From: a virus
Strand: one strand, 5' to 3'
Length of the DNA stretch: 17,970 nucleotides
UHGV virus genome: UHGV-0122840
A program made the position numbers and the translations under genes. The notes under the pieces were generated by a model. The model was not told where the DNA came from and made no database searches. It saw only the letters and a list, made by a program, of their open reading frames with translations. Shown here one piece after another: positions 1-17,970 of the stretch. Every line of letters starts with the position of its first letter. Positions within the stretch are counted from its first letter, which is position 1.

Positions 1-7008: not shown

Positions 7009-7656
7009 TCATCCAAACGTCTCTTCAGGCCACTGAGCCTTAACTACCTTGCCTATGATGCGGCATGTGTGATCGCAGTCCAGGGTTCTGTATGCCGGAT
7101 TCAATGGAACCAAGTAACTAACCCCTGCATCCTTCTCATACTTCTTGAACGTTGCCTCTGAATCACCATTTGCAGAAGCCACGCAGAAATCCCCAGACTC
7201 TACCGGCTCGGCCGGATCAACGAGTATCAGCATACCCTCAGGAAAACTCGGCCTTACGCCCTGTGGCGCAGTCATAGAATGGCCTTTCACCTCAAGCCAG
7301 AAAGCTTTTTCGCTGGCTTTTGTGGTCGTTGGGACCCATGCCTTTGCATCGCTTGCTGTGTAGCTTCCAACCTCCGAAAACGGCCCGGCCTGCACTGAAG
7401 AAAATAACGGGTACTCATATTGGCGAAATACAGCGTCTGAATCCTCGCCAAACATTATTTTTGCCGGAGATACGCCGAGTGCCGCCCCAAGAACCAGCGC
7501 GTCATCCGCGCTAACCTTTCTTGTTCCTAACTCGTAGTTCCCCAGGCGTGAAGGCGCAGCCCAGCCGCAAAGCTTGGCCAATTGAGCCTGGCTAAGTCCT
7601 TTAGCTTCTCTAAGGGACTTGATCCTTTCCCCGATAATTTCATGCATCGTTTTCAT
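7009..7656 (-). CDS. cI: CI-type prophage repressor: N-terminal HTH_XRE domain plus C-terminal LexA-like S24 autopeptidase domain (215 aa)
   Basis: HTH region [23 protein letters not shown]24 catalytic Ser (GHSM) and Lys (IGKVVK) motifs. Divergent from cro across an operator region. Confidence 0.9.
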
Positions 7657-7705
7657 CCTTTAAATGTAACACGCAACGTGATTGAACTCTGTACACGAAT
7701 TGAGG

Positions 7706-7734
7706 TTGACTGTTAATCACAAATTGTGTGTAAT
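7706..7734 (+). promoter_or_regulatory. PR-like rightward early promoter (TTGACT, 17 nt, TGTAAT) embedded in OR operator palindromes
   Basis: Near-consensus sigma-70 hexamers with a 17-nt spacer about 30 nt upstream of cro. Spacer contains the operator motif AATCACAAATTGTGTG. Confidence 0.6.
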
Positions 7735-7764
7735 GGGTGTGTGATTAATACTAGGGAGACCGCA

Positions 7765-7983
7765 ATGAACAAAATTGCCCAGCAGCGAAAAAAAATCGGA
7801 GTTTCGCAAGCTGTACTGGCTTCGGCAATTGGTTGGGGGCAATCCCGCATCGCCAACTATGAGCTGAATATCCGTACTCCTAGACTTAACGATTGCCGAA
7901 AGATCGTAGAAGGCCTCAGGAAGTTAGGGTGCCAATGTTCTTTGGATGATGTTTTCCCTCCATCCAGTAACAAAGCCGCCTAA
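7765..7983 (+). CDS. cro: Cro-like HTH regulator (72 aa)
   Basis: ATG at 7765 with GGGAGA Shine-Dalgarno; the ORF-track start at 7726 lies inside the promoter. HTH region QRKKIGVSQAVLASAIGWGQSRIANYE. Confidence 0.75.
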   Translation: MNKIAQQRKKIGVSQAVLASAIGWGQSRIANYELNIRTPRLNDCRKIVEGLRKLGCQCSLDDVFPPSSNKAA

Positions 7984-7991
7984 GCAGTACC

Positions 7992-8036
7992 CGCTCTTTG
8001 TAACAACGGACATTCGTCCTACGTCGCTGAAAAGCG
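7992..8036 (+). promoter_or_regulatory. nutR-like site: boxA (CGCTCTTTGTAACAA) and boxB hairpin (CGCUGAAAAGCG)
   Basis: Same boxA consensus and the same UGAAAAG boxB loop as the nutL candidate, located between cro and cII as in lambda. Confidence 0.5.
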
Positions 8037-8122
8037 AGTCCCAAGATATCTGACCAACTAAGGCCATATGCGTTTCCACGCATACCTTTCAACTAACTAT
8101 TCACTATTGGAAATCTTAAGAA

Positions 8123-8419
8123 ATGGAACAAACAAGTTACAGCAAACTATCACAGCGCGACGTTGATCGCGCAGAAACAGATTTACTTATCAACCTGTCA
8201 ACGCTTACCCAGCGCGGTCTGGCAAAGATGATTGGCTGTCATGAATCGAAGATAAGCAGAACGGACTGGAGATTTATTGCTTCGGTCTTGTGTGCTTTCG
8301 GAATGGCATCAGACATCAGTCCGATTAGCAGGGCTTTTAAGTATGCGCTTGATGAAATCACAAAGAAAAAATCCCCGGCTGCCACCGAGGATTTTAAGCA
8401 AATTGATATGCAATTCTGA
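8123..8419 (+). CDS. cII: CII-like transcriptional activator (98 aa)
   Basis: C-terminal [18 protein letters not shown] resembles lambda CII KKRPAATERSEQIQMEF. Position after cro and nutR. Confidence 0.75.
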
Positions 8420-8451
8420 GGGAATTACTGGATCAATCCACAGGAGTAATT

Positions 8452-8598
8452 ATGACAAAACAACTCAGTCCTTACCAGGACAAAATTCACAAACGCATAC
8501 TACGTGATCGCTTCCTGTCCAGCTTCAAGCAGCCTGGTCGATTCCGGGCTGAGTTGGAAAAAGTGAAGCTGATGCAGAAGGAGAAAGGTCATGAGTAA
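8452..8598 (+). CDS. Possible small basic protein (48 aa, [21 protein letters not shown]...)
   Basis: AGGAG Shine-Dalgarno 5 nt before ATG; stop overlaps the O start by 8 nt. Below the ORF-track size cutoff. Confidence 0.4.
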
Positions 8599-9439
8599 TC
8601 TTGCAACCGTAACACATTTAAGGCCTTCACAACGTCGTGTGGCAGAAGTTGAAGATGGTTATACCCGTCTTGCAAATGCCCTGTATGAAGAGCTTATCGG
8701 CGCAGATTTAACAAAAAATCAGAGCAAGGTTGCCCACGCCATATGCCGTAAAACATACGGATACGGTAAAAAGATGGATCGCATCTCTGATAGTCAGTTA
8801 GCTCAAATTACCAGGCTGCCAAGACAGAAGGTAAACAAGGCCAAGAATGAGCTTATCGCGATGAAGGTAATCCTTCGCGAAGGCCAGCAAATCGGGCCTA
8901 ACAAGAACATCGAGGAATGGCAAATCGAAGGGTGTCACTACTCTGGTGATAATGTCACTGCATTGGTGACAAAAAGTGTCACCAAAACGGTGACAGCGCT
9001 GTCACCAAAACAGGGACACACAAAAGAAACTATTACAAAAGAAAAAAGAAATAATAAAAACACTATGTCCGAAAGTGTTCGGACGGAGTGTGAAAAATCA
9101 TCTGACCGTCACGAAGAAACCGACAAGGCATTCGAGGAAATATTCTGGTGTGCAGGCATGCGGAAAGCCGGGAAAAAAAACGCAGCTTCGGCATTCAGAA
9201 CACAGTTCAGGGAATGGCGTAAAACTACCAGGGGTACGGCAAGCGAGTTTGCCACGATGCTGGCAGAAGACATCGCATGCAGGAATGGTAAGCAGTTCGG
9301 ATTCGACAGGTTGTTACCATCGAGCTACCTGAACGGTCAACGCTGGAACGACGAGAAGCCAGAAACTATTCAACCGCAACCCAAACCATCATCCGCAATC
9401 ACCGTATCGAAAACTGGCTACGTGTTTTTCGACAGGTGA
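8591..9439 (+). CDS. O: Replication initiator O-like protein (282 aa), lambda O-type N-terminal domain
   Basis: N-terminal similarity to lambda O ([14 protein letters not shown]...[10 protein letters not shown]...[24 protein letters not shown]...GPNKNI). Iterons and an AT-rich tract lie inside the gene, as for ori-lambda. Confidence 0.85.
8950..9065. repeat. Putative replication origin inside the O gene: clustered GGTGACA / TGTCACC iterons followed by an A+T-rich tract
   Basis: Sequence reads TGTCACTGCATTGGTGACAAAAAGTGTCACCAAAACGGTGACAGCGCTGTCACCAAAAC, then ACAAAAGAAACTATTACAAAAGAAAAAAGAAATAATAAAAACAC. Confidence 0.6.
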
Positions 9440-9442
9440 ACC

Positions 9443-9550
9443 ATGAGATCCAGAATCAAATCGTTACTTATCGCTGGCTATAACCATGGCTGGCTTAGTT
9501 CTGCATTCGTTGAGTTCTGGTTTAACCGTCTCGATCTGAGGTCAGCGTAA
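9443..9550 (+). CDS. Possible 35-aa coupling ORF between O and the primase-helicase
   Basis: AGGTGA Shine-Dalgarno before ATG; stop overlaps the helicase ATG (TAATG). Speculative. Confidence 0.3.
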   Translation: MRSRIKSLLIAGYNHGWLSSAFVEFWFNRLDLRSA

Positions 9551-11430
9551 TGACTCCAAGTGAACTGAGCGACCTGCTTTGGGCGCAGGTTGACAGGGTG
9601 GCTCCGCACCTGTTGCCAAACGGCAAGAAAGAGGGGCATGAGTGGGTTGCCGGTAACGTCAACGGTGACAAGGGAAACAGCCTTAAGGTCAACCTTAGCG
9701 GCAAGAAAAAATGGGCTGATTTCGCTGAGGGAGACGGCGGTGACATGCTTGATTTGTGGATGGCATGTCGTGGAATTAACCTGCATCAGGCTATGCAGGA
9801 AGCGAAAGCATTTCTCGGTATCAAGGATGACGATCACCATTTCGATGCCAAACGTGAGAAAAAATTCTCCAGACCTGATCGCAAGAAAATCGCCCGCTAC
9901 GTTACCAGAACAGAATCCCATCTTGAGTACCTGCAATCGCGTGGCATATCGCCAGAAATCGTAAAGCGCTACGAGGTTGTCAGCGGCAAGGTGTGGAATG
10001 GAGAGCGGGAACTGGATGCTCTGGTGATTCCGTACAAACGCGATGGTGAGTTGTTGCAGGTCAAGCGAATCAGCACTGAGCGCCCGGACGGGAAGAAAGT
10101 CATTATGGCAGAAGGTGATTGCGAACCTTGCCTGTTCGGATGGCAGGCTCTGGACGCTGGCGTGAGGGCGGTTGTACTTTGCGAAGGCGAAATTGATTGT
10201 ATGAGCTATGCGCAATACGGCATCTCGGCGTTATCCGTGCCGTTTGGTGGCGGGAAAGGCGCTAAGCAACAGTGGATTGAGTTTGAGTATCACAACCTCG
10301 ACAGGTTTGAGGAAATATTCATCTCGATGGACGTTGATGATGTTGGTCGTGAAGCCGCAAGGGAAATCGCAAGCCGACTCGGTGAACATCGTTGCCGTCT
10401 TGTTACTCTGCCGTACAAAGACATCAATGAATGCCTGATGAACAGTGTTACCGAGGATGAAATCTGGCAGTACATCGGCACGGCATCCTACTTCGACCCT
10501 GAAGAACTCTACAGCGCGCGCGAGTTTTACCAGGACACTATCAACGCTTTCTACGGCAAGCAGCAGTATCTGTTTAATCCACCGTGGGAATCTCTGGCAG
10601 ATAAATTCCAGTTCCGTGAGGCAGAGTTGACGCTGGTCAATGGTGTGAACGGTCACGGAAAAACGGAGGTTGTCGGGCATATGGCACTTGAGGCAATGCG
10701 TCAGGGTGTGAAGACGTGCATCGCGTCACTTGAGCTGAAGCCTGGTATTCTCCTTAAGCGCCTTACCCGTCAGGCGACGTGCTGCAAGATGCCGCCAGTG
10801 CTGGAAATTGACTCTGCATTTAAATTTTATGACGAAAGACTTTGGGTGTTTGGCCTGACCGGAACGGCGAAAGCCGACAGGCTGATCGAAATATTCGACT
10901 ACGCTCGCCGCCGATACGGGATCCAGTTATTCATCATCGACAGCCTGATGAAATGTGGCATAGGCGACGATGACTATAACGGGCAGAAGGCGTTTGTTGA
11001 CTCGATTTGCGACTTCAAAAACAAAACAAACTCCCACGTCATTCTCGTTACTCACTCGCGAAAAGGAGACAGCGAAGAAAAACCAACCGGGAAAATGGAC
11101 GTAAAAGGCTCTGGAGCGATAACAGACCTGACAGACAACCTTTTCATCATCTGGCGTAACAAGGCTCGCGAGAGAGCGTTACAGAGAGTTCAGAGTGGTG
11201 AAAAGATGTCAGAGAAGGACGAACAGCTACTGGCATCTCCGGCATCTGTTTTGATGCTTGAAAAACAACGTAACGGCGAAGGTTGGGAAGGTGGTGTCCC
11301 GTTGTTCCTTGACGAGCAATCGCACCAGTTCCTGCAACTTGAATCAGGATCGCCATATAGCTACATCGCCAATATGCCGAAATCGGAATATGACGAGGCG
11401 TGGCGACAGGAAAACGTGACGGAGTATTAA
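9550..11430 (+). CDS. Bifunctional DNA primase / replicative helicase (626 aa): central TOPRIM-like region, C-terminal DnaB/RecA-type P-loop NTPase
   Basis: Walker A VNGVNGHGKTE and Walker B LFIIDSLMK in the C-terminal half; TOPRIM-like acidic motif (VVLCEGEIDCMSYAQYG) upstream. Occupies the lambda P position. Confidence 0.85.
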   Translation: MTPSELSDLLWAQVDRVAPHLLPNGKKEGHEWVAGNVNGDKGNSLKVNLSGKKKWADFAEGDGGDMLDLWMACRGINLHQAMQEAKAFLGIKDDDHHFDAKREKKFSRPDRKKIARYVTRTESHLEYLQSRGISPEIVKRYEVVSGKVWNGERELDALVIPYKRDGELLQVKRISTERPDGKKVIMAEGDCEPCLFGWQALDAGVRAVVLCEGEIDCMSYAQYGISALSVPFGGGKGAKQQWIEFEYHNLDRFEEIFISMDVDDVGREAAREIASRLGEHRCRLVTLPYKDINECLMNSVTEDEIWQYIGTASYFDPEELYSAREFYQDTINAFYGKQQYLFNPPWESLADKFQFREAELTLVNGVNGHGKTEVVGHMALEAMRQGVKTCIASLELKPGILLKRLTRQATCCKMPPVLEIDSAFKFYDERLWVFGLTGTAKADRLIEIFDYARRRYGIQLFIIDSLMKCGIGDDDYNGQKAFVDSICDFKNKTNSHVILVTHSRKGDSEEKPTGKMDVKGSGAITDLTDNLFIIWRNKARERALQRVQSGEKMSEKDEQLLASPASVLMLEKQRNGEGWEGGVPLFLDEQSHQFLQLESGSPYSYIANMPKSEYDEAWRQENVTEY

Positions 11431-11512
11431 ATGACCATCTACATCACTGAGCTAATAGCAGGGTTATCGTTACTAATGGTTCTTACTGTATATATTATTA
11501 AGTATATTCTTT

Positions 11513-12124
11513 ATGCGAATAAAAAAACCAATTGATCACGATGAGCTTCTGTCAACATTATCATATGACTCAGAAACAGGAATATTTAAATGGCTAAAAA
11601 CAAATTCAGTAGTAAGAGTAAAAGGTAGTATTGCTGGAGGTGTTAGTGGTGGTTATATATGCATTAGCATAAATAATGTTTTGTATTATGCGCATAGGCT
11701 TGCTTGGTTCTATGTATACAAAAAATGGCCTCCTAAGTTTATTGATCATGTAAATGGGAACAGACTTGACAATAGGATTTCAAATCTAAGACTGGCAACA
11801 GAGGAGCAGAATGCAAGAAACATTGTAGGGAATAGGTTAAACACATCCGGTGCGATTGGAGTGTCTTGGGATAAGACAACTGGCAGGTGGAAGTCTTATG
11901 TTGGTTATAAAAATAAGACAATATCGTTAGGGTATTTCGATAGCAAAGAAGATGCAGCATTCATAGCAGCACTAGCAAGAAAGAAACTATATGGAACTTA
12001 TGCGAGTAAAGCACTTAATTGCGAGCATGAGCTTTTATCTCAATTTAATAATGATGAGGATAAACTTGCGGAATATCTTAAGGAAAAATCTAAAAGGACT
12101 CGAAAGCGTGTTAAAAAAAGATAA
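11513..12124 (+). CDS. HNH homing endonuclease with AP2-type DNA-binding domain (203 aa)
   Basis: HNH motif region HRLAWFYVY...FIDHVNGNRLDNRISNLRLATEEQNARN, then AP2-like GVSWDKTTGRWKSYVGYKNKTISLGYFDSKEDAA. Free-standing between the replication and nin modules. Confidence 0.8.
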   Translation: MRIKKPIDHDELLSTLSYDSETGIFKWLKTNSVVRVKGSIAGGVSGGYICISINNVLYYAHRLAWFYVYKKWPPKFIDHVNGNRLDNRISNLRLATEEQNARNIVGNRLNTSGAIGVSWDKTTGRWKSYVGYKNKTISLGYFDSKEDAAFIAALARKKLYGTYASKALNCEHELLSQFNNDEDKLAEYLKEKSKRTRKRVKKR

Positions 12125-12156
12125 AGGCCTGCTGGTAATCGCAGGCCTTTTTATTT
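12125..12156 (+). terminator. Intrinsic terminator after the first HNH gene (AGGCCTGC ... GCAGGCCT then T-run)
   Basis: Perfect 8-bp stem, 8-nt loop, then TTTTTATTT directly after the stop codon. Confidence 0.65.
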
Positions 12157-12171
12157 GGGGGAGGGTAAATT

Positions 12172-12378
12172 GTGGCTGAGTTAATTTTCTCTGCATTGAG
12201 GATTCTCGGTGCTATGTGGATGGTGGCGACGTTCATTGTTGTTGCCAGCAGTTTTGTCCGGTTGGTAGGCGAAGGTAAAGACCTGGTGGGTGTGCTTTTC
12301 GGTAGCATTTTCCTGTGGGTGATTATCGGTGTTATGCCTGTCGCTGTAGCAAAAATGGCGTGGCGTTTTGTGAGTTGA
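12172..12378 (+). CDS. Small membrane protein (68 aa, two predicted transmembrane helices)
   Basis: GTG start preceded by GGGGGAGGG Shine-Dalgarno. Hydrophobic helices AMWMVATFIVVASSF and VLFGSIFLWVIIGVMPVAVA. Confidence 0.5.
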   Translation: MAELIFSALRILGAMWMVATFIVVASSFVRLVGEGKDLVGVLFGSIFLWVIIGVMPVAVAKMAWRFVS

Positions 12379-12395
12379 ACTGAGGGTAAGTATCG

Positions 12396-12674
12396 ATGGA
12401 CGAATCAAGAAAGCAGTTTGAAGAATGGTGGTCAAAAGACAAAAGCCAGTTTACAGAAGACGATGAATTAAAAGAGTTTGCCTGGGTGATATGGCAGGCA
12501 TCACGAGCAGCTATTGAACTGGATATCGACTGGCCCGAATCGAATGACGACTTTTGGAAAGATGGTGAAGAAGGTGCTTATGCGATGGGTTATGAGGATG
12601 GGCGTGACAAAACGGTAATTGCAGTAATGAAAGCCATCAGGGCCGCAGGAATCAAAGAAAAGAATTTCGATTAA
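12396..12674 (+). CDS. Hypothetical acidic protein (92 aa)
   Basis: ORF track; co-oriented in the nin region; no recognisable domain. Confidence 0.55.
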   Translation: MDESRKQFEEWWSKDKSQFTEDDELKEFAWVIWQASRAAIELDIDWPESNDDFWKDGEEGAYAMGYEDGRDKTVIAVMKAIRAAGIKEKNFD

Positions 12675-12806
12675 GCAAATATCACTTCAATAAATCGCTT
12701 TTAAGGTATCACAATCGCTCTGTAGTGAGGTAAACGCGTGCAAGGTACGCCAATAAGCAGCGAGAATGAAAAATGCGTCAGAATGCGTTTGAGGAGGTTT
12801 TAAGAA

Positions 12807-13034
12807 ATGAGTACGATAGCTGAGCTTGTCCGCGCCGACTTTCAGGAGAACATTGGCCGTGCAAAGCGGTACTGGTCTGCTTCCAGACTTCCTACTGACG
12901 AGAGACAGAAAAGCGCCCCTAAGCCACGGAGCTATCCGCGTGACCGTGTTCTTCGTCGGTTGGTTAAAATCGATAATGATTTTCAGTGTGACAGAATTAT
13001 CCAGCAATTAGATTTGATGACTGATGATGAATGA
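12807..13034 (+). CDS. Hypothetical protein (75 aa)
   Basis: Strong GAGGAGG Shine-Dalgarno 8 nt upstream of ATG; ends overlapping the ninB start. Confidence 0.5.
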   Translation: MSTIAELVRADFQENIGRAKRYWSASRLPTDERQKSAPKPRSYPRDRVLRRLVKIDNDFQCDRIIQQLDLMTDDE

Positions 13035-13449
13035 TTTCATTCTGCACGAAACCAATAAATCACAATTCTGGTTAGTTCTGAAACAAATCCTTTCTACCGG
13101 CAAGCGCTGGCGAATCAAAATATCTGAGTACCGTGAGAAGCGTACATTGTCACAAAACAATCTGATGTGGGTGTGGAATGCAGAAATAGCCGCGCAATTA
13201 TCCGCTGTTTCTGGTGAAAGTTTTACACCGGAAGAGGTTCATGAGTGGCTGAAAGATATATATTGTCCGGCAAAAAGGGTGACGATTTTTAATATTACAC
13301 GATGCGTTAAATCAACACGGCAGCTTGATATTGGAGATATGCACAAGTATCTGACCGATATTGACCAGTGGGCGCATCAGAAGGGATTACGACTAACTAT
13401 TCCTGATAATTGCGAGTACCGGGATCTAAAGGAGAGGCAAGTAGAGTGA
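13024..13449 (+). CDS. ninB: NinB-family recombination protein (141 aa)
   Basis: Family-level resemblance (R..LSQNNLMW motif region) and first position in the nin block; recalled from memory. Confidence 0.65.
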   Translation: MMNDFILHETNKSQFWLVLKQILSTGKRWRIKISEYREKRTLSQNNLMWVWNAEIAAQLSAVSGESFTPEEVHEWLKDIYCPAKRVTIFNITRCVKSTRQLDIGDMHKYLTDIDQWAHQKGLRLTIPDNCEYRDLKERQVE

Positions 13450-13973
13450 CAATTAAATCAAATACGCCAGCACACGACAAGGACTGCTGGCAAACGCCGC
13501 TTTGGCTTTTTGATGCACTGGATATTGAGTTTGGATTCTGGCTGGATTCGGCAGCGAGCGACAAAAATGCTCTGTGTGCTCACTGGCTAACTGAGGCCGA
13601 CGACGCGCTCAATTCTGAGTGGATAAGCCACGGTGCAATCTGGAATAACCCACCGTACAGCAATATCAGGCCGTGGGTGGAAAAAGCCGCTGAGCAGTGC
13701 ATACAACAGCGACAGACGGTAGTTATGCTTGTGCCAGAGGATATGTCAGTCGGATGGTTCAGCAAGGCTCTGGAGAGTGTCGACGAAGTTCGCATTATCA
13801 CTGATGGACGGATTAATTTTATCGAACCATCGACAGGGCTGGAGAAGAAGGGAAACAGCAAAGGCTCAATGCTGCTGATTTGGCGACCGTTCATCAGTCA
13901 TCGACGGATGTTTACTACCGTATCCAAAGCGGCATTGATGGCGATCGGGCAGGGCGTCAGGAGGGCGGCATGA
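13446..13973 (+). CDS. Phage N6-adenine DNA methyltransferase (Dam-like), about 175 aa
   Basis: Catalytic NPPY motif (IWNNPPYSN) and N-terminal [15 protein letters not shown] box typical of phage Dam-type enzymes. GTG start at 13446 overlaps the ninB stop (GTGA); the ATG at 13410 is an alternative start. Confidence 0.8.
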
Positions 13974-14152
13974 GACGACAGCGACGAAGTATCACCGACA
14001 TCATCTGCGAAAACTGCAAATCCCTTCCAACGAAACGCTCCAGAAATAAACGCAAGCCAATCCCAAAAGAATCTGATGTAAAAACCTTCAACTACACGGC
14101 TCACCTGTGGGATATCCGGTGGCTTAGAGAACGTGCGAGGAAAACAAGGTGA
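13970..14152 (+). CDS. ninE: NinE (60 aa)
   Basis: Translation [52 protein letters not shown]... matches recalled lambda NinE. AGGAGG Shine-Dalgarno; ATGA overlap with the methyltransferase stop. Confidence 0.7.
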
Positions 14153-14319
14153 TTGACCAAAATCGAAGTTACGAACAAGAAAGCGTCGAGCGAGCTTTAA
14201 CGTGCGCTAACTGCGGTCAGAAGCTGCATGTGCTGGAAGTTCACGTGTGTGAGCTCTGCTGTGCAGAACTGATGAGCGATCCGAATAGCTCAATGTACGA
14301 GGAAGAAGACGATGGCTAA
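14149..14319 (+). CDS. ninF: NinF (56 aa, zinc-finger-like CxxC...CxxC)
   Basis: Translation ...[46 protein letters not shown] matches recalled lambda NinF. GTG start overlaps the ninE stop. Not in the ORF track because it is under 60 aa. Confidence 0.65.
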
Positions 14320-14923
14320 ACCAGCGCGAAGACGATGTAAAAACGATGAATGTCGGGAATGGTTTCACCCTGCATTCGCCAATCAGTGGTGGTGCTCTCC
14401 AGAGTGTGGAACCAAGATAGCACTCGAACGACGAAGCAAAGAACGCGAAAAAGCGGAAAAGGAAGTAGAGAAGAAACGACGACGAGAGGAGCAGAAACAG
14501 AAAGATAAACTTAAGATTCGAAAACTCGCCTTAAAGCCCCGCAGTTACTGGATTAAACAAGCCCAACAAGCCGTAAACGCCTTCATCAGAGAAAGAGACC
14601 GCGACTTACCATGTATCTCGTGCGGAACGCTCACGTCTGCTCAGTGGGATGCCGGGCATTACCGGACAACTGCTGCGGCACCTCAACTCCGATTTGATGA
14701 ACGCAATATTCACAAGCAATGCGTGGTGTGCAACCAGCATAAAAGCGGAAATCTCGTTCCGTATCGCGTCGAACTGATTAACCGGATCGGGCAGGAAGCA
14801 GTAGACGAAATCGAATCAAACCATAACCGCCATCGCTGGACTGTCGAAGAGTGCAAGGCGATCAAGGCAGAGTGCCAACAGAAACTCAAAGACCTGCGAA
14901 ATAGCAGAAGTGAGGCCGCATGA
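14312..14923 (+). CDS. ninG: NinG / Rap recombination-associated endonuclease (203 aa)
   Basis: Near-identical over its full length to recalled lambda NinG (MAKPARR...[34 protein letters not shown]...). Confidence 0.9.
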
Positions 14924-15126
14924 CGTTCTCAGTAAAAACCATTCCAGACATGCTCGTTGAAGCATACGGAAACCAGACAGAAGTAGCACGCAGACTGAAA
15001 TGTAGTCGCGGTACGGTCAGAAAATACGTTGATGATAAAGACGGGAAAATGCACGCCATCGTCAACGACGTTCTCATGGTTCATCGCGGATGGAGTGAAA
15101 GAGATGCGCTATTACGAAAGAATTGA
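14920..15126 (+). CDS. ninH: NinH (68 aa)
   Basis: Size and sequence ([37 protein letters not shown]...) match recalled lambda NinH; ATGA overlap with ninG. Confidence 0.8.
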
Positions 15127-15775
15127 TGGCAGCAAATACCGAAATATTTGGGTAGTTGGCGATCTGCACGGATGCTACACGAACCTGATGAAAAAACTGG
15201 AGACGATAGGATTCGACACCAAAAAAGACCTGCTTATCTCGGTTGGCGATTTGGTCGATCGCGGTACAGAGAACGTCGAATGCCTGGAATTAATCACATT
15301 CCCCTGGTTCAGAGCTGTACGTGGAAACCATGAGCAAATGATGATTGATGGCTTATCAGAGCGCGGAAACGTCAATCACTGGATGCTTAATGGCGGTGGC
15401 TGGTTCTTTAATCTCGATTACGACAAAGAAATTCTGGCTAAAGCTCTTGCCCATAAAGCAGATGAACTTCCGTTAATCATCGAACTGGTGAGCAAAGATA
15501 AAAAATATGTCATCTGCCACGCCGATTATCCTTGTGACGAATACGAGTTTGGAAAGCCAGTTGATCATCAGCAGGTAATCTGGAACCGAGAACGAATCAG
15601 CAACTCACAAGACGGGATCGTGAAAGAAATTAAAGGCGCGGACACGTTCATCTTTGGTCATACGCCAGCAGTGAAACCGCTCAAATTTGCCAACCAGATG
15701 TATATCGATACCGGCGCAGTGTTCTGCGGAAAGCTCACATTGATTCAGGTACAGGGAGAAGGCGCGTGGGCATAA
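15103..15775 (+). CDS. ninI: NinI serine/threonine protein phosphatase (lambda PPase family), 224 aa
   Basis: Metallophosphatase motifs GDLHGCY, GDLVDRG, GNHE. Start at [12 protein letters not shown] with GGAG Shine-Dalgarno 7 nt upstream; the ORF-track start at 15029 lies inside ninH. Confidence 0.85.
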
Positions 15776-16284
15776 GAGAACTAAACCTCACCAAAGAACA
15801 GCATGAGTGGCTGAATGGCTGGCTTGAACTGTGGGGCGCATGGGTTTATTCAGGTCGTCTGGAAAAGCGCATGAGCAGCGTAATAGCGAAGTTCATGGAG
15901 AGCGTAGAGCCGGGAAGAGTTATGACAAGGCCAATGTGTAATGATGATGATGGAATGTTGATTTCTCAGGTCGTCGATTCCGTCATGTACATTGACAAGA
16001 AAGCCTTTGGCATCCTCCTCAGCTACTACGCTCATGGTTCATCTAAGCGAGCAATTGCATCCTACTATCACGCGACTGCAAAGCCACGCAAGATGTGTGG
16101 ACGTGGTGGCGAGGGATGGAGAAAACCTTCAATGGCAACCTGTAGAAACGAAATTGACGACATCCTGAAAGCGTCGTTATTTGTTTTGTACCAGCCAATG
16201 CAAAATGCTTTCAAAATGCGTAAACGTGTTGAGAAAGTTAAGCATGTTGCTGTTAAAAGCCTTGACATGCAATTATCTATTTAG
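15766..16284 (+). CDS. Late-gene antiterminator Q (172 aa; not lambda-Q type, possibly Q21/Q82-like)
   Basis: Position directly after ninI and immediately upstream of a promoter plus terminator pair. GTG start with GGGAGAAGG Shine-Dalgarno. Assignment is positional; the sequence is not lambda Q. Confidence 0.65.
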
Positions 16285-16291
16285 CCATAAT
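16262..16291 (+). promoter_or_regulatory. PR'-like late promoter (TTGACA, 18 nt, CATAAT) overlapping the 3' end of Q; likely Q-binding/qut region
   Basis: Consensus -35 hexamer and near-consensus -10, with a terminator about 40-65 nt downstream. Confidence 0.5.
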
Positions 16292-16331
16292 ATTCACATA
16301 TGCTGCTGCTTTTGCATTCAGCAACCATCAC

Positions 16332-16358
16332 AAGCCCACCTCCTGTGGGCTTTTTTGC
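16332..16358 (+). terminator. tR'-like intrinsic terminator (AAGCCCAC CUCCU GUGGGCUU then U6)
   Basis: Perfect 8-bp stem, 5-nt loop, then TTTTTT, about 45-65 nt downstream of the candidate PR' -10. Confidence 0.65.
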
Positions 16359-16478
16359 ATTCGCGTGCAATCAAAACAAGAGTCTTAGTGATATGGGCCT
16401 GAGATATGGTGGTGGAAACATCGCTCCGCTCTTGGCTGTCATATCTACGCGAACAGGCTCTATCCCTAAGGTAAAGCG

Positions 16479-16991
16479 ATGAAAGAAATAAAATTAACGC
16501 CAGAAATGGTGCTTTCTGTTGTTGATTACAATCCATCATCAGGCGACTTTCACTGGAGATGGAGGCAGGGGAGAGAGAGGACCACTTTGACATGGAACTC
16601 TCGTTTTGCTTTCAAGAAATGCTCATCAATAAATTCTGATGGGTATTTAATGATTATGATTAATGGTAAAGCATGCCCTGCTCACAGACTGGCATGGTTG
16701 ATTGTTTATGGCACCATGCCCGATGGTTTTATTGATCACATCAACAGGGTAAGAACAGATAACCGGATATCAAATCTTCGTCTTGTCACTCATTCCGAAA
16801 ATATGCAAAACAGGAAAATTCAGAAGAATAATAAATCTGGATACCGTGGCGTGTCTTGGGATGCTAAGTACGGGAAATGGAGAGCAAGAATTAATGCGTC
16901 TGGAAAGTGTATTAACCTTGGATACCATGACACTGCCGAACTTGCCGCTGCGGCTTTTGAGGCAGCCAGAATGAAATATCATACCGTTTAA
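16479..16991 (+). CDS. HNH homing endonuclease with AP2-type domain (170 aa), diverged paralogue of the 11513-12124 gene
   Basis: Shares AHRLAW..VY..P..FIDH.N..R.DNRISNLRL.T..EN and GVSWD...G.W.......I.LGY.D..E.AA with the first HNH gene. AAGGT Shine-Dalgarno. Sits between tR' and the lysis genes. Confidence 0.8.
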   Translation: MKEIKLTPEMVLSVVDYNPSSGDFHWRWRQGRERTTLTWNSRFAFKKCSSINSDGYLMIMINGKACPAHRLAWLIVYGTMPDGFIDHINRVRTDNRISNLRLVTHSENMQNRKIQKNNKSGYRGVSWDAKYGKWRARINASGKCINLGYHDTAELAAAAFEAARMKYHTV

Positions 16992-17000
16992 AGATGTAAG

Positions 17001-17046
17001 CTGCCGTTAGTGACTCTTAAGTTGCAACGGTGGCTTTTTTATTTGC
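17001..17046 (+). terminator. Possible terminator after the second HNH gene (imperfect stem, T6 run)
   Basis: CTGCCGTT ... AACGGTGG stem with two wobble pairs and a long loop, followed by CTTTTTTATTT. Confidence 0.35.
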
Positions 17047-17366
17047 ACAACAGGTAAGAGCATTGAACCCGCAGACCTCGCGGAATTGGTGAAAGGTGCC
17101 GCGCAGTGCTCTTATCGTTGTGGTGAAGCTCAATGGCGAGCTAGCAGATAGGCGATAGTGAAAATACTAGTCATGTAGCTGACCGCCGCGCGTACTGCAA
17201 TCGGCAGCGCACCGATGGAAGCCGGTTCGATTCCGGTCGCCACAATCCAAACTGAGCCGTAGCCACTGGCTATCCTGAACTCATCAGTGATAGTTATGCT
17301 GCGGCCTTCTTTTTTCCCCTTCCCAATATAAGAACTACGCAATCCGTTACTGGCGGAGGCGTTGCT

Positions 17367-17582
17367 ATGAAATCAATGGACAAAATCTCAACTGGCATTG
17401 CCTACGGCACCTCCGCAGGCAGTGCTGGCTACTGGTTTTTACAGTGGCTTGATCAGGTCAGTCCGTCACAGTGGGCTGCGATTGGTGTACTGGGGAGTCT
17501 GGTTCTGGGCTTCCTGACTTATCTGACAAATCTGTACTTCAAAATCAGAGAAGACAAGCGTAAGGCTGCACGGGGAGAGTAA
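17367..17582 (+). CDS. S: Phage-21-type class II holin / pinholin S21 (71 aa) with dual-start motif MKSM
   Basis: Translation [71 protein letters not shown] matches S21 as recalled (two transmembrane domains, Met1 and Met4 starts). GGAGG Shine-Dalgarno. Confidence 0.9.
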
Positions 17583-17586
17583 TTCA

Positions 17587-17937
17587 ATGACTCAAAACTA
17601 TGAACTGATTGTGAAAGGGATCCGCAATTTTGAGAATAAAGTTACGGTAACTTTAGCGTTACGGGACAAAAAACGCTTTGACGGTGAAATTTTTGACCTG
17701 GACATCTCGCTGGACCGTGTTGAAGGTGCCGCGCTGGAGTTTTATGAGGCAGCAGCCAGAAGGAGCATCAGACAGGTCTTCCTGGATGTTGCTGCCGGGT
17801 TATGTGAAGGGGATGAGCAGTCGCCGGAAAAGCGCCCCGTAATTTTAGAGGCGCAGAATGTGTGGATAACCTACAAAGGAAAGCTACCAGGAATAATTAC
17901 TGGTTCTCTGAAGACTCCTCCGGAATCACAACATTAA
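17587..17937 (+). CDS. Hypothetical protein (116 aa) immediately downstream of the holin
   Basis: GGGGAGAG Shine-Dalgarno 7 nt before ATG and a 4-nt gap after the holin stop. No lysozyme, SAR or other recognisable motif. Confidence 0.6.
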   Translation: MTQNYELIVKGIRNFENKVTVTLALRDKKRFDGEIFDLDISLDRVEGAALEFYEAAARRSIRQVFLDVAAGLCEGDEQSPEKRPVILEAQNVWITYKGKLPGIITGSLKTPPESQH

Positions 17938-17970
17938 GTCACTGACCGGAACAGATAAACCTGTCCGTGG

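Follow-up and report, generated by a model that had tools for sequence, protein, structure and literature searches.

Among the closest known counterparts of the locus studied here are the replication modules of Salmonella phage ES18 and similar phages. The ES18 record (GenBank, 2005) annotates the trio as genes 59-60-61, and the ES18 type was recognized as a third lambdoid module type both in the epsilon34 paper (2008; PMC2629481) and in the Anderson typing phages paper (2023; PMC10307801). Such systems begin with an O-like initiator gene that contains a lambda-style ori; a 35-aa ORF follows, and then a 626-aa primase/helicase, which records of the ES18 group describe as ‘putative primase/helicase similar to T7 gene 4’. 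Besides ES18, this architecture is present in epsilon34 (gp50-52), g341c, vB_SosS_Oslo and the Anderson typing phages STMP5/17. Literature searches returned no experimental work on the ES18-type module, including on helicase or primase activity of such prophage proteins.

Two better-studied systems frame the comparison. Phage lambda borrows host DnaB through its P protein. P22 gene 18/gene 12 combines an O-like origin binder with a phage replicative helicase and has no loader (PMC8022706, PMC10307801); according to Wickner 1984, as cited in PMC8022706, P22 is still dependent on the host DnaG primase.

An ES18-type module in a lambdoid (pro)phage

We analyzed a 17,970-nt stretch of DNA, UHGV virus genome UHGV-0122840, here termed the window. 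Its replication module shares the ES18-type architecture and consists of the following features:

8452..8598, + strand: 48-aa DUF2740 ORF (Pfam DUF2740, 7.9e-28; phrog_1913)
8591..9439, + strand: O-type replication initiator, 282 aa, with Phage_rep_O at ~aa 1-150 and an ES18-type C-domain at aa 156-282
8933..9018, no strand: four 19-bp dyad-symmetric iterons, TGTCAC-N7-GTGACA, located by pattern search
9019..9065, no strand: A+T-rich, A-strand-biased stretch, recognized by low GC, near-identity to that of lambda and nearby homology breakpoints
9060..9091, no strand: inverted repeat flanking the origin on its right, with arms at 9060-9073 and 9078-9091 and TCCGAA-AGTG-TTCGGA as inner hairpin
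9443..9550, + strand: 35-aa ORF separating the initiator and helicase genes, member of the ES18 gp60 family (phrog_21848, 1.7e-27)
9550..11430, + strand: 626-aa primase-helicase of T7 gp4/Twinkle type, identified by Pfam, PDB sequence search, PHROGs and motifs

The gp59-type C-domain, gp60-type 35-aa ORF and gp61-type primase-helicase are thus contiguous and coupled, and from its sequence the locus is probably an intact ES18-type module, carried by a lambdoid phage or prophage whose host is E. coli, Shigella or Salmonella, for which we propose a DnaB-replacing mechanism. The arrangement is not new, since ES18-type modules have been annotated since 2005; it is an ordinary, previously described lambda-like phage replication cassette. 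It is also abundant: among 5,426 complete E. coli genomes, 520 (about one in ten) contain part of the module and 169 the full module. As a discovery it matters little: the type has long been annotated, and both the epsilon34 and the Anderson typing phage papers treat it. What value remains is that of a textbook-clean case of mosaicism at the level of domains, since its recombination joint lies within the A+T-rich linker of the origin.

Near relatives are mEp043, Sf101, vB_EcoP-720R6 and SEN22, whose modules match that of the window over their full length, N-domain and iterons included, at 90-97% DNA identity (97% in mEp043 and Sf101); the differences are trivial. In mEp043 the helicase gene is followed directly by ninB, while the window carries ~1.6 kb of extra DNA at this position, including an HNH-AP2 endonuclease gene. 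It is hardly credible that the module is a decaying, non-functional remnant in a cryptic prophage. Such decay would be compatible with the mosaic, prophage-like character of the DNA, with coverage of the full window below 80% in every phage record, and with an initiator four residues shorter than that of mEp043 (RPVE near the N terminus is missing). Every ORF is, however, intact and coupled, catalytic residues are retained, mEp043 and PhiR12_1 carry identical iterons, and mEp043 and Sf101, with their near-identical modules, are viable phages.

Both short ORFs that a sequence-only reading had described as coupled neighbors of the initiator proved to be real and conserved, lying within 4 nt of or overlapping adjacent genes. 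The 48-aa ORF shares its last 8 nt with the start of the O gene, to which it is translationally coupled, and it is likewise annotated in mEp043 and PhiR12_1. The 35-aa ORF starts 4 nt past the O stop and ends in TAATG, in which its stop codon and the helicase ATG overlap. In seven phages its length is exactly 35 aa, at identities down to 46-49%, and it always overlaps the helicase ATG; the window and ES18 versions have equal length and 66% identity. The product may have an accessory or coupling role. At the place of the 48-aa ORF, ES18 and epsilon34 have a 162-nt ORF (gp58 and gp49, respectively), matched by position only. Elsewhere in the window, the phage’s own SSB gene lies at 2350-2937. 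A PADLOC scan of the two genes downstream of cI gave no match, and in a promoter/terminator scan of 7600-12200 promoter-like sites were not above chance (5 versus 6.5 expected).

Initiator domains and the intragenic origin

The N-terminal part of the initiator is of lambda-O type, as the sequence-only reading had held. Pfam Phage_rep_O (PF04492) matched aa 16-110 with E 1.1e-37 (128.9 bits versus a cutoff of 28.7), and identity to lambda O is 52% over aa 14-153. The same reading had judged the C-terminal region unlike lambda O, which was borne out: nothing aligns to lambda O past aa 153, leaving the C-terminal 127 residues unrelated, a profile of the C-domain reached only E 2.2 against lambda O, and tblastn of the lambda O C-domain found no match in the window. 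By these comparisons, the C-domain is unrelated to the P-binding domain of lambda O. Instead it is 96.7% identical to that of ES18 and about 97% identical to those of the ES18 group, with a conserved core at ~aa 166-265. An AlphaFold2 model of the C-domain was of moderate confidence only and gave no informative structural neighbor.

The origin lies within the initiator gene, as in lambda. Iterons occupy 8933-8951, 8953-8971, 8977-8995 and 9000-9018, with start-to-start distances of 20, 24 and 23 bp. Searching the window for TGTCAC-N7-GTGACA with at most two mismatches yielded five matches versus 0.51 expected, a count reached in 0 of 200 shuffles. A lambda-like, intragenic cluster of iterons and A+T-rich DNA had been proposed at 8950-9065; its nature and right edge stand, but its left edge moves to 8933 because there are four iterons, not three. 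These iterons are predicted from sequence to be the binding sites of the initiator N-domain, and iteron type tracks N-domain type in six phages (window, mEp043, PhiR12_1, ES18, epsilon34 and lambda).

Lambda shares with the window the Phage_rep_O N-domain, four similarly spaced 19-bp dyad iterons and a near-identical A+T-rich stretch followed by a palindrome; it differs in its iteron sequence class, in its unrelated C-domain and in the presence of P. GC content falls to 0.20 in 9020-9069, and the A+T-rich stretch differs from that of lambda, ACACAAAAGA(C/A)ACTATTACAAAAGAAAAAAGAAA, by one mismatch. This DNA encodes the linker between the initiator N- and C-domains. We predict that the stretch at 9019-9065 is both the unwinding element and the mosaic joint of the N-domain and C-domain cassettes. 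The inverted repeat at 9060-9091 stands at the place of lambda’s own, different palindrome. It also occurs in ES18, epsilon34 and mEp043, while PhiR12_1 has the right arm of lambda instead; on this distribution, the repeat travels with the C-domain/helicase cassette.

A primase-helicase in the position of P

The next large gene had been read as encoding a 626-aa TOPRIM and P-loop helicase protein rather than lambda P, and profile searches agreed. Pfam assigned Toprim_2 (3.1e-12) and AAA_25 (2.1e-6), with DnaB_C matching below cutoff (3.3e-5; 23.9 bits versus 27). PDB sequence searches retrieved T7 gp4 (1.7e-22, helicase aligned over aa 192-539) and Twinkle (5e-14), and PHROGs placed the protein in phrog_239, ‘DNA primase/helicase’ (2e-170). 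Within the ES18-type group, the protein is 93-99% identical. Its layout comprises a zinc-less ZBD-like region (~aa 1-95), a DnaG-type RNA-polymerase/TOPRIM domain (~100-310), an SF4 RecA-like helicase (~340-600) and an acidic C-terminal tail with Tyr as the last residue.

T7 gp4 and Twinkle share this order of ZBD-like region, TOPRIM RNA-polymerase domain, linker and SF4 helicase, with catalytic motifs kept and fold matches to the window protein at E about 1e-11. The motifs are EGEID at 212, DVDD at 261, KDINEC at 290, GHGKT at 368, FIIDSL at 461, VTHSRK at 500 and KQRNGEG at 572, the last a putative arginine finger (KxRxG) assigned by motif only. TOPRIM residues E212, D261, D263 and D291 are invariant relative to T7 and across 51 homologues, and alignment with T7 gp4 showed GHGKT at 368, D464 and H502 to be invariant as well. 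Judged by these alignments and motifs, all catalytic motifs of the protein are intact. A structure model (pLDDT 92.4) matched Aquifex DnaG (E 1.9e-13) and the T7 gp4 primase (E 4.7e-12).

The N-terminal domain departs from T7 gp4. Whereas the ZBD of T7 gp4 carries four zinc-ligand cysteines, the window protein has none at these positions (0 of 4), and the fold is retained: the model matched 1d0q (E 5.5e-3) and full-length 2au3. A Cys4 zinc ribbon is absent from the N terminus, where C73 is the sole Cys in aa 1-110, and no Cys or His is conserved in the ZBD-like region of the 51 homologues. Because the zinc ligands are lost, primase activity and template specificity are uncertain. The setting differs too. 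T7 initiates from transcription-primed origins, and its gp4 loads on single-stranded DNA without a dedicated loader; the window protein belongs to a temperate phage with an initiator predicted to bind iterons, and no DNA polymerase is encoded in the window.

No counterpart of lambda P or of a DnaC-type loader was detected. In BLASTP, the 626-aa protein aligned with lambda P at E 0.8 at best. With lambda P and a DnaC-like loader as tblastn queries, the whole window yielded chance matches only (E ≥ 0.2), and no P- or DnaC-type loader appeared in Pfam scans that covered the main ORFs from cII to Q, several short ones aside. Where lambda uses P to obtain host DnaB, the window thus has a phage primase-helicase gene. 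P22 resembles the window in its pairing of proteins but employs a DnaB-type helicase, unlike the gp4/Twinkle-type fusion with a DnaG-type primase domain found here; the 626-aa protein has no DnaB N-terminal domain, its N-terminal half being primase.

From these data we infer, with good support, that the phage helicase would be recruited directly in place of host DnaB. Host DnaB might instead still be used by an unspecified route, with the 626-aa protein acting chiefly in priming or as a helicase of the late, rolling-circle stage. In some lambdoid phages an O homologue is encoded without any helicase or loader (PMC12315714), and P-independent routes, therefore, exist; the subthreshold DnaB_C match also leans this way. 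We nevertheless consider continued use of DnaB very improbable, as the helicase motifs (Walker A and B, His and KQRNG) are intact and conserved, the gene lies exactly at the place of P and is translationally coupled to the initiator operon, and P22 gp18/gp12 is an earlier case in which a phage helicase takes over from DnaB (PMC8022706).

Mosaicism, cassette linkage and a possible initiation route

Comparison with related phages placed the recombination joints inside the initiator gene. DNA homology to ES18 and epsilon34 begins at 9006 and to Min27 at 9055; from 9006 to the helicase end, identity to the ES18 group is 87-89% (87% over 9006-11434 for ES18). Upstream, ES18 and epsilon34 carry lambda-type N-domains and iterons of the form TCCCTC-N5-GAGGGA, in contrast to the window’s N-domain and TGTCAC-N7-GTGACA repeats, joined to a window-type C-domain, 35-aa ORF and primase-helicase. 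PhiR12_1 shows the opposite fusion: a window-type N-domain (97%) and window-type iterons precede a lambda C-domain (100% identical) and lambda P (97%). The term ‘hybrid’ applied to this module in the sequence-only reading is, thus, literally true. Natural recombinants indicate that C-domain, 35-aa ORF and primase-helicase form one evolutionary cassette, which recombines with any of three N-domain/iteron types inside the shared A+T-rich stretch.

We scanned IMG/VR with a C-domain profile. The best 80 loci, all at least 96% identical in the C-domain, provide a count of N-domain classes and do not cover distant neighborhoods. All 80 had the primase-helicase downstream, and their N-domains fell into mutually unrelated classes: window-type (52), lambda-type (13) and HTH_36/Min27-type (12). 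Fraca, LMessi and CharmingMan have more distant versions of the cassette (46-55% identical), in which C-domain, 35-aa ORF and primase-helicase stay together behind a different N-domain, and in Vibrio phage ValSw3-3 a DUF1376 N-domain joined to this C-domain is paired with the helicase.

A strict rule of co-evolution between C-domain and primase-helicase was considered and rejected, as distant homologues of each were found without the other. The C-domain core is paired with a DnaC-like loader in Pseudomonas phage Skulduggery and with small, unrelated proteins in Vibrio phages PVA1 and D65. Conversely, Pseudomonas phages Marin, AF and CF60a and Vibrio phage 1.064.O encode primase-helicases of the same family (39-60% identical) with no C-domain upstream.

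These exceptions bear on how the helicase would reach the origin. They would be expected if the initiator only opened the origin and the ring helicase then loaded itself on melted A+T-rich DNA without specific C-domain contact, as the established loader independence of T7 gp4 on single-stranded DNA would also allow. The C-domain core would then have a generic role (oligomerization, single-stranded DNA binding or contact with a host factor), and linkage would reflect operon co-inheritance only. We think this account unlikely. Among the natural recombinants examined in enteric phages, the downstream partner could always be predicted from the C-domain type, irrespective of the N-domain/iteron type, and breakpoints fall exactly at the domain linker, not between genes. 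The latter is the expected pattern if C-domain and helicase must match, as do the lambda O C-domain and P.

Under direct recruitment by the initiator, transcription from pR would be followed by binding of the N-domain to the iterons, giving an O-some-like complex, and the adjacent A+T-rich DNA would melt. The C-domain, possibly helped by the 35-aa protein, would bring the phage ring helicase-primase onto the opened DNA, so that initiation would proceed without lambda P, host DnaB or DnaC and perhaps without DnaG. Synthesis would be carried out by host Pol III, and the phage SSB (2350-2937) may assist. More specifically, and rather doubtfully, the 35-aa protein and C-domain could together serve as a specialized adaptor for loading a gp4-like ring helicase at an iteron origin, with the A+T-rich stretch and the hairpin at 9060-9091, which move along with them, as the site of helicase entry or priming. 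If true, the module would be a small, portable cassette for initiation that needs no host DnaB, DnaC or DnaG, and also a simple bacterial model for origin recruitment of Twinkle-type helicases with zinc-less ZBDs.

For Stx phages, a link has been drawn between the type of replication module and both the stability of lysogens and virulence (PMC8044961). Their ‘Eru’ replication types are mostly other modules (PMC8044961, PMC8951638). Some Stx2 phages, namely phi24B and Min27, carry the ES18-type cassette, and Eru5, defined by an HTH_36 protein and a primase, may be its Min27-type version.

Gene order, initiator and origin

The region belongs to the early-right operon of a lambdoid (pro)phage, with the genes arranged as listed.

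Genes in and around the replication module
7009-7656, minus strand, cI (HTH and Peptidase_S24)
7726-7983, plus strand, cro
8123-8419, plus strand, cII
8452-8598, plus strand, 48-aa ORF of the DUF2740 family
8591-9439, plus strand, 282-aa initiator (Phage_rep_O)
9443-9550, plus strand, 35-aa ORF (phrog_21848)
9550-11430, plus strand, 626-aa primase-helicase (Toprim_2, AAA_25, PHROGs)

An HNH-AP2 endonuclease gene, ninB-like, dam, ninG, a phosphatase gene and Q follow the helicase in this order. Two short coupled ORFs beside the initiator, proposed in the sequence-only reading, were confirmed: the last 8 nt of the 48-aa ORF are shared with the start of the initiator gene, and the 35-aa ORF, which starts 4 nt beyond the stop of the initiator, overlaps the helicase ATG with its own stop (TAATG). 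The latter is a real conserved gene, a phrog_21848 member with exactly 35 codons in seven phages, including versions of only 46–49% identity; its pattern LxAGYNxGxL...FV...F...LR is conserved and it overlaps the helicase start in all seven. The annotations of mEp043 and PhiR12_1 include the 48-aa ORF in the same place, where ES18 (gp58) and epsilon34 (gp49) carry a 162-nt ORF. PHROGs (phrog_1913) and RefSeq (mEp043, Sf101 and SEN22) label the 48-aa ORF ‘tail protein’, very likely a propagated annotation error because the ORF lies in the early-right operon and is coupled to the initiator.

The initiator was expected to resemble lambda O in its N-terminal domain only, and this held up. Residues 16–110 match Pfam Phage_rep_O (E = 1.1e-37) and BLASTP aligned residues 14–153 with lambda O at 52% identity, with no alignment past residue 153. 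Inside the gene lie four 19-bp dyad repeats, TGTCAC-N7-GTGACA, at 8933, 8953, 8977 and 9000 (spacing 20, 24 and 23 bp). Allowing up to two mismatches, the motif occurs five times in the window versus 0.51 expected, a count reached in none of 200 shuffles. Immediately 3′, at 9019-9065 (ACACAAAAGAAACTATTACAAAAGAAAAAAGAAA), GC content drops to 20%, the top strand is strongly A-biased and the sequence differs at one position from the A+T-rich element of ori-lambda. The proposed iteron and A+T-rich cluster at 8950-9065 therefore stands, except for its left limit, which misses the first repeat at 8933. An inverted repeat (9060-9073/9078-9091) follows the A+T-rich stretch, at a place where lambda has its own, different palindrome.

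A primase-helicase in place of lambda P

The 626-aa protein, previously read as a TOPRIM plus P-loop helicase rather than lambda P, proved to be just that. Pfam searches returned Toprim_2 (3.1e-12) and AAA_25 (2.1e-6), with a sub-threshold DnaB_C match; a PDB sequence search returned T7 gp4 (1.7e-22, residues 192–539) and Twinkle (5e-14); and PHROGs assigned it to ‘DNA primase/helicase’ (2e-170). It shows no similarity to lambda P, and homologues of lambda P, the lambda O C-domain or a DnaC-like loader were found nowhere in the window. In an alignment with T7 gp4 and two distant relatives, E212 (TOPRIM Glu), D261/D263 (DxD pair), D291, the Walker A motif G368-x-G370-K371, D464 and H502 are invariant; a DnaB-like motif, KQRNGEG, lies at 572. 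An AlphaFold2 model of residues 1–330 (mean pLDDT 92.4) matches Aquifex DnaG (ZBD and RPD, E = 1.9e-13), T7 gp4 primase, Twinkle and the DnaG zinc-binding domain 1d0q. None of T7's four zinc cysteines is present, C73 being the sole cysteine in the first 110 residues, and no Cys or His is conserved in the N-terminal region across 51 homologues. The ZBD fold is thus kept although its metal ligands are gone, a situation shared with animal Twinkle.

The helicase ends (11400-11430) in an acidic tail with an aromatic last residue (...EAWRQENVTEY), and the terminal Tyr recurs in Fraca and ValSw3-3. This recalls T7 gp4, whose acidic, Phe-terminated tail binds T7 DNA polymerase. Since the window contains no DNA polymerase gene, the tail may contact a host replisome protein.

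Mosaic structure and proposed helicase recruitment

The replication region is certainly an ordinary, already described ES18-type lambdoid module. Its 3.1 kb share 97% identity with mEp043, Sf101 and vB_EcoP-720R6 and 90% with SEN22, and its origin specificity is of the mEp043/Sf101 class. The ES18 record (AY736146) lists gp59 (‘similar to phage lambda gpO’), a rep_origin ‘similar to lambda ori’, the 35-aa gp60 and gp61 (‘putative primase/helicase; similar to phage T7 gene 4’); the same is stated for epsilon34 genes 49–53 (PMC2629481), and a third lambdoid module type is described in the Anderson typing phage paper (PMC10307801). Of 5,426 complete E. coli genomes, 520 contain part of the module and 169 contain 80% or more of it. 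A literature search found no biochemical or genetic study of the module.

The suggested hybrid of a lambda-O-type initiator and a primase-helicase was borne out by homology joints at 9006 and 9055. Homology to ES18/epsilon34 runs from 9006, inside iteron 4, to the end of the helicase gene, and that to Min27 starts where the A+T-rich stretch ends (9055). PhiR12_1 is the reciprocal recombinant: its O carries the window's N-domain (97%) and identical iterons, followed past the A+T-rich stretch by a C-domain 100% identical to that of lambda O, a P 97% identical to lambda's and ren. From these mosaics, all four combinations of window or lambda N-domain with either ES18-type C-domain and primase-helicase or lambda C-domain and P exist. 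In all four, the iteron class tracks the N-domain, and the right origin flank, C-domain and downstream partner travel together. Among the best IMG/VR matches (80 retrieved loci, C-domain at least 96% identical), all 80 have the primase-helicase downstream, behind N-domains of three unrelated classes (52 window-type, 13 lambda-type and 12 Min27/HTH_36-type). Cassettes of Fraca, LMessi and CharmingMan (46–55% identity) keep the C-domain, 35-aa ORF and a 623-aa primase-helicase after an N-domain lacking a Pfam match, and Vibrio phage ValSw3-3 pairs a DUF1376 N-domain and window-type C-domain with the helicase.

In lambda, origin specificity resides in the N-terminus of O and P specificity in its C-terminus, a division paralleled by this mosaic pattern. 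Chiefly on this parallel, the C-domain would be the helicase-recruiting end of the initiator; we regard such recruitment as likely. The earlier observation is thus confirmed, and its interpretation, that a phage-encoded helicase is recruited, is supported. The conserved core of the C-domain (~80 residues; AFExFW, QFGFD, YLNxxRWxDE) is also present in Pseudomonas phage Skulduggery, whose initiator precedes a DnaC-like loader, and in Vibrio phages PVA1 and D65, where small unknown proteins follow the initiator. Conversely, phmmer and profile searches upstream of 39–60% identical primase-helicases in Pseudomonas phages Marin, AF and CF60a and Vibrio phage 1.064.O did not find it. The function of the core may thus be broader, and the choice of partner may be determined elsewhere.

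A short C-terminal motif recurs in several initiators regardless of downstream partner (KPDWMRG in ValSw3-3, KPSWARG in Vibrio 1.064.O, LPDWMRG in Skulduggery and TDWIYG in lambda O; compared phage loci L009, L012, L006 and L002), whereas the window's O ends in TGYVFFDR.

Probable homing elements and neighbouring genes

Min27 (L010:6093-7112) carries a 340-aa insertion in the helicase Walker A loop (GHGK / ...THN / TEVV), at a site corresponding to the position after codon 371 (about 10660) in the window, whose copy lacks it. With its matches to LAGLIDADG_3 and Hom_end_hint, the insertion is probably an intein. The helicase match is also split in phi24B and Stx2a_F403/F451, which probably share the insertion, and in 4 of the 80 IMG/VR loci. 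The window itself has two free-standing HNH_3-AP2 endonuclease genes (11513-12124 and 16479-16991); the first lies directly 3′ of the helicase, within ~1.6 kb absent from mEp043, and ends at a bidirectional terminator-like hairpin (12123-12150). In three IMG/VR loci (L041, L055 and L056) an insertion of ~490 nt separates the 35-aa ORF from the helicase; that of L041 (L041:4462-4956) encodes an HNH endonuclease of 164 aa. The surroundings of the helicase gene look like a homing-element hotspot. A strongly hydrophobic 34-aa ORF (11431-11535; weak match to phrog_5907 only, 4e-4) starts right after the helicase stop (TAAATG) and overlaps the HNH-AP2 gene start.

In initiators of the Min27 (HTH_36) type, the repeats take the form of tandem GGAGAAL peptide units (L010:4094-4762; IMG/VR loci L068, L074, L076 and others). 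Predicted lengths of these initiators range from 243 to 282 aa across loci, possibly owing to repeat number. The GenBank ‘O’ of Min27 is out of frame past the origin, as the annotated C-terminus corresponds to the window's O read in the +1 frame.

Within the 3′ end of cII, a minus-strand terminator-like hairpin (8368-8395; 12 pairs and a T-rich tail) occupies the position that the oop antisense RNA terminator has in lambda. Directly downstream of cI, two minus-strand genes with overlapping stop and start codons (6524-7012, 162 aa; 5907-6527, 206 aa) lie where lambda carries rexA and rexB. They had no match in Pfam or PADLOC and matched unknown-function families in PHROGs (phrog_5893 and phrog_5820), and are candidate lysogen-expressed exclusion or defence genes. 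On the early-left minus strand (2030-3614) lie genes for the anti-RecBCD protein Abc2 (2030-2326), for a phage SSB (2350-2937) and for a Sak4-like annealing protein (2934-3614); the phage thus supplies its own SSB beside its own helicase-primase.

Follow-up and report, generated by a model that had tools for sequence, protein, structure and literature searches.

Two separately acquired HNH-AP2 endonuclease cassettes in the ninA/tR2 and pR' leader regions of a lambda-like Escherichia coli prophage

Results

Two cassettes at classic module junctions

The stretch of DNA analysed here (17,970 nucleotides, referred to as the window in the rest of the text) is a lambda-like E. coli prophage with two separately acquired selfish cassettes, elements 1 and 2, which carry the genes HNH-1 and HNH-2, respectively (Table 1). 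The prophage encodes the N and Q antiterminators and recombination functions (Abc2 and an AAA_24 protein), and the primase upstream of ninA is a toprim primase-helicase. Element 1 lies at the replication–nin junction and element 2 at the Q–lysis junction. Both are classic junctions, in agreement with a previous sequence-only reading that had placed the two genes at module boundaries and whose coordinates for both open reading frames were exact.

Table 1. Coordinates of the two elements and of neighbouring features in the window.
Feature	Positions	Strand	Remarks
ninA homologue, rebuilt form	11431..11535	+	34 codons, MTIYITELIAGLSLLMVLTVYIIKYILYANKKTN; annotated HK022_56 in HK022
G instead of A	11458	+	5 nt left of the element 1 insertion point; variant linked to occupancy
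Element 1, carries HNH-1	11463..12127	+	665-bp insertion; aligned with empty alleles L002-L004 and lambda
HNH-1 ORF	11513..12124	+	203 aa; I-HmuI-like N-terminal sheet, HNN nuclease, AP2 ~113-163, basic C-terminal helix
Resident tR2 intrinsic terminator	12123..12155	+	stem 12123-12150, then T tract
Probable late promoter pR'	16262..16291	+	TTGACA-N18-CATAAT, 11/12 consensus matches; overlaps Q end
ATTCACA, 7 nt	16292..16298	+	TAGAAGG in the same-Q-type empty allele; ATTCGCA in the flank of the other Q type
Element 2, carries HNH-2	16299..16996	+	698-bp insertion (+/-2, TA ambiguity)
Hairpin A and T tract	16332..16357	+	element-borne terminator upstream of HNH-2; hairpin proper 16332-16352; z = -3.8
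HNH-2 ORF	16479..16991	+	170 aa; D86, H87, N108; AP2 ~120-167
Hairpin B and T tract	16998..17042	+	resident tR'-type terminator downstream of HNH-2; hairpin proper 16998-17036

Domains, fold and catalytic residues of HNH-1 and HNH-2

Pfam analyses assigned an HNH_3 domain to both proteins, with scores of 57.8 bits for HNH-1 and 65.3 bits for HNH-2 (cut-off 24.8), and an AP2 domain that scores above the cut-off of 33.3 bits in HNH-2 (35.1) and just below it in HNH-1 (32.6). Both proteins also match phrog_99 ('HNH endonuclease', E ~1e-72) and the AP2 domain of WRI1 in the PDB. They share 40% identity across 161 residues (E 1e-30), which bears out the proposal that they have the same HNH plus AP2 architecture while being only partly identical.

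Alignment onto I-HmuI (PDB 1u3e) places D78/H79/N100 of HNH-1 and D86/H87/N108 of HNH-2 on D74/H75/N96, with N91 of HNH-1 and N99 of HNH-2 as the equivalents of I-HmuI N87. Shen et al. in 2004 reportedly found D74/H75 to be the catalytic Asp-His pair and N87 and N96 to be metal-binding or structural Asn residues. Residues D78, H79, N87, N91 and N103 of HNH-1 are invariant in a family alignment of 35 sequences, and the equivalents of D78, H79, N91 and N100 are invariant or nearly so across 35 homologues. The HNH catalytic motif, on which the sequence-only reading had staked its assignment, is intact in both proteins.

The AlphaFold model of HNH-1 (pLDDT 89) superposes on I-HmuI (1u3e_M) over 106 columns with an rmsd of 3.6 Å and a probability of 1.00 (Foldseek). 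Its C-terminal domain fits the AP2 domain of AtERF1 (1gcc) over 51 columns with an rmsd of 1.4 Å, and the rmsd to the AP2 domain of TEM1 (7et4) is 1.1 Å. As judged from this model, HNH-1 has the predicted beta-beta-alpha-metal fold together with the N-terminal DNA-binding sheet. Both proteins carry the boxes HRLAW(LL), WP, D/H, DNR, NLR(E) and EN without CX2C dyads (HNH-1, AHRLAWFYVYKKWPPKFIDHVNGNRLDNRISNLRLATEEQN; HNH-2, AHRLAWLIVYGTMPDGFIDHINRVRTDNRISNLRLVTHSEN). The box set HRLAW, WP, DH, DNR, NLR and EN and the absence of CX2C dyads constitute the 'HNN-AP2' description (PMC2248197). Judged by domains, residues and boxes, HNH-1 and HNH-2 are thus I-HmuI-like members of the HNH_3/HNH-AP2 family.

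Given that both genes stand immediately 5' of GC-rich terminator stems and that AP2 domains prefer GC-rich DNA (PMC10448857), the proteins might be imagined as AP2-type DNA-binding regulators with a dead nuclease, modulating read-through at GC-rich terminator or leader DNA. We regard this as highly improbable: both proteins, like the rest of the family, retain the complete catalytic set Asp-His...Asn...Asn, and the sporadic distribution described below counts against a regulatory role needed by the phage.

Element 1 rebuilds ninA and preserves tR2

Nucleotide-precise empty sites of element 1 occur in three related loci (L002-L004) and in phage lambda itself, the boundary being ambiguous by a 3-nt AGG microhomology. 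The element has a GC content of 35% compared to 46-51% in its surroundings, and its insertion point falls within ninA, a small gene, where it coincides with the 5' foot of tR2. The ATG of the ninA homologue adjoins the primase stop codon, and empty alleles code for peptides of 24-30 aa of the form MTIYITELITGLLVIAGLFIWGR... In the rebuilt gene, codons 1-11 are resident and the remaining codons come from element 1, which supplies a new, hydrophobic NinA C-terminus; the gene overlaps the start of HNH-1 by 23 nt.

The start of lambda NinA lies 30 bp upstream of tR2, and the identity of the hairpin downstream of HNH-1 as tR2 is taken from the same source (PMC4824070). Lambda has an identical hairpin at 40598-40625. 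Element 1 regenerates the stem of tR2 in the window, which its last bases lengthen from 8 to 10 bp; the stop codon of HNH-1 overlaps the foot of this stem. The first gene had been credited with its own terminator; this hairpin is instead the resident lambda tR2, which all empty alleles possess, lambda among them.

The G at -5 relative to the insertion point is present in 27/27 occupied alleles, compared to only 2 of the ~170 empty alleles examined (L246 and L064). Both of these G-type empty alleles resemble putative deletion scars across the AGG repeat. The A-to-G change might be hitch-hiking rather than a change in immunity.

Searching 5426 E. coli genomes located element 1 at 138 places in 126 genomes, corresponding to an occupancy of ~138 of ~2992 sites. 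Its length is constant (665 or 666 bp) at the 21 loci with both junctions readable, 19 of which retain the intact 203-codon HNH-1 ORF. The copies are at least 95% identical and yet stand behind at least six different replication-gene ends and ahead of at least five different genes. They include copies in Stx-converting prophages of O157:H7. Frameshifted copies of HNH-1 (L001 and L019) and truncated 'AP2 domain' fragments (H194 and H195) were also found. Fragments aside, the nearest protein relative of HNH-1 shares only 62% identity with it and is an HNH-1 chimera itself.

Element 2 enters the pR' leader with its own terminator

The bounds of element 2 were set against two empty alleles (L009 and L006) and occupied alleles of another Q type (L167, L173 and L190). 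The insertion point lies ~3 nt into the pR' late transcript (~+3), upstream of the resident tR' hairpin. In relatives without element 2, pR' holds the same position and is directly followed by hairpin B. The element consists of a substitute -10-like TATGCT, which has the same spacing as TAAGCT in the empty allele, followed by hairpin A, a 120-nt leader and HNH-2, preceded by a Shine-Dalgarno sequence (AAGG) 7 nt upstream of the start. Hairpin A is linked to HNH-2 in 41 of its 42 occurrences among the fetched loci. Since element 2 brings its own terminator, HNH-2 sits between two of them, hairpins A and B. The placement of the second gene between tR' and the lysis cassette must therefore be corrected: the upstream hairpin arrived with element 2, and the resident tR' is downstream. 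The ATTCACA stretch to the left of the element resembles the other Q type and may be read as a co-converted donor flank, on the basis of only 7 nt.

Among the 5426 genomes, 39 contain element 2, compared to 745 with the resident hairpin B. The 170-codon HNH-2 ORF is intact in 34/35 copies, and there are at least four right contexts. Occupied alleles are found behind two Q types with almost no left-flank homology, and empty alleles occur behind both (L009 and L006). One locus, L005, resembles a putative loss scar of element 2.

Independent insertion and the case for mobility

The two elements have their own precise empty-site alleles, share no DNA similarity and differ in site and flanks, in support of the view that they are independent insertions. 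Comparison with relatives lacking the inserts, which the sequence-only reading had recommended for defining the boundaries, yielded precise empty alleles for both, and in each case occupied sites are greatly outnumbered by empty ones. Both elements show what is operationally asked of a mobile homing endonuclease gene (HEG): a precise empty site at one locus and the same site in differing backgrounds. Degenerate copies and putative loss scars, as in a gain-decay-loss cycle, were found as well. A third HNH_3+AP2 gene in a relative marks the 5' end of ninG as a third site.

We therefore favour, with a probability of about 75%, the reading that HNH-1 and HNH-2 belong to two independently acquired free-standing HNN-AP2 HEG cassettes, each of which would cut element-free alleles and be copied by repair. 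An unlikely alternative is that they are passive cargo, either HEG relics or non-homing nucleases, moved only by ordinary homologous recombination of the Red/RecET type across conserved flanks. The flanks are highly conserved and occur in thousands of prophages (32 nt from the 5' part of ninA, ~40 nt of tR2, hairpin B and the sequence downstream of it), and mosaicism of lambdoid phages at the replication–nin and Q–lysis junctions is well documented. The low occupancy (~5%) and the existence of pseudogenised copies also fit passive carriage. However, the ORFs are intact in 19/21 and 34/35 copies with catalytic residues kept, which is unexpected if the genes are long dead. The very low diversity of the elements compared to their very diverse flanks suggests recent rapid spread, and element 2 crossed between Q types despite the near lack of left-flank homology.

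Discussion

Relation to known endonucleases

The HNH+AP2 architecture is that of an acknowledged HEG family (PMC10448857), described since 2004 according to the citation of Magnani et al. 2004 in that article, and HNN-AP2 genes occur in the Xanthomonas phages Xp10, OP1 and Xop411 (PMC2248197). HNN-AP2 HEGs of phages, cyanobacteria and ciliates likewise have an N-terminal HNN nuclease with boxes, a C-terminal AP2 domain and no Cys dyads. They too are free-standing genes of ~170-200 codons, present in several diverged copies per genome, alongside degenerate ones, and placed at boundaries of genetic exchange. The present genes differ in their host, a temperate lambdoid prophage, and in their location in regulatory DNA (ninA/tR2 and the pR' leader) rather than beside polymerase, RNR or terminase genes. 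The domains of the ICP1 IPA-HNH HEGs are too diverged for Pfam HNH_3, against which HNH-1 and HNH-2 score strongly. I-HmuI, an HNH nicking homing endonuclease encoded by an intron of SPO1, shares the N-terminal antiparallel sheet, the beta-beta-alpha-metal core and the equivalents of D74, H75 and N96. However, it has a C-terminal helix-turn-helix where HNH-1 and HNH-2 have AP2, and its sequence similarity to them is marginal (E 0.4-0.8).

Published phage genomes already contain both genes, and the HNH-AP2 kind is familiar; the anatomy of the insertions is neat. HK022_57 (AF069308, 32436-33047), annotated only as hypothetical, is 98.4% identical in protein to HNH-1 and lies after gene P and before the nin genes; its upstream gene is a P22-type DnaB-like P, in contrast to the toprim primase-helicase of the window. 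HK629_061 (JQ182735, 42780-43292), an 'HNH endonuclease' between Q and holin, is 99.4% identical to HNH-2, and the HK629 annotation puts pR' downstream of hairpin A. Free-standing HEGs of the T4 Seg/Mob type are likewise intergenic and polymorphic for presence or absence, with co-conversion of flanking markers expected, but they are GIY-YIG or zinc-finger HNH enzymes of virulent phages. Cleavage and exclusion were established experimentally for them; we found no published cleavage or homing test, whether biochemical or genetic, for HNH-1, HNH-2 or close relatives.

Domestication as nucleases serving the phage, either as an exclusion weapon, without homing, directed at competing phages or co-resident prophages or as a helper in DNA metabolism or packaging, is in our view distinctly improbable. 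HEG-like nucleases have been co-opted repeatedly, as exemplified by HK97 gp74, a terminase-associated HNH protein that acts with terminase (PMC10448857), and HNH-2 would be expressed late, alongside lysis and packaging genes. Neither gene adjoins terminase, however: in L001, HNH-2 (17280-17792) is followed ~3.5 kb downstream by terS (21265), with the lysis genes between. Furthermore, ~95% of related prophages lack each gene, lambda lacks both, and frameshifted copies are tolerated. PADLOC found no defence system, only weak generic 'HEase' (homing endonuclease) matches (E 1e-3 to 4e-6). The gp74 type itself, encoded beside terminase and cos and kept in all relatives, was rejected on these grounds.

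A proposed homing cycle

In the homing model, each enzyme is of the HNN-AP2 type, an I-HmuI-like beta-beta-alpha-metal nuclease joined to an AP2 DNA-binding domain. Neither element was found to contain a sigma-70-like promoter. Because it lacks a promoter of its own, element 1 would be transcribed within the N-antiterminated pR delayed-early operon, and because HNH-1 lacks a Shine-Dalgarno sequence, its translation would be weak and coupled to ninA. The TAnGCT of element 2 probably acts as a promoter-proximal pause element, and HNH-2 would be silent in the lysogen, Q antitermination being required for its production. From what is known of the family, each enzyme would nick or cut the element-free allele of a co-infecting phage or co-resident prophage during lytic growth, the likely targets being the ninA/tR2 site for HNH-1 and the pR'-tR' leader site for HNH-2. 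Phage recombination functions would then repair the break from the element-bearing copy, thereby copying the cassette and adjacent markers. The carrier would be immune through disruption of the site and, for element 1, the linked A-to-G change at -5. On the same family grounds, marker exclusion and homing are plausible for HNH-1 and HNH-2.

Each site must first have been entered by an illegitimate insertion, an event of which the homing model gives no account. Both sites are flanked by conserved 'boundary' sequences, across which ordinary homologous recombination could spread a passive cassette.

Implications for lambdoid phages

Since databases already contain the HNH-AP2 family and these very genes, the knowledge gained is modest. 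The elements illustrate how a tightly regulated operon can be invaded by a selfish gene with its terminators left intact, and both are clean markers of recent inter-prophage exchange. We tentatively raise the broader possibility, which we would not ourselves bet on, that lambdoid HNN-AP2 HEGs are specialised for conserved regulatory DNA (stems of intrinsic terminators and leaders of operons, for example tR2 and pR'-tR'), bring 'patches' that preserve the function of the host operon, and through their breaks are a major cause of mosaic junctions at replication–nin and Q–lysis, including those of Stx phages. The patches would be the new NinA C-terminus and regenerated tR2 stem, the substitute pause element and terminator, and, at the third site, a new NinG N-terminus. 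If homing is active, it would help to explain the mosaic joints of lambdoid phages at ninA/tR2 and pR'-tR'. If the enzymes are active, they would bias the inheritance of the adjacent replication, nin, Q and lysis modules in every encounter between lambdoid phages, including the Stx-converting prophages of O157:H7.

Two diverged HNH-AP2 genes in a lambdoid prophage

The window covers the early-right region and the late leader of a lambdoid E. coli prophage. A sequence-only reading had described two HNH plus AP2 genes in it, only partly identical and seemingly inserted independently. Both ORFs, HNH-1 (203 aa) and HNH-2 (170 aa), have exactly the positions then given. In each product Pfam finds HNH_3 (57.8 bits for HNH-1 and 65.3 bits for HNH-2, cut-off 24.8) and, C-terminal to it, AP2 (32.6 and 35.1 bits, cut-off 33.3), both match phrog_99 'HNH endonuclease' (E ~1e-72), and the two share 40% identity (E 1e-30). 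Alignment with I-HmuI showed the catalytic motif to be intact in both genes, residues D74/H75/N96 of I-HmuI corresponding to D78/H79/N100 of HNH-1 and D86/H87/N108 of HNH-2, and all 35 members of a family alignment have D78, H79, N87, N91 and N103. The AlphaFold model of HNH-1 (pLDDT 89, pTM 0.75) superposed on I-HmuI over 106 columns with an rmsd of 3.6 Å, and on the AP2 domains of AtERF1 and TEM1 with an rmsd of 1.1-1.4 Å. Both proteins share the HRLAW, WP, DH, DNR, NLR and EN motif set with the HNN-AP2 type of Xanthomonas phages (PMC2248197).

The literature already counts HNH+AP2 proteins as a homing endonuclease gene (HEG) family and notes that HEGs occupy genetic exchange boundaries (PMC10448857). 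Homologues of less than 60% identity were detected by tblastn in more than 3400 phage records, including T7 gene 3.8, T1, T5-like and Felix O1-like phages and ICP1. PADLOC did not place the HNH genes in a defence system. The complete genomes closest to the window that carry both genes are those of strains MS 196-1 and VR50. In the VR50 prophage, which has an identical HNH-2, an IS3-family insertion sequence separates the primase gene from HNH-1 (L010 2464-3692), and the structural genes are P22-like, not lambda-like.

Features of the window in map order
Feature	Position	Strand	Remarks
N	5128-5472	minus	
cI	7009-7656	minus	LexA-type
cro, cII			between cI and O
O	8591-9439		
primase-helicase	9550-11430		toprim/DnaB-like, directly before HNH-1 in gene order
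ninA, occupied form	11431-11535		
element 1	11463-12127		665-bp insertion
HNH-1	11513-12124		
orf68	12172-12378		first gene after HNH-1
phiTE_015-family gene, ninB, Dam methylase			in this order after orf68
ninE, ninF, ninG, ninH, NinI phosphatase			in this order after Dam methylase
ninG site, empty allele	14312-14404		
Q antiterminator	15766-16284		Pfam Phage_antitermQ, followed by HNH-2
pR'	16262-16291		TTGACA-N18-CATAAT
element 2	16299-16996		698-bp insertion; TATGCT where the empty allele has TAAGCT
hairpin A and T tract	16332-16357		part of element 2
leader			part of element 2, 120 nt
HNH-2	16479-16991		part of element 2, good Shine-Dalgarno
tRNA-like 3' remnant	17190-17248		between hairpin B and holin
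holin	17367-17582		P21-type, after HNH-2

Element 1 enters ninA at the foot of tR2

Alignment to empty alleles, which lack the insertion, delimited element 1 to the nucleotide. At this site the empty allele reads ...GAGCTAATAACAGG/CCTGCTGGTAATCGCAGGCCTTTTTATTT..., the slash marking the insertion point, and the same empty sequence forms the lambda ren-ninB spacer (40570-40644). A synthetic query made of the flanks only recovered many prophages with the same primase gene and orf68 76 bp on, the HNH gene being missing. The hairpin at the site is lambda tR2, and the ATG 30 bp upstream is the ninA start (PMC4824070, citing Kroger and Hobom 1982 and Liu et al. 2013). Since lambda's empty allele has this hairpin, HNH-1 is followed by the site's resident terminator, tR2 inside ninA, and not, as had been proposed, by one belonging to the gene.

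The entry point is the 5' foot of the tR2 stem, which the last bases of element 1 (…GATAAAGG) restore, lengthening it from 8 to 10 bp. The insertion swaps the C-terminal two thirds of NinA, MTIYITELITGLLVIAGLFIWGR... in the empty form becoming MTIYITELIAGLSLLMVLTVYIIKYILYANKKTN in the occupied form, which is likewise hydrophobic and whose rebuilt ORF is annotated as HK022_56 in HK022. The lambda counterpart of this small conserved ORF running through tR2 is ninA, 40568-40648 (L007 1068-1148). The ninA ATG overlaps or abuts the stop codons of at least six unrelated replication genes, and the mosaic joint between the replication and nin modules therefore lies exactly at the ninA start. Codons 1-8 of ninA show 8 synonymous and 6 non-synonymous distinct variants, the common ones being synonymous and the non-synonymous ones rare singletons.

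HNH-1 lacks a Shine-Dalgarno sequence and its ATG falls within the rebuilt ninA, the two ORFs overlapping by 23 nt, an arrangement suggesting translation by coupling to ninA. Its stop codon overlaps the foot of the tR2 stem; a ribosome translating up to that foot is reported to suppress tR2 (PMC4824070), and ribosomes translating HNH-1 may do the same. A plus-strand scan found no sigma-70-like promoter inside element 1 or element 2, total matches in the region being below shuffle expectation. The GC content of element 1 is 35%, against 46-51% in its neighbours.

Downstream, orf68 codes for a hydrophobic protein of 68 aa that has no Pfam match and is DUF7301-like in VR50. In many prophages orf68 and element 1 form a travelling unit with its right boundary at 12378, and orf68 also adjoins empty sites.

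Element 2 lies between pR' and the resident terminator

Without element 2, hairpin B (TAAGCTGCCGTTAG...CAACGGTGGC plus a T tract), the resident tR'-type terminator, lies within 7 nt of pR', and in a second Q/pR' type (…CACTAT TCGCA) the same hairpin lies within 5 nt. Element 2 is inserted directly 5' of hairpin B in both Q types, with a TA ambiguity at its ends. Hairpin A, the terminator upstream of HNH-2, has its stem-loop at 16332-16352. Of its 42 copies in the fetched loci, 41 accompany HNH-2; the remaining one, in the L005 allele, resembles the scar of a loss between the two T tracts. A delimitation of element 2 as 16359-17037, which left out hairpin A and took in hairpin B, was based on this rare allele and was abandoned when a wider sample assigned hairpin A to the element and hairpin B to the site. 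HNH-2 had been placed between tR' and the lysis cassette; it does lie between a terminator and that cassette, but this terminator was carried in with it, and the gene is upstream of the resident tR'.

With hairpin A borne by the element and hairpin B resident, HNH-2 thus sits between two strong terminators, in an insertion that begins at about +3 of the late transcript. The gene is probably not expressed in lysogens and dependent on Q during lytic growth, a pattern like that of the stx genes of Stx phages. TAnGCT resembles a -10-like promoter-proximal pause element and may act as one. In the annotation of HK629 a 'putative late promoter pR'' is marked downstream of hairpin A (L287 2356-2471; JQ182735 42635-42750); contrary to this, comparison with relatives that lack the element suggests that pR' is the TTGACA-N18-CATAAT motif over the end of Q, upstream of hairpin A.

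The 7 nt directly before element 2 read ATTCACA in the Q type of the window and TAGAAGG in the corresponding empty allele. They resemble ATTCGCA, the flank of the other Q type, as expected had a donor flank been co-converted. The variant in the T tract after hairpin B (A or G) did not track occupancy. The interval between hairpin B and the holin gene holds a tRNA-like 3' remnant (GGTTCGATTCCGG... T arm), with an Rfam tmRNA match below threshold (13.4 bits, E 0.028; tRNA/tmRNA-like 3' part). ARAGORN called no tRNA genes, the remnant included, and relatives are annotated with tRNA-Thr and tRNA-Asn in this interval.

Sporadic occupancy, decay and probable loss

Empty alleles exist at both sites. 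Among 5426 complete E. coli genomes, 126 carry element 1, at 138 locations in all, and every copy is nearly full-length with an identity of 95% or more. The ninA/tR2 site was found at ~2992 places in 2052 genomes, which gives an occupancy of ~5%. In IMG/VR, 25 contigs have the occupied left junction and more than 120 the empty one. Element 2 is present in 39 of the 5426 genomes and resident hairpin B in 745.

These distributions bear on the main rival explanation, passive spread by ordinary recombination across conserved flanks. The flanks of element 1 are highly diverse (at least six different replication-gene ends on the left, including toprim primase, DnaB-like helicases and ren, and at least five different genes on the right), whereas the element itself varies little. 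ORFs are kept in nearly all copies (for HNH-2, 34 of the 35 that could be read in IMG/VR have the intact ORF of 170 codons), and element 2 crossed between Q types sharing little left-flank homology. All three observations argue against passive spread. The two elements are unrelated insertions of diverged family members, each with exact boundaries. A terminase-helper role is not supported by either the position or the distribution of the genes.

Both junctions of element 1 were readable in 21 loci; the insert measures 665 bp in 19 of these and 666 bp in the other two (L001 and L019). In these two, an extra A in the seven-A run at window 11521-11527 shifts the HNH-1 frame (L001 13091-13534), and RefSeq treats the copy in MS 196-1 as a pseudogene, annotating an 'AP2 domain-containing protein' separately. 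At window 11458 (position -5), G is present in 27 of 27 occupied alleles and A in almost all empty ones. The two G-type empty alleles, L246 and L064, have the commonest occupied haplotype; they match the product expected from deletion across the flanking AGG repeat and are probable loss scars.

HNH-1 belongs to a tight protein cluster of 521 sequences. Its next non-fragment relative, 62% identical (P0004), is a chimera at the same site, with the first ~66 residues from HNH-1 and the rest from another HNH-AP2 gene, and is uninformative as a pointer to a donor lineage. Such a chimeric HEG at the HNH-1 site, in L288 (5001-5516; Logan SRR10380363 contig), is identical to HNH-1 in its first ~66 residues and upstream DNA, then switches to a different HNH-AP2 gene and leads directly into rusA, a structure that implies recombination inside the HEG itself.

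A third HNH_3+AP2 gene (188 aa, 39% GC) lies inside the 5' end of ninG in MS 196-1 (L001 14581-15147). It takes over the first nine codons of ninG (MAKPARRRC), and a replacement ninG start follows. The window has the empty allele of this site; in L001, 596 nt stand in place of window 14341-14404.

Biological meaning

The main idea of the sequence-only reading is right and the finding real, with two details corrected, the terminator of the first gene and the position of the second. The elements occur in many backgrounds, some copies are decayed, and some alleles are probable loss scars. The HNH proteins would cut empty alleles, and repair would then copy the cassettes together with neighbouring markers; the expression routes proposed for both genes are likewise putative. 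Novelty is low because elements of this kind are known and both genes have already been annotated in phage genomes: HK022_57 of phage HK022 (98.4% identical, hypothetical) is the element 1 gene, and HK629 has the element 2 gene (99.4% identical, 'HNH endonuclease'), with nothing specific found in the literature on these HK022/HK629 genes as homing endonucleases. The modestly new part is the insertion anatomy only.

Follow-up and report, generated by a model that had tools for sequence, protein, structure and literature searches.

Positions 16262-16356 of the viral genome UHGV-0122840 (the window, i.e., the whole stretch of 17,970 nucleotides that was analyzed) very probably constitute the late promoter pR' of a lambdoid prophage having a Q antiterminator of the phage 21/P22 gp23 type, together with its Q-utilization site and a promoter-proximal terminator. 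The sequence itself establishes which elements are present, in what register they stand, how they are conserved and that Q and its site covary; the start site, the pause, the constitutive activity of pR' and the dependence on Q are what the behavior of the family leads us to expect. Judged on these grounds, the prophage appears to use the textbook Q21-type late switch. A switch of this well-known kind matters little for biology at large, and here it is precisely located. Worth keeping are the presence of two terminators in tandem, of which the second is canonical, around an HNH cassette, the covariation between Q and its site, and an unannotated leader RNA.

From position 15766 onward, the window contains a Q-family ORF, a 194-bp gap, an ORF with HNH_3 and AP2 domains, a 375-bp gap, a pinholin gene and a DUF1327 gene (Table 1). 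This stretch is 99% identical to coliphage HK629, and the Q gene with its promoter is common to P22-like phages, HK75, CUS-3, Sf6-type phages and phage 21.

Table 1. Features of the late control region, in the coordinates of the window
Feature	Positions	Strand	Basis or remarks
Q antiterminator gene, 172 aa, Q21/P22-gp23 family	15766-16284	+	Pfam PF06530 at 1.1e-25
-35 hexamer TTGACA of pR'	16262-16267	+	Promoter scan; aligns with the curated phage 21 pR' -35
Upstream Q-binding subsite AATTATCT	16271-16278	+	Register of QBEu; core TTATCT 16273-16278, C at -21 = 16277
Downstream Q-binding subsite ATTTAGCC	16279-16286	+	Register of QBEd; core TTAGCC 16281-16286, C at -13 = 16285
-10 hexamer CATAAT	16286-16291	+	Promoter scan; aligns with the curated phage 21 -10
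Predicted transcription start, A	16298	+	7 nt after the -10; ATTCAC-A resembles phage 21 ATTCGC-A
Sigma-dependent pause element (SDPE), -10-like TATGCT, +2 to +7	16299-16304	+	Position of the phage 21 SDPE TAAGCT(G)
T-N-Y-G pause motif, +14 to +17	16311-16314	+	Sequence read; match to the lambda PR' consensus
Predicted 5' hairpin of the short transcript, +4 to +26	16301-16323	+	RNA folds; without covariation
First intrinsic terminator, tR' of the leader-A allele	16332-16356	+	Stem-loop 16332-16352, T6 16351-16356
Pseudoknotted 5' leader of the HNH gene	16355-16478	+	Covariance-model alignment
HNH_3 + AP2 endonuclease gene, 170 aa, optional cassette	16479-16991	+	PF13392 at 3.8e-18, PF00847 at 1.6e-8
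Second intrinsic terminator, ancestral tR' of the phage 21/P22/HK75 lineage	16998-17040	+	Hairpin 16998-17036, T6 17035-17040
S21-type pinholin, first lysis gene after both terminators	17367-17582	+	Pfam PF04971 at 1.4e-35

The probable late promoter and its Q-binding element

The gene located directly upstream of the promoter codes for an antiterminator of the Q21 family, whose product matches the Q protein of the PDB entries 6JNX and 6P18 with E values of 3e-92 to about 1e-92 and shares 85% identity with Q21 and 98% with Q from P22 and HK75. Residues 1-101 are almost identical to those of Q21; the divergence is in residues 102-162, where the DNA-reading helix and loop are located. The protein has ten extra residues with respect to Q21, its last ~10 codons crossing the -35 element, the promoter spacer and the Q-binding element; the stop codon TAG (16282-16284) is inside the spacer and is included in the downstream Q-binding subsite.

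A sequence-only reading of this region had proposed that TTGACA, 18 nt and CATAAT overlap the last codons of Q, that a perfect GC hairpin and six U follow, and that the whole represents the PR', qut, tR' arrangement of lambdoid phages. Each promoter element was located as claimed, with a spacer of 18 nt and a consensus match of 11/12; in a consensus scan of the window, it is the sole site reaching at least 10/12 on either strand and the best of 11 promoter-like sites. The hairpin likewise proved to be made of 8 perfect pairs followed by a run of six T, and the arrangement was borne out by an element-by-element homology to the pR'-QBE-SDPE-tR' of phage 21 with a Q21-family gene upstream, by an architecture that is kept in diverged phages and by the covariation of the DNA-reading residues of Q with the repeat.

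Indeed, a sigma-70 promoter is present at or just after the 3' end of Q, which corresponds, at the sequence level, to a site of the Q21/P22-gp23 type, and when the window is aligned with phage 21 (feature coordinates from the curated, literature-based GenBank record OL657228), HK75 and phage L, every element falls in register. The late region of phage 21 (Guo, Kainz & Roberts 1991; Yin et al. 2019; Shi et al. 2019), whose Q belongs to the same family, shares with the window, in the same order and register, the -35 hexamer, two repeats spaced by 8 bp, the -10 hexamer, an A as start and a -10-like element at +2 to +7. Transcription is predicted to start at A16298, the curated start of phage 21 being the A that follows the discriminator ATTCGC. 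The spacer has 17 nt in phage 21 versus 18 nt in the window, where the 10-aa tail of Q overlaps the promoter. In HK75, a near-identical stretch of 30 bp is annotated as pR', together with Tr', and, as in P22 (gene 23/P-late), promoter and Q-binding element are identical to those of the window except for one base of the upstream subsite. Across 77 IMG/VR loci with this Q type, pR' is invariant save for this same subsite.

Regarding the Q-binding element, the two subsites form a direct repeat with a period of 8 bp between the -35 and -10 hexamers, as do QBEu (ATTGAGCA) and QBEd (AATGAGCA) in the phage 21 record. The rule for such elements, i.e., repeated subsites with C:G pairs at -21 and -13, has been derived from phage 21, in which these pairs are essential for the action of Q (PMC6606751); with 16298 as +1, both positions are C in the window, as they are in phage 21. 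Whereas phage 21 has TGAGCA twice, the window has TTATCT and TTAGCC, and this difference is matched by the changes H95R and R128N in Q. Of note, H95 and R127 are among the base-contacting residues listed for the Q21 complex (PMC6606751). Across 11 loci, the residues of Q track the subsite sequence: a helix ending in TCRRE (R128) goes with TGAGCx and one ending in TCRNE (N128) with TTAGCC or TTATCy, residue 128 (R vs N) following subsite position 2 (G vs T), and H or Y at residue 95 goes with subsites ending in GCA and R with those ending in GCC, i.e., with A vs C at position 6. This covariation of protein and DNA is the most telling internal evidence for the repeat being the Q-binding element of the phage. 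Moreover, this natural series of Q alleles and sites suggests a simple recognition code based on residues 128 and 95, which could be checked against the Q21-DNA structures.

The resemblance to phage lambda is of another order. As in the PR'/qut/tR' region of lambda, the window has a promoter expected to be constitutive, a Q site between -35 and -10 and a nearby terminator that would yield a short RNA, and, like lambda PR', it has a -10-like pause element at +2 to +7 and a T-N-Y-G motif at +14 to +17. However, lambda Q belongs to an unrelated protein family, and the 6S RNA of lambda has 194 nt versus ~59 nt for the RNA of the window. It has been reported that lambda also needs a -35-like element and that Q21 and lambda Q are without obvious homology (PMC6606751). 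The Q protein of the window matches PF06530 and the Q21 structures only, and its site is not a lambda-type qut; the likeness is thus one of mechanism and not of membership.

Predicted pause element, first terminator and predicted short RNA

Downstream of the start site, the -10-like element TATGCT lies in the initially transcribed region (+2 to +7) and is invariant in 17/17 distinct sequences of the leader found in the window (leader A), in which the discriminator varies. A T-N-Y-G motif follows with the consensus and register described for lambda PR' (bioRxiv 10.1101/2022.01.24.477500); the pause is predicted at about +16/+17, and its link to the T-N-Y-G motif is suggested by analogy with lambda.

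Two classes of leader follow the promoter in the 77 IMG/VR loci. In the commoner class B, TAGnnGG-TAAGCTGCC leads into a phage 21-type terminator, and the window belongs to the rarer class A. In P22 and HK75, the promoter runs directly into TAG..GG-TAAGCTGCC and the phage 21-type terminator, unlike in the window; likewise, the leader of phage 21 differs from that of the window from +8 on, and the leader of the window ends in a different terminator. Leader A is found, too, after a promoter identical to that of phage 21 (L008), after the promoters of Hafnia phages and after two more variants of the Q-binding site, as well as in three diverged phages found via an unrelated downstream motif. The 17 distinct promoter-leader variants all keep the -35, the 8-bp-spaced repeat, the -10, +1 and TATGCT, positions +1 to +26 being almost fixed and the discriminator, a linker of 8-9 nt and the terminator loop being variable. 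The predicted 5' hairpin is part of this 26-nt block, which is conserved across diverged phages, including three loci (L055, L085 and L088) that were found independently of the block.

The first terminator consists of the hairpin AAGCCCAC-CTCCT-GTGGGCTT, of whose 8 pairs 5 are G-C, with a loop of 5 nt (-12.5 kcal/mol, z = -3.1); its U-run is short, with 6 U, two of which are able to pair with the AA at the base of the stem. The same hairpin is annotated as a terminator in the HK629 record. In relatives, the stem is kept, with one compensated change (CCCAC/GTGGG to CCCGC/GCGGG) and another change to G-U. A bidirectional terminator was considered and rejected, the minus strand having no T-run after the hairpin. 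The terminator spans +35 to +59, within tens of nucleotides of the start, and this short distance, which the sequence-only reading had taken for a peculiarity, is the rule in the 21/P22 family.

The transcript is predicted to be an RNA of 58-60 nt, and short Q-independent RNAs from the late promoters of phage 21 and P22 have been reported (PMC7547250). Nine variants of the RNA were folded separately, as their terminator loops differ in length and an RNAalifold alignment failed on them; all nine fold alike, into a 5' hairpin joined by a linker to a U5-7 terminator, for a length of 58-60 nt. An Rfam search returned no real match, a minus-strand hit to P9 (18 bits, E 0.88) covering the terminator hairpin only.

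Could this RNA of ~59 nt, beyond being a by-product of the late switch, act in trans as a small RNA of lysogens, as StxS does for Stx phages? We consider it unlikely. The precedent exists (PMC7547250), StxS being also a short RNA made in lysogens from a constitutive, Q-regulated late promoter; however, it depends on a different Q and promoter family, and the likeness is limited to the general shape. The near invariance of +1 to +26, despite differences in the Q-binding site, discriminator, linker and terminator, would fit such a function, but the conserved block holds the DNA-level SDPE and the T-N-Y-G motif, which could explain most of the conservation. Similarly, the RNA has an Hfq-type shape, with its 5' hairpin, single-stranded linker and U-tailed terminator, yet this linker, the expected place of the seed, is the variable part, and no Rfam family is matched.

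An ORF at 16300-16482, which starts at +3 and ends with ATGA over the start of the HNH gene, was also examined as a leader peptide of 60 aa and rejected: it has no Pfam match, and the frame stays open for just 9 codons in Hafnia phage yong1 and for ~35 in L055.

A second terminator and an optional HNH cassette

The sequence-only reading had noted a second, weaker terminator after the HNH gene and before the holin. The terminator is indeed present there, but it is predicted to be the more stable of the two (-20.2 kcal/mol, z = -4.4), and its hairpin is that of phage 21 tR', identical to the terminator of the curated record, which cites PMID 1704887. Homology to P22-like phages and HK75 ends exactly after CATAAT (16291) and resumes at ~16995, where the sequence TAAGCTGCCGTTAGTGACTCTTAAGTTGCAACGGTGGCTTTTTT corresponds to the pause-element relic and the terminator hairpin of phage 21, HK75 and P22; the relic itself, TAAGCTG, is at 16997-17003, leading into the second terminator. 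It follows that the second terminator is the ancestral tR'. The first one belongs to an alternative leader allele.

Between the promoter and the ancestral tR', ~700 bp hold leader A with its terminator, a structured leader of 125 nt and the HNH gene, an arrangement that sets the window apart from phage 21, in which no HNH cassette separates the promoter from tR'. This block is 99-100% conserved among loci with differing flanks, and it was found in 39 of 5426 complete E. coli genomes, hundreds of them having the empty promoter-to-tR' arrangement. In diverged phages, HNH homologues with visibly diverged sequences occupy the equivalent place, the order being Q, promoter, leader A, terminator, structured leader, HNH homologue, terminator and lysis genes, and the second terminator comes directly after the HNH stop codon. 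Moreover, comparison of L036 and L072 (filled) with Hafnia phage yong1 (empty) places the cassette between two T-runs flanked by TTTTTGCATT. From this recurrent order and the filled/empty pair, we conclude that the HNH gene is an optional cassette bracketed by two intrinsic terminators in the late leader, which makes for a clear filled/empty polymorphism.

These findings raise the question of whether the first terminator serves chiefly as the gate at the upstream end of a mobile cassette, the functional tR' being the second terminator. Such a division of roles, which we hold to be quite improbable, draws on the identity of the second hairpin with phage 21 tR' and on the hairpin and T-run found 3-27 nt upstream of 72/73 distinct copies of the structured leader, whatever the context. 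However, four loci (L005, L008, L023 and L035) have leader A and its terminator directly before the late genes, with neither structured leader nor HNH gene, so that a first-type terminator is their only tR'; besides, the roles of cassette gate and tR' are not mutually exclusive.

By the mechanism established for the family, and with the first terminator taken as a genuine promoter-proximal tR', host sigma-70 RNA polymerase would start at about A16298, sigma region 2 would re-bind the -10-like TATGCT at +2 to +7, and the complex would pause near +16/+17. Without Q, the polymerase would resume and stop at the hairpin and U-run (ends at 16353-16358), freeing the RNA of ~59 nt. Once Q accumulates, two Q protomers would bind the direct repeat TTATCT/TTAGCC between -35 and -10 and load onto the paused polymerase to give a terminator-resistant complex, in which Q would form a "nozzle" at the exit channel that blocks hairpin formation. 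The modified polymerase would then pass the first terminator, the leader, the HNH gene and the second terminator to reach the holin gene and the remaining late operon. On the plus strand, a consensus scan from 16292 to the start of the holin gene at 17367 returned no further sigma-70-like promoter site; therefore, the HNH, holin and later genes should depend on Q, as the behavior of the Q family would have it.

Transcription beyond tR' may be less strictly controlled in relatives. In the related prophage BTP1, tRNA genes directly follow tR' and are expressed at high levels in lysogens (bioRxiv 10.1101/787010), which by analogy may reflect read-through or another promoter in these phages; the BTP1 transcriptome paper reports no explicit pR' short RNA. 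After the second terminator of the window, ARAGORN found no tRNA gene, only a T-arm-like remnant being present.

The structured leader RNA and the placement of the late promoter

The region between the first terminator and the HNH gene folds into a pseudoknotted leader. Its first hairpin (16355-16370) has the loop UUCGCG, which is complementary to CGCGAA in the bulge ACGCGAA at 16447-16453, and an anti-SD sequence CUUAG (16384-16388) pairs, in a long predicted helix, with the SD sequence UAAGG (16467-16471). From 19 copies, a covariance model was built that recovered 99 copies (52 distinct), and its alignment replaced a MAFFT alignment in which the first hairpin was out of register for the HK97 and RAH1 copies. 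Over the 52 distinct copies, 95.4% of the cells are paired and compensatory changes occur in 29/44 pairs, including 13 of the 15 pairs of the SD-burying helix; no shuffle attains the observed values, and slid controls have at most 55% of cells paired. In addition, loop and bulge, whose pairs were not included in the covariance model, co-vary in at least five classes (UUCGCG, UUCUCG, UUCCCC, UUCUCC and UCGCAU), each with a matching bulge. A second pseudoknot, CAAGAG/CUCUUG, has moderate support. Readings of CGCTCTTGGCTG...ACAG within the leader as a sigma-54 site, a LexA box or a boxA were rejected, their spacing being unfit and the bases co-varying as RNA pairs.

This leader RNA recurs before HNH genes located after Q21-type promoters and also before KilA-N genes located after the lysis genes, in HK97, HK022, HK75, mEp phages and Klebsiella phages; it is hence found far from any Q gene, for instance after Rz in HK97. 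Since nearly all distinct copies have a terminator-like hairpin and T-run just upstream, the leader would be made only through terminator read-through.

The existence of this structure bears on the HK629 annotation, according to which 16332-16356 ends an early (Q) unit and the true late promoter is further downstream, at ~16444-16449. The record (JQ182735) indeed gives a terminator at 42635-42657 and a "putative late promoter pR'" at 42745-42750, in contradiction with the placement of the switch proposed here for a 99%-identical sequence. However, the annotated hexamer is TCTACG, with no sigma-70-like site of at least 9/12 on the plus strand there, and it falls inside the covariation-supported RNA structure; as it is without consensus support and within a conserved RNA, we regard it as misplaced. 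With a homologue of the proven phage 21 promoter, annotated as pR' in HK75, being present upstream (TTGACA...CATAAT), the HK629 placement is very unlikely to be right.

Even less credible is the view that the promoter match arose by chance from the last codons of Q and that the hairpin is an ordinary end-of-gene terminator: although the hexamers overlap codons and, in first-order Markov simulations of the window, matches of at least 11/12 are expected 0.26 times per window (P ~0.22 for at least one), so that the score alone is within chance, phage 21 Q stops before the promoter and still has the same elements in the same register, the site co-varies with the specificity residues of Q, and the pause element is conserved downstream of the Q ORF. 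It is by its position, strand, register, conservation and homology to an experimentally defined promoter that pR' stands above chance. Other points that run counter to its assignment are the spacer of 18 nt (17 nt in phage 21), the short U-run, the HK629 placement of pR' and the expression of the BTP1 tRNA genes.

Regarding the function of the leader, hairpins that sequester the RBS are known from the leaders of T4-type homing endonuclease genes (I-TevI, segB, Aeh1 mobE; PMC2988022), and the HNH gene of the window is similarly preceded by a helix burying its SD. As in the T4-type leaders, the SD is paired, here in a long helix that follows a terminator; unlike them, the leader is conserved over ~125-135 nt, has a loop-bulge pseudoknot and is common to KilA-N genes. 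A consensus scan of the plus strand from 16357 to 16478 returned no internal late promoter from which a transcript with a free RBS could start, another difference from the T4-type arrangement. Late promoters of the T4 type are not applicable to lambdoid phages. By analogy, our best guess is that the leader would act as a translational gate on potentially harmful accessory genes, and its conserved pseudoknotted fold suggests a more specific role.

It is quite possible, although we stop a little short of calling it probable, that these elements make up a module consisting of a terminator, 3-27 nt, an SD-burying leader of ~125-135 nt with a loop-bulge pseudoknot, and an accessory gene, which is an HNH nuclease in the window and KilA-N in HK97 and HK022. 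The first terminator would serve as its entry gate, and the leader would represent an undescribed class of cis-regulatory phage RNA. If so, the module would couple Q antitermination to a second gate, based on RNA structure, on translation. Independently of the module, the almost fixed +1 to +26 of the short RNA could have its own function. The leader (16355-16478) has no match in Rfam, and a literature search found no paper on the element; its covariation is strong, and it recurs in many lambdoid and HK97-like phages.

A possibly mobile HNH cassette and its structured leader RNA

Comparison of the window with HK75 (L003) and three further phage loci (L008, L023 and L005) reveals a filled/empty polymorphism at 16292-16996, between the late promoter pR' and the phage 21-type terminator tR'. 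The insert comprises leader A (the rarer of the two leader classes found after pR'), its own terminator, a structured leader and the HNH gene. Of 5426 E. coli genomes, 39 carry the inserted block, which is 99-100% identical among loci with differing flanks. In Hafnia-type phages, TTTTTGCATT repeats flank the cassette. Taken together, the filled/empty pattern, the identity of the block across differing flanks and the flanking repeats suggest a mobile, homing-type cassette.

Regarding the structured leader, an RNA that precedes HNH or KilA-N genes in late operons, 99 copies (52 distinct) were collected with a covariance model. In the alignment of the distinct copies, paired cells make up 95.4% and compensatory changes occur in 29 of 44 pairs. 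Loop and bulge covary in at least five classes. An intrinsic terminator lies 3-27 nt upstream of the RNA in 72 of 73 copies. Neither an Rfam search with the window's copy (16355-16478) nor a literature search on it returned a match or a paper. More diverged second copies were also found in the same phage contigs as the main one; in L052, the second copy lies ~900 nt 5' of the main one, in a region with a predicted 201-aa ORF.

Features located in the window and in compared phages
Feature	Location	Description
Conserved RNA leader	window 16355-16478	~125-135 nt; loop-bulge pseudoknot, buried Shine-Dalgarno sequence
Further leader copies	HK97 (AF069529) about 37537-37674; phage locus L007 1453-1589	same RNA
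Second, more diverged leader copies	phage contigs L052 10612-10739; L214 1975-2088; L271 7177-7290; L208 6139-6267	27-45 bits
Q subsites	window 16273-16286	
Q residues 95 and 128	window, codons about 16048-50 and 16147-49	
CII-box pattern TTGY-N6-TTGY, TTGCGTGGCTTTGC	window 16059-16091, minus strand	inside Q
T-arm-like GGTTCGATTCCGG	window 17047-17300, especially 17190-17248	weak tmRNA/tRNA-like match, 13.4 bits

Q recognition and promoter signals around the Q gene

In all 11 loci compared, subsite position 2 is G when residue 128 of Q is R, and T when it is N; position 6 is A when residue 95 is H or Y, and C when it is R. Q21-family proteins thus seem to follow a recognition code. Within Q, on the minus strand, TTGCGTGGCTTTGC is followed 13 nt later by TAGGAT, and the phage 21 record carries at the equivalent position a CII-dependent antisense promoter, paQ; these two elements probably form a conserved anti-Q promoter.

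In HK629 (GenBank JQ182735), the 'putative late promoter pR'' is annotated at 42745-42750, equivalent to window 16444-16449, and falls downstream of the terminator and within the structured leader; the HK75 record places the pR' label on the upstream TTGACA...CATAAT. The HK629 annotation is probably misplaced.

Downstream region and window-wide signals

Directly after tR', genes for tRNA-Asn and tRNA-Thr/Leu are present in phage 21, phage L and many prophages. In the window, ARAGORN called no tRNA at 17047-17300; this segment, with its T-arm-like motif, looks like a decayed tRNA region. Across the whole window, sigma-70-like sites number 11, below the 26.2 +/- 5.1 of shuffled sequences, and terminator-like sites 37, above the expected 17.9 +/- 4.5. 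A strong bidirectional terminator is located at 12123-12150.

Follow-up and report, generated by a model that had tools for sequence, protein, structure and literature searches.

In phage 21, the endolysin gene R21 begins at the stop codon of the pinholin gene S21 with no ydfR in between, and the first-pass annotation of the locus described here was right, judging from the phage 21 annotation, to take R directly behind S as the arrangement of that phage. The MKSM dual start of the holin gene is annotated in phage 21 as giving both an antiholin (S21-71) and a holin (S21-68). In VT2-Sakai, which has a more distant holin, a 177-aa R follows four bases past S on a GGGGAGAG Shine-Dalgarno (SD) sequence, again with no ydfR. 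The order holin-ydfR-lysozyme, which is that of the locus described here, is also found in the Qin element of Escherichia coli K-12 (essQ-ydfR-rrrQ-rzpQ/rzoQ), in the Stx1 phage BP-4795 (ORF46–48), in BL21 and in several induced E. coli prophages. There is precedent for phages targeting the host RNase E, in the form of the modulators phiKZ Dip, T7 gp0.7 and T4 Srd.

The K-12 protein YdfR (b1555, P76160) has been connected to the same enzyme. Residues 1–72 of YdfR were recovered by a two-hybrid screen (Gopel et al. 2026, PMC13232886), YdfR in its full length also interacts with Rne1-597, and FLAG-tagged Rne1-598 co-elutes with Strep-YdfR from lysates, RapZ being the positive control in the YdfR–RNase E experiments (PMC13232886). 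Much nucleic acid that resisted DNase was present in the Strep-YdfR eluate, pointing to RNA binding; the co-purification was done without nuclease, and a contaminant could, as the authors point out, carry the RNA (PMC13232886). Overproduction of YdfR changed few transcripts and did not slow growth (PMC13232886). Beyond this work and the list from a CPRG screen (PMC3879167), no functional literature on DUF1327/YdfR was found.

The DNA analysed here, referred to as the window, is a stretch of 17,970 nucleotides from the virus genome UHGV-0122840, towards the end of which a 116-codon gene follows an S21-type holin gene.

Gene anatomy and family assignment

The holin gene upstream had earlier been proposed to encode an S21 pinholin, and this proved correct, as the product matches the corresponding Pfam family (Table 1), is 98.6% identical to phage 21 S and keeps the dual start. 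Its stop codon (TAA, 17580–17582) is followed by a gap of 4 nt (ttca) and then by the ATG of ydfR at 17587, from where the reading frame runs for 116 codons to a TAA at 17935–17937. The placement of a 116-aa gene 4 nt past the holin stop in the first-pass annotation was thus exact, and the SD that it described as strong has an anti-SD duplex energy equal to that of the VT2-Sakai R leader. The GGGGAGAG element is kept 5' of ydfR in 60 cassettes, in which the anti-SD energies of ydfR lie mostly between -8.5 and -9.5 kcal/mol, and the same element drives the endolysin in cassettes that lack ydfR.

Table 1. Coordinates of the holin-ydfR-endolysin features; positions refer to the window unless a locus is named
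Feature	Position	Strand	Evidence
S21-type class II holin (pinholin), 71 aa	17367..17582	+	Pfam Phage_holin_2_1, 1.4e-35; MKSM dual start
SD GGGGAGAG of ydfR, inside the last holin codons	17572..17579	+	anti-SD duplex -8.5 kcal/mol
ydfR-family gene (DUF1327), 116 aa, soluble acidic product	17587..17937	+	ORF; PF07041, 7.4e-43; phrog_406
Conserved N-terminal core, residues 1–75	17587..17811	+	AF2, BLASTP, dN/dS, conserved residues
C-terminal module B, residues 78–113, SPEKRPVILEAQNVWITYKGKLPGIITGSLKTPP	17818..17925	+	pLDDT <50; pooled pN/pS 0.30
First 33 nt of the 63-nt spacer ahead of the SAR-type endolysin	17938..17970	+	alignment with L001
SD-less endolysin leader	L001 4676–4700 (window ~17976–18000); L005 2871–2895; L003 5' of rrrQ		

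The 116-aa protein is acidic (pI 5.5). The earlier observation that it carries neither a signal-anchor nor a lysozyme motif was upheld, since no membrane segment was found in it (best 19-residue Kyte-Doolittle mean 0.69) and a Pfam search returned DUF1327 as the sole match and no lysozyme domain. Two identities for the gene were discarded on these grounds. It is not an endolysin of the GH24, SAR type, as the protein has no lysozyme domain and the real endolysin is the next gene in the closest genome (L001, see below). Nor is it an antiholin or holin-like regulator of the kind represented by S21-71, lambda S107, P1 LydB and T4 RI, as it has no membrane or SAR segment and is not consistently present together with the holin. 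The same holds for the earlier suggestion of an antiholin-like factor, which did not stand up: the protein has no transmembrane segment, shows no homology to lysis regulators, and S21 encodes its own antiholin.

The protein matched the Pfam family PF07041 (DUF1327) with 145.1 bits (cut-off 25; E 7.4e-43) over model positions 1–92 of 93, and it also matched phrog_406, which is categorised under 'unknown function' and not under lysis. It is 97–99% identical to P0002 and WP_000193279.1, both named 'YdfR family protein', and in genomes 97–99% identical over this region PGAP annotates the gene pair as 'class II holin family protein' and 'YdfR family protein'. On the basis of these matches, the 116-aa gene is assigned to the YdfR/DUF1327 family of accessory genes of lambdoid E. 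coli phages. No NCBIfam model matched the protein, and neither a sequence search of the PDB nor a profile search returned a solved relative. Because of the DUF1327 score of 145 bits, the dN/dS of 0.26–0.27 and the module B pN/pS of 0.30, the ORF is a real gene and not a chance reading frame. A search for overlapping or antisense genes within ydfR yielded short ORFs only (35 and 54 aa), and a +1-frame peptide found in databases corresponds to frameshifted YdfR fragments; this possibility was rejected.

Gene, family and position are thus already known, having been annotated since the K-12 and Stx-phage genomes. The label 'unknown gene' given in the first-pass annotation holds in so far as the gene has no established function, but not otherwise, as it belongs to a named and very common family and lies in its standard position. 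The novelty implied by the label is lost on two counts: the protein is homologous to a known lysis-cassette resident, and the gene is absent from the related working cassettes of phage 21 and VT2-Sakai. The discovery value of the locus is accordingly small, with a named family in its usual place and lysis that works without ydfR; what value is left lies in YdfR being an uncharacterised K-12 protein that is found in most E. coli genomes.

DNA related to ydfR, searched for with the gene only, was found in 4349 of 5426 complete E. coli genomes (~80%), individual genomes having as many as 10 copies. As a family, YdfR is very narrow: 319 clusters came from a search of 5.8 billion proteins and 65 matches from an exhaustive HMMER scan over 1.84 billion representatives, and in a scan of one genome per species YdfR was confined to Escherichia and Shigella plus two metagenome bins, which are taken to be contaminated. 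Databases contain numerous truncated, frameshifted and fused versions of YdfR. One apparent distant relative, P0160 (3128 aa, tandem repeats), in which six repeats match YdfR residues 7–58 (E 5.7e-9, 32% identity), was set aside, as its score is probably inflated by the repeats. Loci like that of P0175 were sought in viral contigs, and none were found.

Lysis-cassette context

As the first-pass annotation had pointed out, the window ends before the next gene: it stops 33 nt past the ydfR stop. The downstream region was therefore read from the closest genome, NZ_CP146681.1 (L001), which is 99.1% identical and carries, in order, Q, an HNH/AP2 gene, the holin, YdfR, a 63-nt spacer, a 177-aa lysozyme and an Rz-like lysis protein, so that extension by way of this genome placed both an endolysin and an Rz-like gene behind ydfR. 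The lysozyme gene is located at 4701–5234 of L001, and its start, 63 nt past the ydfR stop, maps to window position ~18001. The N-terminus of the lysozyme is positively charged, and the protein further contains an Ala/Gly-rich segment of weak hydrophobicity (YGLSAAVLALIAVGAPAP) and the motif EGNHTTAYRDGSGIWT, a make-up that identifies it as a predicted SAR endolysin, and it is 92% identical to VT2-Sakai R but only 34% to R21. Since this SAR-type lysozyme follows ydfR in L001, the pinholin/SAR-endolysin logic of the cassette is judged to be intact, with the endolysin one gene further downstream.

No promoter-like or terminator-like site was found between S and R (L001 3600–5300), and the 63-nt spacer contains a small imperfect hairpin (CGGAACAG/CTGTCCG) without a T-run. 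From its orientation and tight packing with the lysis genes, ydfR is read as being co-transcribed with them in the late operon. A classical moron was ruled out, as ydfR has no promoter or terminator of its own in this span and starts 4 nt past the holin stop.

The K-12 counterpart belongs to the same Pfam family, has a core 81% identical to that of the window protein and is organised alike, in that ydfR also lies 4 nt past a class II holin gene, ahead of a 177-aa lysozyme gene, with its SD inside the holin gene. However, K-12 YdfR has 103 aa and ends in an unrelated 28-aa tail, and the stop of its gene overlaps the rrrQ start, whereas the window protein ends in module B and its gene stops 63 nt before R. 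BP-4795 ORF47, which has homologues in Stx1a and Stx2c phages, resembles the window more closely in architecture, with the order S-ydfR-R, a core followed by module B (114 aa) and an SD-less R. Its identity to the window protein is nevertheless only 64% over the whole length and 56% within the core, and the BP-4795 cassette has ant between R and Rz.

Among loci from Escherichia and Shigella, ydfR was located between an S21-type holin gene, at a distance of 4 nt, and a 177-aa endolysin gene in 47 of 47 loci retrieved by the holin and in 8 of 8 retrieved by YdfR. The 80 IMG/VR loci (L007–L086), defined by a holin at least 90% identical to that of window 17367–17582, were divided, with ydfR present in 50 and absent from 28–30. 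Where ydfR was present and the endolysin visible, the latter was of the 177-aa RrrQ/933W type (47 of 47); where ydfR was absent, a 165-aa R21-type endolysin started from the holin stop (28 of 28). An obligate pairing of ydfR with the 177-aa endolysin is ruled out by VT2-Sakai, which has that endolysin without ydfR, and the association is for this reason read as linkage within one mosaic module. Among phage records, only 101 have a YdfR homologue, compared to 438 with the same holin type. As the gene is missing both from phage 21, despite a holin 98.6% identical, and from VT2-Sakai, despite an endolysin 92% identical, ydfR is dispensable for lysis. Pinholin, SAR endolysin and spanins function in its absence in phage 21 and in Stx2 phages, so that its product would stand outside the lysis machinery.

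Conserved core and interchangeable tails

The core is predicted by AF2 (pLDDT ~67–86) to consist of three strands (residues 5–14, 18–27 and 33–43) and a long helix (50–76), and no relative of this fold was found. Residues Y5, E6, L7, G47, Y53, E54, A69 and L72 are invariant down to 27–39% identity, and over residues 1–74 the window core and K-12 YdfR share 60 of 74 residues (81% identical, 96% similar by BLASTP). The dN/dS of the window gene was 0.26 compared to K-12 and 0.27 compared to BP-4795 and, judged by these ratios and the pN/pS of module B, core and tail are both under purifying selection.

Behind the core, alignments revealed at least 8 unrelated or nested tails of 0–193 aa. The tail of the window protein, module B, was modelled by AF2 with a pLDDT below 50; it is missing in K-12 YdfR and in 104-aa forms, and extended in 176- and 183-aa forms, which carry an added coiled-coil-like extension. 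A Pfam search of the long C-terminal tails gave no match in any of them. One protein of 112 aa (P0149) consists of a coiled-coil segment like the extension of the 176/183-aa forms followed by module B, and has no DUF1327 core. As module B occurs there without the core, the YdfR modules recombine independently.

Conversely, core-only DUF1327 proteins of 72–76 aa were found in three IMG/VR contigs (L097 3001–3219, L098 3001–3216 and L099 3001–3231), with scores of 52 and 36 bits compared to the Pfam cut-off of 25. In all three contigs, the gene is situated between a homologue of the lambda tail-assembly protein I and a J-like host-specificity gene, and neither a holin nor an endolysin was found nearby. 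A small opposite-strand ORF of ~100 aa adjoins the core-only gene in each of these contigs. In view of this location between I and J, the core is a moveable accessory gene of late operons, and the occurrence of core-only copies away from lysis genes argues against any mechanism that needs contact with holin or endolysin.

Of the roles proposed in the first-pass annotation, carriage of cargo in the lysis operon comes closest to this evidence, given the core-only homologues in the tail operon and the RNase E binding of the K-12 homologue, while nothing speaks directly for the proposed lysis regulator.

Proposed function and alternative explanations

The explanation that we favour, with a probability of roughly 0.4, is that the YdfR core binds to the catalytic half of RNase E, to RNA or to both, and would in this way tune RNA decay late in infection. 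The gene would be transcribed and translated within the late lysis operon from the SD that lies within the last holin codons, giving a soluble cytoplasmic protein that would remain outside the lysis machinery. Its predicted beta-beta-beta-alpha core would sit on the N-terminal half of host RNase E, which is the catalytic one, or on RNA, or on both; the exchangeable tails at the C-terminus may modulate what YdfR binds, and the target would be late RNA decay rather than membrane or wall. RNase E binding is a property shown for K-12 YdfR only (PMC13232886), and moving it to the window protein seems reasonable. YdfR of the window is thus best described as an accessory protein expressed late, which probably binds RNase E or RNA and whose gene may affect endolysin translation in cis. 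To the existing RNase E lead, the present analysis adds the invariant core with swappable tails, the SD-less endolysin alongside ydfR and the core-only copies in tail operons.

The mode of action proposed for YdfR has a parallel in E. coli RapZ, a cytoplasmic adaptor that contacts the N-terminal half of Rne, co-purifies with RNA and presents GlmZ. RapZ, which shares no similarity in sequence or fold with YdfR, differs from it in forming a 284-aa tetramer and in having a defined RNA target. A more far-reaching and rather doubtful version of the favoured explanation is that YdfR proteins are phage-specific modular RNase E adaptors, in which the core docks and the swappable tails direct or deflect the cleavage of late RNA, and which together with the SD-less endolysin leader would determine the ratio of endolysin to holin and, through it, when lysis occurs. 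If true, such modular adaptors would represent a layer of post-transcriptional lysis control undescribed for pinholin/SAR systems.

The organisation of the cassette gives rise to a different explanation, namely that the main effect of ydfR is exerted in cis and the protein is secondary. In all 60 sampled cassettes that contain ydfR, R lacks an SD (anti-SD energies of +0.6 to +1.6 kcal/mol), its start codon following a conserved A/T-rich leader that ends in TGATAAATATCC. Where ydfR is absent, R uses an SD inside S, with anti-SD energies of -8.5 kcal/mol in VT2-Sakai and -7.1 kcal/mol in phage 21. The presence of ydfR therefore alters the translational context of the endolysin: as ydfR occupies the S-embedded SD, the endolysin is left on an A/T-rich, SD-less leader, and this displacement probably changes the amount of endolysin made. 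According to this explanation, the ydfR ORF would act as a translational spacer that takes the SAR endolysin off the S-embedded SD, so that R would be made via coupling, re-initiation or a low SD-independent rate, limiting premature wall damage by spontaneously released SAR endolysin. The contrast in SD usage between cassettes with and without ydfR speaks for such a spacer, as does the overlap of ydfR stop and rrrQ start in K-12, which takes the form ATGA. Furthermore, the Keio ydfR mutant is among the CPRG-positive (envelope-leaky) mutants listed in a supplement (Paradis-Bleau et al. 2014, PMC3879167), a phenotype that could reflect a polar effect on rrrQ, which encodes a SAR lysozyme. Coupling cannot be the general rule, however, since across the 60 cassettes the spacing between ydfR stop and R start varies from -83 to +452 nt. 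A mere spacer would moreover have no need of the purifying selection seen on core and tail, and the core-only homologues in tail operons have no endolysin gene in their vicinity. A role that is mainly in cis is on balance unlikely.

Set against docking on RNase E or RNA, a benefit to the lysogen, with ydfR as cargo parked in the late operon and serving, for example, stress adaptation, phage exclusion or envelope homeostasis, appears less plausible still. Such cargo would fit the copies kept in cryptic prophages (Qin, Rac-like elements), the presence of the gene in 80% of E. coli genomes, in as many as 10 copies each, and the variable C-terminal tails, which resemble arms-race diversification, and the K-12 cluster has been reported to be cold-induced (PMC13232886). 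On the other hand, K-12 RNA-seq was almost without ydfR reads (PMC13232886), and PADLOC returned no defence match for the window protein, K-12 YdfR or the 176-aa and 287-aa variants. Expression in the lysogen is also not what the gene arrangement predicts: ydfR should be silent there, because it lacks its own promoter and terminator and is located behind the Q-dependent late terminator.

The fixed neighbourhood of ydfR, between holin and 177-aa endolysin in every locus of both sets described above, is what one would expect of a trans-acting regulator of lysis timing, a cytoplasmic factor similar to T4 RIII that would bind the basic C-terminal tail of the pinholin, or the endolysin, and delay or sharpen triggering. 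The acidic nature of YdfR, as opposed to the basic holin tail, is in line with such binding, and T4 RIII and other soluble lysis regulators are, like YdfR, small cytoplasmic proteins encoded together with lysis functions. The likeness ends there, as T4 RIII has no homology to YdfR, YdfR is dispensable and its homologues occur in tail operons as well. The neighbourhood can equally be explained by linkage within one mosaic module, the protein has no transmembrane segment, no homology to known lysis regulators and a PHROG classed as 'unknown function', and S21 already has its own antiholin by way of the dual start. Together with the absence of ydfR from phage 21 and Stx2 phages, in which its partners are near-identical, and with the distant homologues outside lysis cassettes, this makes a timing regulator improbable. 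Finally, the view of ydfR as a non-functional leftover ORF hitch-hiking between two selected genes, which could appeal to the numerous truncated, frameshifted and fused versions and to the dispensability of the gene, is strongly disfavoured by a dN/dS of ~0.3 across both modules, by the start, SD and frame kept in 60 of 60 cassettes and by core residues kept at 27–39% identity.

Region upstream of the lysis cassette

Immediately upstream of the holin gene, window 17223–17366 matches phage 21 at 90% identity over the segment between the 3' end of a tRNA-Thr gene and S21. A tRNA-like remnant with a GGTTCGATTCC T-arm was noted at window 17190–17248, in which ARAGORN detected no tRNA and Rfam gave a sub-threshold tmRNA match of 13 bits. 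As related phages have two to three intact tRNAs at this location, the tRNA block appears to have been replaced or deleted.

Further upstream, 49 nt of the window (16997–17045) are 98% identical to an element of the phage 21 late leader (L004 2177–2226), which in phage 21 is annotated as a sigma-dependent pause element and terminator just downstream of pR'. In the window, this element directly follows the HNH/AP2 gene, and the window Q is of a different type from Q21. The HNH/AP2 gene itself (16479–16991) encodes a 170-aa protein with HNH_3 and AP2 domains and is located between the Q antiterminator gene (15766–16284) and the lysis cassette; from its domain composition, this protein in the late-operon leader looks like a homing endonuclease.
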